A stretch of 64,000 nucleotides of DNA, taken from contig JAZDJN010000095.1 in NCBI GenBank assembly GCA_043803945.1, positions 1 to 64,000 of the forward strand. The letters run 5' to 3'. Position numbers and translations under genes: made by a program. How positions within the stretch are numbered: position 1 is the stretch's first letter; each line of letters begins with the position of its first letter. Positions 1-64,000 of this stretch are shown here, one piece after another. Source of the stretch: a bacterium. GTDB lineage: Bacteria > Bacteroidota > Ignavibacteria > UBA10030. The notes under the pieces were generated by a model, which did no database searches, was not told where the DNA came from, and worked only from the letters and a program-made list of their open reading frames with translations.

Positions 1-140
1 ACGCACTCTCTGCACGCATAATCGATACTTCGAACATTTAGATGATCTTATCGACGCTGTTATCATGCAGTTTCAGGTGTGGAAAAAACCCAATGGTATC
101 CTTCAGCGACTATGCGCAATCAATTAGGACGCCGTGTATA
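1..140 (+). mobile_element. 3' end of an IS630-family insertion sequence (transposase C-terminus and right end)
   Basis: Frame 2..127 reads RTLCTHNRYFEHLDDLIDAVIMQFQVWKKPNGILQRLCAIN*, resembling IS630 transposase C-termini. It is followed by GACGCCGTGTATA ending in TA, the IS630 target dinucleotide. Truncated by the window edge. Confidence 0.7.
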
Positions 141-368
141 AATACAAAAGCTGAGCTTTTACAATCCCATCAACCTGCTAGCCCAGAACGACCTGGAAAT
201 TTTTCTTAGAAATAAAAAACCCTCAGATTCATTTTGAGCAGAAATTGTTCTCTCCTGGCCAGGAGATATTTTCTTCCCGATTATAGATCGGGACTGAGGG
301 CTATATTATTCTGTCAAGTCATCTCATAGAACATCACCACCTCAGGTATTACTTAAACTCTAACCGTA

Positions 369-1985
369 TCATTTCAGAAGGATGCTCTTCTTAGTTATTG
401 TGCTCTTCCCATCTATTGTCAACGTATAGTAATAGCTGCCTGATGTCGCTTTTGTTCCGAAACTCGTCTTTCCATCCCAAATGGTTCTGTTCATTCCCAC
501 ATCTTGTATCCCATTGATAAGTCTAACGACTTCTTTTCCCAACGAGTCATGAATAATTAAAGAAACAAAAGCTTTTTTGCTCAATTGGTATTCGATCGTC
601 GTTGAAGGATTGAAGGGATTCGGATAGTTTTGAGAAAGAGAAAAACAATTTGGTTGTAGATCTACCTTCTGTACATCTGTAAGATACTTATTGCCACTTA
701 AGATGACAAAATAGCCACGATCCGGTAGTGAAACATCGTCATAAGGAGCAGAATATCCCAGATCACTTACACCATCGCCATTCACATCGCCTATGCCAGA
801 TACAAATATTTTACTTACTCCATTTTTGAACCGCCTTGCTTTCCATTGTGTCGGTGGTTTTGAATTACCGAGGTATACTAAGATACCTGGCGTCATCCCG
901 CCCAAGCCTGCACTAATATAAAAATCTTCAACTCCGTCGGCATTAATATCTCCAATTCTATCCGCATCTACTCCTAACCCTGTGATATATCCTGGTTCTG
1001 GATTTGGGAAAACCATATCTGGAGTCCATCGAATAGAATCTGCACGTCCGAATAAAACATATCCGCTATCAAATTTGCTGCTTACACAATAGATGTCTGT
1101 TTTTCCATCATAATTAAAATCCATCGCACTGAATCTGTAGAGATTATCCATATCCTTAATGTCTTTTGAGCTAAACATCTGATACGAATCTTGTTTACTA
1201 AATGTCCAGTTCTTTTTTCCATAAAATATTTCAAGTGTTGGCTGTTTAGTGATATATTCACTTGCACTGACTGCTAAATCACCATATCCATCCCCATTAA
1301 AATCTTTGATCCGAATACGATACCCAAACTCTCTCCCACCTGGTCTTGCCTCGAGCGAGAGGTCACACTTCCCTTCAAAATTACTCTTCCCGAAGTAGAT
1401 GTAGACTTTTCCTGTTCCCCCTCCCGTCACATCAAAAAAATTGTTTGCACCAATAGCCACATCATCGTATCCATCATGGTTCAAATCACCTATAGCAAAC
1501 GATTCACCAAAATAATGGGGCAATCCCTCTCCACCCATGGCGCATCCTGGAATTGTATCAATGCGCAACGGAGAATTTGATTTACCAAAGTAGACAAAGA
1601 CGCTGTCGAACGCATAGAGGATACTGTCTTGCCGAATATAGATGGGATAAGCGGGTGTCAAGGTAAACAGATCCTTAATCCCATCGCCATTGACATCGCC
1701 AAAACCTAACGGCCAAGAACCTTTTATCATCACATCAGGATTTCTATCGAGAATACCCGGGCCACCAAAGTAGATTAATGTCTTTTTTAGCCCCGCTGCT
1801 CCCACGGCAAAGTCCGGCCATTTGTCATTATTTATATCTCCAAGTCCAAGGAATCCTGTCCCTAATTGCCAGTAGGGATTCGCTTCACCATAGATTTCCA
1901 TGATTGTCTCGATCGGATATTGTGCGAACGTAGTCTGCAGGAGGATGAAGCATAGTAGAGAAAACAACGCCACTCTTTTGAGCAT
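369..1985 (-). CDS. Secreted FG-GAP/VCBS repeat beta-propeller protein with T9SS/FlgD-type C-terminal domain
   Basis: Signal peptide; repeated GDxNxDGxxD...YFG motifs; C-terminal LSQNYPNPFNPSTTIEY...WDG...SGSYYY. Confidence 0.9.
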   Translation of the reverse strand: MLKRVALFSLLCFILLQTTFAQYPIETIMEIYGEANPYWQLGTGFLGLGDINNDKWPDFAVGAAGLKKTLIYFGGPGILDRNPDVMIKGSWPLGFGDVNGDGIKDLFTLTPAYPIYIRQDSILYAFDSVFVYFGKSNSPLRIDTIPGCAMGGEGLPHYFGESFAIGDLNHDGYDDVAIGANNFFDVTGGGTGKVYIYFGKSNFEGKCDLSLEARPGGREFGYRIRIKDFNGDGYGDLAVSASEYITKQPTLEIFYGKKNWTFSKQDSYQMFSSKDIKDMDNLYRFSAMDFNYDGKTDIYCVSSKFDSGYVLFGRADSIRWTPDMVFPNPEPGYITGLGVDADRIGDINADGVEDFYISAGLGGMTPGILVYLGNSKPPTQWKARRFKNGVSKIFVSGIGDVNGDGVSDLGYSAPYDDVSLPDRGYFVILSGNKYLTDVQKVDLQPNCFSLSQNYPNPFNPSTTIEYQLSKKAFVSLIIHDSLGKEVVRLINGIQDVGMNRTIWDGKTSFGTKATSGSYYYTLTIDGKSTITKKSILLK

Positions 1986-2285
1986 GGTTATTGCCTCGTT
2001 GTGAAGAGGGGTAATTTTAAAATTGAGAGGAACACATAAGGTGATTCCCTGAACGCTCGATGAGAGTGAGCGGCAATACTACTACAACTGCGACTAATTA
2101 CAAAGCTATCCTATTCGACAGCTAATGTCAACACCGGTATAACTTTGTAATGGTCTGGATCAATCTTGTCCCCGTCTTTATAACTTTGCGGACAGGTCCC
2201 GTCTTGTTTGGCGGGGCTCTCTCTCAGCAGAGAAGATGTGGTTCTTCTCTATTTATTGGAGGAAAAGCGAGTGGGGGTCATAAGC

Positions 2286-2535
2286 AGATGACCGGCACCT
2301 CGTCTTAGATTAGCCGCATTTAGGTGACGGTCATCTCACAGGCGGAACATCGAGACTGCTTTCCTCAGCACCCTCACCTTGATTTTAAATCGTCCCTCTC
2401 CCATCAATTGGGAGAGGGATTGAGGGTGAGGGCAGAGAAATGCAAATGACCGGCAATTTCCAATTGATTGGCTGCATTCAGAATAGTATCTAACCGTTCG
2501 CTTCACATTAGATTCCTCTATGGAGCGAACGGTTA
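2286..2535. repeat. Cluster of REP-like imperfect palindromes
   Basis: AGATGACCGGCACCT..AGGTGACGGTCATCT (2286-2336); CCCTCACC..CCCTCTCCC..GGGAGAGGG..GGTGAGGG (2371-2432); TAACCGTTCGCT..AGCGAACGGTTA (2491-2535). Relatives occur at 11345-11450 and 23744-23975. Confidence 0.75.
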
Positions 2536-2649
2536 GGTCTGAGAACTTAGAACATCATCATTTTCAGTTCTGGAATGGTTGTGGGCTTGCGCTTACTCCG
2601 GCAAGAAGCCGGATGGAAAGATTCGATCCATCAACAGAATAACGTAAGG

Positions 2650-3000
2650 TTATTTTTCTCTACGTGTGTCGATTGTCGTGTGCAGTTCATCCAATCCATA
2701 ATAGCGGTGCGTAATACCTTTTTGAGAAACGATGACAATACGCAGCCCGGAGGGATCCTTACCCAGCGGTTTACCGACAGGCGCGGTGGTTACCATTTCC
2801 AGTGAACTAGCAAATCCAATTGCATTCCTATGATAATGGCCCGCAAAGATCTGCTTCACGCCGTAGCGTTGGAATAGTGCAATATAGCTCTGCCGAGTAA
2901 TCCTGTCGATTGTAAAATATCCGTCCGGCTCATCAAGCGTTTGAAGAAACCAGGGGTGATGCTGGGCAAAGCAGAAGAGCGGAAAAAGAATCAATCTCAT
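2650..3000 (-). pseudogene. Internally deleted calcineurin-like metallophosphoesterase (CPPED1-like) remnant
   Basis: GGAG RBS and ATG at 3000 give MRLILFPLFCFA joined directly to QHHPWF...FAGHYHRN...VTTAPVGKPLG. Only C-terminal motifs remain; DxH, GD and GNHD are absent. Confidence 0.7.
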
Positions 3001-3010
3001 AAATCTCCAA

Positions 3011-3577
3011 TCAACCAAGATATCCCAGATGCTCAAGTACAATTTTAATACCGATGACAATCAGTATCGATCCCCCAATAATCTCGGCCCTCTTTGCAAG
3101 CAGGCACCCCGTTCTCTCGCCCAGCAATACTCCTACAAATGAAAGACAAAAAGTCACCAGACCGATCAACATCGAAGGGGTTACAATAGAAACGGCGAGA
3201 AAGGCAAAACTCAGGCCGACTGCCAGAGCATCGATGCTTGTTGCAATAGAAAGAAGAAAGAGAAGAGAGAAGCTGAGCACCTCTGATTGTTGTTTTACTT
3301 GCTCAGAGCGTAAGCCATCATAAATCATTTTCATGCCAACACCCAGCAGCAGTCCGAAGGCGATCCAATGATCGACGCCGGCAATGAAATCCCGTAAGCG
3401 CAGGCCCGCCCACCATCCAAGCATCGGCATCAAGGCCTGAAACGATCCGAAGAACATTGCAATGGTGAAAGCATTTCTGACCCTCAGCTCTTTTATAGTG
3501 ATGCCGCGGGCAACGGAGACAGCGAATGCATCCATGGACAATCCCAGAGCGACTATCAGAATCGTAAGGAGATTCAC
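3011..3577 (-). CDS. mntP: Manganese efflux pump MntP
   Basis: Two LSMDAFAV / TSIDALAVG repeats and DHWIAF. GTG start at 3577 after GAAGGA (ORF track extends to 3631). Confidence 0.9.
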   Translation of the reverse strand: MNLLTILIVALGLSMDAFAVSVARGITIKELRVRNAFTIAMFFGSFQALMPMLGWWAGLRLRDFIAGVDHWIAFGLLLGVGMKMIYDGLRSEQVKQQSEVLSFSLLFLLSIATSIDALAVGLSFAFLAVSIVTPSMLIGLVTFCLSFVGVLLGERTGCLLAKRAEIIGGSILIVIGIKIVLEHLGYLG

Positions 3578-3663
3578 GCTGTCATCCTTCTCTTTTCTCA
3601 CCCGAATTGAATGAGATCTTGATGGCATCAAAACATCGTACGTGAGCGTGAGAGCGGAACCTC

Positions 3664-4512
3664 TCAGGCATGGTTTTGCGGTCCTTTGATCATCTCATCA
3701 TAGATTTTTCTAAACTGTTGGACATCCTCCCACGTTGGTCTCTTCCAGTTTGGATTCCGTAACAGTGCTGCTGGATGATAGGTGACCATCAGTTTAATAC
3801 CGCGATAGTTATGGGTGGTGCCCCGAAGATCGCCCAGGCTTTTTGTTGTGCGAAGCAGCGTCTGACCGGCGATGCGGCCAAGGCACAAAATGATTTTCGG
3901 TTTTATCAGTTCGAGCTGCTTCCAGAGATACGGCTCACAGTGGTCAACTTCATCGGGGTGAGGATCGCGATTGCCAGGCGGGCGGCATTTCAGAATATTG
4001 CAGATGTACACCTCTTCCCGCTTCAGGTGAATTGCTTCCAATATTTTATTGAGGAGCTGCCCCGCCCTTCCTACAAATGGTTCTCCCTGCAAATCTTCTT
4101 CGGCTCCCGGCGCTTCACCGACGATCACGATCTCGGCATGGGGATTGCCGACACCAAAGACAAACTTCGTGCGCGTGCTGCCGAGGGCACATTTCGTACA
4201 ATCGCAGGTCGTCGAGTTAAGATCTTCAATCGACTGTGTGCTCGTCCATGGTTCCTTTGGAAATTCCGGAAGCCGAATCTCTGGCAAGGGCGTTGAGGGT
4301 GGTATGGTCTTCCCAAAAAGATCTTTTTCCTCAACAGGTGGTATAGGACGATCTATCTGTTTTTTCTTGGGTGGCATTGAGGGCTCGATTTGTTCGTTCT
4401 TCGGAGAATCAGCTTCAACAACAATCATGTCTCCAAACAGTTCTTTTTGTTGCTGTAAGACCTGTTGGATATCGTCTAACAATTTCTTTACATCATGGTG
4501 GGTGTCAGGCAT
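3664..4512 (-). CDS. Uracil-DNA glycosylase, family 4 (Fe-S)
   Basis: CxxCx[21 protein letters not shown] and YHPAALL motifs; proline-rich N-terminal extension. Confidence 0.93.
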
Positions 4513-4790
4513 CTTGACAGTATAGGGCTAGACGTATTTACTCAGTAAGTTCTCCACTGATGGCACACCGAGATACACAGACAATGGTTTTGTTTGTTCT
4601 TTCTTAAAACAAGATCTCTCACTACTTACTCTTCTCGGTGATTATCTGTGTGCCATCGGTGGTGAAAAATGATTTATTTTCTGTTGAGATGAGCAGTACA
4701 ACTAAAAACAATTTACCCCGAACGGTAACTTTTCGGGGTTGTAATGATTATCAGAAACACGTTTGCAGGTGGAACAAAGGTAATCTTCGC

Positions 4791-6005
4791 TTACCAATGC
4801 TTCTTCACCCGGTGGAGAATTTCTCGAGCGACATCGATCTTTGGCATTTTGCCAAGCTTTTCGGTTTTACCGTTCCGATCAATAATGGTTACCACGTTTG
4901 TTTCGGTCCCAAATCCTGCCCCTTCATCCTTGAGTGAATTCAGGACGATGAGGTCAAGATTTTTCTTTTTTAGCTTCTCTTTAGCGTTGCGGAGTTCGTT
5001 CTGGGTTTCCAGCGCAAATCCTACCAACACCTGATTTTTTCTTTTCTTTGTACCGAGTGATTGCAGAATGTCCGGCGTTGGAGTAAGTGTCAGTATCAAC
5101 TCTTGCCGATTGGAGTTCTTTTTAATTTTCTCTGCCGATTGTGTACGTGGAGCATAATCGGCAACCGCAGCGGACATGATGATGACATCGGCTTCCGCAG
5201 CATGTGCGAGGACAGCCTTGTGCATCTGCTCTGCTGTTTCAACGTTCACCCGTGTAACATTGCGCGGCGTTTCAATGTGCACCGGTCCAGAAATCAGTAT
5301 GATCCGCGCACCCCGCTGTGCTGCAGCGCTGGCAAGCGCAAATCCCATCTTCCCCGACGATCGGTTACCAATGAACCGAACCGGGTCAATTGCCTCGTAG
5401 GTTGGTCCGGCTGTAACAAGAAGATGTTTGCCCTGAAAATCCTGTACGCTTTTATCGAGCACTCCGCAGACAAACTGGAAGATCGTCTCGATCTCAGGAA
5501 GCCGTCCAGGACCTTTGAGTCCGCTTGCCAGTTCTCCTTCTGCGGGCTGGATGACGTAATATCCATGCTCTTTAAGTATAGCCAGATTGTGCTGTGTAAT
5601 CGGGTTCAGGTACATATCGGCATCCATTGTCGGTGCTAGCACAATGGGCCTCGGGGTCGCCAGCGCTATGATTGTCAGCAGATTGTCCGAGAGGCCATAG
5701 GTGAGCTTGGCAATAGTATTTGCAGATGCTGGAGCAATGACAAAAACATCTGCCCAGTTGGCAAGGTCGATGTGCCGCGTGGCAATGTTGGAGGCCGGCG
5801 AGTGATCGGGCGCCCAGAGATCGGAAAGGACCTCATGACCGGAAAGCGTTGCAAAGGTCAGCGGGGCGACAAACTTCGTTGCCGCTTCCGTCATCACAAT
5901 GCGAACCTGCGCACGGGCTTTGATAAACTCGCGCACCAGATAACACACCTTATATGCGGCAATGCCCCCGGTGACACCGACGACAATATGCTTTCCGTTC
6001 AGCAC
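4791..6005 (-). CDS. coaBC: Bifunctional phosphopantothenoylcysteine decarboxylase/ligase
   Basis: GVTGGIAAYK, APASANTIAK, TAGPTYEAIDPVRFIGNRSSGKMG, GFALET. Confidence 0.97.
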   Translation of the reverse strand: MLNGKHIVVGVTGGIAAYKVCYLVREFIKARAQVRIVMTEAATKFVAPLTFATLSGHEVLSDLWAPDHSPASNIATRHIDLANWADVFVIAPASANTIAKLTYGLSDNLLTIIALATPRPIVLAPTMDADMYLNPITQHNLAILKEHGYYVIQPAEGELASGLKGPGRLPEIETIFQFVCGVLDKSVQDFQGKHLLVTAGPTYEAIDPVRFIGNRSSGKMGFALASAAAQRGARIILISGPVHIETPRNVTRVNVETAEQMHKAVLAHAAEADVIIMSAAVADYAPRTQSAEKIKKNSNRQELILTLTPTPDILQSLGTKKRKNQVLVGFALETQNELRNAKEKLKKKNLDLIVLNSLKDEGAGFGTETNVVTIIDRNGKTEKLGKMPKIDVAREILHRVKKHW

Positions 6006-6016
6006 GGCACTGTTCT

Positions 6017-6355
6017 CTATTCGTTATCGGCTTCTTCTGCTTGCTTCTCTTCGGTCTTGTTGTATCGCCAGTCGACTTTACCGTTGGTTAATTCCTGAAT
6101 CGCGGTATCGGTTGGCTTCGGACGCTTTTCGAACTCCAGACTGATCCTCAGCTGATCGGGGTTGGCGGTAACGTCAAGGTCGTCTTCGCTTTCCGTGACA
6201 TTGGATAGCTGGTTCAGTATTTCAATCCGCTGGTTCAGCTCTATTTTAGTGTCCGAGTGAATCTGGCGCGCGCGCTTCGAAGCAATAACTATTGCTTCAT
6301 AAATATCCGTCGCAACGGTTGAATATTTTTCTATATCGATTGGTTTTACTGGCAA
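6017..6355 (-). CDS. rpoZ: RNA polymerase omega subunit
   Basis: IYEAIVIASKRARQI...FEKRPKPT; conserved gmk-rpoZ-coaBC order. Confidence 0.88.
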   Translation of the reverse strand: MPVKPIDIEKYSTVATDIYEAIVIASKRARQIHSDTKIELNQRIEILNQLSNVTESEDDLDVTANPDQLRISLEFEKRPKPTDTAIQELTNGKVDWRYNKTEEKQAEEADNE

Positions 6356-6373
6356 TGCTGATCCTCCAAGTAA

Positions 6374-6982
6374 TTATGATTGTAATAAGAGACGCTCTGT
6401 GTTGGCATGAACGATCGCCTGCACCTGTTTAACAGCTTTCTCCAGGTTATCGTTCACCACCTGATAATCAAATTCGTTTCCAAATTCCATTTCCATCGGC
6501 ACACGGTCGAGCCGCCGCAGGATCGTTGCTTCGTCTTCGGTTTTTCTGTTGATCAGACGGTCTCTCAGAATTTCGAAGCTGGGCGGATGAATAAAAATCA
6601 ACACGGCATCATGCGGATACTGTCGCTTAATTGACAATCCTCCTTTAACATCGATGTCGAAGAGCATGGTTGCGCCGGATGAAAGTGCTTTTTCTATTTC
6701 TGTCCGGAGTGTCCCATAGAGATTGCCATAGATTTCTTCCCACTCAACAAGCCCGTTTTCCTGTATTCGTGTTTCAAAGTCTTTCCGGCTCAGAAAAAAG
6801 TAATCTTTCCCGTGAACTTCATTCCCGCGTTGTGCCCGTGTTGTTGCCGAAATGGAAAAGAGCATTCCGGGATTGTTGTTCAGAACCGCTTTTACAATGG
6901 TCGTCTTACCTGCGCCGCTTGGCGCCGAGACAACGATAAGTTTTCCCCTCATGCGGGTGTCTTTTTCACCTGCCACAGCCAT
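6374..6982 (-). CDS. gmk: Guanylate kinase
   Basis: SAPSGAGKTT, SATTR, GKDYFF, YGNLYGT. Confidence 0.97.
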   Translation of the reverse strand: MAVAGEKDTRMRGKLIVVSAPSGAGKTTIVKAVLNNNPGMLFSISATTRAQRGNEVHGKDYFFLSRKDFETRIQENGLVEWEEIYGNLYGTLRTEIEKALSSGATMLFDIDVKGGLSIKRQYPHDAVLIFIHPPSFEILRDRLINRKTEDEATILRRLDRVPMEMEFGNEFDYQVVNDNLEKAVKQVQAIVHANTERLLLQS

Positions 6983-7050
6983 GTTCTGCCTGCCCTAGAG
7001 CTTTTATCGCTTTTCAAATCCCACTCCCTCACCCAACTCTTTTGATACAG

Positions 7051-7093
7051 TATGCTTAATGCTTCATACTCTATACTTTATACTTTATACTTC
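7051..7093. repeat. Degenerate 7-mer tandem repeat (TATACTT-like)
   Basis: tatgctt aatgctt catactc tatactt tatactt tatactt between yicC and gmk. Confidence 0.7.
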
Positions 7094-7096
7094 TAC

Positions 7097-7978
7097 TCAT
7101 TCAATATTCTGCAGTTGCTCGCGTATCTTTTCGAGCTCTTCCTTGATGCCGACAACAAGATGGGCAAGTTCCGCATCGGAGGTTTTCGATCCGATGGTAT
7201 TTACCTCACGATTAATTTCCTGCACCAGAAAATTCAGCTTGCGTCCGGCCGGTTCGTTGTCCTCCATTGCCGTAAGAAAGAACTTGTTATGGCTTCGAAA
7301 ACGGACACATTCTTCTGTAACATCAAGTTTGTCGGAGAGCAGGGCGATTTCAAGTTCAAGTCGATTCTGATCGAGAACAGTTTTATCTTCAAGGAGCTGG
7401 CCAATGCGTTCATATAATCTGGCTCGTTCTTCAGGAATGCGCTGTTTCGACAGTTCTTCAATTTTTTCCACTGTCTCATTGATCCTGTTGATGCGCTTTG
7501 TCAGGTCTTTTGCCAGTTCCTTTCCTTCGTTGCGCCGCATCGTGTTCAGATCACTGAGCGCAGCCTCAACAGCCTCAACAATAATAAGCCACTGTTCATT
7601 ATCATCCTCTTCCTCTTTCTGTACTTCGAAAATTTCTGAAAACTTCAACAGGTGTTCAAGTTTCACCTTCTCCTGAATTTTCGTTGTCTTTCGGAGCTGA
7701 TTGAGGAGCTTCATGTACGATTTAGCGGCAGCAGTATTCACCGAAAGCGGGGCCGTGCTATTACTTTCGTCTTCAAGTGAAATTGACACCGTCAGGTTCC
7801 CGCGGTTAACGCGGGATCTGATTACTTCCTTCAAATCCATTTCACGCTGTGCAAGCGGACGCGGCAGGCGCGTGGTAATTTCAAGGTACCTGCTATTAAC
7901 GCTTCTTACTTCCACCGACGCTGTGATTCCGTTACGGGTCACTTCCGCTCGGCCAAAGCCGGTCATGCTGGCTATCAC
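7097..7978 (-). CDS. yicC: YicC/YloC family endoribonuclease
   Basis: SMTGFG, RSVNSRYLE, GRKLNFLVQEINREVNTIGSK, EKIREQLQNIE. GTG start at 7978. Confidence 0.95.
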   Translation of the reverse strand: MIASMTGFGRAEVTRNGITASVEVRSVNSRYLEITTRLPRPLAQREMDLKEVIRSRVNRGNLTVSISLEDESNSTAPLSVNTAAAKSYMKLLNQLRKTTKIQEKVKLEHLLKFSEIFEVQKEEEDDNEQWLIIVEAVEAALSDLNTMRRNEGKELAKDLTKRINRINETVEKIEELSKQRIPEERARLYERIGQLLEDKTVLDQNRLELEIALLSDKLDVTEECVRFRSHNKFFLTAMEDNEPAGRKLNFLVQEINREVNTIGSKTSDAELAHLVVGIKEELEKIREQLQNIE

Positions 7979-8065
7979 GCTTTGCTGCCTTTCTCCAGTT
8001 TTTTCACATTGGGATCGAAATTTACGCAATTTTTAAGGCGTGGGCAAGGAAAAGTTCGACACCTT

Positions 8066-8152
8066 CTATCCACATTCTTATCCACAGGTGTGAATGATTG
8101 TTTATTGCATTTTCCTCGAAATTTGTGAACCTTCAGTACAAATTGTGGATAA
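8066..8152. promoter_or_regulatory. DnaA-box cluster in the yicC/rqcH divergent intergenic region
   Basis: CTATCCACA 8066-8074, TTATCCACA 8078-8086, TGTGAATGA 8089-8097, TGTGGATAA 8144-8152. Confidence 0.65.
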
Positions 8153-8155
8153 CAA

Positions 8156-9838
8156 ATGATCGCAAATTACTATACCCTCCTTCATGTTTCCCGCTCGCTC
8201 AATGTTGAATTACACCGGAGCGTACTTGTCGAGATATTCTGCCAGAATAAAAACGAATTATTACTGACTGTGGAATCGGCACAAGGCTTTCAGACACTTC
8301 TCGTTTCCTGCGAGCCGACAGCAACTTTTCTGTACCTACGGAAGGAAGTGCCCCGGGCAAAACGAAATTCGCTCGATTTTTTTCCTCAGGCACATGGCAG
8401 ACTGATAACTACCGTTTCCATACATCCTCACGACCGGGTGCTCTCTTTCTCGCTCGATAACGATATGGTGATTGTTGTCCAGCTCTTTGGATCGAAATCG
8501 AATATTCTGCTGGTGAATCATGCGGGCACAATTGTCGATGCATTCCTTCACTCCAAAGAAGTGGTCGGCGAACGGTTGTCCGTTGCTCACGATCCCGCGG
8601 CACACCACAGTGTAACTTTTGAGGAATTCCGATCTATTCTCGGTTCAGTCGGAACTATTATTCTTCCTGCAGCTCTCAAACGAGTGTACCCGCGCTTCGG
8701 CCCCGTGTTGATTCGGGAGTTGTACATGCTGGCCGGAGTGTCAGAGGAGAACCTCGCCGCCGAATTATCACAGGATGCCCTTGAGCATTTATTCAAAGCA
8801 GCCCAATCGCTCGAGACACAGTTGGTGGAACATCCTGTCCCATGCATTTACTACGAGGGCGATTCCCCTCAACAATTTTCCATTATTCCACTCCGGCGCT
8901 TTCATGAGTACCGGTGCGAACAATTCGATTCATTGCACCGTGCTCTCCTGACCTATATCGGCGGTTCACGAAAGCGTTCTTCGCTCGAAAAGGAGAAGGA
9001 GAGAATTCAACAGTTTATGTTACATGCCATCGAGCGTGCCGATCGAACGCTGAAAAAAATTGCCGACGAAACTGTGATACTCGAACGTGCTCTCTCATAC
9101 GAACGGTTTGGCAAATTACTGATGGCGAATCTGCAGGAGATGCAGAAAGGGCAGAAGGAAGTTATCCTCGAAAATATCTTCGAGCCACAGCGGGAACTGA
9201 TTGCCATTCCCCTGGATGTCCATCTGAACCCTGCGAAAAATGCCGAGCGCTATTTTGACAAGGCAAAGAAGGCGCGTGCCGGGGTGCAAGAGAAGATTGA
9301 ACACAAGGAAGAACTGGTGCGCCAGTGGGAGATCCTTCAGGAGCTGCGCGATCTTGTAGAACCTCTTCAGACATCGGATCAGCTCGCCGAGTTTTTCCTG
9401 CAACAGCAATCACGCCTCATCGATGTTGGATTCCGCATATCTGTTGAACGGGGGGGCGAAAAGAAAGAGCTGCCGCCCTTCCGATTGTTTACTGTGGCCG
9501 GCGGATTTCAGGTCTGGGCCGGTAAGAGCAGCGAGAACAACGATGTACTCACAATGAAGCATGCAAAGCCCAGCGATCTCTGGTTTCATACACGCGGATC
9601 GAGCGGTTCGCATGTTATTCTCCGCACGGGTACAGGAAAGGGCCAGCCAAGCAAGCAGGCCATTGAGCAAGCGGCAGCTATTGCTGCATATTATAGTAAA
9701 ATGAAGAACGCGAAACATGTTCCCGTCGCAATGACCGAACGGAAGTATGTGCGCAAACCGAAGGGGGCACCCGCCGGAACAGTTGTCCTTGAACGGGAGA
9801 AACTTCTCTTCGTCGAGCCGAGGCTTCCTGAGCAGTGA
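8156..9838 (+). CDS. rqcH: NFACT/Rqc2 family ribosome quality-control protein (FbpA-like)
   Basis: N-terminal FbpA domain (DRVLSF, LFGSKSNILL), NPAKNAERYF, and C-terminal NFACT-R (GKSSENND, DLWFH, GSHVIL, YVRKPKG). Confidence 0.9.
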   Translation: MIANYYTLLHVSRSLNVELHRSVLVEIFCQNKNELLLTVESAQGFQTLLVSCEPTATFLYLRKEVPRAKRNSLDFFPQAHGRLITTVSIHPHDRVLSFSLDNDMVIVVQLFGSKSNILLVNHAGTIVDAFLHSKEVVGERLSVAHDPAAHHSVTFEEFRSILGSVGTIILPAALKRVYPRFGPVLIRELYMLAGVSEENLAAELSQDALEHLFKAAQSLETQLVEHPVPCIYYEGDSPQQFSIIPLRRFHEYRCEQFDSLHRALLTYIGGSRKRSSLEKEKERIQQFMLHAIERADRTLKKIADETVILERALSYERFGKLLMANLQEMQKGQKEVILENIFEPQRELIAIPLDVHLNPAKNAERYFDKAKKARAGVQEKIEHKEELVRQWEILQELRDLVEPLQTSDQLAEFFLQQQSRLIDVGFRISVERGGEKKELPPFRLFTVAGGFQVWAGKSSENNDVLTMKHAKPSDLWFHTRGSSGSHVILRTGTGKGQPSKQAIEQAAAIAAYYSKMKNAKHVPVAMTERKYVRKPKGAPAGTVVLEREKLLFVEPRLPEQ

Positions 9839-9932
9839 TCTTCATTGCGCGGCGAGCATTTGTTTTTGTCTCTTGCACCGGGTTTCATTTTTAAGTAAGA
9901 TGGTCAGAGTGATATGAATTTTAGAGGGATTG

Positions 9933-9952
9933 CCCCGACCTTCAGGTCGGGG
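9933..9952. repeat. Short palindrome CCCCGACC-TTCA-GGTCGGGG
   Basis: Perfect 8-bp stem downstream of rqcH; REP-like or terminator. Confidence 0.5.
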
Positions 9953-10046
9953 ATAGATAAATCAAAAGAATATTTAGAACTTTAGCCCTTTTTAATTGAC
10001 TGGTCAATTTTTGTAGGACTGGCTTAACAAATTTTTCGAATCATAC

Positions 10047-11108
10047 GTGGTCACCTCAAAGAGAACATACAGAATTTTTGTTTTCCTGATTCTTCTGATA
10101 GCAATCAGCAGTGCACAGGAAAAAGATTCCTACATTCTTGCACCGCCAAAAACTCCCCGCGATTCAGCGGTAGCAACATTCAATGGCAAGCGGATTGCCA
10201 TCTATTATGGACGCCCCTCGATGCAGGGAAGAAAAATATTTGGCGATCTCGTACCCTACTACCGGGAGTGGAGAACCGGCGCGGGCGAAGCAACAACGCT
10301 TGTCACGACAGGCGATCTCATTATTGGCGGTATGGTCATCCCGGAGAGCACGTACACCCTTTACACATTCCCTTCGACGACGCAGTGGAAACTGATTGTC
10401 AACAAACAAACGGGCCAATGGGGAACCCGGATCAATCCAAAGTACGATCTCGGGCGCATCGACCTGACAAAGAAAATCCTGATGAAACCGGTAGAAACGC
10501 TGACGATCAAAATCGAGAAGCAGAGAACATACACGGGCGTTCTGAAAATCGAATGGGAATACACCTCGCTCTCCATACCGTTTGAGGTGAGCACGGTTCA
10601 TCGCGCCGCAAGCCCGCGGGGCTCGACAACCCTTGCCATAGGGAGCGGCCTGCTTTCCGTACAATACAGCCGTCCCTATTTGCGCGGACGAAAAATATTC
10701 GGCCAGGTCGTTCCCTACGACAGTGTCTGGAGAATCGGTGCAGATACGGTGACAACGCTTCGCACGACAGCCGATTTTGAAATTGGAGCGCTCAAAATTC
10801 CAAAAGGTGCTTATTCGCTCTGGATGCTTCCAACCCGCTCTTCTGCCAGGCTGCTGATTAACAGCAAGACCGGGGTGATCGGGAAAGATAAATCGGATTA
10901 CTTCACACTGTATAAGAAGTATGAATTCGGGCAAGCAACCATACAGCGCCGTGCAACAAAGGCCACTGTCGATACGCTGACCATCTCGCTCAACAAACTG
11001 AGCGACAGCACTGCTGTTATGAAGATTGACTGGGAGCGCACATCGTTCAGTGTCCCGTTGAAGATTATCAACAATCCGCCGCCAAACCAGCAACAGCGAA
11101 GGAAGTAA
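10047..11108 (+). CDS. Secreted protein with two tandem DUF2911 domains
   Basis: Signal peptide; two copies of YxRPxxxGRKIFGxxVPYxxxWRxGA...YxL...WE. Confidence 0.85.
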   Translation: MVTSKRTYRIFVFLILLIAISSAQEKDSYILAPPKTPRDSAVATFNGKRIAIYYGRPSMQGRKIFGDLVPYYREWRTGAGEATTLVTTGDLIIGGMVIPESTYTLYTFPSTTQWKLIVNKQTGQWGTRINPKYDLGRIDLTKKILMKPVETLTIKIEKQRTYTGVLKIEWEYTSLSIPFEVSTVHRAASPRGSTTLAIGSGLLSVQYSRPYLRGRKIFGQVVPYDSVWRIGADTVTTLRTTADFEIGALKIPKGAYSLWMLPTRSSARLLINSKTGVIGKDKSDYFTLYKKYEFGQATIQRRATKATVDTLTISLNKLSDSTAVMKIDWERTSFSVPLKIINNPPPNQQQRRK

Positions 11109-11111
11109 ACG

Positions 11112-11336
11112 ATGCCGACAAAGATTACAGTGAAAACTAACGGAAGCATTCGGGTAGAGGGTGATTTTGAGTTGTTCGATGTGGCGGGCGGCAAGTTTGA
11201 TCTGAGCGGCCGTTCGGCTATCTCGCTCTGCCGCTGCGGCCAGAGCAAGGATATGCCCTTCTGCGACGGTGCACACAAACAGTGCGGATTCAAATCAGAG
11301 GTCGTTGCCCGGGTGGTGCCGCCGCCGATAGGGTAA
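11112..11336 (+). CDS. CDGSH iron-sulfur domain protein
   Basis: LCRCGQSKDMPFCDGAH. Confidence 0.92.
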   Translation: MPTKITVKTNGSIRVEGDFELFDVAGGKFDLSGRSAISLCRCGQSKDMPFCDGAHKQCGFKSEVVARVVPPPIG

Positions 11337-11344
11337 TAAAGCGC

Positions 11345-11450
11345 CGAACCGTTCACTCTCACCCGAGCTACACATCGAAGTGAACGGTTCGATTTCAATC
11401 TTTAGAACCTTCGGAAGGTCGATGTAGCAATCTGGCCAACCTTCCGAAGG
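11345..11450. repeat. REP-like palindrome pair
   Basis: CGAACCGTTCACT..AGTGAACGGTTCG (11345-11391) and AACCTTCGGAAGGT..AACCTTCCGAAGG (11406-11450). Confidence 0.75.
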
Positions 11451-11460
11451 GCGAAAAGAT

Positions 11461-13092
11461 TTACCTCATTAAGACCATTTTTCCATTGGAGATGAATGGT
11501 GTCTCGCCGCTCAAAGGTTGAGCAACAAAGCGGTAGAGATATATGCCGCTTGAAACATTCCTTCCCGCTGCATCTTTCGCATCCCATACTACGTTGTGAT
11601 ATCCGGCTGACTTCTGTGATTGCACAAGCGAGGTGATCTTGCGTCCAACCCTGTCATAGATATCAACTGTTACATAAGCCTCTGAAGGAAGCTGATACAT
11701 CAGCGTTGTCGTTGAGTTAAATGGATTGGGATAATTCTGGCGGAGCATAAAGTCTGTTGGATAATCACCTAACTCCTCCACATCTGTAAACCATGGATCA
11801 CCACTCAGAATGACGAAGTATCCATCCATCGAGTATCCACCATAATCCGCGGGTACAGTTGTGCCAAAATCATTCACTCCATCACCATTGACATCTCCAA
11901 GAGATGTTGTTCTATCAAAGGCACTACTTCCCACTAATCCTCTTGTTCTAATTCCTACGCGTTGTTGGGATAGCGTTTTACCCCCCAGGTAGACAAATAT
12001 TGCTGCCCCTGGCGCTCCGACCACATAACATGGAACTGCAAAATCATTTATGCCATCCTTATTGACATCACCAATATCCAGTGCATAATGGCTGAAACGA
12101 AATGCTGTTGTGTCCGGACTCTTTAGAATAAAGCTTGGCTTCCAATCGACCGTATCCTGTCTGCCAAAAAACAATAATAAACTGATCAATCTATTACCCA
12201 TACATGAAATATCCATTACCCCATCATTATTTGCATCTAATAGATTAAAATATGGTAAGTTTTCAATGCCTAATTCTCTTAATCCAAGTCTTTGATATGC
12301 ATTACTCTTTGAGAACATCCAATCCTTTCTCCCATAAAAGATTTCTAATGATCCCTTGAGTGTGTCTCCAGTAAGAGATCTTGAATCTGATCCTACACAT
12401 AAATCTTTTAATCCATCTCCGTTTATGTCACCTATTTTCACTTGGGTGCCAAACATTGATTTTATGTTTCCCCCTATGGCCATAATATCTGGTGTATAAC
12501 TAAATATTGGTTTTCCGAAATACACATATACCCTTCCTTCTGACCTACCATAATCAGGTGCACCAATAACTAAATCATCAAATCCATCATTATTGATATC
12601 CCCAACATCCATCGAAGTACCATACCTGTCAACCTGTGTTTCGGCTTTTAATATTACTCCGGGGACTGTATCAATCTTTATTGGGAAATCGACTGTTGGT
12701 GTTCTTCCGAAGTAGATAAAAATCGAGTCAGTATCAGTTCCTACGAATAGATATGGGTATTGATGAATAATAAGATCTTTTCTTCCATCTCCATTTAAAT
12801 CTCCCATCACCAAATTATCTCCACCACGTAATGTGAGGTCGGGAATGCCATCGAGTATTCCGGGGCCGCCGAAATAGATAAAGGTTTTACCAATACCCTG
12901 AGCACTCACTGCGAAATCCGACCGACCGTCACCATTAATATCTCCTAGTCCGAGAATTCCTGTGCCGAGCATCATGTTTGATCCTGGTTTACCTTCTACT
13001 TCTAGAATGGTTTTTAGGTACTGAGCATCAATGGGAAAAGAACAGAGAACGATCAGGGCGATGGATCTTAATAGAATTTTTCCTAATTGCAT
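11461..13092 (-). CDS. Secreted FG-GAP repeat protein with T9SS/FlgD-type C-terminal domain; paralog of 369..1985
   Basis: Signal peptide, GDINGDG repeats, LRQNYPNPFN. Shares LGTGxLGLGDIN, IYFGGPGILD and GYFVILSG..TDV with 369..1985. Confidence 0.9.
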   Translation of the reverse strand: MQLGKILLRSIALIVLCSFPIDAQYLKTILEVEGKPGSNMMLGTGILGLGDINGDGRSDFAVSAQGIGKTFIYFGGPGILDGIPDLTLRGGDNLVMGDLNGDGRKDLIIHQYPYLFVGTDTDSIFIYFGRTPTVDFPIKIDTVPGVILKAETQVDRYGTSMDVGDINNDGFDDLVIGAPDYGRSEGRVYVYFGKPIFSYTPDIMAIGGNIKSMFGTQVKIGDINGDGLKDLCVGSDSRSLTGDTLKGSLEIFYGRKDWMFSKSNAYQRLGLRELGIENLPYFNLLDANNDGVMDISCMGNRLISLLLFFGRQDTVDWKPSFILKSPDTTAFRFSHYALDIGDVNKDGINDFAVPCYVVGAPGAAIFVYLGGKTLSQQRVGIRTRGLVGSSAFDRTTSLGDVNGDGVNDFGTTVPADYGGYSMDGYFVILSGDPWFTDVEELGDYPTDFMLRQNYPNPFNSTTTLMYQLPSEAYVTVDIYDRVGRKITSLVQSQKSAGYHNVVWDAKDAAGRNVSSGIYLYRFVAQPLSGETPFISNGKMVLMR

Positions 13093-13211
13093 TATTATTA
13101 ATCCAAAACAGATTTGACAGATTTCTTGTCAAGTAAGAATATGATCGATGCTCAACATATCTTTTAAGCGTTAAAAGTCTGACATCTTACTGAGGTTACC
13201 CAGAGTAAATG

Positions 13212-14039
13212 TCAGACTTTTCTCTTGCTTTTTCCTCTCTGCCTTATCGCTTCGTACAAAAACACCGCGCTCGCACTGGCTACATTGAGTGAGTCAACTC
13301 CTTCGGCCATCTGAATCGCCGCCGCTGTATCGCACGCCTCCAGCACCGAAGAGGATATTCCCTCTCCCTCGCTTCCAAAGACGATACAGCAATCTTTTGT
13401 ATAATCAATTGTTTCTAGTGTCATCCCCGGGGTGTGAGGATGTGCAACAATTGAAGTAATATTATAACGAGTGCGAAGTTCTGTCAACATCTCCACAAGG
13501 TTGTCCACATGCACTACAGGAAGGCGGAAGATTGTCCCCATGGAATTCCTCACCGCCCGCCGGAGCCACGGGCTGCTCGACGTTTCACCGACAATGAGCG
13601 CATGCACGCCGAACGCCGCACAATTGCGAACGAGCACGCCCAGGTTTTCGGCGTTCATCAAACCGTCGACAGCAACAAGCAGCACGGGCGGCGTACAATT
13701 TGCCAGCACCTCTTCCAGGGTCCGCTCCTTAGGAATCTCCGCCACTGCCATGATGCCCTGATGCAGATTAATGCCGACAATCGTTTCAATTATTTTCTTC
13801 CCGGCAATGTAAACCTGAATGTCCTTATTCTTCCGTTCAAGCAATTCACGATGTGCAGCAAGCCGCTCAGGTGTAAACAATACAGAGCGGACGAGAAGAT
13901 TACTTTCCAGCAAGCGGCGCACAACCCTCTCTCCTTCTGCTACGAAGATACCCTGTAGACGGTGTTCAAGCGGCCGCCGCAGGGTTCGATAGGGTTCAAG
14001 CTCTGGAAGATCCAGCGTCGTTATGGGAATGATTTGCAT
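13212..14039 (-). CDS. TrmH/SpoU family RNA 2'-O-methyltransferase
   Basis: FVAEG, HQGIMA, NLGVLVR, FGSEGEGIS, DSLNVASA. ATG 14039 preferred over 14180. Confidence 0.92.
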   Translation of the reverse strand: MQIIPITTLDLPELEPYRTLRRPLEHRLQGIFVAEGERVVRRLLESNLLVRSVLFTPERLAAHRELLERKNKDIQVYIAGKKIIETIVGINLHQGIMAVAEIPKERTLEEVLANCTPPVLLVAVDGLMNAENLGVLVRNCAAFGVHALIVGETSSSPWLRRAVRNSMGTIFRLPVVHVDNLVEMLTELRTRYNITSIVAHPHTPGMTLETIDYTKDCCIVFGSEGEGISSSVLEACDTAAAIQMAEGVDSLNVASASAVFLYEAIRQRGKSKRKV

Positions 14040-14193
14040 AGGCCCTTGTTTGATCTCACCTTTGGTTTCATGGTACAAGATGGGTCTCTCGAAAGCAACG
14101 CACTTTTCTCCATCGTGATCTGTTATCTGAAGAATAGATTTTTCGGCAATCTCCCGGCGGGATATAAGCGGATTCGCCACATTTTTCCAGTAT

Positions 14194-14222
14194 TTGACAT
14201 TCGCTCAAAAAGAAGCTATCAT
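14194..14222 (+). promoter_or_regulatory. Sigma70-type promoter upstream of the STAS gene
   Basis: TTGACA-17 bp-TATCAT. Confidence 0.6.
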
Positions 14223-14298
14223 TATTCGGCGTTTTTCTTGCTGTGGCATAGATTTGACAACCAAGAGAATCTTTTAACTACCGTAAAGGAGTCGTTGT

Positions 14299-14640
14299 AT
14301 GACACTGAAAGAAAAGATGCACGGTGAGATCGCCGTTGTAACATTTAAGGGCAATATCGTTGGCGATCCCGATACCGCCAATATCCATGATAAGGTTCGC
14401 AGCCTGATGGATGGGGGTATATCAAAAATTGTGTTCGACCTCGGCAAAGTCCGGTGGGTCAACAGCGCGGGGCTCGGTGCACTCATTGCCTCCCTGACAA
14501 CTGTAAAAAATCGGGGCGGCGACCTGAGGATTGCATCGGTAACCGAGAAGGTTGAAAGCCTCTTCGCCATTACACAGCTTGTGAAGGTCTTCAAGACATA
14601 TGACTCCGTCGACAGGGCGGTCGCGAGCTTCAAGAAATAG
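14299..14640 (+). CDS. STAS-domain anti-sigma factor antagonist
   Basis: VFDLGKVRWVNSAGLGALI (phosphorylatable Ser), GGDLRI, ITQLVKVF; AAGGAG RBS. Confidence 0.92.
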   Translation: MTLKEKMHGEIAVVTFKGNIVGDPDTANIHDKVRSLMDGGISKIVFDLGKVRWVNSAGLGALIASLTTVKNRGGDLRIASVTEKVESLFAITQLVKVFKTYDSVDRAVASFKK

Positions 14641-14785
14641 CCCGTTTAACCACACGAAGAGAGTTTATCCTTGCGTCGCGGCAGATACCTTTGAGCGTTC
14701 TGTCGCGATTTCGTTTAGACAATAAATTACGCTCATAGCAAGAATCTCCCTCTTCAGATCACTGTCTACCCAACCACGCCTTGCA

Positions 14786-16081
14786 TTGCTCATGAAAAGC
14801 AGACTTCTTATTAAGTTCTTCATCGGAAGCTTGTTGGTTTTTATCGTCTCGGTCGGTTTAATGAGTTTTCATGGTTTATCTTCGCTCGAGCTTGAATTGT
14901 TTGCTCCCAATCTTTTTTCACTCCGAAAACCGTATTTTCATTACACGCTGGACCTCAACTCTTTAACAACCGTAATTCCGGTTTATACAGAGGATTCAAA
15001 CACTGAAACATACCTAAGGGTCTGCCGGCAAATTATTGCTGACTTAAAAAAGGCACAAGCGGCTGCCGTCATCATTCCGCTGGTCAATGTTTCACGAACG
15101 ATGAGTCAACGCCTGCTCACCGATATCGCTCAATCACATATTGCTCTTTTCTGCACTGACCTCCCCAACTCGGCTCGGGGACAGACGTATGAGAAACGTG
15201 GCAGCTGGTGGGTAAACCATCCAGCGTATGGCCAGGTTGATTTTCCGTGGGGTGTTTCTTCGGTAAAGCCGTTTTCCCGCGGCACGTTGTTGAAATTTGC
15301 ACCGTATCAGTACCGCGAGGGTTACACAGGCGATACCATTCCCGACATTGCTGTGCTTGCCGCCTCTCGGTATTTGAATTCCAGCGCCCCGCTCCGCATG
15401 ACCGTCACGCCATACGAAGCAGCATCAGAGAATCTCGGTGTCCCTCTTGAGAGCGATGGGTATTCATATATCCAGGCTCAATCGGCTGTCTGGCCCATGT
15501 GGTATCTCTATGCTGATGTCGCTGCAGAGGACGATTCCATTCGCTATGCTGTTACGAGCAAGGATTACTCGCTGCAAACCGTGTGGAAACTATACAACAA
15601 CAAAATTGTAATACTCAGTTGGAACTGGATGCACCAGGAAGGGGAGTACGCTTCGTTTGCCCACAGTATGTATTATTCAGCCATCATCAAGGCTGTTATC
15701 AACAATGAGTATATTTCGCGTTATGATGAATTGGCGCTGATTGTCATCTTCTTGGTGATCGTCATCTTTGCCATACTTTTCTACTCCATGCGTGTGGGGG
15801 TTGGACTTGTTGTCGCGGTACCTCTTTTCCCCGCCGCCATACTTGTTCCCCGGTGGCTCTACTTCCAGCACAATGTTCTCTTCGAACCTTTGTACATACT
15901 CGTAGCAATCTTCTTAAGCGTCATGATACTGCCGCTCTTGAAGATCATTGAGGAACGGCGGGTAGCGCTCGAAACAATTAAAAGCCTCGAGGAGGAAGTT
16001 CGCCGGCTTGAACAACTCACAAAGGCACAGCGCAGCGACGGCGGCACGGTTCTGACGGAATCATACAGAAGGAGTCTGTGA
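14786..16081 (+). CDS. Membrane protein with CHASE2-like extracytoplasmic domain and no output domain
   Basis: N-terminal TM; QIIADLKKAQAAAVII and NKIVILS resemble CHASE2 motifs; three C-terminal TMs, then a short coiled coil. Confidence 0.6.
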   Translation: MLMKSRLLIKFFIGSLLVFIVSVGLMSFHGLSSLELELFAPNLFSLRKPYFHYTLDLNSLTTVIPVYTEDSNTETYLRVCRQIIADLKKAQAAAVIIPLVNVSRTMSQRLLTDIAQSHIALFCTDLPNSARGQTYEKRGSWWVNHPAYGQVDFPWGVSSVKPFSRGTLLKFAPYQYREGYTGDTIPDIAVLAASRYLNSSAPLRMTVTPYEAASENLGVPLESDGYSYIQAQSAVWPMWYLYADVAAEDDSIRYAVTSKDYSLQTVWKLYNNKIVILSWNWMHQEGEYASFAHSMYYSAIIKAVINNEYISRYDELALIVIFLVIVIFAILFYSMRVGVGLVVAVPLFPAAILVPRWLYFQHNVLFEPLYILVAIFLSVMILPLLKIIEERRVALETIKSLEEEVRRLEQLTKAQRSDGGTVLTESYRRSL

Positions 16082-17067
16082 TGGTTGGTTTCCTCATTAT
16101 TAGTCTCGGCATCCTCCTTGTACTCTACCTCCTGGTGCGGTTGTTCCGTAATCTCTCGTTGGAGAAAAGGCTCACACCGACAGAATTACTTGTTGCTGGA
16201 TTATCTGCATGGGGTATGATTCTCTTCTGGTGCTGGTGGTTTGGTTTAATAATTTACAGTATTGTTGGCTTATTGATGGGGAGCGGCGAGGCATTGATTT
16301 TCGCTGCACTGATGCTCTTTGCCACAGGCTTTGTGTATCGATTCAGCCAGGCCCTTGACAGTTACAACCTTGTTGATTTCATCCGGGAGGCAATGTGGTT
16401 CAGGCCGTACGCCTCGCAGCCGTTCGTTATTCTTGATGAAGTTGAGAGGAAGAAGATACAACAAATCCACAAAGAGACTTCTAACACCGCGTTTCCCACA
16501 ATCCCTTCAGAAAAAGTTCTCAAAACCAAGGAAGAAGTGCTGAAAGTCCAGCAGGAATTTCTCGCGTTTCAACGAAGGCCGAAGAAACCGCTGCTCCTTG
16601 ATGATGAGATGAAAGAGCTGAAAGTCGGTCATCGTGTCGATATCTCGGAATCCTGGAAGCTGCACATCCTCAATCGGACCTCGCACGATCTCTATGAAGA
16701 GATTGACAATATGGAAATCGATCCGGTAACAAAGATCCTGGCGTTTCAGGTCCGTATACGCTCGGCGGTTCAGGATCAATTAACCAATCCCATACTTGTT
16801 TTTCATATCAAACAGGACCTGTACGATCTTCTTCAGGCAGTCCATACCGAACCCTGGATGCGCCCCTACCGCCCGTACTACAAGACCATTTCCCTCTTCT
16901 GTATTGGAGTAATGTATGATGAATATGGAAGGGAGAACTTGTACCCGTTCATGCGCATCGACATTGCCGTTCAGGAACTTCAACAACGGGAGGGAAAATT
17001 CTTCAGCACGACGGAATTTCACAAAATTGCGCGGATAACATTTCTCGACGGCAATCCGATTGCCTAA
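16078..17067 (+). CDS. Hypothetical membrane protein (3 N-terminal TMs and a soluble domain)
   Basis: 329-aa ORF overlapping the upstream stop codon; no family recognised. Confidence 0.7.
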   Translation: MMVGFLIISLGILLVLYLLVRLFRNLSLEKRLTPTELLVAGLSAWGMILFWCWWFGLIIYSIVGLLMGSGEALIFAALMLFATGFVYRFSQALDSYNLVDFIREAMWFRPYASQPFVILDEVERKKIQQIHKETSNTAFPTIPSEKVLKTKEEVLKVQQEFLAFQRRPKKPLLLDDEMKELKVGHRVDISESWKLHILNRTSHDLYEEIDNMEIDPVTKILAFQVRIRSAVQDQLTNPILVFHIKQDLYDLLQAVHTEPWMRPYRPYYKTISLFCIGVMYDEYGRENLYPFMRIDIAVQELQQREGKFFSTTEFHKIARITFLDGNPIA

Positions 17068-17115
17068 CGAGGGAGTCCCGCTCTTTACTCTTTCTTCAAT
17101 TAATCCCAGAAGTTA

Positions 17116-17648
17116 TTATGGAAATGTCTTGAGCAGGAGAAAGAAGGTCATGCTCATGCTGACATAGATTCCGGCGAGGGCTGAACTCACCGTGTACGAA
17201 ACAGCCATCACATAGAACATCATGGTTGAAGCAGGATGTTTCTGAAGCCCGCGTCGTGAGAGAATTGAGAACACTGCCCAGTTCGGCGCACTCAGTAAAA
17301 CGAGCAAATCTCCCACGACACCAAACCGAAACGTTAGAAGCGATTGAACATTTCCATGGCTGATGACAAGCAGAACACCGATAGCGGCAATCATAATACC
17401 GGCGATTCTCATCCAGCTCATTTTCTCATGCAATACCATGCGGCTGAGGATGGCGATAAACACCGGAATGGTGGTACTGATCCAGGCGGTGGTGGTTGCC
17501 TGCGATGTGATCAGGCCGTTCGACTGCAGCCATTGATGAAATGTTATGCCAAAGAATCCAACTTGGTCGCAATAAACGATGCACCCCAGACAATAACGGC
17601 AACAAGAGCTTTGATGAACGGGAGGAGGTCCGGATGCTTGGATGTCAT
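17116..17648 (-). pseudogene. EamA/DMT transporter pseudogene
   Basis: ATG 17648 gives MTSKHPDLLPFIKALVAVIVWGASFIATK. The frame then shifts near 17562 to GFFGITFHQWLQSNGL...LHEK...GDLLVLLS. TM2 appears missing and the second EamA repeat is truncated. Confidence 0.8.
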
Positions 17649-17688
17649 CGGCCCATGCCGGTTTTCTGTCTGTGGTAATTGGGCTTTA

Positions 17689-18741
17689 TCACCATCTCCC
17701 CGCAATAACTGTTGCACACTTGTGGCAGTGCCCGTTCTCGAGATAATTGTTCGCTACGCGAAAACCATACCGCTCAATGAGTGTTGTACCGCATGTTGGA
17801 CAGAACGTGTTTTCTGTCGCACCCACCTGACCCGGACGATTGCCTGCATAGACATAATGGAGTCCGGAAGCGAGTCCGATCTCGCGTGCGCGGAGCAAAT
17901 CACGCGGCGATGTGCTCTCCGTATCGTTCATACGATACTCACTGTGAAACGCGGTTACATGCCATGGAATGTCGGGGGAGATTGAGGCAAGAAATTTCGC
18001 AATGTCGGTGAGCTCTTCATTCGAATCATTGAAACCGGGAACAACGAGTGTCACAACCTCAACCCAAAATCCTTTACGATGCGTTGTAGTGATTGTATCG
18101 AGAACGTCCTGCAGTTTGCCGCCCAGGCGCGAGTACTCACGCTGGCGAAAACTTTTCAAATCAATTTTAAACAGATCGAGCCATGGGGCAAGATAATCGA
18201 TCACCTCCGGTGTTCCGTTTCCATTCGAAACATAGGAGGTAACGAGCCCTGCTTGTTTCGCCAGTTTGAAGATGGCAACAGCCCACTCGCTTGTGATCAG
18301 CGGCTCATTGTAGGTGCTTGTCACAACGGTTGCCTTGTGCTTTACGGCGGCACGAACGATCTCTTCTTCGTTGATTAGCTCTGGGTAGGCGACAGCATTG
18401 GGATCGCGGAGCGTCTGCGAGCTGATCCAGTTTTGACAATAGGGGCAGTGATAATCGCATCCGAGCATTCCAAAGCTCAACGCTTTGGCGCCCGGATAGG
18501 CGTGGAAGAAAGGTTTTTTCTCAATCGGATCGAGAGCAATTCCGGCGGTATACCCCCAGGGCACATAGAGCTCTCCGTTCCGATTGCTGCGGATATGGCA
18601 GATGCCGTCTTTCTCCGGGCCGATCTTGCAGCGGTGGCCGCACGCAACACAGCGAACCCAGTCGTCGGGCATTGATTTATACAATTCGCCTTTTCTGGTC
18701 TGCTGCGCGAGAATGTTTTTCAGGATCTGTTCGGCCGGCAT
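17689..18741 (-). CDS. amrS: AmmeMemoRadiSam system radical SAM enzyme
   Basis: CVACGHRC, DPIEKKPFFH, GCDYHCPYCQNW, TYNEP, PWHVTAFH. Confidence 0.92.
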   Translation of the reverse strand: MPAEQILKNILAQQTRKGELYKSMPDDWVRCVACGHRCKIGPEKDGICHIRSNRNGELYVPWGYTAGIALDPIEKKPFFHAYPGAKALSFGMLGCDYHCPYCQNWISSQTLRDPNAVAYPELINEEEIVRAAVKHKATVVTSTYNEPLITSEWAVAIFKLAKQAGLVTSYVSNGNGTPEVIDYLAPWLDLFKIDLKSFRQREYSRLGGKLQDVLDTITTTHRKGFWVEVVTLVVPGFNDSNEELTDIAKFLASISPDIPWHVTAFHSEYRMNDTESTSPRDLLRAREIGLASGLHYVYAGNRPGQVGATENTFCPTCGTTLIERYGFRVANNYLENGHCHKCATVIAGRW

Positions 18742-18836
18742 CGACTCCTCCAATTGAAAGTACTCTGAAGAGGAGAGGATGTCAAGCGCAGTTTTGAGGA
18801 TTCAGTGAAGGTCCTGCTGCCTGGATGAAAAAAATA

Positions 18837-19241
18837 TTACTGCTTCTTATTGCCTGTGATAGGTTTTAGGAATGTCTGGAAGGCGTTTTTCGCTGCACGG
18901 CTCTTCTTCAAACGCTCCGATGTCATGCCGGTATAGAATAAGGCGTCCCGATTCTTTTCGTCAAATTGAAGGGCTTTTGCGTACGCACGCTCCGCTTCAC
19001 GATAATTAGCCTTATTAAAATGGATCACCTTCCCAAAGATCTGCGCCGCTTCTGTATAGTTGTGGCGGTCAAGAGCATAAACACTGAGTTGGGAAAGTGC
19101 GGCGACAAAAGAAGAGTCCTGTGCAAGGAGGCTGTCCGGTTTTACTCTGCCGGCAGCGGCCTGTTCCTGAGCAGCAAGTTTCTCCGGTTGTACGATCCAG
19201 CACAGCGTAAGCAGCAGCCCGGCATGTAATAACGATTTCAT
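18837..19241 (-). CDS. Short secreted TPR protein, possibly a deletion remnant
   Basis: Signal peptide; TPR-like YxEAxxxY/FxK repeats, the first cut short. Confidence 0.55.
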   Translation of the reverse strand: MKSLLHAGLLLTLCWIVQPEKLAAQEQAAAGRVKPDSLLAQDSSFVAALSQLSVYALDRHNYTEAAQIFGKVIHFNKANYREAERAYAKALQFDEKNRDALFYTGMTSERLKKSRAAKNAFQTFLKPITGNKKQ

Positions 19242-19343
19242 GGTTTCTCCTTTAGATTGGCGGGACAAAAGCGTTCTTCCGCCCTCTTCTTTTCTTCATG
19301 ATGCACGGCAAGCGATAACGTTTCCAAAGGGTGTTGCTTGCTT

Positions 19344-19539
19344 CCATACTATGCTCATGACACCGAAAGGGTCCGATGATATGCCGGCGCATCTCAAGGC
19401 ATCGATCTTGGGAAGCAGTGTCTCTGTTCCGGTGACCGATGGAATGTTGAACCTCGGCACCTGGCAGGGAATTTATCTCTGTGAGCACGGGGATTACAGT
19501 GGTGCCCGGGAATTTGTGCTCACGCTGTATGGAGAGTAG
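19344..19539 (+). pseudogene. YjbQ (UPF0047) 3' fragment
   Basis: PYYAHDTE, one extra A near 19368, then GSDDMPAHLKASILG...LGTWQGIYLCEH. The N-terminal half is absent. Confidence 0.8.
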
Positions 19540-19561
19540 CCGGAGTAACCATCTTGTGCCA

Positions 19562-20131
19562 TTATTGCCGCCGCGGGTTTGATTTCAAAAAAAGTAACCC
19601 CGCCGCCACCATCGCCAGCCAGCCAAGCACTTTTACCTCGCCCCGGAACATTCGTTCTTCTGCCTCTTCAACCGTCATCTCAACCATGATCATCTCTTCA
19701 AGGTCGTCGATAATCGGATCCCCCGCTTGAGAAGCACCAGTGGCTACATAGAGATGGCCTGTGCCTCCTCCATGGTTACCGTTGACGGGATAGCTGCCGA
19801 GCGAGATCCACACTTTTGCTTCGCATCCCATTTCCTCGTGTAGCTCGCGCTTGGCCGCATCAAGAGGATCTTCTCCCTTTTCAAGATATCCGCCCACAGG
19901 TGCCAGCGAGGTGCCCTGCACGGCATACTTTACCTGTTCAAACAAGAGTACCGTTCCATGGTCTGTCACCGGCAGTACGAGCACGAAGTCGGGCGACACA
20001 ATCCATGGCCACCGTTCGATGATCTTGCCATCGGGCAATTGAATAGTGTGCTGCTCGACTCGAAGAAACTTATTGTGGTCAAGGAGTACTGTTTTCTCGA
20101 GAGTTTTCCATTGTTCCATTGAGATCCTCAT
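19562..20131 (-). CDS. NUDIX hydrolase (ADP-ribose pyrophosphatase-like)
   Basis: Nudix box GGYLEKGEDPLDAAKRELHEEMG. Confidence 0.92.
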   Translation of the reverse strand: MRISMEQWKTLEKTVLLDHNKFLRVEQHTIQLPDGKIIERWPWIVSPDFVLVLPVTDHGTVLLFEQVKYAVQGTSLAPVGGYLEKGEDPLDAAKRELHEEMGCEAKVWISLGSYPVNGNHGGGTGHLYVATGASQAGDPIIDDLEEMIMVEMTVEEAEERMFRGEVKVLGWLAMVAAGLLFLKSNPRRQ

Positions 20132-20524
20132 AATTTAGCATGAACCGCCCCCGATGAATCGGGACAGGCAAAACGCTAAGAATGTAAAAGTGCGTACGCG
20201 GATTCCAACTATTTAAGCGATCACAGTGTTCTTCATCGTTGAGCATGTCTGCCAATAAGCTTCCTGGAAGAAAAGTACGTCAACAGACAATGAAAGTCGA
20301 GATGAAAATAGAACACCGATAACACTGGAAAAGCACTGGTAGTCACAGGTGAAGCTTCTTGTACGATTCTGTAGACCATTCTTCCCAACTTAAAACCATA
20401 GTTTCTGTGACAATCTTGTTTTTTCTGTGTAATCAGTGTTCAGGTATTTTATCTGTGAGTAATTACGTTTTTTTTTATATATTGGCGCAATCAATTGTCG
20501 GTCATCTCACACACAAAGGATCCT

Positions 20525-21847
20525 ATGGACGTTCTTGCAATCATCCGTGGTTTTGTCGGGCTCTGTTTTGTTACAGCGCTTGCGTTTGCATTCTCCAATA
20601 ACAGGCGGAAAATCAACTGGCGGCTGGTGGGTATTGGTATCGTGCTCCAGTTTGCTTTCGCTTTTCTTGTTATAAAAACAATGGCCGGCCGGGAATTTTT
20701 TAGGTGGATCAGCAAATTTTTCGTGTGGCTCTTCAGCTTCGCCGGCGACGGTGCTCAGTTTGTTTTTGGCAACCTTGCCAAAGGGCCCGGCACCGAGGGA
20801 AGTTTTGGCATGATCTTCGCTTTTCAAATTCTCCCCACCATCATCTTCTTCGCCTCTGTCATGGGTGTGCTGTACTATCTAGGCATTATGCAGAAGATCG
20901 TCCAGGGCATTGCGTGGGTCATGCTTCGCCTGATGAACACCAGCGGCGCTGAAACGCTCGATGTTGCCGCTAATACGTTTATAGGACAAACGGAGGCTCC
21001 CCTTGTCATCCGTCCATACATTGCCACGATGACAAACTCCGAGCTGTTCACCATTATGGTCAGCGGTTTTGCTCACATTGCCGGAGGTGTGCTGGCCGCA
21101 TACATGCAGATGCTGGGACTTGCCTATGCTGCTGCTCACGGAACTTCTGTTGACGCCTCTCAGGTCTATTTTGCCGGACACCTTCTTGCCGCAAGCATTA
21201 TGGCCGGACCCGCTACGATGGTTGTCGCCAAAATGCTTATGCCGGAAACGGGGGAACCTCTTACGATGGGTACGGTTCGCATCCAGATTGAGCGTAATCA
21301 ATCGAATGTGATCGAGGCGGCCGCCGCGGGTGCCAGCGACGGCGTGCGTTTGGCAATTAATGTCGCCGGAATGCTGATTGCATTCACGGCGCTTATTGCT
21401 CTTCTCAATGCTCTCCTAGGCCTTGTCGGCGATTGGACCGGATTAAACACGATCTGCATGTCAACGTTTCAAAAACCGCTTTCGCTCGAACTGCTATTTG
21501 GACTTGTGTTCCAATTCATTGCCTATGGAATCGGCGTGCCATGGAGCGATGCACTGAATGTCGGCAGCCTCATGGGCATTAAGCTTGCTGTCAATGAGTT
21601 CGTGGCCTATCTTCGCATGGCCGATCTCGTCTCCGCCGGAAAATTGTCCGAGAAAGCTATTGTCATTGCCACATATTCTCTTTGCGGTTTTGCTAATTTC
21701 GCATCAGTCGCAATCCAGATCGGCGGGATCAGTCCCCTCGCTGAAAACCGGAGAGGTGACATTGCGCGGTTCGGTTTGCGTGCGCTTCTCGGCGGTACTA
21801 TTGCAACCTGGATGACGGCAGCAATTGCCGGACTTTTAACAAATTAA
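20525..21847 (+). CDS. Concentrative nucleoside transporter (NupC/CNT family)
   Basis: FAFQILPTIIFF, FIGQTEAP, NEFVAY, LCGFANFAS. Confidence 0.93.
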   Translation: MDVLAIIRGFVGLCFVTALAFAFSNNRRKINWRLVGIGIVLQFAFAFLVIKTMAGREFFRWISKFFVWLFSFAGDGAQFVFGNLAKGPGTEGSFGMIFAFQILPTIIFFASVMGVLYYLGIMQKIVQGIAWVMLRLMNTSGAETLDVAANTFIGQTEAPLVIRPYIATMTNSELFTIMVSGFAHIAGGVLAAYMQMLGLAYAAAHGTSVDASQVYFAGHLLAASIMAGPATMVVAKMLMPETGEPLTMGTVRIQIERNQSNVIEAAAAGASDGVRLAINVAGMLIAFTALIALLNALLGLVGDWTGLNTICMSTFQKPLSLELLFGLVFQFIAYGIGVPWSDALNVGSLMGIKLAVNEFVAYLRMADLVSAGKLSEKAIVIATYSLCGFANFASVAIQIGGISPLAENRRGDIARFGLRALLGGTIATWMTAAIAGLLTN

Positions 21848-22109
21848 AATACAAGATGTAAATTGTAAAATGACAATGGAAAATTTAGAGTGTTCAGAGA
21901 ATCATGGTGTTTCATAGCGGCAGGATTGGGTTTCTCATAGCGGGCTTATACCGGTAATGTCTCCTGGCTTCGTCATAAAAAAATGACGCTTGCATCAAGT
22001 GAACCTTGGTATTTAACCCATTTTCATTTTTCATATATCGTCTTGATTTTTGAATTTTACATTTTGCATTCCTCCCGGCACTTTATTTATTCACTACAGA
22101 GGTATTTCT

Positions 22110-23714
22110 ATGAACGGTTTAAAGAAATATAAATGGTTTGTTGTAGGTGATTGGAACGGCTTCTTCGGATTGATGTTCGACAACCTTACCGTCCTTTCGT
22201 TTCTGGCCGGCATCCTTGTCTTCGTCTTCAAATATCCGGCGGATATCGTCTACACAAAAATGTTTCCCGGAACGGCGTTCGGTGTTTTGTTCGGCGATCT
22301 TGTCTATACCTGGATGGCTTTTCGTCTGGCAAAACGATCCAGCAATCCGAATGTCACGGCAATGCCGCTGGGGCTTGACACCCCGTCGACCATAGGAATC
22401 GCTCTTGTTGTTCTCGGGCCTGCGTTCGCAGGGCTCAAAGCCGAGGGATACAGTGAATACGATGCTGCCATGATGACCTGGTACATCGGTATGGCAACGA
22501 TGGTGTTCATGGGTATTGTGAAAGTTGTTTTCTCATTCCTCGGACGATGGATACAAAAGATGGTACCTCAGGCTGGATTGTTAGGATCGCTTGCGGGTAT
22601 CGGCCTTGGCCTGATCGGTATGACACCGTTGATTGATGTTTTTGGAATGCCGCTGGTTGGTTTGCTTGCCCTCGGATTTATTTTTTACGCAATGGTTGCC
22701 GGAATAAAATTACCGTGGAAAATTCCCGGCGTGTTCGCCTCCGTCGCAATTGGTACTGCTCTCTATTATATTCTTGGGCCGTCCGGTCTGGTTGGAGGAA
22801 CTTACGCCGGCCCGCTGGCAGCAGAACTGCATTTCGGACTGCCCGTTCCAACGCTCGATTTCCTCAAAGGCCTTGCTCCCGCATTGAAATACTTACCGAT
22901 CGCCATTCCATTTGGAATCCTGACAGTCGTTGGCGGAATCAATGTAACAGAAAGCGCGCGTGTCGCCGGCGATGATTACAACACACGCAACATTCTTCTG
23001 ACGGAAGCGATCGCAACGCTGATTGCCGGGTTCTGCGGCGGCGTTGCACAGTCGACACCATACATCGGACAGCCGGCATACAAACATATGGGGTCTCGTG
23101 CCGGATATACTTTGCTTACCGGTATCTTCATCGGGCTTGGCGGAATTTTCGGATATGTCTCGTTCATCGTTGAGTTAATTCCCCGTGCTGTGCTAGCGCC
23201 GATACTGATCTTCGTTGCGTTCGACATTATTGCACAATCGTTTCAGGCATGCCCGCCGCGCCATGCTGCTGCGGTTGCGTTTGCTTTTTTCCCGACGATT
23301 GCACGGCTTCTTGCCATTAAACTTGGAAATCCCGAAGCAGTGTTGCCCGAAACATTTCAGAAACTCATGACGCTCCCGGGAAAAGCGCTTCCGGAAATGC
23401 TGGTCATTGTCGCTCTGGGCAACGGATTTATCGTGACCGCCATGCTATGGGGCGCGTTCCTTGCCGAGCTGATCGACAGACACCTGAGACGGTCGGCTAT
23501 TTACCTGATGGTGCTGGCAGGATTTACGTTCTTTGGAATTATTCATTCTGCCATGCCCGACGGTGTAATGTATTTACCCTGGTCTCTCGAAGGAATTGCG
23601 CGGCAGGTTCCTTATCAGTTCACAGCAGCGTATGTTGTTCTTGCGGCGTTTTTCTTCATGATGTCATTTACAAAGGAAAGCAAGGAGCCGTTTGAGGCAG
23701 CGGGGCATGGGTAG
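22110..23714 (+). CDS. NCS2/AzgA-like nucleobase permease
   Basis: GDWNGFFGLMFDN, TAMPLGLDTPS, ESARVAGDDY, STPYIGQPAYK; many TMs. Confidence 0.8.
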   Translation: MNGLKKYKWFVVGDWNGFFGLMFDNLTVLSFLAGILVFVFKYPADIVYTKMFPGTAFGVLFGDLVYTWMAFRLAKRSSNPNVTAMPLGLDTPSTIGIALVVLGPAFAGLKAEGYSEYDAAMMTWYIGMATMVFMGIVKVVFSFLGRWIQKMVPQAGLLGSLAGIGLGLIGMTPLIDVFGMPLVGLLALGFIFYAMVAGIKLPWKIPGVFASVAIGTALYYILGPSGLVGGTYAGPLAAELHFGLPVPTLDFLKGLAPALKYLPIAIPFGILTVVGGINVTESARVAGDDYNTRNILLTEAIATLIAGFCGGVAQSTPYIGQPAYKHMGSRAGYTLLTGIFIGLGGIFGYVSFIVELIPRAVLAPILIFVAFDIIAQSFQACPPRHAAAVAFAFFPTIARLLAIKLGNPEAVLPETFQKLMTLPGKALPEMLVIVALGNGFIVTAMLWGAFLAELIDRHLRRSAIYLMVLAGFTFFGIIHSAMPDGVMYLPWSLEGIARQVPYQFTAAYVVLAAFFFMMSFTKESKEPFEAAGHG

Positions 23715-23743
23715 GCGGGAGCCAGTAGAAGGGAGAAGGTATT

Positions 23744-23975
23744 AGATGACCGTCACCTGCGCGCAGTTGAATCTCATAGAGGGTGCCGGTCATCTGCCCT
23801 GGATTGTTAGATGTCGAGCTTTTTAAAACTCGCCTGAACTGGGAGGGAGGTCCCCTCCCGACCTTAGAAGCATCGAACCGTTCCCTGCGTAATGATTCCT
23901 GTCGCGAGGGAACAGTTCGGTCATATCCGACCTTCGGAAGGTCTGGTAGGGATCTGCGAAACCTTCCGAAGGTTT
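23744..23975. repeat. Cluster of REP-like palindromes
   Basis: AGATGACCGTCACCT..GGTGCCGGTCATCT (inverted relative of 2286-2336); CGAACCGTTCCCT..AGGGAACAGTTCG; ACCTTCGGAAGGT..AACCTTCCGAAGGTT. Confidence 0.75.
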
Positions 23976-23995
23976 CTACGGGGTGACAAATGTCC

Positions 23996-26182
23996 TTATC
24001 GCAATAGAACCATTTTTTCTGTTCTCTGATAATTGGCTGTGATTAGTTGATAGAAATATATCCCACTCGATACCTGTCGCCCGAGGTTATCTTTGCCCTC
24101 CCATGCAACCCTGTATGATCCCGCTTGCCGTTGGTCGTTTACAAGAGTTGTGACGAGTTGACCGGTTGAACTGAACACACTCAATCGGACATATTCATTG
24201 TTTGGGATAGTAAACGCGATCACCGTTGATGGATTAAATGGATTTGGATAATTACACAGCGAATACTCCGTCGGAATATCATCTATCATCTCAACCGCGT
24301 CTCCGGCCCTGATCGCTATGCTGTTATTCGGCCCTCGATTTAACAAAACCGTATAGGCGATTGGATCTTCCACTGCTTCAATGCCTTTTCCCTGGTCTCT
24401 TGGCACAAATACTTTATAGGCCGCGGTCGCGACGTTGCCGCTTGGATCGCTCACGGAGAGACTAACGGTATACACGCGTCCGTTTCCATTGCCCTGTCGT
24501 TCTGCACGAAGTTGGACAGATTTACCATCTGAACTTATTACCATATCTTTCAGTGTGTTTCCATCTCCATTGCCGGGTGCATCTTCTGGTTCATCACTTG
24601 AAACCGAATTAATACTCACGTTGGCAAGGTCTATTGGACCAGCACAGAGATCGGAGACAGACTGAGCCATGTTTGTTATCGTGAACTCTACATACTCATG
24701 ATTGGGTGGCCATAGTTGTTTGAACGGTAGTATTACTATTCTCGGTGGAGTTGTATCGATTACTTCTACTGCTCTGATAACCTTTGAAGAATTACCGCTC
24801 TTATCGGTGGCCGTATAGAGCACCGGATATTTTCCTAACACATGGGTGTTCACATTGTGGGTGACCGTTAATGATGGACATGGATCTACCTTATCTATAA
24901 CGGTTACACCGGGATCAACAAATTCTGATCCATATTCAATTTGCATTGGATTCGGCCCTAACAGTGTAACAACTGGCGGCTTGCTATCAATAACTTTCAC
25001 CATCAGTTTATCTGAGTCAACTCCACCCTTTCCATCATTAACCGTTAAGGTTATTTCAGTATCGCCCAATGGAAGAGTTACTATCGGATTAACTCCTGTT
25101 GCTGATCCGGACGTCCAGGTCCAGAGATAGGTCAACTGGTCTCCGTCTGGATCCGAAGATTGGCTTCCATCAAGACTTATGGATGCTCCCTGGGGTGAAA
25201 CTGCTTCTAAAATTTGATCATCGCCAGCGTTAGCAAGAGGCGGTCTATTTCTCATAAATTTATATATACCATTACCATTAGTTCCTGCCAATAATTCACC
25301 GATTTTGTTAAAACAGAGCGCCAGTACCCTGATATTCATTAAGCCGTCATTCATCGGAGACCAATGATTTCCATTATCTAGGGAAACAACAACACCAGCA
25401 TTATTAGTTGCAGCGTACACTTTATCATCTTCATCAATTACTATGCTTAAGATAAAACTATTTTGAAATCCAACTTCGGCCCAAGTAACTCCATCATCGG
25501 TTGATCTAAATATTCCCATTCCAGTGCCTGCAAAAATATGACCTAATGAATTCGCTGTTAAGCAAAATACTCCGTCCACTCTCCGTAATGACGTCTCTAT
25601 CCATGTTTCACCATTATTAGTAGAATAATGAACACTGTTTGCCGCTGTAAATATCTTTCCATCGGGCCGAAAGACGAAGTCGAAAACAACCAAATCAATC
25701 AATCCATTATTTAATTGGTTCCACGAATTACCATTATTTGACGACCTAAAAATGCCGCCCTGATCAGTGCCGGCAAAGATCTCTCCAGAGGGCTTAATGG
25801 CCATAGATAGTACATCCATATTCGTAAGGCCATTATTCACAGGTACCCAATTGTCGCCCTTATCAAGAGAACGGAATATTCCTGCTTTCTCCGTTCCTGC
25901 ATAAGCATATCCAAGTGAATTTACAGCGGTGCATTCCACATTTGTATTCGTAAGGCCGGAATTCACTTGTGTCCATGTGGCCCCATTATCGGTCGATCGA
26001 TAAGCACCAATATTCGTTCCCGCATAAATGATGCCTGATTCACTGATAGAAAATGAATGATACCAGACAACACCATTCGTTAAATTCGTCTGCTGCCAAG
26101 TATTAATTTGGCTCCATAGAATGACTGGAGTAATTATTAACGCAGTAACAATGATAACATCGTAAAACCTGATTCGTCGCAT
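23996..26182 (-). CDS. Secreted multidomain protein: BNR/Asp-box propeller, PKD-like, DUF5011/HYR-like, LWPPNH Ig-like domain and T9SS CTD
   Basis: Repeated RSTDxGxTW; PLANAGDDQ..LDGSQSSDPDGD; PPVVTLLG..DPG..ATDKSGN; LWPPNH..LRAERQG..GRVY; NYPNPFNPST. Confidence 0.88.
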   Translation of the reverse strand: MRRIRFYDVIIVTALIITPVILWSQINTWQQTNLTNGVVWYHSFSISESGIIYAGTNIGAYRSTDNGATWTQVNSGLTNTNVECTAVNSLGYAYAGTEKAGIFRSLDKGDNWVPVNNGLTNMDVLSMAIKPSGEIFAGTDQGGIFRSSNNGNSWNQLNNGLIDLVVFDFVFRPDGKIFTAANSVHYSTNNGETWIETSLRRVDGVFCLTANSLGHIFAGTGMGIFRSTDDGVTWAEVGFQNSFILSIVIDEDDKVYAATNNAGVVVSLDNGNHWSPMNDGLMNIRVLALCFNKIGELLAGTNGNGIYKFMRNRPPLANAGDDQILEAVSPQGASISLDGSQSSDPDGDQLTYLWTWTSGSATGVNPIVTLPLGDTEITLTVNDGKGGVDSDKLMVKVIDSKPPVVTLLGPNPMQIEYGSEFVDPGVTVIDKVDPCPSLTVTHNVNTHVLGKYPVLYTATDKSGNSSKVIRAVEVIDTTPPRIVILPFKQLWPPNHEYVEFTITNMAQSVSDLCAGPIDLANVSINSVSSDEPEDAPGNGDGNTLKDMVISSDGKSVQLRAERQGNGNGRVYTVSLSVSDPSGNVATAAYKVFVPRDQGKGIEAVEDPIAYTVLLNRGPNNSIAIRAGDAVEMIDDIPTEYSLCNYPNPFNPSTVIAFTIPNNEYVRLSVFSSTGQLVTTLVNDQRQAGSYRVAWEGKDNLGRQVSSGIYFYQLITANYQRTEKMVLLR

Positions 26183-26482
26183 AGATCCTCCAACTTCTGG
26201 TGAGAGTTTATACAGCGTACGATTTGAGAATCATTTCCACATATGAGTGTAACAACCTAAATGTCTTTTTCCATGTATCGTTGCGTCAGTCAGTGAATTC
26301 CTGTTCTGTATTGCTTATGCACGTCACCCTTAGTGTAAAGGAGGATAAAGCAAGAAGGGAAATGTAAATTGAAATCAGAACCGATGATCGGGACCCCATC
26401 TGAAACTCAATCATATACAAATGGTGGTCATCTGGCAACAATCCCCCACATTTCCTGTCTTGCTTTTCTCTCTCCTATTTTC

Positions 26483-28174
26483 TTAGCGGAGCAGGAGCAT
26501 TTTCTTTGCCTCAATATAGTTGACCGCTTTAATCTGGTAGAAATATGTACCGCTCGCAACCTGGCGGCCAGTATTATCACGACCGTCCCAGCGGACTGAG
26601 TAACTTCCAGCATCCCGTTGTTCATTGAGAAGGGATCGGATGAGCTGGCCTACTGAGTTGTAGATTCTTATTTCAACAGTTCCTATCTGCGGGAGCTGAT
26701 ACTCAATGATTGTAGATGGATTGAATGGGTTGGGGTAGTTTTGAGAAAGGATAATCTCTCTTGGTAAAGTCTCATCAATTCTATGTTTGACATCGGTTAA
26801 GATCAATTGGATTTCAGATAAACTGAGAGCTCTGTTATAAATTCGGATATCATCCAGAGATCCTTTCCAATATTGTCCACCAAGGCTTCTACCAATATTC
26901 ATAGGCTCCGTATCATTTGTCGGGTCTGCTTCCATCATGAATTCAGAGTCCAATTCATTATCGAGATAAAGTTTTAAATTCCTACCAGAAATTACTGCTG
27001 TGAATAATACCCACTTATTCAAAAGAAGAACCTTATTGCCAACCCTCGTATTGTTTTGATAAGAAAATGCGATTCTTTGATTATACTGTTGAAGTTGATA
27101 AGAATAGTGGCTAGTACCCTTTGATACAATTGCAGCATTATCAACATACGAAGACAGGGTAGCCCACCCGGAGATTGTCATTGTCAATTGTGTCGGATAT
27201 TGTAATATTGCATTGTGTGGTATTTGTATATAAGAACTGCCATTGAAGGAGTACGCTTTGTTAGAATTGCCCAATCTATCAGTCGTAAGTGTGGCACCAG
27301 CGAGAGTTCCATTATTCCCATTTCCACTTTCGTCATTTACATTTCCATTAAAGGGATAGTACGCAACAAGACCATCTGAAACTCTATTGAATGTTACCGT
27401 AGCCGTTCCGGTGTTATCACCTAGGTCTCCAGCATCGACAAAGAATAAATATCCCTGTGCATAAGAAATTCCAGCAGGCGATGGAAATGTGATGGTTTTT
27501 GTTTGCGTAGTGAATACTTCGTATAAAGCATGTCCACGGGGCCATTGAGAGGTAGTTTCACCGGTACCGGCAAAGAAGAACACTCTATCGATATCTCCTC
27601 CGGCGTGAGTCCCGTTAAAAGAAGCTGTAACATTATATGCCCCTAAGGGTAAATTGACAATCGCAGCCGAGTTTTGAGGTGTGATCCATGTATGTTTGTT
27701 CGGTTGAAGAGTTGTAATGATTGTATCTGCTTTTGTTGTTGCGGGTACCTTGATAAACGTTACCGTAGCCGTTCCAGAGTTATCATTGAGGTCTCCAGCA
27801 TCGACAAAGAATAGATATCCTTGTGCATATGAAATTCCAGCAGGCGATGGAAATGTGATGGTTTTTGTTTGAGTAGTGAATACTTCGTATAAAGCATGTC
27901 CACGAGGCCACTGAGAGGTAGTTTCACCTGTACCGGCAAAGAAGAACACTCTATCAATATCTCCCCCAGCGTGAGTCCCACTAAAAGAGGCTGTGACATT
28001 ATACGTTCCCAATGGTAAATTGACTATAGCAGCTGAGTTTTGCGGTGTGACCCATGTATGTTTATTGGGCTGCAATGTAACCGTAATTGGTGATTGAGCA
28101 GCAGTAAAGTTATAAACAAATAGTTGTGCAACTATCATTACACCAAAGAACTTCGAATGGGTTTTCATAAACAT
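26483..28174 (-). CDS. Secreted protein with two near-identical ~120-aa domains, a LamG-like jelly-roll and T9SS CTD
   Basis: Signal peptide; duplicated TLQPNKHTW...DNxGTATVTF; GLVAYYPFNGN..DESG..GSLDDIRIYNRALS; QNYPNPFNPST. Confidence 0.88.
   Translation of the reverse strand: MFMKTHSKFFGVMIVAQLFVYNFTAAQSPITVTLQPNKHTWVTPQNSAAIVNLPLGTYNVTASFSGTHAGGDIDRVFFFAGTGETTSQWPRGHALYEVFTTQTKTITFPSPAGISYAQGYLFFVDAGDLNDNSGTATVTFIKVPATTKADTIITTLQPNKHTWITPQNSAAIVNLPLGAYNVTASFNGTHAGGDIDRVFFFAGTGETTSQWPRGHALYEVFTTQTKTITFPSPAGISYAQGYLFFVDAGDLGDNTGTATVTFNRVSDGLVAYYPFNGNVNDESGNGNNGTLAGATLTTDRLGNSNKAYSFNGSSYIQIPHNAILQYPTQLTMTISGWATLSSYVDNAAIVSKGTSHYSYQLQQYNQRIAFSYQNNTRVGNKVLLLNKWVLFTAVISGRNLKLYLDNELDSEFMMEADPTNDTEPMNIGRSLGGQYWKGSLDDIRIYNRALSLSEIQLILTDVKHRIDETLPREIILSQNYPNPFNPSTIIEYQLPQIGTVEIRIYNSVGQLIRSLLNEQRDAGSYSVRWDGRDNTGRQVASGTYFYQIKAVNYIEAKKMLLLR
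27389..28087 (-). repeat. Intragenic tandem duplication, period 366 bp
   Basis: Two copies about 90% identical in protein, with many synonymous changes. Confidence 0.9.
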
Positions 28175-28321
28175 AGCTCCTCCTTACCAGTCCATTGATT
28201 GAAAATTTCTTTAATTGAATCCCAACATTCATTCATCTATACAAAAGAAGAGGCTTGCCGAAAAATAAAGCCGAACCTTTTTTGGCTCGGCTTCTTCCCA
28301 AATGATTGTATGGATCTGAGT

Positions 28322-30082
28322 TTAGTGCAGCTTCTTCAATGCCTCCCAGTATTTCCCATTAATTGTGACTTTTCGAGTCCACTTATCTCCATCCCAATAC
28401 TCAAAAGTCTTCTGATATTTTCTGAAATACTCCTCGTCTGGAAATCGGCTAATTTCTCGTTGCTCGAAGAGATTCCTCGCAATATTCGAATACTCATCTG
28501 CCCATTGGACTTCAATAACCCTCATGTCAAATCCGAAGTGCGGATAGATCATCGCTTTTGGTTCGCTAGAATTTGGGTGAACGTCAGTGACCCGGAATCG
28601 AATAACTTGGTCTGATTCTCTGACCTCCTCAATACCTGCCTGGCTATATCTTGCTAGATGCTTTTTCTTATAGACCTCTCCAACAATTGTCCTAGGAATT
28701 CTCAGATAGAATTTTTCGCACCCCTCGTATAACGCCTTGCCTGTCCCGCTTCCCAGGGTACAAACACCTGAGATCATTCGCGGATCAATCACAACTATGC
28801 ACGCATCATCGATCCAATCATTAACACCCCCAAAAACAGCTTCTTTGATGCCGTTTCTTTCCAAGTCGACTATTGCAGGTCCATTAAGGTGCCCATAGTG
28901 AAAGTACTTACCATACTCAGATCCATCCTTAACATTCAACAAAAACACGAAGCACGGTGAATAGACACTCACAGCAGTTCCAATGACTCTCCCCTCGAGA
29001 CCCTTGCCAAGATCGCCCACCGTAAGCTCGTGGCAGAAGAAGTTTCTATCCGTTGTATTGTATTCAGTCGGAAAAGCAGTATCTTGATTCAGCTTGTATT
29101 CCCACAAAATTGAATCCCTCACGATTGACTTGCAGCGTAAAAAAGAGGCCTTTCCTCTTTGCTCATCATCTTTATGCCCATAAATGACTTCATTTATTCC
29201 ATCTCCATCAACATCATAAAACGCAGTTGGTGCAACCGTGCTATCGCTTATTCGGATTTGATCAATTTTCTCTCCGTATTGATTCTTGATTAGTAGCATC
29301 TCTCCTTCAACTTTCGATTTTACTGGGTTCCTATCAAACGGTCCATACAATAGTTTTACTAATAGAAGAGTCATCGCCATAATCACTATTAATGCTACTT
29401 GTTTCCGAAATTTCCATATCTTTCTTGCACCCTGTTTATAAACCGGCACTGGTTCCAACTCCGTCAATCGGCGATTGTAAAAAAGCTCTTCAAGATTTGA
29501 AATACCTATAACTCTCGGGAGAATTATTGAGTCCGCATTATTTTGAGTCGTAATATTATGACGATAGTCATCAAGATATTCTTGACATAGCACCTCTTGT
29601 TCTTTTGGCACTATAAGGATCTTTACCCAACTGAAGATACATGCCTCCACTTTTATTTTTAATCCCTCTGCATCAACCGGTAGCAAATTTCCATCCGTAT
29701 TGATCGCGCCGGTTATTGCCGTATCGTCCCGCAAAAAAAACTCACGCTTGAATTGATGCAGCCGTATCAACTCCGTTACCAGGAGGGCCGCCAATCCCGC
29801 ACCAAGCGATTCCCCTTCAATCATCACACGTTTGTCGAAGGAGCAGTGAACAATAAGCTTCCTGCTCACCTTTATTTTCGTAAGCAAAGTAAAGAGCTTT
29901 CTCGCTGCCTGAAGTGCAATCTTCACCTGAGACTGTTGTTCGCCCCCGGAGTCAATCAACTGATCAATAATGATAACATCCTCATCCGATCCGTTGCGGC
30001 TGAACTGCATATGGACCCGCGCTTTTCTGAGCGATGCAAACGCCGAATGGGCATTCTCAATCAGCGGTTCGCAATCGACCAT
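28322..30082 (-). CDS. Membrane-anchored Lon-type (S16) protease domain, TM and extracytoplasmic FG-GAP-like propeller (3' part of one frame starting at 30538)
   Basis: IEGESLGAGLA (cf. Lon KDGPSAG) and TAITGAINTDGNLLPV..GLKIKVEA (cf. AMTGEI..G.VLPIGGLKEK); basic RKIWKFRK then a TM; DVDGDGINE and DLERNGIKE repeats. Confidence 0.75.
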   Translation of the reverse strand: MVDCEPLIENAHSAFASLRKARVHMQFSRNGSDEDVIIIDQLIDSGGEQQSQVKIALQAARKLFTLLTKIKVSRKLIVHCSFDKRVMIEGESLGAGLAALLVTELIRLHQFKREFFLRDDTAITGAINTDGNLLPVDAEGLKIKVEACIFSWVKILIVPKEQEVLCQEYLDDYRHNITTQNNADSIILPRVIGISNLEELFYNRRLTELEPVPVYKQGARKIWKFRKQVALIVIMAMTLLLVKLLYGPFDRNPVKSKVEGEMLLIKNQYGEKIDQIRISDSTVAPTAFYDVDGDGINEVIYGHKDDEQRGKASFLRCKSIVRDSILWEYKLNQDTAFPTEYNTTDRNFFCHELTVGDLGKGLEGRVIGTAVSVYSPCFVFLLNVKDGSEYGKYFHYGHLNGPAIVDLERNGIKEAVFGGVNDWIDDACIVVIDPRMISGVCTLGSGTGKALYEGCEKFYLRIPRTIVGEVYKKKHLARYSQAGIEEVRESDQVIRFRVTDVHPNSSEPKAMIYPHFGFDMRVIEVQWADEYSNIARNLFEQREISRFPDEEYFRKYQKTFEYWDGDKWTRKVTINGKYWEALKKLH

Positions 30083-30088
30083 AGGAAT

Positions 30089-30538
30089 CTAGACATGATC
30101 ACGCCGCTCCGGTTTCTCTCCGGCGGTTTCCTTTCTTCGCCTTTTCCTGGAAACTGAAAGCTCAACCGGTCCTCCGTTTTCGCTCCTTATCGCCATCTGC
30201 TTGTGAATTGTCTCCCGGGCAGTGCGAATCCGCTCCCTTCCTTCTTTCCAGACCTCACTCTGCCCCTCCCCGGAAAGCATTTCCACGAGCAGCGACAGCA
30301 CATGCTCCAGTCGATCAAGAAATAGGGGATTGGTGTAAGAGAAGTCTGTGCCGGAAACGATCGGAACAAGAAGCGAGAATAGCTCCTGTGCATACGCATA
30401 GAGAAAACTCCGCCCATCCGCCGATTGAAACTCTTCAACGAACCTTACAATACGAAGCAACTTATTGCGGTTGCCTCTTAAAACCGCAAGCTCCTGTTTT
30501 AGCACCCTGAAGGAATGTTCGATGCGTAGGGGATCCAT
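30089..30538 (-). CDS. Helical N-terminal part of the Lon-like gene, separated by one in-frame TAG
   Basis: GAT CAT GTC TAG ATT CCT ATG GTC: same frame as 28322..30082. Confidence 0.65.
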   Translation of the reverse strand: MDPLRIEHSFRVLKQELAVLRGNRNKLLRIVRFVEEFQSADGRSFLYAYAQELFSLLVPIVSGTDFSYTNPLFLDRLEHVLSLLVEMLSGEGQSEVWKEGRERIRTARETIHKQMAIRSENGGPVELSVSRKRRRKETAGEKPERRDHV

Positions 30539-30615
30539 TGGGGTTGATAAAAAGTGTTATGCTGAAAAAAGAAAACCTAATTTGAGTGAATTAAAAGGCT
30601 GTTTTTCTGACTCAT

Positions 30616-30661
30616 CCCCCCATCCCCCTTCTCTAATTTTAGAGAAGGGGGAGAAAGGGGG
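30616..30661. repeat. Palindromic CCCCCTTCTCT..AGAGAAGGGGG element
   Basis: Stem-loop of the same style as 2371-2432. Confidence 0.55.
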
Positions 30662-30694
30662 TTGAGTCCGAATACCACAGAGATTCATCAAGAG

Positions 30695-31294
30695 TCAATG
30701 CGTCGCTAATGCGACTGTCGCTGTCTTCCAGTCGATACTGTTCGCGTTATCAACGAGCGCTGCCCCTTTGTGGTCCGGCCTGATGTTGAGAATGTTGCCG
30801 CGTTGATCTGAAATAATAATATCACACGCTTCCCGCAATGAATCATCGCTGGTGAGAAGATACACCGTGTATTGATCATTGGCACTATCCCGAACCACGC
30901 GTAAGAGAGTTTCTTTTTCTGCAACAAACGTTGCGACCGTGCTGAATTTTTCACCTTCCTCTTTTTTCTCCAGCGCCGCCATTAGTGTAACATTCTGCCG
31001 GAGGTGAATGCCATTTTCTGCCACCCCTGGTTCATATCGGCGCAGGGGAATTATCTTCTTCGCTGTATTGCCCTCAATCAGGTTCAGTATCTCCGCGTCC
31101 AGCGGTGTGGACAATTCATCGTTCAGGGTGGAATAATACTGGCGGAAATATGCATACTTCTCCCTGCAGACCGAACACTCTCCGAAATGCGCCTCCGCAT
31201 TGGGGGGCACCGGCGTGTCAGATTCAGCGCTTGCCCGTGCCAGTTCTTCAATACTGTCTTCGCTAAGATGGTTCATAATAAACAGACCCTTCAC
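30695..31294 (-). CDS. Soluble zinc-binding (zf-HC2/ZAS) anti-sigma-like protein
   Basis: HLSED..EAHFGECSVC (H..HxxxCxxC); no TM; central TLMAA; beta-rich C-terminal domain. Confidence 0.7.
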   Translation of the reverse strand: MKGLFIMNHLSEDSIEELARASAESDTPVPPNAEAHFGECSVCREKYAYFRQYYSTLNDELSTPLDAEILNLIEGNTAKKIIPLRRYEPGVAENGIHLRQNVTLMAALEKKEEGEKFSTVATFVAEKETLLRVVRDSANDQYTVYLLTSDDSLREACDIIISDQRGNILNIRPDHKGAALVDNANSIDWKTATVALATH

Positions 31295-31318
31295 TCATAG
31301 TATCTGCGCATGTTCATC

Positions 31319-32356
31319 TCACCGCGTAATGTTTAATTCCCGTTTCATCAACCTGATCATTTCTTCCCGTGAGGTCTTTACAAGGTATTCAACTCTGTGT
31401 CGGTATTGTTCTCTATAAAGCGTTTTACTAAGAGCCGGCTTGTAAACTTTAAGAATCTCGTAATACGAGCGGCCTGGATTACACTTATTACTATATTCTG
31501 CCATGAGGATATCGATGAGAATTTGTTTGAGGAGTTGCTCGTCGGCATCAACCAGTTTCCCTTTGTCCACATACCCCTTCCCCTGTCGTGCCATAACTCT
31601 GGAAACAGATTTTTCAATGACAACACTCAAATCATCATTCCTAATACTATTCTCTCCGTCCGATACTTCGTCGTCCGGATACTCCGATAGATAAAAAGAG
31701 CGAAACAGAAGAGCGGCCCCTGTTACTGAATATGTTTTCCGGTAATTATCCTGCCGATCCAGAACCTTAACTAACACGGTCAGAAGATCTTTTATAGTAT
31801 TCACCCCTGCTGCTTCTGAACGGAATTCAATTTCCAGAAGCTCGGGCGGAATATCAGAACGGGATTCATTCAGTGCATTACCTCCTGTTACTGCAATCGC
31901 CTGCTCTCCATGGTGCACAACCAGGGTTGCGTCGATATGATTCTTCAATGCAAGTTTGATATTCCGGATTAACCTCGCAAGCCCGGGGTCGTTCTCCCGG
32001 TAGGATAAAATGATTCGCTGGTTCACCGAGGAAAATACCAGCCTGCGAAGCTCATGAAGCAGTTCGCTCTCTGTCTTGATGTTGATAGACTCTATCGTCT
32101 TGAAATACCCTTCAAACACTACCCAGCGGCCTGTCCCATCGCGCCTGAATAAATCCGCAATAGCATCATAAGCAAAATCGGAAATATCCAGTCCAAATTG
32201 CACCGTTTGGAAGGAGGTTACCCTGGTCTTCATTTTTAAACAGGCAATTGCCATTTTGTGGCATGCGTTGACAAGCCGGGTCAGCCTGGCAGGAGAACAG
32301 TTTCCCTGGAGGATCTCTATGAGAATAACACGCAAATCATCAACGAATGGTTGCAT
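31319..32356 (-). CDS. Divergent ECF-like sigma factor (putative)
   Basis: DFAYDAIADLF..LRRLVFSSVNQRI resembles region 2; SYYEIL..RVEYLVKTSREEM resembles region 4; lies directly upstream of the ZAS gene. Confidence 0.55.
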   Translation of the reverse strand: MQPFVDDLRVILIEILQGNCSPARLTRLVNACHKMAIACLKMKTRVTSFQTVQFGLDISDFAYDAIADLFRRDGTGRWVVFEGYFKTIESINIKTESELLHELRRLVFSSVNQRIILSYRENDPGLARLIRNIKLALKNHIDATLVVHHGEQAIAVTGGNALNESRSDIPPELLEIEFRSEAAGVNTIKDLLTVLVKVLDRQDNYRKTYSVTGAALLFRSFYLSEYPDDEVSDGENSIRNDDLSVVIEKSVSRVMARQGKGYVDKGKLVDADEQLLKQILIDILMAEYSNKCNPGRSYYEILKVYKPALSKTLYREQYRHRVEYLVKTSREEMIRLMKRELNITR

Positions 32357-32360
32357 AAAT

Positions 32361-32645
32361 CTACAACTCCAAGTTTCGGTAGATTTCTTTGCGGTGTGCG
32401 ATCCGTCGTAGGAAGATCGTGTCGTTATCGAACGAGAAGATGATTCGATACTCGTTTGCTACAATAACCCTGTAGTATCCCTTAAGCCCAGTCATAGGGC
32501 GAACGTCCAACTCGGGGTGAAAGACATCCACACAGAGCTTCTGTGCTGTCTCGAAGGCTTTCGCTTTAACCTCCTCTGGCAGCGGTCTAAGATCACGCGC
32601 AAATCGATTGGTGCGCTGGAGAATCTTGTTACGCGACGAAGTCAT
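32361..32645 (-). CDS. RelE/ParE family toxin
   Basis: RFARDLRPL, PMTGLKGYYRV, EYRIIF, RIAHRKEIY. Confidence 0.88.
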   Translation of the reverse strand: MTSSRNKILQRTNRFARDLRPLPEEVKAKAFETAQKLCVDVFHPELDVRPMTGLKGYYRVIVANEYRIIFSFDNDTIFLRRIAHRKEIYRNLEL

Positions 32646-32835
32646 CGTACGAAGTGACAATGTTTATTTTATTTTCCCGAACATCTTCATCGGACTCGCG
32701 GAGTCCCGTTAGAAATTCCTCACGATACAATTCGTTTGGAGGGAACGCGGAGGTGAGAAACTCTTGAATGGTTTTATACGCTTCGATGAGTTTCGCAAAC
32801 TGTTCGCCAGAAAGCGTAACGGTAACGGTAGCCAT
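32629..32835 (-). CDS. Putative antitoxin
   Basis: 68-aa acidic ORF overlapping the toxin start; EEFLTGLRESDEDVRE; AAGGA RBS. Confidence 0.75.
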   Translation of the reverse strand: MATVTVTLSGEQFAKLIEAYKTIQEFLTSAFPPNELYREEFLTGLRESDEDVRENKINIVTSYDDFVA

Positions 32836-32936
32836 CTGTATTCCTTTTGATTGATTTGAATAAAGTTATATGATTCTGCTTATAAAAACAAATACAACTA
32901 TAATAGAACTCGCTTGGTTATTTTTCTTCACTCCTG

Positions 32937-32965
32937 TTGCAACTGACGTCGTGATGTTTTATATT
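32937..32965 (+). promoter_or_regulatory. Sigma70-type promoter of tRNA-Gly
   Basis: TTGCAA-17 bp-TATATT, 21 bp before the tRNA. Confidence 0.6.
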
Positions 32966-32986
32966 CGCTCGTGCATAAAAAGTTTT

Positions 32987-33059
<73 letters not shown>

Positions 33060-33089
33060 CATTCATTTTGTGATATCATTAAATGTTAG

Positions 33090-33152
33090 ATGTCGCGGGT
33101 TCTGAGCCGTAGGCTCATGCGCCTCTGGCGCAGAGTCTCGTCGCCCGCTCCA
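33090..33152 (+). pseudogene. Duplicated tRNA-Gly 3' half (att-like) interrupted by a 30-bp double hairpin
   Basis: ATGTCGCGGGTTC[TGAGCCGTAGGCTCATGCGCCTCTGGCGCA]GAGTCTCGTCGCCCGCTCCA. Confidence 0.85.
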
Positions 33153-33160
33153 CGATGCTA

Positions 33161-33210
33161 AGAAGTCCGTCTTTTTACTACGCTCAAGCTTAGGTAAAAG
33201 ACGGACTTCT
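33161..33210. terminator. Long hairpin after the tRNA locus
   Basis: AGAAGTCCGTCTTTT..AAAAGACGGACTTCT, 15-bp perfect stem. Confidence 0.6.
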
Positions 33211-33244
33211 ACCAACCGCCCGAACGGTTAATTCAATATCTCCC

Positions 33245-33580
33245 ATGATCACTTCAATAAATCTTTTCAACACCTCCTTTCCTCCAACGAACAAAGAGCG
33301 CATTGACCTGCTCTTTCAATGCAATACGGTAACAATCGAGCGGATTTGTTCCTCCGGCAGCAGTTCTCCCGAAGGATTCTGGTACGATCAACCAACCGAT
33401 GAGTGGGTTGTCGTCCTTCAGGGAAGTGCAGGACTCTCCATAGAAGGAGAACCGGAAACAAGAACGCTCAAGCCCGGAGAGGCGATATTTCTTCCCGCCC
33501 ACCATCGGCACCGCGTTGAGTGGACGGAGGCGCAAACTCTTTGGCTAGCGGTTCATATCAAGATAGAGAATAATTCTTGA
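33245..33580 (+). CDS. Cupin domain protein
   Basis: IERICSSG..WYDQPTDEWVVVLQG..PAHHRHRVEWT. Confidence 0.88.
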   Translation: MITSINLFNTSFPPTNKERIDLLFQCNTVTIERICSSGSSSPEGFWYDQPTDEWVVVLQGSAGLSIEGEPETRTLKPGEAIFLPAHHRHRVEWTEAQTLWLAVHIKIENNS

Positions 33581-33613
33581 TTGATACGGTAACCCTTCCC
33601 ATTTTACCTCCAC

Positions 33614-34017
33614 ATTCGGGGAACACCGAGGAGCGCCTAGTATCCAAAAGAAGGACGGTGTTTCCAGCATGCCTCTGGCTGGAATCTGTATAACAGAACT
33701 GGTTTTTCTATAAAGCAGATCCCCGACGGAAGCCTTCGGGGAACAATGAGAGGTACAGGGCACCAAAAAGAAGGATAGTGTTTCCAGCATGCTTCAGGCT
33801 GCCTGCCTACGTGTCCGCCGTAGCGGACAGGCAGGGAATCTGTATAACGGAACCGGATTTTCTATAGAACAGATCCCCGATAAAAACATTCGGGGAACAC
33901 TGAGGGGTCCCCAGTGTCTAAAATAAGGACAGTGTTTCCGGTATGCTTCAGGCCGGAATCTGGAAATCGGGTTCAGATCCCTTTAGTAGATCCCCGACAG
34001 AAGCATTCGGGGAACAC
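33614..34017. repeat. Tandem array of about 3.5 degenerate REP/BIME-like doublets (~120 bp period)
   Basis: Units GTGTTTCC-N-GGAATCT...AGATCCCCGA-N-TTCGGGGAACA start at 33658, 33778 and 33932. Unit 2 carries a 34-bp insert. Confidence 0.8.
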
Positions 34018-34181
34018 TGGCTTTAGTTATCCCTTAGCGTTTCTCGACGGCATGCTTCTTCGTATAGAATCATCAACGCATTATTGTTTTTCTGAACAAT
34101 TTTCAACAAATTTTACACGTCAAGGGAACGCAATGTTCCCTTTGTTCGTCTTATAGATTGCCTGTTCATGAGAAGGATTTG

Positions 34182-34327
34182 CCGCCAAGTGCGCCAAGAA
34201 TTGTTTATTGAGTTATTTTTCAAAAGTCTATGAAAATCTATCATATTCATATCTTGGTGTTTTGCCTGCTTGCCCGCCACGGCGGGCCTGTGCTGCCAGC
34301 CTGCTGCAGGCAGGGCGTTCTTGGCGG
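34182..34327. repeat. Inverted repeat with a 50-bp palindromic insertion in the right arm
   Basis: CCGCCAAGTGCGCCAAG ... TTG[CCTGCTTG..CAGGCAGG 34265-34314]GCGTTCTTGGCGG. Confidence 0.7.
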
Positions 34328-34388
34328 TTAGCTCTTTTGCCAATTAGTTAGAGAATTATAAGCGTTTTTCTCATTTTCTGGAGGTACT

Positions 34389-35372
34389 GTGGATATCAGA
34401 ACAATCAACGAAATGATTCAACGCGAAAGCGCATTCGTCGACACACTCACAACCGAAGTCAGCAAGGTCATTGTCGGCCAGAAACAAATGGTCGACCGGT
34501 TATTAATCGGATTGCTTTGTAACGGACATATCCTGCTTGAGGGTGTGCCTGGCCTTGCAAAGACCCTGACAATCAAGACCCTTGCCTCTGCCATCAGCGC
34601 CAAGTTCCAGCGCATTCAGTTTACACCCGACCTTCTTCCTGCCGACCTTGTTGGTACAATGATTTACAACCAGAAGGAGGGAAAGTTCTTTACGCGGCGC
34701 GGGCCTATCTTTGCAAATTTCATTCTTGCTGATGAGATCAATCGTGCTCCCGCGAAAGTGCAAAGCGCCCTCCTGGAGGCCATGCAGGAACGACAGGTGA
34801 CAATCGGAGAAGAGACCTTCAAACTCGATGAACCGTTTCTTGTTCTGGCCACACAAAACCCTATCGAGCAGGAAGGAACCTATCCCCTGCCTGAAGCACA
34901 GGTCGACCGGTTCATGCTAAAGGTGAAGATTGACTACCCCTCGCGCGATGAAGAACTCTTAATTATGCGCCAGAACGTGTTCGGCGAACAGAAAGAGATT
35001 AAACCGGTTGTTTCACCAAAGAACATTCTTGCTGCGAGAGATGTTGTAAAAAATGTGTATATGGATGAGAAGATTGAACGTTACATCCTCGATATCGTGT
35101 TCGCAACACGGCAACCGGCTAAGTTCAAGCTGGAGAAGCTTGCACCGATGATCAGCTACGGTGCCTCTCCCCGTGCAAGCATTAACCTGGCACTTGCCTC
35201 GAAGGCCCATGCATTTATTAAGCGTCGTGGATATGTCATTCCAGAGGATGTCCGGTCGATAAGCTTTGATGTCTTGCGGCATCGTGTTGCCATAACCTAC
35301 GAAGCAGAGGCGGAGGAGATGACCTCTGAGAATATCGTGCAGGAAATTCTTAATACTGTGGAAGTGCCTTAG
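34389..35372 (+). CDS. moxR: MoxR family AAA+ ATPase
   Basis: GHILLEGVPGLAKT, RIQFTPDLLPAD, DEINRAPAKVQSALLEAMQE, YPLPEAQVDRF. Confidence 0.96.
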   Translation: MDIRTINEMIQRESAFVDTLTTEVSKVIVGQKQMVDRLLIGLLCNGHILLEGVPGLAKTLTIKTLASAISAKFQRIQFTPDLLPADLVGTMIYNQKEGKFFTRRGPIFANFILADEINRAPAKVQSALLEAMQERQVTIGEETFKLDEPFLVLATQNPIEQEGTYPLPEAQVDRFMLKVKIDYPSRDEELLIMRQNVFGEQKEIKPVVSPKNILAARDVVKNVYMDEKIERYILDIVFATRQPAKFKLEKLAPMISYGASPRASINLALASKAHAFIKRRGYVIPEDVRSISFDVLRHRVAITYEAEAEEMTSENIVQEILNTVEVP

Positions 35373-35400
35373 ATATACTGCGAAAAGCGGAAAAAATAAT

Positions 35401-35570
35401 TAACCACAAGGACACAAAGGAAAAGCTATTAATAGTAATATTTTCAAATTCTTTTTGTGTAAGCTTTATTCTGTGTGTTCTTCGTGTCCTTCTCAGCCAG
35501 AGGCTGATCCGCCAAACAGACGCCTGCCTGCCGCAGGCAGGGCGGACAGGTGCGCCTGGCGCAGTGGTTA
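35401..35570. repeat. Inverted repeat with nested palindromic insertions
   Basis: TAACCACAAGGACACAAAG ... CTTCGTGTCCTTC[35493-35563]GTGGTTA. Confidence 0.75.
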
Positions 35571-35616
35571 GGCTTTTCGTCAAAGTTTCACGGAGCATGC
35601 TATAGACTGATTCATC

Positions 35617-36498
35617 ATGGAAACCAAAGAGCTTCTCAAAAAAGTACGGCAGCTTGAAATTCGCACACGCGGACTTGTAAACCAGGTATTCTCCGGTGAG
35701 TATCACTCGGTGTTTAAGGGGCGCGGCATGGCCTTCTCAGAGGTCCGCGAATATCAGATCGGCGACGACATTCGAACCATCGATTGGAATGTCACGGCCC
35801 GTTTCGACCATCCGTACATCAAAATCTATGAGGAGGAACGCGAGTTAACCGTGATGCTTGTTGTCGACTTAAGCGGCTCGCAATTTTTCGGCTCTCACGG
35901 ACAACTGAAACGGGATATTGCCGTCGAACTCAGCGCTATTCTCGCTTTCTCGGCGATGAAGAATAGCGACAAGGTCGGGGCGATTTTGTTTTCCGATCAA
36001 ATCGAGAAATCGATTCCGCCGCGCAAAGGGCGCTCGCATGCATTGAGAATTGTCCGCGAATTAATCTCCTACGAACCTAGACGTACAAAGACCAGCCTCA
36101 AATCGGCGTTGGAATATCTGAACCACGTCTTAAAGAAACGCAGCATCGTTTTTGTCATCTCCGATTTTATTGATACAGGATATGAGACTGCCCTCCGCAT
36201 CGCCGGGAAGCGTCATGATTTAATCGGCATTACACTGCTCGCTCCGCTGGAACGTGATCTGAGAAAGGTCGGACTTGTAACGTTTCGTGATGCTGAAACC
36301 GGGCTGCAGCGCTGGGTTGATACTTCCGATAAGAACGTTCGATCGGCGTATACTCTGTACCGCGAGGCTTTCGACAAAGCGCGGCGCTCCGTTTTCCTCA
36401 AGGCAACACTCGATGAAATTGAGATTGAAGTACGAAACGACCAGTCGTACATGAAGCCGCTTATAGATTTCTTTAGATTGCGGGAGCGTCGATGGTAA
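35617..36498 (+). CDS. DUF58 (vWA-like) protein
   Basis: GEYHSVFKGRGMAFSEVREY, IDWNVTAR, EEERELT, ISDF. Confidence 0.93.
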   Translation: METKELLKKVRQLEIRTRGLVNQVFSGEYHSVFKGRGMAFSEVREYQIGDDIRTIDWNVTARFDHPYIKIYEEERELTVMLVVDLSGSQFFGSHGQLKRDIAVELSAILAFSAMKNSDKVGAILFSDQIEKSIPPRKGRSHALRIVRELISYEPRRTKTSLKSALEYLNHVLKKRSIVFVISDFIDTGYETALRIAGKRHDLIGITLLAPLERDLRKVGLVTFRDAETGLQRWVDTSDKNVRSAYTLYREAFDKARRSVFLKATLDEIEIEVRNDQSYMKPLIDFFRLRERRW

Positions 36499-37481
36499 CG
36501 GCTTTTCCTCTATACCGTTCGCTTCGCATTGTTGCTATTGTCGGCGCTGTTCTTCTGACGTCTCTCGTTTGCGTTGCACAGGAACCGGTATTAACGGCAC
36601 GGCTGGATTCCACGTCCTATAGAATTGGATCCTGGATTACCGTTCATATCGACGCAAAGTTTTCGGAAACCATTCCATCCATTTTTCCCGCAATGAAAGA
36701 CAGCCTTGGATCGTTTGAAATTCTAAAAATCGATTCTTTGTTATCAGCCCTGGATCAGGGGGTGCGGCGGCAGGAATGGATAATTCGCATGATGACCTTC
36801 GATTCCGGAACCGTGGCTGTTCCTCCGATTCCCTTTGCTTACAGAACTGCAAATGATTCTACAATACGAATCGCAAGTTCCAATCCCCTCGTGCTTACTA
36901 CAACGGGCATCGAGATCGATCCCAGGGGTGATATCAGAGACATTAAACCTCCGATGGATGCTCCATGGGCCTTTGAAGATTTTATCCCATACATTGTAGC
37001 ATTGCTGATCATTGGTATCTCCGCGTATGGCTATCACTATTACCGGAAGAGAAAAATTAAGAATGAGGCAGATCTGCTGCCGCCCAAACCTGCCATTCCC
37101 CCGGCTTACATTGCTCTCGCTGCACTGCGGGAGCTTGAAGAGAAGAGGCTCTGGCAACAGGGATACATAAAACAGTTTTACTCCGAAGTCACGGAAATTA
37201 TCCGGCGTTTTCTTGAACATCAGTTTGGGTTCCTTGCCCTGGAATCGACCTCGGATGAAATCATGCAACAATTAAAACGGATACCGGAAGCACGGGTGCT
37301 CATCAAACAGTTTCAATCGTTTTTTACCACGGCTGACCTGGTAAAGTTTGCAAAATACGAACCTGCTCCTGTCGACCATGACGATGAGTTGCGGTGTGCT
37401 TATGAGGTTGTCCGCGCAATGATGCCGAGAATAACAGAAGAAGCAAAAATCGAGCAGGCGGAGGTTGGCAATGTTCGGTGA
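36492..37481 (+). CDS. Bat operon membrane protein (BatD-like N-terminus, TM, helical C-terminus)
   Basis: Signal peptide, IRDIKPP, TM, KQFYSEVTEIIRRFLE, ADLVKFAK; position in the operon. Confidence 0.8.
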   Translation: MVTAFPLYRSLRIVAIVGAVLLTSLVCVAQEPVLTARLDSTSYRIGSWITVHIDAKFSETIPSIFPAMKDSLGSFEILKIDSLLSALDQGVRRQEWIIRMMTFDSGTVAVPPIPFAYRTANDSTIRIASSNPLVLTTTGIEIDPRGDIRDIKPPMDAPWAFEDFIPYIVALLIIGISAYGYHYYRKRKIKNEADLLPPKPAIPPAYIALAALRELEEKRLWQQGYIKQFYSEVTEIIRRFLEHQFGFLALESTSDEIMQQLKRIPEARVLIKQFQSFFTTADLVKFAKYEPAPVDHDDELRCAYEVVRAMMPRITEEAKIEQAEVGNVR

Positions 37482-38463
37482 TCTCTTTGCAAATCCATGG
37501 ATCCTTTGGTTCCTGTTGCTGATTCCCCTGCTTGCCGTATGGCAGTGGCGGCACCGGCAGAAGATTGTTTCTGAATTAACGTTCTCCTCGCTCAAGCCCT
37601 TCGGTACCATCCGCCCGTCGCTTCGTGAGCGCTTGAGAGATGTCCCTGCCGGTTTTCGTCTGCTCGCCTTGGCCTGTTTCATCATTGCGTTGGCAAGGCC
37701 GCAGTCTGTCACAAGCAGAGAGAATATCACTACCGAAGGCATTGATATTGTTCTCGTACTCGACATCTCGGGCAGTATGCTCGCAGAAGATTTTTCACCC
37801 AACCGTCTTGTTGCTGCCAAGCAGGTTGCCGAAGATTTTGTCGACGGTCGAATGAATGACCGTATCGGCCTTGTGATTTTTTCCGCGGAGAGTTTCACCC
37901 AGTGCCCGCTGACCATGGATTATGGTGTGTTGAAATCGCTTCTCCGCGAAGTGAAGAAGGGCATGATTGAAGATGGTACGGCTATCGGGCTTGCGCTTGC
38001 CAACGGCGTAAACCGCCTCAAGGATAGCAAAGCAAAGAGCAAGGTCATGATCCTGCTCACAGACGGCGTGAACAACCGGGGAGAGATCGATCCGTTGACC
38101 GCGGCGAAGATCGCTGTTACCTATGGTATTCGGGTTTATACTGTCGGCGTTGGCGCACAGGGGCAAGCCCCGTATCCGGTGCAGACACCATTTGGAATCC
38201 AGCGGCAGCTTGTTCCTGTTGATCTGGACGAAAAATCTCTGTCGACAATTGCCGAGATGACCGGCGGACGATACTATCGTGCGACCGATAACCGGAAGCT
38301 CAAAGCCATTTATAAAGAGATTGATCAACTTGAACGAACAAAAATTGAAGTAACCGCCTATAAGCGCTACACTGAATTGTTTTATCGCTGGCTGACCGGA
38401 GGGCTTATTGCCCTTTTGCTGGAAATCGGATTGGCTTCAACGGTTTTAAGAAAAATTCCATAA
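37471..38463 (+). CDS. batA: BatA vWA domain protein
   Basis: FANPW, ALARPQ, DISGSM, DGTAIG, ILLTDGVNN. Confidence 0.9.
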   Translation: MFGDLFANPWILWFLLLIPLLAVWQWRHRQKIVSELTFSSLKPFGTIRPSLRERLRDVPAGFRLLALACFIIALARPQSVTSRENITTEGIDIVLVLDISGSMLAEDFSPNRLVAAKQVAEDFVDGRMNDRIGLVIFSAESFTQCPLTMDYGVLKSLLREVKKGMIEDGTAIGLALANGVNRLKDSKAKSKVMILLTDGVNNRGEIDPLTAAKIAVTYGIRVYTVGVGAQGQAPYPVQTPFGIQRQLVPVDLDEKSLSTIAEMTGGRYYRATDNRKLKAIYKEIDQLERTKIEVTAYKRYTELFYRWLTGGLIALLLEIGLASTVLRKIP

Positions 38464-38480
38464 GCTGTTATTGCCTGGTG

Positions 38481-38552
38481 CTGTTCACTATTTAATGTTT
38501 AGCGTTTAATGTTCACTGTTCACGGTTCCCTATTTACGATTTACTATTTACC
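38481..38552. repeat. Degenerate 7-mer tandem repeat
   Basis: ctgttca ctattta atgttta gcgttta atgttca ctgttca cggttcc ctattta cgattta ctattta. Confidence 0.65.
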
Positions 38553-38557
38553 ACCCT

Positions 38558-40309
38558 ATGCTGAGATTTTTACATCCTGAATACCTTTGGCTGCTGCTCG
38601 CTGTTCCGCTGTTTGCTGCAGGATTTTTCTTCCTCAACCGGTGGCGACGACAACTCTTGCATCGATTTATTGATGCCTATCTTGTCGCTCAGCTTGCGCC
38701 CGACTTTAGCCTGGCAAAACGTATCGTGAAGCAATCGATACTGTTATTCGCCCTGGCTTCCCTCATTCTTGCTCTGGCTAATCCCCAGGTAGGCACGCGC
38801 CTTGAAGAGGTAAAGCGCGAGGGCATCGATCTTTTTGTTGTTCTCGATGTCTCGTTAAGCATGAAGGCGGAGGATATTCGTCCGAATCGGCTGGAGAAGG
38901 CCAAGCGCGATGTTTCCAGCCTTCTTAAAAAGCTCGAAGGCGACCGGGTTGGCCTCATTGTTTTTGCAGGCGATGCGTTTGTGCAATTTCCTCTTACCGC
39001 CGATTATTCTGCTGCTGATCTCTTCATCGGTGCAGTCGATGTTGATGCTGTTCCTGTTCCGGGCACAACGATCGGACGCGCTATTGAAAAGGCGCTCGAA
39101 TCGTTCAGGAAAGATCTGCCAACACAAAAAGCAATCATCATTGTGAGTGACGGAGAGAATACTGAGGGCGATGTCGAAAGTGCCGTGGGCGAAGCAAAAA
39201 AAGCCGGCGTCCGCATTTATACTGTCGGCATGGGAACGCTTGAAGGAGCGCCGATTCCGTTGTATAATGCAGGGGTCCGTGTTGATTTCAAGAAAGATCA
39301 GGCAGGAAGTATCGTGCTTTCAAAGCTGGACGAGATAATTCTTCAGAAGCTTTCATTGCCCACCAATGGCAACTATAGAAGAGCTTCGAGCGGCGGCAAT
39401 GAGATTGACGAAATCTTCAATGAGCTCGCTTCACTGGAAAAGACAGAGATGGGTACAATGCAGGTAACGGGGTTTGAAGATCAGTATCAATACCCGCTGG
39501 CGTTAGCTGCAATCTTGCTGCTGCTTGAGTTCATACTCTCAGAGAAGAAAGGAAAACTCTTTGCACGGATCCGCCGGTGGATTCCTCTTGCCCGGGGATT
39601 ATCCGTTCTCTTCCTTTTGTCTCTCGCAGGCAGCCTGAGCGCTCAAACCGTCCGATCCCATATCAAGAGCGGGAACAATTCGTACGAAGATGCCAAGTAC
39701 CCGGATGCCGAGATTTCGTATAAGAAAGCTCTCGAAAAACAGACCGATTCGAAAGAGGCGACTTTCAACCTGGGGAATGCTTATTATAAGCAACAGAGGT
39801 TTGACGAATCGCTGCGATCATATAACCAAACGATTGCCTCCACCAAGGATGCCGGAGAACAATCGAAAGCCATGTACAACCTTGGCAATTCGCTGTTCAA
39901 ATCCAACAAGGTGCAGGAGAGTCTCGAAGCCTACAAGCACGCTCTTCGGCTCAATCCTTCAGACGAAGACGCTCTTTATAATTACCTCCTTGCAAGGGAA
40001 CGATTAAAACAGGAACAACAGCAGAAGAAAGATAACAAAGACAATAAGGATCAGAAAAATCAGCAACAACAGCAACAGAACCAAAAGCAAAACGACCAAC
40101 AGAAAAAACAGGATCAGCAGAAACAGCAGCAAAACAACCAACAGCAGCAAGCAAAACAAGATCAGGTGAATCAGCAACAAAAGAAAAATCAAATGCCGAA
40201 GGATCAGGCAGAGCGCATTCTTGAAGCAATGCGAAACAACGAAAAGGATGTTCAAAAGCAGATCCGGAAGCGTGAAGCTGTCAATGTCCGAATCGAGAAG
40301 GATTGGTAA
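38558..40309 (+). CDS. BatB (vWA)-BatC (TPR) fusion protein
   Basis: ALANPQ, DVSLSM, VSDGE; TM; TPRs (FNLGNAYY, YNLGNSLF); Q/K-rich linker; EKDW end. Confidence 0.88.
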   Translation: MLRFLHPEYLWLLLAVPLFAAGFFFLNRWRRQLLHRFIDAYLVAQLAPDFSLAKRIVKQSILLFALASLILALANPQVGTRLEEVKREGIDLFVVLDVSLSMKAEDIRPNRLEKAKRDVSSLLKKLEGDRVGLIVFAGDAFVQFPLTADYSAADLFIGAVDVDAVPVPGTTIGRAIEKALESFRKDLPTQKAIIIVSDGENTEGDVESAVGEAKKAGVRIYTVGMGTLEGAPIPLYNAGVRVDFKKDQAGSIVLSKLDEIILQKLSLPTNGNYRRASSGGNEIDEIFNELASLEKTEMGTMQVTGFEDQYQYPLALAAILLLLEFILSEKKGKLFARIRRWIPLARGLSVLFLLSLAGSLSAQTVRSHIKSGNNSYEDAKYPDAEISYKKALEKQTDSKEATFNLGNAYYKQQRFDESLRSYNQTIASTKDAGEQSKAMYNLGNSLFKSNKVQESLEAYKHALRLNPSDEDALYNYLLARERLKQEQQQKKDNKDNKDQKNQQQQQQNQKQNDQQKKQDQQKQQQNNQQQQAKQDQVNQQQKKNQMPKDQAERILEAMRNNEKDVQKQIRKREAVNVRIEKDW

Positions 40310-42120
40310 TGAAGAGTTTTATTTTTCCTTTCCTGCTGCTCATTCTTCTTTCCCGATCGGCATTCGCCCAGGATGCTTCATTCGAGGCTTCGGTTGCACA
40401 AACAACCGTTGCGACGGGCGAGCAGTTTGCGCTTTCCTTTACATGCTCCGGAACAGAAATGAACAGCATGAAAAACTTCCGGGCTCCCGATTTCAACCAG
40501 TTTGTTGTTCTCAGCGGTCCTAACCAATCGACAAATATGCAGATCGTCAACAATTCGGTTTCGGCGACAATTATCTATACCTATTATCTCTCTGCCCGCC
40601 AACCCGGAAAATTTAGCATCGGTTCTGCATCAATTGAATACAAAGGTAAAACGCTCAAAACAAAAGCTCTCCAGATCGAGGTCGTTCTGGGAAAACCGAA
40701 ACCCAAGGAGGCACAGGCTCAGCCCGCAAGTCAGGAGATCGGGGATAATCTGTTCATCCGGGCAACGACCGACAAACAGCGTGTGAGGCAGGGCGAACAG
40801 TTGGTGGTTACCTACAAACTCTATACCCGCCTCGGTGTTTCCGGTTATGACATTGCCCGGGCACCTGTGTATCAGGGGTTCTGGTCCGAAGAGGTAGAAC
40901 AACCGCGGCAGCCTGTGGTAACAACAGAGGTTATCGACGGCAAGCAGTTTCGTGTTGCCACAATGCGCAAGACCGCGCTCTTCCCAACACAAAGCGGCAA
41001 GTTAACTGTTTCTCCACTGGAAGTTCGCTGCATGGTGCAGGTACAGACCCGCCAACGTAGTAATGATCCATTCGAGTTGTTGCTGAACGATTTCTCTCGC
41101 GTGCAAACTGTCGAACACGAGATCAAATCGAACCCCCTTACCATTACTGTCGACCCGCTCCCCGGAACAGCACCGGTTTCATACACCGGAGCGGTGGGTA
41201 AATTTTCTTTCTCGGCAACCGTTGATAAAAAATCTGTGAAGACCGGCGATCCCGTTACACTTCGTCTTTCCGTAAGCGGCACCGGGGTGATCAAACTTCT
41301 CTCGCTGCCGAAACCGGCGCTTCCCTCTGACTTTGAAGCCTATGAACCAAAAATTTCTGAAGAGTCGAAGGTCGAGGGCGGCCTTGTCAGGGGCAAGAAG
41401 ACGGCAGAATATCTTGTTATTCCGCGCAACGCCGGCGAGCGGACAATTGAACCGATTCCTTTTTCCTACTTCGACCTTGAGAGCGGCGGATATCGGACAC
41501 TCACCTCTCAACGATTCGATCTCTCTGTCGCTCCTGGAAAAGAATTTGCCACCGGCACAAACATTGCGGCAAAAAGCGATGTCCGGTTACTCGGCGAGGA
41601 TATTCGCTTCCTTAAGCTCGATCTCGGCCAGACGCATCAGCTTGACGAATCGCCATTTAATTCGGGGTGGTTTTTAGCAGTCCTCATTTTGCCGCCCCTA
41701 TTTTTTATAGGGGCATTCCTCTATCGCCGCCGCACCGACAAATTGACCGGCAACATCTGGAGGTTGAGAGCAGAGAAAGCCGGCAAAGAGGCTGCGCGGC
41801 GGCTGAAGTCTGCCCGAAAAATTCTTGCCCAGGGCAACAGCGAGAGCTTTTACGCAGAAGTCTCTAAAGCGCTCACCGGTTACCTTGAAGACAAGCTTCG
41901 CATTCCGCGGGCATCGTTCTCTCTAGATGATGCTCTTGTGCATTTGAAGGAGGGCGGGGTGCACGAAGAAATCTGTTCCAAAGTCAAATCCTGTTTTGAG
42001 CAGGCCGAGTTTGTGCGGTTTGCCCCGGCATCGGATACGCAGGAAGGCCGAACAGAGCTTCTCAACACGGCGGCAGATGTTATCAACACTGTGGAAAAAT
42101 TGTATACAGAACAATCATGA
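40309..42120 (+). CDS. batD: BatD family protein
   Basis: Signal peptide, GPNQS, GEQLVVTYKLY, GAVGKF, C-terminal TM. Confidence 0.88.
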   Translation: MKSFIFPFLLLILLSRSAFAQDASFEASVAQTTVATGEQFALSFTCSGTEMNSMKNFRAPDFNQFVVLSGPNQSTNMQIVNNSVSATIIYTYYLSARQPGKFSIGSASIEYKGKTLKTKALQIEVVLGKPKPKEAQAQPASQEIGDNLFIRATTDKQRVRQGEQLVVTYKLYTRLGVSGYDIARAPVYQGFWSEEVEQPRQPVVTTEVIDGKQFRVATMRKTALFPTQSGKLTVSPLEVRCMVQVQTRQRSNDPFELLLNDFSRVQTVEHEIKSNPLTITVDPLPGTAPVSYTGAVGKFSFSATVDKKSVKTGDPVTLRLSVSGTGVIKLLSLPKPALPSDFEAYEPKISEESKVEGGLVRGKKTAEYLVIPRNAGERTIEPIPFSYFDLESGGYRTLTSQRFDLSVAPGKEFATGTNIAAKSDVRLLGEDIRFLKLDLGQTHQLDESPFNSGWFLAVLILPPLFFIGAFLYRRRTDKLTGNIWRLRAEKAGKEAARRLKSARKILAQGNSESFYAEVSKALTGYLEDKLRIPRASFSLDDALVHLKEGGVHEEICSKVKSCFEQAEFVRFAPASDTQEGRTELLNTAADVINTVEKLYTEQS

Positions 42121-42884
42121 ACCGTCTGCCTCTTCTCTTTATTCTTGTTATTCTGCTTGCCGGCTCTATCGCCCCGGTTTATTCACAAACAGCACCGGAT
42201 GAATTTGAACGGGCTAACGCGTTGTACCGAGAGGGTAAATTCGAAGAAGCTGTTATGCATTTCGAAGCTATTATCCGGCAGGGCGTTGTCAGCGCACCAT
42301 TATATTTCAATCTTGGTAATTCCTATTACCGCCTCGGCCGTATAGCTCCAGCAATCCTCAACTATGAACGCGCACGACGTCTCGAGCCAGGCGATCCTGA
42401 CCTTCAGCATAATCTTTCACTTGCCAACTATAAAATCATCGATCGTATTGAGCCTCTTCCGGAATTATTCTTCATTCAATGGGCGAGGTCGGTTGCTTCG
42501 CTTGTCTCGCTCCATGGAATAACCCGCATCCTGATCGTTCTCTGGGTACTCTTCTTTGGCACGCTGACCCTCGTCTATCTTTTTCCGGGCAGCACTATGG
42601 TACGAATCGCCCGATGGCTTTTAGCTGGATCGGGAACATTGCTGCTGCTTGTCGGACTCCTGCTCGCCATCCAATTGTTTGCCAATCAATCCGGTAATGA
42701 TGCTATTATCATAGCTTCGACGGTGACCGCAAAAACTTCCCCCGATGAACAAAGTGTCGATGCCTTTGTCGTGCATGAAGGATTAAGGGTAACGATGAGC
42801 GATTCCCTCTCCGGCTGGGTAAAAATTATTCTCGCCGATGGGAAGGTTGGCTGGATTCGCTCGACACAATGCGAACGAATATAA
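42117..42884 (+). CDS. batE: BatE TPR + SH3 protein
   Basis: YFNLGNSYYR, AILNYERA, two TMs, VHEG..W..GKVGWI. Confidence 0.88.
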   Translation: MNRLPLLFILVILLAGSIAPVYSQTAPDEFERANALYREGKFEEAVMHFEAIIRQGVVSAPLYFNLGNSYYRLGRIAPAILNYERARRLEPGDPDLQHNLSLANYKIIDRIEPLPELFFIQWARSVASLVSLHGITRILIVLWVLFFGTLTLVYLFPGSTMVRIARWLLAGSGTLLLLVGLLLAIQLFANQSGNDAIIIASTVTAKTSPDEQSVDAFVVHEGLRVTMSDSLSGWVKIILADGKVGWIRSTQCERI

Positions 42885-42947
42885 CGCCAGGATTTCCACC
42901 TCCTTCGATTACTGCATTCTCCTCTATTGCGCTTTATCATGCCACAC

Positions 42948-42976
42948 TTGACTTCTTTTCGCGCCGGAAGTACCTT
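42948..42976 (+). promoter_or_regulatory. Possible sigma70 promoter
   Basis: TTGACT-17 bp-TACCTT upstream of 43026. Confidence 0.45.
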
Positions 42977-43025
42977 GTATTGCAATGCGTAAATACCCCT
43001 CTTACTTCCTGGAAGAGAAAGCATT

Positions 43026-44861
43026 ATGAACTCACATACTAAAAGGTATTTTATCGCTGTAATGATTGCTTTCACCATGCCGCTGTATGCACAGTACTAT
43101 GGAGAACAGGTGCTGGAGAAATCATTTGAGGTGACCGATTTTTTCTTCCGGCCGTTTAATTTGAATCCCTACGGGCTTGGAGCATTTAAGACTTCTGCCC
43201 CGGGGTTGATCGATGACCCGCTGTTGAATCTCACTCTCAATCCTGCAGCGCTTTCTTCCGACGCCATTCAAGACTATTATCTCTACATCGATTTCAGGAG
43301 CGCAAAAGAAGTTCAAAGCGGAGCTTCTTCCAGATATTACCCTCTTGAGGGTTCAACAAAGATGGTCTCCGACGCAATGTATTTTCCCAGGTACTACTAC
43401 AACGTCCGAAAAGAGATCGAGCCTGTCTTCTCGGGAGCTTTCCTTTCCCGCCCGTTCCCTTCTGCCATGCCCCGGCTTACACTCGGCCTCGCCTATCAAG
43501 CAATGATGCAGGATGAGCGGTATTATGCGATACCACAAGATGTGTATCGTTCATCAGAAGGGAAAGACTATCTCGGACGAGCAACGAGCAACGAGACCGT
43601 CCCAATTATTGACCGGTACAGCGGAACAGACAAGATGAACCAGCGAGGCCATTTATTTGCGCTTTATGCCGCATATCAATGGAGCAACAACCTGCACCTT
43701 GGGGTGAAACTTGGAAGGGGTTTGTTTGATCGCGATGGATCTGTTGGATCGAGCAATCTCTGGGGATACGGCCAGGCACAGAATTATAACTCTCTCTGGT
43801 CGAACTCAGAACATCGCGAACAGAATTACCGGCACTGGGAAACTGCCGCGGGTGCTACCTATCAGATAAACGATTTGTCGTCTCTTGGTGCGAGCCTTGG
43901 AACAATCTGGGGCGATGCTGTTCAAGAACTGCAGCGGTCCGATACCTCATTCTATGGAAGCGGGACGATCGGCGTTGGCACGAACTGGAGCTACAATACG
44001 CATTCCGGCCGCACGCTGCAATCCTGGAATCATGATAATTCGTCGCTCTATGGCTCACTGTACTATAACCGACGTTTCAGCGAAAAGCTTGTGATGTCCA
44101 TTCAATACCAATTCCTCAGCCAGGATGACGATCTTTCTCTGTTCTCTTCCTTGCGCGATAGTTCGTATTCTAACTACTATTACACATCGACAAATTATGA
44201 GAGCAAATCGAAATCCGATTACACCGTTCTCGACCGCCGTACGGGAAGCGGTACAAAAACCCTCAGAGAACATAACCTCCTTCTGGCTTCACGCTGGAAG
44301 ATCGGGGAAGAGACCACTGTCGACGTCGGGCTGGGGATTTCCTTTCATAATACAACAACGACAACCTCAGAGCCGGTGTTTGCCGACCGGCACTCTCGCT
44401 ATGAGTCGTACTATAAAAGCGGCAACATCAGCGGCGAAGGCAAATACTACGACGCCGCGACCGAAGAGAAATCCCTGCTGTGGGAATTCTCTTCGAACAT
44501 CACGACGTATCACATTCCTGTGATGGTGAAGCATCGGGTGAGTGAATCCATTACAATTTTCTTCGGCGTGGACCGTAAACTATCGAGCTGGGAAATTAAC
44601 GACATGACGCTGGCTGTGTTCGCATACCGCTATCTCAATTCCAACGGCACAGAGAATCGGACCACGAATTTCGGGGAGCGTTATACTCAACCGAAGGAAG
44701 TTGTGACTGATGTGCGCACAACGGTGCTTGGAGGCGTTGAGGTTTCTCTCGCATCAATGTTGAACCTCCGGCTTCTCGCTGTTCCAAACTTTACGGACAG
44801 CTACGAGGGATCGAAGTTCAGCCAGTTGCAATGGTGGATTAGTGTGACGTTGCATCCGTAA
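43026..44861 (+). CDS. Putative outer-membrane beta-barrel protein
   Basis: Signal peptide; NPAAL plug-like motif; amphipathic strands; aromatic C-terminal strand. Confidence 0.65.
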   Translation: MNSHTKRYFIAVMIAFTMPLYAQYYGEQVLEKSFEVTDFFFRPFNLNPYGLGAFKTSAPGLIDDPLLNLTLNPAALSSDAIQDYYLYIDFRSAKEVQSGASSRYYPLEGSTKMVSDAMYFPRYYYNVRKEIEPVFSGAFLSRPFPSAMPRLTLGLAYQAMMQDERYYAIPQDVYRSSEGKDYLGRATSNETVPIIDRYSGTDKMNQRGHLFALYAAYQWSNNLHLGVKLGRGLFDRDGSVGSSNLWGYGQAQNYNSLWSNSEHREQNYRHWETAAGATYQINDLSSLGASLGTIWGDAVQELQRSDTSFYGSGTIGVGTNWSYNTHSGRTLQSWNHDNSSLYGSLYYNRRFSEKLVMSIQYQFLSQDDDLSLFSSLRDSSYSNYYYTSTNYESKSKSDYTVLDRRTGSGTKTLREHNLLLASRWKIGEETTVDVGLGISFHNTTTTTSEPVFADRHSRYESYYKSGNISGEGKYYDAATEEKSLLWEFSSNITTYHIPVMVKHRVSESITIFFGVDRKLSSWEINDMTLAVFAYRYLNSNGTENRTTNFGERYTQPKEVVTDVRTTVLGGVEVSLASMLNLRLLAVPNFTDSYEGSKFSQLQWWISVTLHP

Positions 44862-47702
44862 TCATTGTGTTGCTTTCACCACAACAACCGTTTGATCGTC
44901 GTTTTGATCATTCCCCTGCATGAACACCCTCACTTCGCTGATAATATAATCACGGATCTCTTCGGCCGGACGAGCTGCCGCGGCATGGAGTGTACTCACG
45001 AGCTGCTCTTCACCGAATTGCGCTCCATCGCTTCGCTCTGCATCGGTAACACCATCGCTCACCAGAAGAAACACATCGTTTGGTCGATACGGCACGATCC
45101 TCTCTTCCAGTTCTTCCGCAAACAACCGGTCCGATTCAAGGCCGAGGCCAAGGCCTTTTGGAATAATTTTTTCAATCCGCTGGGTCGCAGCAGAATAATG
45201 GTACACAGGCAAATGGCCGGCCCGGGTGAGGATAACTTCTTTTTTATCAAGATGGAAAAAGCCGCCAACGGCCGTTATGAACGAGTTCTTTTCAAGATCG
45301 TTGCAGAGAAGTTTGTTTGTGCGGATAAATAATTCCTTGGGAGACAAATTGAAGGCATAGAGGGAACGGAAAATTCCCTGCACCTTTGAGAGGTACAACG
45401 CTGCCGATGTCCCTTTTCCGCTGACATCGCCAACGATTACGGTGAAGCGGTCGGGAATGCCGTTCAGGTAATCGAAATAATCGCCGCCGACCTCCATTGC
45501 CGGCGCTGAAATTCCGGAAATATCCAGCCCCTGGATTTTCGGAGTGTTCTGCGGCAGCGATGCCATTTGAATTCTTCGGGCCAGGGCAAGTTCATGTTTC
45601 ATGCGTTCCTGTTCGGCAAGCTCTTCGTACAGAAATGCATTTTCGATAGCAACCGAAGCCTGCTTGGCTACAGCGCTGAGGAATTCCAGGTCTTCATGGG
45701 TGTACGTTGCCTCCGACCGCTTCTCGCCGACAACAACTGCTCCAATGAGATGGTTCTTCGATTGGATCGGCAGGATGTAGTGGAATCCAAACCGCTTCAT
45801 CTCCTCTTTCCACTCTGCCGGCAGATACTCGGTACTTACACCGCCATGAAACGGCTGAAGCTGTTTCGCAAGATCCGCTCCTTTGGCGACACAGTATTCT
45901 TTCCATGCGTTTGCCGAAAATCCATGAACTTCCTGGCAACAACAGACTTTCTCATCGCGGAAAAACAGAACTCCCACACTCTTCAACTGCAGAAGCTGAG
46001 CAATCTTTTCGCCCATGCCGCGCGCAAGATCGACCATGCTAAGTTTTGTCGCCATTACTTCCGCCAACTCGTTCGCCGCACGACGATAATCGTACCTCAC
46101 ATGATAGAACATTGTATCAATGCTTCGCTGACCCAGCTTCCACACTCTCCACGCCGACACCATCACCAGGACAGCGGCAAGCATGAGAACCCCTTTTTCA
46201 AACCAGATCTTCCGTTCGGGGGTTATGGGAGCATCCAGAAGCTCAATCGAGGTAAGGGAAATCTGGATGTTCGGGATCTGGAATTGGCGGTCCTGGAGCC
46301 AAGCAAGCAAAACGATGCTCGCGACCAGCAAGACAATACTCCAGCAGAACGAAACAATGACATATTGAATGTTGCGGCGAACCCGAAGCTCCATGTCCAA
46401 CAACCGATAGCGGCCAATTGTGTACATAAAAGAGAGCGGAATGAATATCAGGAGCACTCCAAGGTAGCCGAGAAACCGTTGGCCGTTTACGAGGATCATT
46501 AAGATCACTATGAGGATGGCTGCAGCGCTTACAAGTATCGATGTATTCTTTGGGATTGCGTTGAGTCTTCGATATTCCTCCGATGCCTGTTTCCTAAAAT
46601 TCACCCAGATGAAGATTTGATAGCCGGACAGAATGACGATACACAGCAAGATTAGAAGAATTATCAAGCCTTGTACCACCAGCGGCCGCGTGGCTATTGC
46701 TGCAGATACTGTAATCAGGAACAGTACAGCCGAAAGCAGATATGCGTTGCGGAGCACCCAGCGTTTTCCAATCAACTCCGGACGTTCCTTGGGAAAGTAA
46801 TGCCCAGCATGAATGTTGAGAGGGAAGAACAGGTAAAGTGCTGCAACGGTTAGAATCGTGAGCAGGTTTTCGAAGAGGTCGGGGAGAACGCCCCTTCTCA
46901 CGAAAAAGAGCATCATGAAAAATCCGGTTGTGAGAAATGTATTGCTCAGTATTCTTGCCCCGATCAAATTTGGCCGGGCGACTCCCAGAAAGACCCCGGT
47001 ACCAAAGAAGATCAGGCCTGAAAGAATAAAAAGTATAACGCCCGTTGGCATCCCGAGTGCGGCGAGAACAAGATTGAGAGATTGTGTTTCTCCTCCGCGC
47101 ACAATTTCATACGTGCTTGTTCTGCCGCTCTGTGTTTCACGCATCACAAGATCTGCTTCGGCCGAACCGTTAAACGACTTTCCGTTAATTCGGATAATAA
47201 CATCTCCCACTTTCAGTCCGGCGCGATCGGAGGCACCGCCGGGAGTTACGGCTGTTACTCCAACGCCGCGACCGAAGTTCTGTACAAACGGTTTCGGGAT
47301 CGTCTGCCGCGGCACCAGATAGTCCTTCAACTGTTGTCCATCGATGGAAAAGACCCGGAGTTCAACGTCCGCCCCGTTTGCATTGCTAAGCATAACGTGT
47401 GCGGAGTCGACAGAGTACACCCGTTTTCCATCTATTCTCATCAGATAATCGCCGACGTGTATTTTGCCTGGTGTCGTTTCTCCTTTTTTCTGTTTGAGCA
47501 CTCCCTCTGTCTCGGCAACAATATAGAGCTCCGTTACATCGGCTCCTGCGGCGTTTCGTATGCCAATATCGATAAACACGTTCTCGTCTGTAGACGTGCT
47601 GGCATAACGATAAATCCCTGTAAACGAGAGAACGAGAGAAGCTGCCGTTAGCAGGATAAAGAGTGCCCGAAAGCGATTAGGATGTTTGTCAAAATATCTC
47701 AT
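44862..47702 (-). CDS. Membrane PP2C/SpoIIE phosphatase with PDZ and GAF domains
   Basis: PDZ (PGGASDRAGLKVGDVIIRING); about 9 TMs; GAF (AVAKQASVAIENA); VGGDYFD, GDVSGKG, SDGVTD, DDQT. Confidence 0.9.
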   Translation of the reverse strand: MRYFDKHPNRFRALFILLTAASLVLSFTGIYRYASTSTDENVFIDIGIRNAAGADVTELYIVAETEGVLKQKKGETTPGKIHVGDYLMRIDGKRVYSVDSAHVMLSNANGADVELRVFSIDGQQLKDYLVPRQTIPKPFVQNFGRGVGVTAVTPGGASDRAGLKVGDVIIRINGKSFNGSAEADLVMRETQSGRTSTYEIVRGGETQSLNLVLAALGMPTGVILFILSGLIFFGTGVFLGVARPNLIGARILSNTFLTTGFFMMLFFVRRGVLPDLFENLLTILTVAALYLFFPLNIHAGHYFPKERPELIGKRWVLRNAYLLSAVLFLITVSAAIATRPLVVQGLIILLILLCIVILSGYQIFIWVNFRKQASEEYRRLNAIPKNTSILVSAAAILIVILMILVNGQRFLGYLGVLLIFIPLSFMYTIGRYRLLDMELRVRRNIQYVIVSFCWSIVLLVASIVLLAWLQDRQFQIPNIQISLTSIELLDAPITPERKIWFEKGVLMLAAVLVMVSAWRVWKLGQRSIDTMFYHVRYDYRRAANELAEVMATKLSMVDLARGMGEKIAQLLQLKSVGVLFFRDEKVCCCQEVHGFSANAWKEYCVAKGADLAKQLQPFHGGVSTEYLPAEWKEEMKRFGFHYILPIQSKNHLIGAVVVGEKRSEATYTHEDLEFLSAVAKQASVAIENAFLYEELAEQERMKHELALARRIQMASLPQNTPKIQGLDISGISAPAMEVGGDYFDYLNGIPDRFTVIVGDVSGKGTSAALYLSKVQGIFRSLYAFNLSPKELFIRTNKLLCNDLEKNSFITAVGGFFHLDKKEVILTRAGHLPVYHYSAATQRIEKIIPKGLGLGLESDRLFAEELEERIVPYRPNDVFLLVSDGVTDAERSDGAQFGEEQLVSTLHAAAARPAEEIRDYIISEVRVFMQGNDQNDDQTVVVVKATQ

Positions 47703-48003
47703 AGGATCAAAATGCTCCGCTTGTTATTCCCTACGAAAAATCGAAGAGGATGTTGCCGATGTGAGAGCCGGGAAACCAATTAATTCCTTTCCTCGTTAGA
47801 ATAAATCGCTTATTAATGATATCTTCATTTTTCAATTAAGATACTTATTCTTTAACAAAAATATCCCGTTACTGGCGTACCTTGAATTTGCTTTTACACT
47901 ATTTACCGATAAGCCTTCACGTTTCGCCGAATATTTCGTAACTTCGTAATGGAAAGGAAGTATCTTAGCTCAACGGTTCGGCCATAGTTCAACACGGAAT
48001 ATC

Positions 48004-49194
48004 ATGGAATCTAAAAATACCGATTTATCAGCGTTAAGAATCAACCGGGCAAACGACACATTCGGAGCTCCTCCCAAACGGAAGGTCTGGGTTGTTCTCG
48101 TATTTATTGTTTGTGTCGCCCTTTTGGCCTACGGTGCTTTTTCTCTTTATAACCGCGTTATGACGCCAGCACTCGAGGTTCGGCTCTCTTCTGCCGCTTG
48201 GAGCTCCCCCTCCCAATCAAATGCTGTTCTGACCGCAAGCGGGTATGTCGTTGCACAGAGAAAGGCTTCGGTTGCTTCAAAGGCAACTGGACGTCTTGAA
48301 TTTCTTGGAGTGGTTGAGGGAGACCGCGTGATGCAGGGCGAGATTATTGCCCGCATTGAAGATGCTGATCTCAAGGCATCGCTCAATCAGGCCCGCGCCA
48401 ACCTCCGGGTATACGAAGCTGAACTGAAGGACGCCCGGCAATCCCTCGGACGCCAGAAGGCTCTTTTAGAGAAAGCTCTTACCACTCAGGCCGAATATGA
48501 CGCGGCAGAAGCACGCTACGACCGGACGCTGGCTTCCATCGAAGCGGCAAAAGCCGCCGTTACGGGTGCTGAAGTTGCGCTGGAAAATACGCTGATCCGC
48601 GCTCCCTTTGATGGTACTGTGCTAACCAAAAATGCCGACATCGGCGAAATGGTTGTTCCCATGGCGGCAAGCGTCGGATCGCGAGCGGCGGTGGTGACAC
48701 TTGCCGATATGAGCTCTCTTCAGGTTGAAGCAGATGTTTCTGAATCCAACATTGAGCGCGTGATTATTAATCAGCCATGCGAAATTACACTCGACGCCTA
48801 TCCCGATTTTCGGTATCAAGGGTATGTGAAAAAAATTGTGCCCACCGCAGATCGCGCAAAAGCAACCGTCATGGTGAAGGTAGCGTTTAAATCGTACGAC
48901 AGCAGGGTGCTGCCCGAAATGAGCGCAAAAGTATTATTCCTCGGGCAGGGATCATCTGCCGCTCAGCAACAGGCTAAATCACTGCTCACCATCCCTGCAA
49001 GTGCAGTAGCGAAGAGAAATGGTAATGCTGTTGTGTATATCGTCCGCGAAAATAAAGCCGTCGAAGTTCCTGTTGTTCTCGGTAAAGAACTCGGGTTGCT
49101 TATAGAGGTCAAAGGGGGGGTGACAGCAGGAGACAAGGTAATCTCGACCATTACAGCGCAACTCGTGAACGGTGTCGCGGTAAAGGTACAATAA
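48004..49194 (+). CDS. Efflux periplasmic adaptor (MacA-like)
   Basis: ASGYVVA, IRAPFDG, VEADVSE, PEMSAKV. Confidence 0.92.
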   Translation: MESKNTDLSALRINRANDTFGAPPKRKVWVVLVFIVCVALLAYGAFSLYNRVMTPALEVRLSSAAWSSPSQSNAVLTASGYVVAQRKASVASKATGRLEFLGVVEGDRVMQGEIIARIEDADLKASLNQARANLRVYEAELKDARQSLGRQKALLEKALTTQAEYDAAEARYDRTLASIEAAKAAVTGAEVALENTLIRAPFDGTVLTKNADIGEMVVPMAASVGSRAAVVTLADMSSLQVEADVSESNIERVIINQPCEITLDAYPDFRYQGYVKKIVPTADRAKATVMVKVAFKSYDSRVLPEMSAKVLFLGQGSSAAQQQAKSLLTIPASAVAKRNGNAVVYIVRENKAVEVPVVLGKELGLLIEVKGGVTAGDKVISTITAQLVNGVAVKVQ

Positions 49195-49366
49195 TCGTAA
49201 CTCCTGCTCATCTAAATAGATAACAAACCATTTTTAACCACCCCTGCCCTCCTTCGTCGGGCAAAGCGGCAGGCAGGCGTGGAGAACTTACTGAGCGGTT
49301 ACCAATAATCGTAGCATGCAGTACTATATTTGGGGGATCATTACTTTACTAACAGATGGAGATTCC

Positions 49367-50038
49367 ATGTCGACACTTGTAGAAGTTCAGAACGTATCAA
49401 AATCGTACTGGCGGGATAGTTTTGAAATTCCCGTGCTTAACAATGTTTCTCTTTTTATTCCCGAGGGAGAGTTTCTCGCACTTATGGGCCCTTCGGGTTC
49501 GGGCAAAACAACTCTGCTCAATCTCATCGCAGGAATCGACCGCCCTACTAAGGGTGATATCTCGGTTGCCGGAGTCGATATTGCGAAGCTCGGCGAGTCT
49601 GCCCTGGCAACATGGCGGGCAAACCATGTCGGGTTTGTTTTTCAATTTTATAATCTCATTCCCGTTCTGACTGCATTTGAAAATGTTGAACTCCCTCTTC
49701 TGCTTACATCGTTATCGAAGGCCGATCGAAAGAAGCATGTGGAGGCTGCGCTTCAGGTGGTCGGGCTGGAAGATCGGATTCATCATTACCCCAAACAACT
49801 TTCCGGCGGCCAGGAGCAACGGGTTGCCATTGCCCGGGCAATTGTCACAGACCCGACACTGTTGGTTGCCGACGAACCGACCGGCGACCTCGACAAGCAT
49901 TCTGCCGAAGAAATTCTCACACTCCTCGAGCGGCTAAACAAGGAGTTTAAGAAGACAATAATTGTTGTCACCCATGATCCTCGAGCAGCGGAGAAAGCCA
50001 ACATTGTCCGCCACCTCGACAAGGGCGACCTGCACTAG
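49367..50038 (+). CDS. ABC transporter ATP-binding protein (MacB/LolD type)
   Basis: [26 protein letters not shown]. Confidence 0.95.
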
Positions 50039-50047
50039 GAGGATGAT

Positions 50048-51208
50048 ATGAAAATACTAAAGCTTGTGTTTAAGAATGCTTTTCGCCACAAATTAAGGAC
50101 ATTCCTCACTGTTATAGGAATGGCAATCGCCGTGATGGCCTTTGGCTTGCTGCGCACTGTCGTTGCTATGTGGTATGTCGGCGTGGAGACTTCCGCTCCC
50201 AACCGGTTAATTACACGTCAGGCTGTTTCGTTCATCTTTCCGGTCCCCTACGCCTATCGCGAACAAATTGCAAAGATTCCGGGAATCGAGACGATAACGT
50301 ACGCCAACTGGTTTCAGGGCGTCTTTATCGACAAGAGCCAGTTCTTTGCACGACTCGCGGTTGATGCTGAGACAATTTTTGATGTCTACCCGGAGTTACT
50401 CCTTAAATTGGACGAATTGGAAGCATTTAAGCGGGAACGTAATTCCTGTATAGTCGGCAGTTCTCTTGCCAAGCAATACAACTTCAAGGTTGGTGATATT
50501 ATTCCCATTGAGGGCGACATTTATCCCGGTAAATGGGAGTTTGTTATCCGCGGAATCTATCAGCCGCGCGATAAAAACACCGACGCATCTCAAATGCTCT
50601 TTCACTGGAATTATCTTAATGAACGATTAAAGCAGGACTCCCCAGGTCGTGCCGGCGACGTGGGATGGTACATCATCAAGATTAAAGATCCATCACAGGC
50701 GGCAGCTATTTCTGAACAAGTGGATGCCCTCTTTAAAAACTCCCGCGCCGAAACAAAGACCGAAACCGAGCGGGCGTTCCAGCAGGGTTTTGTTTCGGGC
50801 TCCAGCTCAATCATCGCAGCAATGAACTTCATGGCATTCGTCATTATCGGCATTATAATGCTTGTGGTTGGCAACACCATGATTATGTCGGCACGCGAAC
50901 GCATCCGCGAATATGCTGTTTTCAAAACGCTTGGTTTCTCCGGCGGCCACCTCGCCGGGTTAATTCTGGGTGAATCGCTTGTTATCTCTTCACTCGGCGG
51001 CGGGCTGGGAATTTTATTGACCTACCCATTTGTTGCAGGTTTTGCTGCCGGTTTACCGAAAGGATTTTTTCCGATTTTTAACGTAACCCCGGAGACGGTT
51101 ATCCTTGCGGGGGCTTCCGCTCTTACCGTTGGTGTGCTGGCATCGCTCTTTCCTATTCAGCGCGCTCTCAGCACTAGAATTGTCGATGGGTTGCGGCACA
51201 TCGGGTAA
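50048..51208 (+). CDS. ABC transporter permease (MacB/FtsX type)
   Basis: RHKLRTFLT; NTMIMSARERIREYAVFKTLGF. Confidence 0.92.
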   Translation: MKILKLVFKNAFRHKLRTFLTVIGMAIAVMAFGLLRTVVAMWYVGVETSAPNRLITRQAVSFIFPVPYAYREQIAKIPGIETITYANWFQGVFIDKSQFFARLAVDAETIFDVYPELLLKLDELEAFKRERNSCIVGSSLAKQYNFKVGDIIPIEGDIYPGKWEFVIRGIYQPRDKNTDASQMLFHWNYLNERLKQDSPGRAGDVGWYIIKIKDPSQAAAISEQVDALFKNSRAETKTETERAFQQGFVSGSSSIIAAMNFMAFVIIGIIMLVVGNTMIMSARERIREYAVFKTLGFSGGHLAGLILGESLVISSLGGGLGILLTYPFVAGFAAGLPKGFFPIFNVTPETVILAGASALTVGVLASLFPIQRALSTRIVDGLRHIG

Positions 51209-51284
51209 CAAATCATGAACACTCAACGAACAGTTGTTCAACATCCTTGTTTGTTTCTCAAGACCATTTGAATATACGAATCCT

Positions 51285-52454
51285 ATGAAGATCCCATTAA
51301 AATATTCCTTCAGAAATTTTCTAACCCGGCGATTAACCAACGCTGTAACGGTTATCGGTATCGCTCTTGTCGTTTTTGTCTTTGCGGCCGTACTTATGAT
51401 GGCCTATGGCATCAGGAAAACTCTGGTGGCAACCGGTTCGGCCGATAATGTTCTCATCGCACGAAAAGCTGCCAATGGTGAAATATCGAGCATTGTCAGC
51501 CGTGATGATTTCAACACAATCCTGACATTGCCACACGTTGCACGCACGGCAGAGGGCAAACCCCTTGTCACCAGTGATGTCGTTGTGATTATCAACCAGA
51601 ATAAATTCAGTGGGGGTATCAGCAACCTTACGGTTCGCGGTGTATCACCCGAGGCCTTTGCCGTTCGCTCCCAGGTTATTATGGCCGAGGGAAGAGCGTA
51701 CAACGCGGGGGCACGCGAAATCATCGTTGGTTCTGCGGTGCGAAAAACATTTTTAGGCACAAACCTTGGAGATGAGGTCACCCTGGGCGGAGACCGGTGG
51801 AAAATCGTCGGTGTATTTGATGCAGGCGGAAGCGGTTTCGACTCAGAGATGTGGTGCGATGTTGACCAACTCGCCGATGCGTTTAACCGACAGGGAGCTT
51901 ATTCAACAATAACGTTCAAGCTGGATCGGCCTGATTCCTTTGATGAACTGAAACGCGCGTTTGACAACGAACAACGCCTTCAACAATACGAGCCCAAGAT
52001 CGAACAACGATTCTTTGAAGAACAGTCAGAAGCAATGTCGCTCTTTATCTCCGCACTCGGGCTTTTCATCACCGTGATTTTTAGTGTGGGCGCTACGATA
52101 GGAGCAATGATTACGATGTATGCCGCTGTCGCCAACAGGACTGTAGAGATCGGGACATTACGTGCCCTTGGATTCCGGCGACGCAGCGTGCTTGCTTCAT
52201 TCCTGATGGAGTCTGTTCTCCTTGGGCTCATTGGCGGTTTGCTGGGTCTTGGGCTAGCTTCGTTCCTGCAATTTGTTTCTTTTTCAACGCTGAATTTTGG
52301 ATCGTTTTCGGAGCTCTCGTTTTCCTTCGCGCTCTCTCCGGCGATTATTCTTATTACCCTCTCTTTCGCACTCGCAATGGGTTTCTTCGGGGGCTTTCTG
52401 CCTGCGGTGAGAGCTGCACGTTTAAATATTGTTAACGCCTTGCGGTCATCGTAA
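51285..52454 (+). CDS. ABC transporter permease (MacB/FtsX type)
   Basis: TMYAAVANRTVEIGTLRALGF; PAVRAARL. Confidence 0.92.
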   Translation: MKIPLKYSFRNFLTRRLTNAVTVIGIALVVFVFAAVLMMAYGIRKTLVATGSADNVLIARKAANGEISSIVSRDDFNTILTLPHVARTAEGKPLVTSDVVVIINQNKFSGGISNLTVRGVSPEAFAVRSQVIMAEGRAYNAGAREIIVGSAVRKTFLGTNLGDEVTLGGDRWKIVGVFDAGGSGFDSEMWCDVDQLADAFNRQGAYSTITFKLDRPDSFDELKRAFDNEQRLQQYEPKIEQRFFEEQSEAMSLFISALGLFITVIFSVGATIGAMITMYAAVANRTVEIGTLRALGFRRRSVLASFLMESVLLGLIGGLLGLGLASFLQFVSFSTLNFGSFSELSFSFALSPAIILITLSFALAMGFFGGFLPAVRAARLNIVNALRSS

Positions 52455-52491
52455 CCGGTTGCTTCACCAGGTTGCCCCTTGTATCAAAATA

Positions 52492-52540
52492 GAAAGTCCG
52501 GCATTGCATATCATACAACCTGACACCATGCCGGACTTTC
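52492..52540. terminator. Hairpin between convergent genes
   Basis: GAAAGTCCGGCAT..ATGCCGGACTTTC. Confidence 0.6.
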
Positions 52541-52609
52541 GTTTTACTTTATCGAGGCTTGAAGAAGATGCCTATCGCCTTCTACAGGAACAATAGAGGG
52601 TTTGCTGGA

Positions 52610-52966
52610 TTATTTCGCTGATACCGCAATCCAGCCGCCGCCAATTGCATAAATCTTGGTGTCGCCCCAGGTTTTTACCTGTACCAGAAATCCGTCTCTC
52701 GAAACACTGATCGTCTTTACCTCATAGCGGAGGTTTTTTTCCTTATCGCAGTCGAGATAGTTGACTGCAACGATTACTTCTGGTTTCTGCTCAAAGGCTT
52801 TCGGGAATGTTACTTCGAGCTGAACTACGCGATCGCCGCTCTCCTTGTCGAGCGTATAATCCTTCAGGTTTTTATCAAACATATACCTGCCGCTTTGGAC
52901 TTGTTGTCCCAGGGCAACCATGGAGAATAAGACCGTCAACACTAGCACTACTGAAAATGTACGCAT
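52610..52966 (-). CDS. Secreted H-type lectin domain protein
   Basis: Signal peptide; VTFPKAFEQKPEV, LD..NLR, GF..KTWGDT, WIA. Confidence 0.8.
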   Translation of the reverse strand: MRTFSVVLVLTVLFSMVALGQQVQSGRYMFDKNLKDYTLDKESGDRVVQLEVTFPKAFEQKPEVIVAVNYLDCDKEKNLRYEVKTISVSRDGFLVQVKTWGDTKIYAIGGGWIAVSAK

Positions 52967-53255
52967 AGAGACCCCCTTCTTATAGGTTAGGTGATGGTAG
53001 AATTCCAACATCTATGGTACATTTAAGATGTCAGATCCTTTTGCGAGAATATGAATTGTTTTCCTGTAAATCAAGTAACCTTGCATGGTATTTTGGAAAC
53101 GTACCGCCCAGACCCCTCCTCCCTGGCTAAATTTACCCATTAATGCTTACTCGACATTTCAGGTGCTGTAATTTCTGCAATCCCGCTCTTGTATCAATTT
53201 TCTGCTCTGCGTATCTTGCCTATAACTTGAAAATAATGGAAGAGTGCTCTGTCCT

Positions 53256-53476
53256 ATGTTCTGGCTCAAAATTATTAAAGATTTCATCAAGATTTTACGT
53301 GCCGGGCAAACACCCGCTCAAATTGCCGGCGGTTTTGCACTCGGTGCCATCGTCGGACTCTCACCAATGTTTACGCTCCAGGGGCTTGTCTTATTGAACA
53401 AGAAAAGAAAAAACAGACTGATTCGGAAAAGAAAAAGCTGGAAGACGCACTGAAGGGTTTATTCAAGAAGCAGTAG
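53256..53476 (+). pseudogene. Deletion fusion of a TIGR03546-like 5' end and a TIGR03545-like 3' end
   Basis: MFWLKIIKDFIKILRAGQTPAQIAGGFALGAIVGLSP, then in another frame EQEKKKQTDSEKKKLEDALKGLFKKQ*. Confidence 0.7.
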
Positions 53477-53492
53477 TACACATGGAGAATTC

Positions 53493-54065
53493 ATGGCAAA
53501 GAAAAAACAACACGTTCCGCCTGCAGGGCAGAATGCCCCCGGAGGGAAAAAAACCATTGTGTTTATCGGCATTGTGGTTGTTCTCGCCGTGGTGGTTGCC
53601 CTCGTCCTGTTTCGCCCGACACAACCATCTACAACAACCACATCAACAACCGGCCAAACTGCTGTGAAGCCCGATCACTCCTTCAAAAAACAGGGTGAGG
53701 TTCGCTTCGTCAACTCAAAAAAGGAGTTTATTACCGCCATCGATGTTGAGCTTGCCGAGACATCGGATAAGCGGCAACTGGGATTGATGTTTCGTGAATC
53801 GCTCGCAGAGAACCAGGGAATGTTGTTTGTTTTTGACCTTGAAGAAGTTCAATCGTTCTGGATGAAAAACACGCTTCTTTCGCTCGACATCATCTATGTC
53901 AATGCGGATTATGAGATCGTCTCTATTCACAAGAACACTGTCCCTCAATCGGAAGAGGCTTATGAGTCCGGGCGGCCGGCGCTCTATGTTGTTGAAGTGA
54001 ATGCCGGTTTCACCGACCGTCATGGAATCAAGGTTGGCGATTCAATGCGGTGGAGCAAGTTGTAG
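53493..54065 (+). CDS. DUF192 family protein
   Basis: VELAET..RQLGLMFR..GMLFVF..FWMKNT..LDII..YVVEVNAG. Confidence 0.92.
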   Translation: MAKKKQHVPPAGQNAPGGKKTIVFIGIVVVLAVVVALVLFRPTQPSTTTTSTTGQTAVKPDHSFKKQGEVRFVNSKKEFITAIDVELAETSDKRQLGLMFRESLAENQGMLFVFDLEEVQSFWMKNTLLSLDIIYVNADYEIVSIHKNTVPQSEEAYESGRPALYVVEVNAGFTDRHGIKVGDSMRWSKL

Positions 54066-54103
54066 TCTGGTCTATTGGTATTTATTCGGGTTGGTCCATG
54101 CAG

Positions 54104-54141
54104 AAAAAAACCGGTCAAGCAAAAACGTTTGACCGGTTTTT
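54104..54141. terminator. Bidirectional intrinsic terminator
   Basis: AAAAAAACCGGTCAA..TTGACCGGTTTTT between convergent DUF192 and gyrA. Confidence 0.75.
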
Positions 54142-54149
54142 CTTGGTGC

Positions 54150-56735
54150 TTATTTCTTTTTACTGCGTTTCTCTTTCTTGCTTTTCTCGTCCGTGTTCTT
54201 CTTGTTTTCCCTGGCCGCTGGTGGTGGCTGAGGCTCTTTTCCGTTTTTCAATCCATTTGATTTATTGTTGACCTCTTTATCTTTTTCGGCGAGCCGTTTA
54301 TCCTCTTCGTCCTCGGCAATAACAATGGCGATGTCGGCGACAATATCTTCTGTGTCAAGCCTGATCAATCGCACACCCTGGGTGTTCCTGCCTGCAACAC
54401 GAATATCGGAGGCATGCTGGCGGATAACCATTCCGCCTGTCGTCACCACAACAACGTCGTCCGTTTCAACGACCTCCTTGATGGCAACCATATTGCCCGT
54501 CTTGTCAGAAGTTTTGACGGTAATGATCCCTTTGCCGCCGCGATGACTAACCCGATACTCGTCCCCATCACTACGCTTTCCGTACCCTCGCTCTGTTGCG
54601 ACAAGAATTGATGTTCCTTTTCTCCGGAGCGTTACAACCCCCAATACTTTATCGTTTTTACCAAGCTTAATTCCGCGTACGCCGGCGGCTGTGCGCCCCA
54701 TCGGCCGTACTTCTTCTTCCTGGAAACGGATCGCAATTCCATTTTTCGTTCCCATGATAATGTCCTGGGTGCCATCGGTTAAGCGCGCCTCTTTCAGGCT
54801 GTCACCCTTCTTCAACGTCGTGGCAACAATACCCGACTTGCGGGGATTGCTGAACTCCGACAGCAGTACTTTCTTTACCAGGCCATGTTCTGTGACCATC
54901 AGGATGTAGTGTTTGTCGTCGAATTCTTTGACCGCCATAAACGCACTGATGTTCTCGTCCGGTGTTTTTCCGATTAGCGAGTTTATCGACTTGCCTTTTG
55001 CCGTCCGCCCGCTTTCAGGAATTTCGAAGACCTTCAGCCAGTAGCATCGGCCTGCATCGGTGAAGAACATAATGTAGTTGTGCGTACTGGCTATGAACAT
55101 GTGCTCCATGAAATCGTCTTCTTTGGTCGCCGCACCTGTTACTCCTTTTCCACCCCTCGATTGCCGTCTGTATCCGGAAACCGGGAATCGTTTGATATAT
55201 CCCTGATGGCTGATGGTAATGACGACTTCCTCTTCTGCGATCATGTCTTCTATTCTGAACTCTTCCGCTTTATACACTATTTCTGTCCGCCGTTCATCGC
55301 CATACTTCTTCTTCTGTTCAACAAGCTCTTCTTCGATGATTCTCATTTGCAGTTGCTTGCTCTTCAGGATCGCCTTCATCTTCTCGATAAACTTTATGGT
55401 GTCGCGGTATTCATCCTCTACCTTCTTCCGCTCAAGGCCTGTAAGTTTCTGCAGGCGCATGTCGAGGATGGCTTTCGCCTGAATTTCAGACAACTTGAAT
55501 TTCTTCATCAATCCAAGTTTCGCCGACTCAACATCCTTTGACTGTTTGATGAGTTTAATAATGGCGTCGATATTATCCAGCGCGATAATGTAGCCTTCGA
55601 GGATATGTGCACGTTTCTCGGCTTCATCGAGTTCATGCTTCGTTCGACGGACAACAACCTTGTTGCGGTGAGAGATAAAGTTCTGGATAATTTCCCTCAG
55701 CGTTAGAACCCGCGGCCTGCCGTCAACAAGTGCAAGCATAATGATGCCGAAGGTTGTCTGCATCTGAGTGTGCTTGTAGAGGTTGTTGAGTACAACTTCC
55801 GCGTTTGCATCGCGTTTTAGTTCCACAACAACACGAAGGCCGTCACGGTCGGACTCATCCCGCACATCGGAAATGTCTTCGATCTTCTTTTCATTGACAA
55901 GGTCGGCAATTTTCTCAATGAGTCCCGCTTTGTTGACCATGTAAGGCAATTCGGAAACGATGATGCGCTGCCGGTCACTTTTTGTTGTTTCAATATTCGC
56001 TCTGGCCCGAACAAGAATTCTTCCCCTTCCTGTCGTATAGGCCTCTTTGACGCCTTCGTAGCCATAGATAATGCCGCCGGTGGGAAAATCGGGGGCAAGA
56101 ATATGCTTCATCAATTTTTCGTTGGTGATCTCTTCGTCCTTAATGTAGGCGAGGCAACCGTCAATGACTTCGTTCAAATTATGCGGCGGGATGTTTGTTG
56201 CCATGCCCACGGCGATTCCGCTGGCGCCGTTACAGAGAAGGTTGGGAAAGCGCGCGGGTAAAACTGATGGTTCTTTAAGCGTATCGTCGAAGTTCGGAAG
56301 AAAATCCACCGTATTTTTTTCGAGATCGCGAAGCATTTCCTCCGCAATACGAGAAAGCCGTGCCTCGGTATAACGCATTGCTGCTGGTGAATCGCCATCG
56401 ACCGATCCGAAGTTCCCCTGCCCATCAACAAGCGGATACCGCAAAGAAAAATCCTGCACCATGCGCACCATGCTGTCATACACGGCTGCATCACCATGGG
56501 GGTGGTATTTACCGAGCACCTCTCCAACGATGCGGGCGCTTTTCTTGTAGGACCTGCTGCTGGCAAGCCCAAGGTCCTGCATGCCAAACAGTACGCGGCG
56601 ATGGACGGGCTTCAATCCATCGCGGACATCGGGAAGCGCCCGTGCAACAATAACCGACATCGAGTAATCGATGTAGGAACCCTTCATCTCGTCTTCGATA
56701 TCAACAGGAATTATTTTTTCGTTTACCGTAGCCAT
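54150..56735 (-). CDS. gyrA: DNA gyrase subunit A
   Basis: [22 protein letters not shown], GyrA box QSRGGKG. Confidence 0.98.
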
Positions 56736-56776
56736 CTTTTTCTTTCTGTTGTTGACAGGCTTAATCGACTATTGTG

Positions 56777-58849
<2,073 letters not shown>

Positions 58850-58866
58850 GCTTCTGCTTTCTCTTT

Positions 58867-59151
58867 CTATTGAAACCGAATGTCTTTTACAACTTCTTCA
58901 TGCAGATGATTGTTTATTTTTTCGATGATTTCCTTTTTCCTCATCACAAGCTCGTTGCGCCATACACTATTTGATACGGCAATGTAGAGCACTCCTTTAA
59001 CAATTTTTGTGGCCGTGGTGACGGCTGCTATATTCTGTCCAACAATATGCTCCCATTGGATAACGGCATCATACTCCTGGAGTTTCTTTTGTATTCCAAG
59101 TGTTTGTGCCAGATCCTGAATAACGGCGCCAATAGGTCTAATGTGCGACAT
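58867..59151 (-). CDS. DUF721/DciA family protein
   Basis: WEHIVG..IAAVT..GVLYIAV..WRNEL; between recF and gyrB. Confidence 0.88.
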
Positions 59152-60286
59152 CGCTGCAAACCTTTCCGACCGATCCTCCCGAGACAACGATGCGCTTGTT
59201 ATGGTTTTTTCCATCAAAATGATTATTCAGAAAACTGTCTGTCGTCGAGGTAATAAACGATTGTCCAAGAGATTCTACAACTTCGAGCAATCGATACGAC
59301 CGTTGAGGGTCGAGTTCACTGAAGACGTCATCGAGCAGCAAGATAGGCGCTTCCCGGCACTTTTCCTGAAGGAAATAAAACTCTGCTATTTTCAGTGCAA
59401 CCAACAGCGTTTTGTGCTGGCCCTGCGAGGCAAACTTTCTCATCGGTTTTTCATTGATAGCAAACTCAACGTCGTCACGATGTGGCCCGACAAGTGTCAG
59501 ACCGAGTTTATATTCGCGTGCGGATGCAACTTCCAGTTGTCTTAGAATCTGTTCTTGCATGACCTTTTGCGACTCTGTTTCGATTCCCGTTACCGATGGC
59601 AAATATGTTAACGACGGCTTTTCTTCTTTGCCGGCTATTCTGTTGTACGCGTGTACGACGTGCGGTTTAAATTCGATGAGAAAATCTCTTCTCCGCAGGA
59701 TGAGCGTCGCACCGCTTACAGCAAGTGCTTCATTCCAGGGTTCGATCAACTCTCTATTTCTCGTTCCTTTCTGTTTTTCATCAAAGAGGATTCTGTTCCG
59801 TTGTTTTAGAATCCGCCTATATTCAATAAGGTTTTCTAAATACAGTTTGCTTGACTGACAAATCACAAAATCCAGAAAACTTCTACGCTCAGCAGGCCCT
59901 CCCATTGTTATGGATATCATTTCAGGAGAACTGGCAACAACGGGAAACCGGCCTACAATTTCGGAAGCTTTCTTAAGAATAATATTGTTAATGGAAATTG
60001 TTTTCTCGTGAGCATCGTTGTTATACAAGGCAATGATCTTATAAGAAACCGATCCATCTCTTTCCGCTCTTCCTTCGACGGAGAAACTACTTTTCCCATA
60101 CTGTACTATTGTTTCATCACTGCTCGATAAAAAACTTTTTGTCAGGCAGAGATAGGAAATAGATTCCAGAATACTTGTTTTTCCCTCACCGTTTCCACCG
60201 ACAAATAAATTGAGATGTTCAGAACATTCAATATGTGTCAACGTATGATTGCGAAAATTTTGTAGTGCTAACGTATGGATTTTCAT
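59138..60286 (-). CDS. recF: DNA replication and repair protein RecF
   Basis: NFRNH, GGNGEGKTS, GPHRDD, SQGQ, LLDDVFSELD. Confidence 0.97.
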   Translation of the reverse strand: MKIHTLALQNFRNHTLTHIECSEHLNLFVGGNGEGKTSILESISYLCLTKSFLSSSDETIVQYGKSSFSVEGRAERDGSVSYKIIALYNNDAHEKTISINNIILKKASEIVGRFPVVASSPEMISITMGGPAERRSFLDFVICQSSKLYLENLIEYRRILKQRNRILFDEKQKGTRNRELIEPWNEALAVSGATLILRRRDFLIEFKPHVVHAYNRIAGKEEKPSLTYLPSVTGIETESQKVMQEQILRQLEVASAREYKLGLTLVGPHRDDVEFAINEKPMRKFASQGQHKTLLVALKIAEFYFLQEKCREAPILLLDDVFSELDPQRSYRLLEVVESLGQSFITSTTDSFLNNHFDGKNHNKRIVVSGGSVGKVCSDVAH

Positions 60287-60370
60287 AGCAGAGAGACTTA
60301 TTTACAAAGCGATAGCCCCGCAGAGCCGGGGCTATCTCGAAAGATTCATTCATTCCCATGCGAACAACTA

Positions 60371-61486
60371 TTATGTATTAAGCCTCATCGGCATAACCAA
60401 CATGAGAATATCTTCTCCCTGTCTCTGTTGCTCAGGGGAGATAATTGCCGCACGAATTGCGCTGCTCAGATTAAATCTTACCTCATCAGAATCGATGTGT
60501 GAGAGTATGTCGATTATATAGGTTGAATTGAACCCTATATCAACATCCTCATTATCATATCGGCAGCCGATCTTCTCCTTTGCTTCTCCTCCAAAATCTA
60601 TGTCTTCTGCAGAAACTCTCAACTCATTTTTCTTGATCGAACATCGTATCTGGTGTGTGGTTGAACTTGAATACAGGGAAACACGCCGAATAGACGAAAG
60701 AAGAAGTTCCCGGTCGACTATTAATACTTTTTCGTTATCGAGCGGGATGACCGATTCATAGTTTGGATAGGCTTCTTCTATGAGCCGCGTTGTCAGTGTC
60801 GTTGTCCCAAACGCAAACTGGATGTTTGAAGCCCCCATGGCAATGGTGATTTCTCCTTCGTCAATCGATTTCATAACCAAGATCATTGCTTTTGATGGAA
60901 TAACAACATCTTTTGTAAAAAGGGCATTCTTAATAGATGAATGCTGAAACCGGACAAGGCGGTGGCCATCTGTACCTACAACCCTAAATTCACCTTCCTT
61001 TATTTGAAGAAGAATACCCGTCATTGCTGGCCGTAATTCATCGGTGCTGACAGAGAAAATTGTTTTTCCAATGATGCGTCGTAAAACATCCCCCTTGATA
61101 GAAAGAGTTTCTTCCGGCTTGAATTGTGGAATAGCCGGAAATTCCGAACTCGATTCCCCCATGAGAATATACTCACCTGTCTCAGTCATCATCTTAATCT
61201 TGTTTGTCGAAGACTCTGTAGCCACGTGGAGCTGCACATCAGGAAGAGCTCGTATCGTATCAATAAGCCTCTTAGCGGGGATTGCGATCGATCCATCCTC
61301 CGCACCCTTTACATCAATTGAGGTTGTAATGGATGCTTCTAAATCTGTTGCAGTAAGATGAAGGGTATTTTTAGAGAGTGTAAAAAGAATATTTTCGAGA
61401 ATAGGAAGCGTCGATTTTGAAGGTACAACAGCTGTTATTTTTGAGAGTACCCGCTGGAGTTCACTACACAAAACAGAAAATTTCAT
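60371..61486 (-). CDS. dnaN: DNA polymerase III beta sliding clamp
   Basis: ATDLE, RPAMTG, TDGHRL, YPNY, GFN, LVMPM. Confidence 0.98.
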   Translation of the reverse strand: MKFSVLCSELQRVLSKITAVVPSKSTLPILENILFTLSKNTLHLTATDLEASITTSIDVKGAEDGSIAIPAKRLIDTIRALPDVQLHVATESSTNKIKMMTETGEYILMGESSSEFPAIPQFKPEETLSIKGDVLRRIIGKTIFSVSTDELRPAMTGILLQIKEGEFRVVGTDGHRLVRFQHSSIKNALFTKDVVIPSKAMILVMKSIDEGEITIAMGASNIQFAFGTTTLTTRLIEEAYPNYESVIPLDNEKVLIVDRELLLSSIRRVSLYSSSTTHQIRCSIKKNELRVSAEDIDFGGEAKEKIGCRYDNEDVDIGFNSTYIIDILSHIDSDEVRFNLSSAIRAAIISPEQQRQGEDILMLVMPMRLNT

Positions 61487-61826
61487 TTATTTCTCCTTCT
61501 TCAAGAGGAAACTTTTCGCTGGAGGGTTATCTGTAAGATATTAAAACTTTGAGAGAGAAACAATTCTGGTATAAGTGATATATAATAGTATTTATATATC
61601 ATGAATTAAGAAAAAGATAGTAATTATAATAATAATGTTGATATGTTAATTTCTTTTGAAAAGAAAAGAAAAGATAATACAATTTTCATTTTTATTTTGT
61701 GAACTGACTGTTGATAAACATCTTCTAACTCTTTCTAATATTTTTGAAGGATGAGAACTTTACTATAAGGAGCAGTTAAGAACAGTCTATCAACAATTGT
61801 TCACAACATAATAAACAAGTTATTCC
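61487..61826. other. Replication origin core (oriC)
   Basis: Very AT-rich; boxes TGTTGATAT (61636), TGTTGATAA (~61709), CTATCAACA (~61787); TAG-TAA-TTA-TAA-TAA-TAA trio-like run beside the 61636 box. Confidence 0.8.
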
Positions 61827-63281
61827 CTAGCGACCATTTATCGATAATCGGCGACGAAGCAATTCTATGTTTTGTTTGAATGACTGGTCCGTTTTAGCTC
61901 GTTCGTCGACTGATTGAATAGAATGGATAACAGTACTGTGATCTCTGCCTCCAAAATGGAGTCCAACAGTTTTTAGAGAGGAATGGGTCAATTCCTTTGC
62001 AAGATACATGGCAACCTGGCGAGCCGTAACGACCTCCTGTTTTCTGGTCTTAGCCCGCAGAAGATCTTCAGGGATATCGAAAAATTCACACACTGTCTTC
62101 TGAATCAGGTCAATTGTAACGGGGGATCTTTTATCGCTTACGACAACGCGGAGCACATCCTTTGCCAAATCGAGGTTTATTTCCCTGTTGTCAAGAGAAG
62201 AATGGGCTATAAGACTTATTAAGCATCCTTCCAACTCTCGCACATTGCTTGTGACATTCGTGGCAATAAAATCAATAACGTCCTGAGGGAGTTCGACACC
62301 GCTGTCGGTACTTTTTTTCTGGAGGATAGCGAGGCGTGTTTCAAAATCAGGAGGCTGAATATCTGCCGTCAAGCCGCTCTGAAAACGGGATATCAGACGT
62401 TCATCAAGCCCCTTGAGTTCTTTTGGAGGGACATCAGACGAGAGTACAATTTGTTTGCCGAGTTGATACAGGGTATTAAATGTATGAAAAAAATTATCCT
62501 GGGTCTTTTCTTTTCCTGCAAAGAACTGAATATCATCGAGGATAAGAAGATCCATGCCACGATAAAAATGAGAAAATTCATTCACCTTGTCTGACTGAAT
62601 AGACTCAACAAATTCAATTGTGAATTTCTCGCTTGAGACGTAAATACCTTTTTTTACCGAACCAAGTTTTAACGACTGGTTTCCAAGGGCATGCATAAGG
62701 TGTGTTTTTCCCAAACCGGTACCGCCATAAATTACCAAAGGATTAAAAGATGTTCCCCCCGGGTTATTCGCTACCGCCATTGCCGCTGCCCGAGCAAGTT
62801 GATTGCTATCGCCTTTAATGAAATTTTCAAAGGTATATTTCGAATTTAAATTACTGTGTGCAATTGAAAATTCGGATTGTCGTGAAGAAATTGATGGCGG
62901 GGAAAAACCGTTGTAATTTGAAAAAGGAGCACCGCCGGAATGCATCCGTTGCGGATTGGGAGAAAAGGGTAAACTCCTTTGAGCCTCTTCCTCAGGCTCT
63001 TCTGCCGAAACGGCATAGAACAACTTGGCCTCAGGTCCAAGGACAGAGGTAATAACATCCCTAATCAGCGAGTTATAATGCTGGTCAATCCAATCGTAAA
63101 AGAATTGATTGGGAACTTGCACGGTAAGTTCTTGATCAATCAGCTTCAAAGGAACCATGGGTTGAAACCATGTCTTAAAGCTAAGACTTGTAACTTTTGT
63201 CTGAATGACAGAAAGGCATTGGTTCCAGACCTCGTTTGCCGGGCTATTCAGATTAGGATGTTGTTGAGTATCTCTCTTCAT
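61827..63281 (-). CDS. dnaA: Chromosomal replication initiator DnaA
   Basis: YTFENF, GGTGLGKTHL, DDIQF, SNVRELEG, GGRDHSTV. Confidence 0.98.
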   Translation of the reverse strand: MKRDTQQHPNLNSPANEVWNQCLSVIQTKVTSLSFKTWFQPMVPLKLIDQELTVQVPNQFFYDWIDQHYNSLIRDVITSVLGPEAKLFYAVSAEEPEEEAQRSLPFSPNPQRMHSGGAPFSNYNGFSPPSISSRQSEFSIAHSNLNSKYTFENFIKGDSNQLARAAAMAVANNPGGTSFNPLVIYGGTGLGKTHLMHALGNQSLKLGSVKKGIYVSSEKFTIEFVESIQSDKVNEFSHFYRGMDLLILDDIQFFAGKEKTQDNFFHTFNTLYQLGKQIVLSSDVPPKELKGLDERLISRFQSGLTADIQPPDFETRLAILQKKSTDSGVELPQDVIDFIATNVTSNVRELEGCLISLIAHSSLDNREINLDLAKDVLRVVVSDKRSPVTIDLIQKTVCEFFDIPEDLLRAKTRKQEVVTARQVAMYLAKELTHSSLKTVGLHFGGRDHSTVIHSIQSVDERAKTDQSFKQNIELLRRRLSINGR

Positions 63282-63328
63282 TGAAATTCATATCATATTA
63301 GCAGGGATAACCGCAAGAAACAGACAAC

Positions 63329-63542
63329 TTATCAACAGAGATGTCTACATTGTGCGAAGCGCCACAAAAAATCAAGGCTCTAAAAATGTGACAGCAAAAA
63401 ACATTATCAACATAAAAACCGCAGTAAATTGATAGTATTAATAACAGAGAGAAAAGATAATAACAGTATTATCAACAACGGTCCCGTTGCTCATAGGAGA
63501 AGTGCAACCACCTCTCTAAAGTTTATTAACATCTTGTCAACA
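63329..63542. promoter_or_regulatory. DnaA-box array upstream of dnaA (variant TTATCAACA)
   Basis: TTATCAACA at 63329, 63404, 63469; TTATTAACA at 63523; TTGTCAACA at 63534; all in one orientation. Confidence 0.75.
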
Positions 63543-63810
63543 AGAAATTATGTGATTTAACACTAAGGAATAATAGCATGTCAACCCTGTGGATGCAATA
63601 GAAAAAGTCACAAAATAAGTTTTTAGGTATTCATTGATTTGTAACGTAACCTGTATCTATGAATGGTAAGACACAAATAAGTGAGAGCAAGATCACAATA
63701 GAATGGTCATGAGAGAAAAATATAACGACATGGAGTTAAACAAGAAAGGTTCTTGTAAGTGCGATGCTATTTTTGTAATTTTGTATAGAAAAACACATAA
63801 AGGAGAACTA

Positions 63811-63957
63811 ATGAAAAGAACATTTCAACCACACAATCGCAAAAGAAAAAACAGCCACGGATTTCGGGCTCGCATGGCTACGAAAAACGGAAGAAAAGTC
63901 CTCAGTCGACGCCGAGCCAAAGGTCGACACAAACTTACTGTAAGTGACGAACGATAG
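63811..63957 (+). CDS. rpmH: 50S ribosomal protein L34
   Basis: [22 protein letters not shown]; AAGGAG RBS. Confidence 0.97.
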
Positions 63958-64000
63958 CAGTCAAATACCAATCGCTAAGCCGCGTCGATATCTCCTGAAG

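Follow-up and report, generated by a model that had tools for sequence, protein, structure and literature searches.

A membrane-anchored Lon-type protease domain with syntenic partner genes: a candidate three-part signalling operon in a UBA10030 bacterium

Genes and features of the locus

Three open reading frames of 345, 199 and 586 aa lie in one orientation on the minus strand (31319-32356, 30695-31294 and 28322-30082) of the 64,000-nt stretch of contig JAZDJN010000095.1 that we analysed (the window), from a bacterium of the Ignavibacteria lineage UBA10030. Both the orientation and the coordinates agree with an earlier note on this DNA, which had read the three genes as an ECF-like sigma factor, a soluble zinc anti-sigma factor and a membrane-anchored Lon protease receptor. 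The features are as follows, all on the minus strand and in window coordinates.

31319..32356, minus strand: output-factor candidate, 345 aa (open reading frame list; no sigma signals, 'sigma-like' from context only)
30695..31294, minus strand: soluble anti-sigma-domain-like protein, 199-aa open reading frame with a probable start at the ATG at 31276 (open reading frame list; hhalign)
31163..31186, minus strand: HxxxCxxC motif (HFGECSVC), residues 37-44 of the 199-aa frame (translation)
30974..30985, minus strand: LMAA, the local version of a near-invariant [LM]AA, candidate cleavage site and ssrA-like degron (family alignment)
30539..30694, minus strand: 156-nt spacer with a G+C-rich hairpin at about 30623-30650 (sequence)
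30089..30538, minus strand: 149-aa open reading frame, helical N-terminal domain of the protease gene, ended by TAG at 30089-30091 (sequence, alignment)
29438..30082, minus strand: Lon-type (S16-like) proteolytic domain without an ATPase module (Foldseek, profile search, alignment)
29807-29809 and 29651-29653, minus strand: codons of Ser92 and Lys144, residues of the 586-aa frame
29342..29398, minus strand: one transmembrane helix, residues 229-247 of the 586-aa frame (hydropathy)
28322..29335, minus strand: extracytoplasmic FG-GAP/PL11-like beta-propeller and C-terminal alpha/beta region, read as a sensor (AF2, profiles)
28267..28294, minus strand: terminator-like hairpin and T-run directly 3' of the protease gene (from a consensus scan only, which found 5 sites where 4.5 are expected)

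In relatives, the middle and protease genes are usually directly adjacent. Other neighbours identified are T9SS cargo genes, which are frequent, and a tRNA-Gly gene; MoxR-like and DUF58-like neighbours were named by eye from their translations.

A Lon-type protease domain on a probable receptor with a modular sensor

The proposal of an ATPase-less Lon proteolytic domain that keeps both dyad residues is borne out by structure, profile and conservation. With the AF2 model of the protease protein (pLDDT 83.8) as query, every one of the 25 PDB matches listed by Foldseek (ranks 1-48) is a Lon protease or a Lon proteolytic domain, at E 2e-8 to 2.6e-7 and with a target TM of up to 0.80 for the E. coli Lon proteolytic domain. 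Among PDB sequences the family profile finds its best match in the LonB-type proteolytic domain of A. fulgidus (E=1.5e-9), and the alignment places the family's GeS over VEGDS and its qKVeaa over QKIEAA, of which we take the GDS Ser and the QK Lys to be the catalytic dyad. Residue 92 of the 586-aa frame is Ser (GESLG) and residue 144 is Lys (LKIK), and the Ser and Lys of the dyad are invariant in 56 of the 56 relatives aligned. The single window sequence scores 16.4 bits with Pfam Lon_C, below the cut-off of 21.1 bits, and matches over residues 113-178 only (E 0.0071). Pfam finds no AAA domain in the protease protein, and a Walker-A pattern occurs in 0 of 19 sequences and in 4 rows of the 56-row alignment at unrelated positions, leaving no conserved P-loop. 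Sequence and model together thus support a predicted ATP-independent Lon-type Ser/Lys protease that has its fold and Ser-Lys dyad in common with the LonB/Lon proteolytic domain (MEROPS S16) and, unlike LonA and LonB, has no AAA+ module and is fused to a transmembrane helix and a propeller.

The positive-inside transmembrane segment described in the earlier note is likewise present as a single hydrophobic helix (KD19 2.39) with its charge bias on the N-terminal side: the 15 residues before it hold 6 K/R and 0 D/E, against 3 K/R and 3 D/E after it. This supports a predicted N-in/C-out topology, with the catalytic domain in the cytoplasm and the propeller outside. An extracytoplasmic FG-GAP-like propeller is also what the AF2 secondary structure indicates. 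The window protein's own FG-GAP score is weak (E 0.31); the family profile reaches E 5.4e-6 with YesW, and E values near 5e-6 with YesW/YesX and with an FG-GAP protein related to hemolysin, and four relatives exceed the FG-GAP_3 cut-off of 26.9 bits (P0008 34.4, L021 39.5, L016 32.8 and L026 33.7). In P0008, L013, L017, L024, L081 and L082, and twice in L008, the same transmembrane-plus-propeller body carries an anti-sigma-like N-terminus; this fusion belongs to the two-gene form, which is common. In L026, Pfam shows the body joined to a HATPase_c histidine kinase; L027 gives the same profile matches as L026 in the profile search only. The N-termini of the fusion proteins match the first 55-65 positions of the middle-family HMM at E 6e-10 to 2e-4. 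Because the propeller is carried by a protease, an anti-sigma-like head or a kinase, it is best described as a modular sensor.

In one respect the protease gene differs from the earlier description, which had placed a helical N-terminal domain in the same open reading frame as the Lon domain, the membrane helix and the propeller. The last three are indeed in the 586-aa frame, but this is only the distal part of a 738-codon frame (28322-30538, minus strand) that is interrupted by an in-frame TAG at 30089-30091, so the helical domain lies in the separate 149-aa frame. Relatives of the protease are single proteins of 683-809 aa, and alignment of the read-through gene with P0002 gives 57% identity. 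Function in this genome is uncertain because of the premature stop, and the window's copy could be defective or could function as two products of 149 aa and 586 aa. It is quite conceivable, if not what we favour, that the module is decaying here and its signalling has been lost, with a protease pseudogene, a truncated middle protein and a toxin-antitoxin pair at the head of the operon. The TAG stands at a site that has L/W/Y/F/I in most relatives and a residue in 55 of 55 other aligned rows, and 40 of the 42 protease matches in the phylum sample are intact, the stop being carried by only 2. The middle protein is without the last ~85 residues of its nearest relatives and has the hairpin spacer in their place, a ParE-like gene ends 4 nt ahead of the 345-aa gene, and in G340 the partner genes are clearly fragmented, so decay of such loci does occur. 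However, the stop is a single one, and apart from it both halves of the protease gene are uninterrupted and well conserved; three codons past the TAG, an ATG opens the 586-aa product, which makes it conceivable that re-initiation yields a protease with an intact dyad. Short middle proteins (170-203 aa) also stand next to intact protease genes in 8 of 37 relatives, and the TAG could itself be a sequencing or assembly error.

The soluble anti-sigma-like protein and the 345-aa protein

The middle protein was predicted to be free of transmembrane segments and to carry HxxxCxxC, and both hold: HFGECSVC is present and the maximal KD19 is 0.60. Counted from the probable start, its ligands are spaced H3...H30xxxC34xxC37, with the N-terminal His about 27 residues upstream, and we take this arrangement to be comparable with the ChrR type. 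The name 'soluble Zn anti-sigma' stands for solubility, for the motif in the window protein and, tentatively, for a likeness to anti-sigma N-termini, but not for zinc as a family feature, since of 37 family rows just 9 have HxxxCxxC. The likeness comes from hhalign, in which the N-terminus of the middle family matches 18 zf-HC2 anti-sigma N-termini from the same genome (prob 93.7%, E 1.8e-7; controls 1.8% reversed and 0.1% ECF). The match spans 43 columns around HLxxCxxC, and Cys-less members alone give prob 0.4%. Pfam zf-HC2 finds no match in the window protein and one among 10 relatives, below the cut-off (E 0.023).

The 199-aa protein is a short form, from which the C-terminal ~85 residues of most relatives are absent. 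In the family alignment (A7), an Ala-Ala pair forms the sole invariant columns, and in 35 of 36 middle proteins [LM]AA occupies the same place in the alignment, with variable-length gaps on either side, within a variable linker; the background frequency of [LM]AA is 2.2e-4 per residue. The tmRNA tag of this genome is ANYNYALAA, which ends in ALAA, and ClpX is encoded. Conservation and analogy make [LM]AA a candidate cleavage site for the receptor protease, of which the middle protein is probably the target.

The 345-aa protein is cytoplasmic and all-helical in its AF2 model (pLDDT 89.7), with no transmembrane segment (maximal KD19 1.05) and with a beta-hairpin in the middle domain, which is atypical for sigma region 3. 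Its family is large (1,489 representatives at E<=1e-3), and every member is named hypothetical and is without Pfam domains. The earlier note had described the ends of this protein as resembling sigma regions 2 and 4; we do not see this resemblance. Pfam and NCBIfam give no match for it, the Pfam Sigma70 models match 0 of 108 family members at E<=1, and hhalign of the family against 29 ECF sigmas and 25 group-1/3 sigmas stays below 5% (prob 0.1-4.2%), where the positive control, ECF against group-1/3 sigmas, reaches 98.2%. An ECF HMM run with filters off against 135 family members returned one short match at E 1.2e-4 and otherwise E>=0.1. Whole-model Foldseek against the PDB gives no match at E<=0.001, the best being sigma32 (8hkc_E; E 0.69, prob 0.41), and a bipartite promoter motif shared upstream of 18 family genes was not found. 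The label 'ECF sigma' is thus unsupported. The earlier note had named the lack of a sigma fold in this protein as a reason to reject its proposal, and these results do not lift that objection.

Nevertheless, a very divergent sigma-like factor is the most likely identity. The gene invariably lies immediately upstream of a gene for an anti-sigma-like N-terminus, as in ECF sigma/anti-sigma pairs. Sigma-bearing RNA polymerase chains recur among the weak Foldseek matches, as 11 of the 47 listed, and the nearest named Atlas neighbours are Sigma70_r2 or r4 clusters (scores 0.82-0.84), leads only, of which the Sigma70_r2 lead gives TM 0.50 across 99 N-domain residues. These observations speak against the reading in which the same proteolytic relay ends on a non-sigma effector or regulator, DNA-binding or enzyme-regulating, that the anti-sigma-like protein keeps inactive. 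The uniformly negative sigma tests with their working control, the hairpin and the entirely unannotated family all favour such an effector, and we regard it as possible, though less likely than a divergent sigma-like factor.

Synteny and a proposed signalling pathway

The three families occur together well beyond this genome, which the earlier note had named as a way to check its idea. In the phylum sample, genes of the 345-aa family, the middle family and the Lon-type family are syntenic at 24 of 31 loci (24 of 28 genomes), and in the collection at 8 of the 10 loci with enough flank, 7 with the upstream order and one with the pair nearby; G025 holds an intact trio. In both architectures, the three-gene form and the two-gene fusion, the 345-aa family gene lies directly upstream of the anti-sigma-like gene.

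A few features of these loci would also suit a Lon-type domain that serves quality control or maturation, its substrate being the domain itself, the receptor or some other protein of the membrane or the secretome, with the upstream genes merely controlling its expression. Partner genes are absent nearby at 7 of the 31 Lon-type loci of the phylum sample, tandem arrays of 2-3 protease paralogues have one partner pair in common, and T9SS cargo genes are frequent neighbours. We nonetheless think this improbable. In the commoner architecture, an anti-sigma-like head sits where the protease sits, on the same transmembrane-plus-propeller body, and this interchangeability argues for a role of the two in one pathway. 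Moreover, the conserved LAA site lies within the variable linker of the partner, and the catalytic domain is on the cytoplasmic side, as is the partner.

The closest parallel is CalpL-CalpT-CalpS, a type III CRISPR-associated set of SAVED-Lon protease, anti-sigma and ECF-like sigma, in which cleavage of CalpT by CalpL at LAA|A uncovers an LAA degron (bioRxiv 10.1101/2024.05.08.593097). CalpL and the window protease are alike in their make-up: each joins a sensor domain and an N-domain of helices to a Lon-type Ser/Lys protease that lacks an ATPase. The cut in CalpT, which is soluble like the middle protein here, falls in a poorly structured Ala-rich stretch, and the window family keeps [LM]AA as its candidate site; a third protein is released in the one system and proposed to be released in the other. 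The sensors differ, being a cytoplasmic SAVED domain in CalpL and an extracytoplasmic propeller beyond a membrane helix in the window. As the earlier note had said of the window, SAVED is not recognisable here: no match lies on the window's contig, and the genome's only match is on contig C7. Nor was any connection to cA4 or CRISPR seen among the neighbours identified. Unlike CalpLTS, the middle protein has no Pfam match to MazF or DUF2080 domains, and whereas CalpS is ECF-like, the third protein of the window is not recognisably so. CalpL is absent from the PDB sequence matches of the protease family profile at E<=1. The earlier idea of CalpL-like wiring across the membrane is well supported by context as regards a receptor protease, whether CalpL-like or BlaR1-like, but not as regards an ECF sigma.

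Similar logic is seen in BlaR1/MecR1, membrane receptors with a sensor outside and a protease facing the cytoplasm; once this protease is activated, a soluble inhibitor of transcription is lost (PMC9834060). The window receptor likewise has both parts in one membrane protein; however, BlaR1, a zinc metalloprotease, is multi-pass and senses through a penicillin-binding domain, whereas the window receptor is single-pass, Lon-type Ser/Lys and carries a propeller, and the BlaI/MecI target is a DNA-binding repressor, whereas the target proposed here is anti-sigma-like. In regulated intramembrane proteolysis, known for single-pass anti-sigma factors (RseA/DegS/RseP/ClpXP; RsgI), an outside signal ends in degradation of the anti-sigma domain, for which a newly formed Ala-Ala C-terminus serves as degron, as is also proposed here; for RseA, a VAA degron end is cited in bioRxiv 10.1101/2024.05.08.593097. 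The two-gene relatives have the classical RseA/RsgI-like layout of anti-sigma-like head, transmembrane helix and outside domain. In the three-gene form, by contrast, the anti-sigma-like protein is soluble, the protease is in the receptor and no site-1/site-2 protease is implied.

On balance, and with moderate confidence, we favour a three-part transmembrane signalling module of receptor protease, anti-sigma-like target and released 345-aa partner that changes transcription. A signal, possibly a glycan, would be sensed by the propeller outside the cell and would activate the Lon-type protease in the cytoplasm, which would then cut the soluble anti-sigma-domain protein at the conserved [LM]AA. 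The cut would leave an N-terminal fragment ending in ...LAA, like the cell's own ssrA degron, and given this resemblance we propose that the fragment is cleared by ClpXP-type proteases. Its loss would free the 345-aa partner and so alter transcription. We found no published description of such an operon, and the idea of a receptor-protease operon of this kind is new in print.

The operon in the window and its interrupted protease gene

The module occupies three co-oriented genes on the minus strand, the third of which is spread over two ORFs. These, with their neighbours, are as follows.

Features of the operon and its surroundings
23996-28174, minus, T9SS cargo (Por_Secre_tail) beside the module, from a scan of neighbouring proteins
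28322-30082, minus, ORF of 586 aa
30089-30538, minus, ORF of 149 aa, the helical N-domain of the protease gene
30695-31294, minus, ORF of the 199-aa middle protein
31319-32356, minus, ORF of the 345-aa protein
32361-32835, minus, ParE-like toxin ORF (99 aa) and overlapping 68-aa upstream ORF (Pfam ParE_toxin 27.3 bits, above the cut-off)
32987-33060, plus, tRNA-Gly (CCC), just beyond the two preceding ORFs

The 149-aa and 586-aa ORFs share one frame, and TAG-ATT-CCT alone lies between them before the ATG of the longer ORF. When the stop is read as X, the frame gives 738 residues and aligns end to end with one-piece homologues of 691-794 aa; the third gene of the trio is therefore split or broken here, with its helical N-domain in a separate ORF. 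A genome profile search likewise flagged '1 TAG' inside the match, at an alignment column that most relatives fill with L, W, Y, F or I. An earlier note, made from the sequence alone, had reported three genes at this place; all three are real, but the third is not intact and its helical N-domain lies outside the 586-aa ORF. Internal stops are rare in protease-form matches (2/42 in the phylum sample). The 199-aa protein also stops ~85 residues short of its nearest relatives in the middle-protein alignment (A7), and 8 of 37 relatives are similarly short (170-203 aa). With its premature stop and short middle partner, the window copy is atypical. That it is decaying is a rival reading, to be weighed on these two features and on the alignment that still runs end to end through the stop. 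The closest protease homologue, P0002, has 62% identity, and a metagenome scan for nearer relatives found none above 30% identity.

The spacer where relatives carry the 3' end of the middle gene holds a perfect G+C-rich hairpin (30623-30650), with an 11-bp stem around AAAATT, which may be a deletion or insertion remnant or an internal attenuator. At the head of the operon, the 32361-32835 ORFs resemble a toxin-antitoxin pair, with 4 nt between the end of the toxin gene and the 345-aa gene. Such a pair was seen at this position in none of the other loci examined, and because the tRNA-Gly adjoins the cassette, a small insertion is suggested here. T9SS cargo also lies beside the module at other loci (L002 13273-15342; L008 4329-7601; L012 4460-7963; L010 14372-17638; L023 7130-10111). 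Por_Secre_tail was found in 7/10 neighbouring proteins scanned, several of them with Laminin_G_3 or Sortilin/BNR domains; they may belong to the regulon or just be frequent in these genomes.

The protease-sensor protein and its two partner genes

On the window protein alone, the Pfam Lon_C match stays below the cut-off (16.4 vs 21.1 bits). An AF2 model built with 19 relatives as input reached a pLDDT of 83.8, and every one of the 25 matches listed by Foldseek against the PDB (E 2e-8 to 2.6e-7) was a Lon protease or a Lon proteolytic domain, with a target TM of up to 0.80 against the E. coli Lon domain. The family profile matched the A. fulgidus Lon proteolytic domain (E 1.5e-9), placing the family's GeS on VEGDS and its qKVeaa on QKIEAA; the aligned A. 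fulgidus Ser and Lys are the catalytic residues. Their counterparts, Ser92 and Lys144 in the numbering of the 586-aa ORF, are invariant in all 56 aligned relatives. A conserved Walker A motif was sought and found in 0/19 relatives, and the loose matches in 4/56 fall at unrelated positions. A single TM helix spans residues 229-247, and because 6 K/R and no D/E immediately precede it, the protease domain lies on the cytoplasmic side. The part outside the membrane is beta-rich in the AF2 model. The family profile matched the PL11 lyases YesW/YesX and an FG-GAP 'hemolysin-related' protein (E ~5e-6), and FG-GAP_3 is above cut-off in relatives. The picture first drawn for this protein, of an ATPase-less Lon domain keeping both dyad residues, a positive-inside TM and an FG-GAP-like propeller, is borne out, for the propeller by the family profile and by relatives.

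Ten protease-type loci in our collection scans had at least 3 kb of upstream sequence. At seven, the order is 345-aa family gene, middle gene, protease gene, and at L015 the partner pair lies 2 kb downstream of the protease gene. Neither partner gene is present at L009 or L010; the MAG that contains L009 has another protease copy, L012, where the pair is present. One rival reading has the Lon-type protease acting on other substrates. Three cut contigs still carry the middle gene directly upstream of the protease gene, and in the relative genome G025 all three genes are intact, at 347, 289 and 741 aa.

In an even sample of 401 genomes across the phylum, the full-length protease form occurs in 32 genomes and 23/180 genera. 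At 24 of 31 loci drawn from 28 of these 32 genomes (24/28 genomes), the protease gene has members of both partner families next to it, and no ORF matching the ECF HMM alone adjoins the protease locus at any of the 31. By this synteny the three genes clearly co-occur, as the earlier reading requires. At some loci the protease gene is present as two or three tandem paralogues with a single partner pair between them, which suggests several sensors feeding one output.

Tandem protease-propeller paralogues (2-3 copies)
L004 7525-12151; L156; L159; L162; L183 (no partner pair in view at L183)

A subgroup (L174, L175, L177, L178, L015) has the protease gene first, then the 345-aa family gene and a short middle protein (170-182 aa), unlike the usual order, where the protease gene comes last. 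At L157 (G340:C5, 4794-6763), an intact protease gene stands beside a 345-aa family gene broken into three fragments and a middle gene broken into two; the partner genes here seem to have decayed.

The middle protein and the sigma question

The 199-aa middle protein has no TM segment. Pfam makes no zf-HC2 call on it, and gives one weak match among 10 relatives. When 15 N-termini of the family, soluble and fused to a propeller, were compared with 18 bona fide zf-HC2 N-termini from the same genome, hhalign returned a probability of 93.7% (E 1.8e-7, 43 columns), against 1.8% for the reversed control and 0.1% vs ECF sigmas. The signal was gone when Cys-less members alone were used (0.4%), and the zinc motif is present in just 9/37 rows. 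The proposed soluble Zn anti-sigma is upheld as a TM-less protein, its N-terminus probably anti-sigma-like, and the zinc motif is no trait of the family as a whole.

The most conserved feature of the middle-protein family is an Ala-Ala pair, the sole invariant columns of A7. The motif [LM]AA stands at one aligned site in 35/36 rows, the sole exception reading SLVA, and the strict form [VLIM][LM]AA in 29/36 (background 2.2e-4 per residue); gaps of variable length border the stretch. Passages of a preprint on the type III CRISPR-associated CalpL-CalpT-CalpS system report that CalpL cuts CalpT within 'LAAA', between two alanines, and that the cut exposes an LAA C-degron needed by cellular proteases to free CalpS (bioRxiv 10.1101/2024.05.08.593097). 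Given this degron, the window genome's own tmRNA tag (ANYNYALAA) and the presence of ClpX, a cut after [LM]AA would be expected to give an ssrA-like end.

The 345-aa protein belongs to a large family. In a library of 1.84 billion, 1,489 representatives were matched at E<=1e-3, of which 751 at E<=1e-30; counted as clusters at 50% identity, the family numbers no fewer than 1,489. Members that carry a name are all 'hypothetical', and they have no Pfam domain. The 345-aa protein had been proposed as an ECF-like sigma, a label that the comparisons do not sustain. Pfam and NCBIfam gave no match for the protein, and Sigma70 models matched 0/108 members at E<=1. Against 29 ECF and 25 group-1/3 sigmas, the family, whole or by domain, reached hhalign probabilities of 0.1-4.2%, where the positive control (this genome's ECF set vs the group-1/3 set) gave 98.2% (E 3.8e-14). 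Run with filters off on 135 members, the ECF HMM gave one short out-of-order match (E 1.2e-4) and nothing else below 0.1; that match, a 'WLY..A.N' helix at L181, was rejected as covering 20 residues in 1/135 members in an order unlike the expected sigma2 layout. For residues 1-140, the N-domain, the 'shorter' setting brought up seven candidates as short bridging relatives, none of them at E<=1. The family profile found nothing below E 0.01 among PDB sequences, the best being 3v68 (E 0.013) and kinesin light chain or Abf2 (~0.06).

The AF2 model of the protein is confident (pLDDT 89.7). Among PDB entries, Foldseek gave none at E<=0.001; sigma32 came closest (E 0.69, probability 0.41), and 11 of the 47 matches listed were sigma-bearing RNA polymerase chains, all weak. 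Atlas look-alikes belong to clusters with Sigma70_r2 in 15-33% of members (scores 0.82-0.84, TM 0.44-0.50), which by the tool's own calibration may serve as leads only. A search upstream of 18 family genes for bipartite 5-mer/4-mer pairs with 14-19 nt spacers found no shared promoter motif, the best pair (4/18) equalling shuffles. With these tests negative, 'sigma-like' therefore stands on gene context and not on the 345-aa protein itself. The rival reading, that the output protein is not a sigma factor, draws on the same tests and has against it this context beside an anti-sigma-like head.

A modular sensor and the proposed relay

The TM-plus-propeller body is a modular sensor that carries three different cytoplasmic heads. 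The first is the Lon-type protease of the window's form. The second is an HxxxCxxC anti-sigma-like N-terminus, in whole proteins of 459-495 aa (P0008, L008 (two), L013, L017, L024, and L081 and L082 from the window's own genome). The third is an HATPase_c histidine kinase, called by Pfam in L026; L027 has the same profile matches alone.

Kinase-propeller proteins (692-700 aa)
L026 3717-5819, HATPase_c by Pfam
L027 516-2594

In the L026 layout the kinase is N-terminal and the propeller sensor last, the reverse of the usual order. A propeller match occurs in 14/40 relatives of the same family or order and the full protease form in one only (G025); the two-gene form, with head, TM and propeller fused in one protein, is much commoner. 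Since an HMM of the soluble middle protein matches the first 55-65 residues of the fused proteins (E 6e-10 to 2e-4), the two architectures share one anti-sigma-like head. A 345-aa family ORF lies within the 1.5-kb flank in 9/10 fused-form loci of relatives, and the window genome has three 345-aa-family paralogues, with a fused anti-sigma-like propeller protein after each of the other two.

The two-gene form resembles the classical arrangement of a single-pass anti-sigma. The three-gene form would have the head turned into a soluble protein and a Lon-type protease added to the membrane body. In the simplest view of signal transfer, the middle protein would be cleaved at the LAA site and then removed by way of its degron, which would release the 345-aa partner. 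That the module is a receptor protease is the best-supported reading, and we hold it to be somewhat probable. The relay logic put forward earlier is largely upheld, but not its 'ECF-like sigma'. We regard as possible, and more tentatively, a wider claim: that FCB-group bacteria have an undescribed class of single-pass 'receptor protease', in which a cytoplasmic, ATP-independent Lon-type protease gated by an outside propeller cleaves a soluble anti-sigma-like partner at LAA and so delivers it to ClpXP, and that the 345-aa protein set free by this step founds a very large family of transcription initiation factors invisible to present sigma-70 models.

The closest functional parallels are CalpL-CalpT-CalpS and BlaR1-BlaI, the latter a membrane sensor with a cytoplasm-facing protease (PMC9834060). 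To judge by domain content, the module is not a member of the CalpL-CalpT-CalpS family, because it has no SAVED domain, no MazF or DUF2080 domain in its middle partner (Pfam) and no recognisable ECF sigma. The earlier note, too, had recognised no SAVED domain; there is none on the contig, and PADLOC gave no match for the four ORFs, so a defence-system reading was dropped. A full-text literature search found no description of such a module, with the proviso that the supplements of the CalpL papers may hold Lon-architecture surveys that touch on its novelty. The module exists and is conserved, and the literature searched does not describe it.

If the relay works as proposed, bacteria would have a third route from a signal outside the membrane to a transcription factor, in addition to the two-component phosphorelay and to intramembrane proteolysis in steps. 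In this route receptor and protease would be one protein, and the logic of CalpL would extend beyond CRISPR defence. The module is directly testable: cultured strains, among them Gracilimonas mengyeensis DSM 21985 (L004), carry it intact, and cleavage is predicted at just one conserved tripeptide. With the sigma question settled for the 345-aa family, well over 1,000 protein clusters would gain a function.
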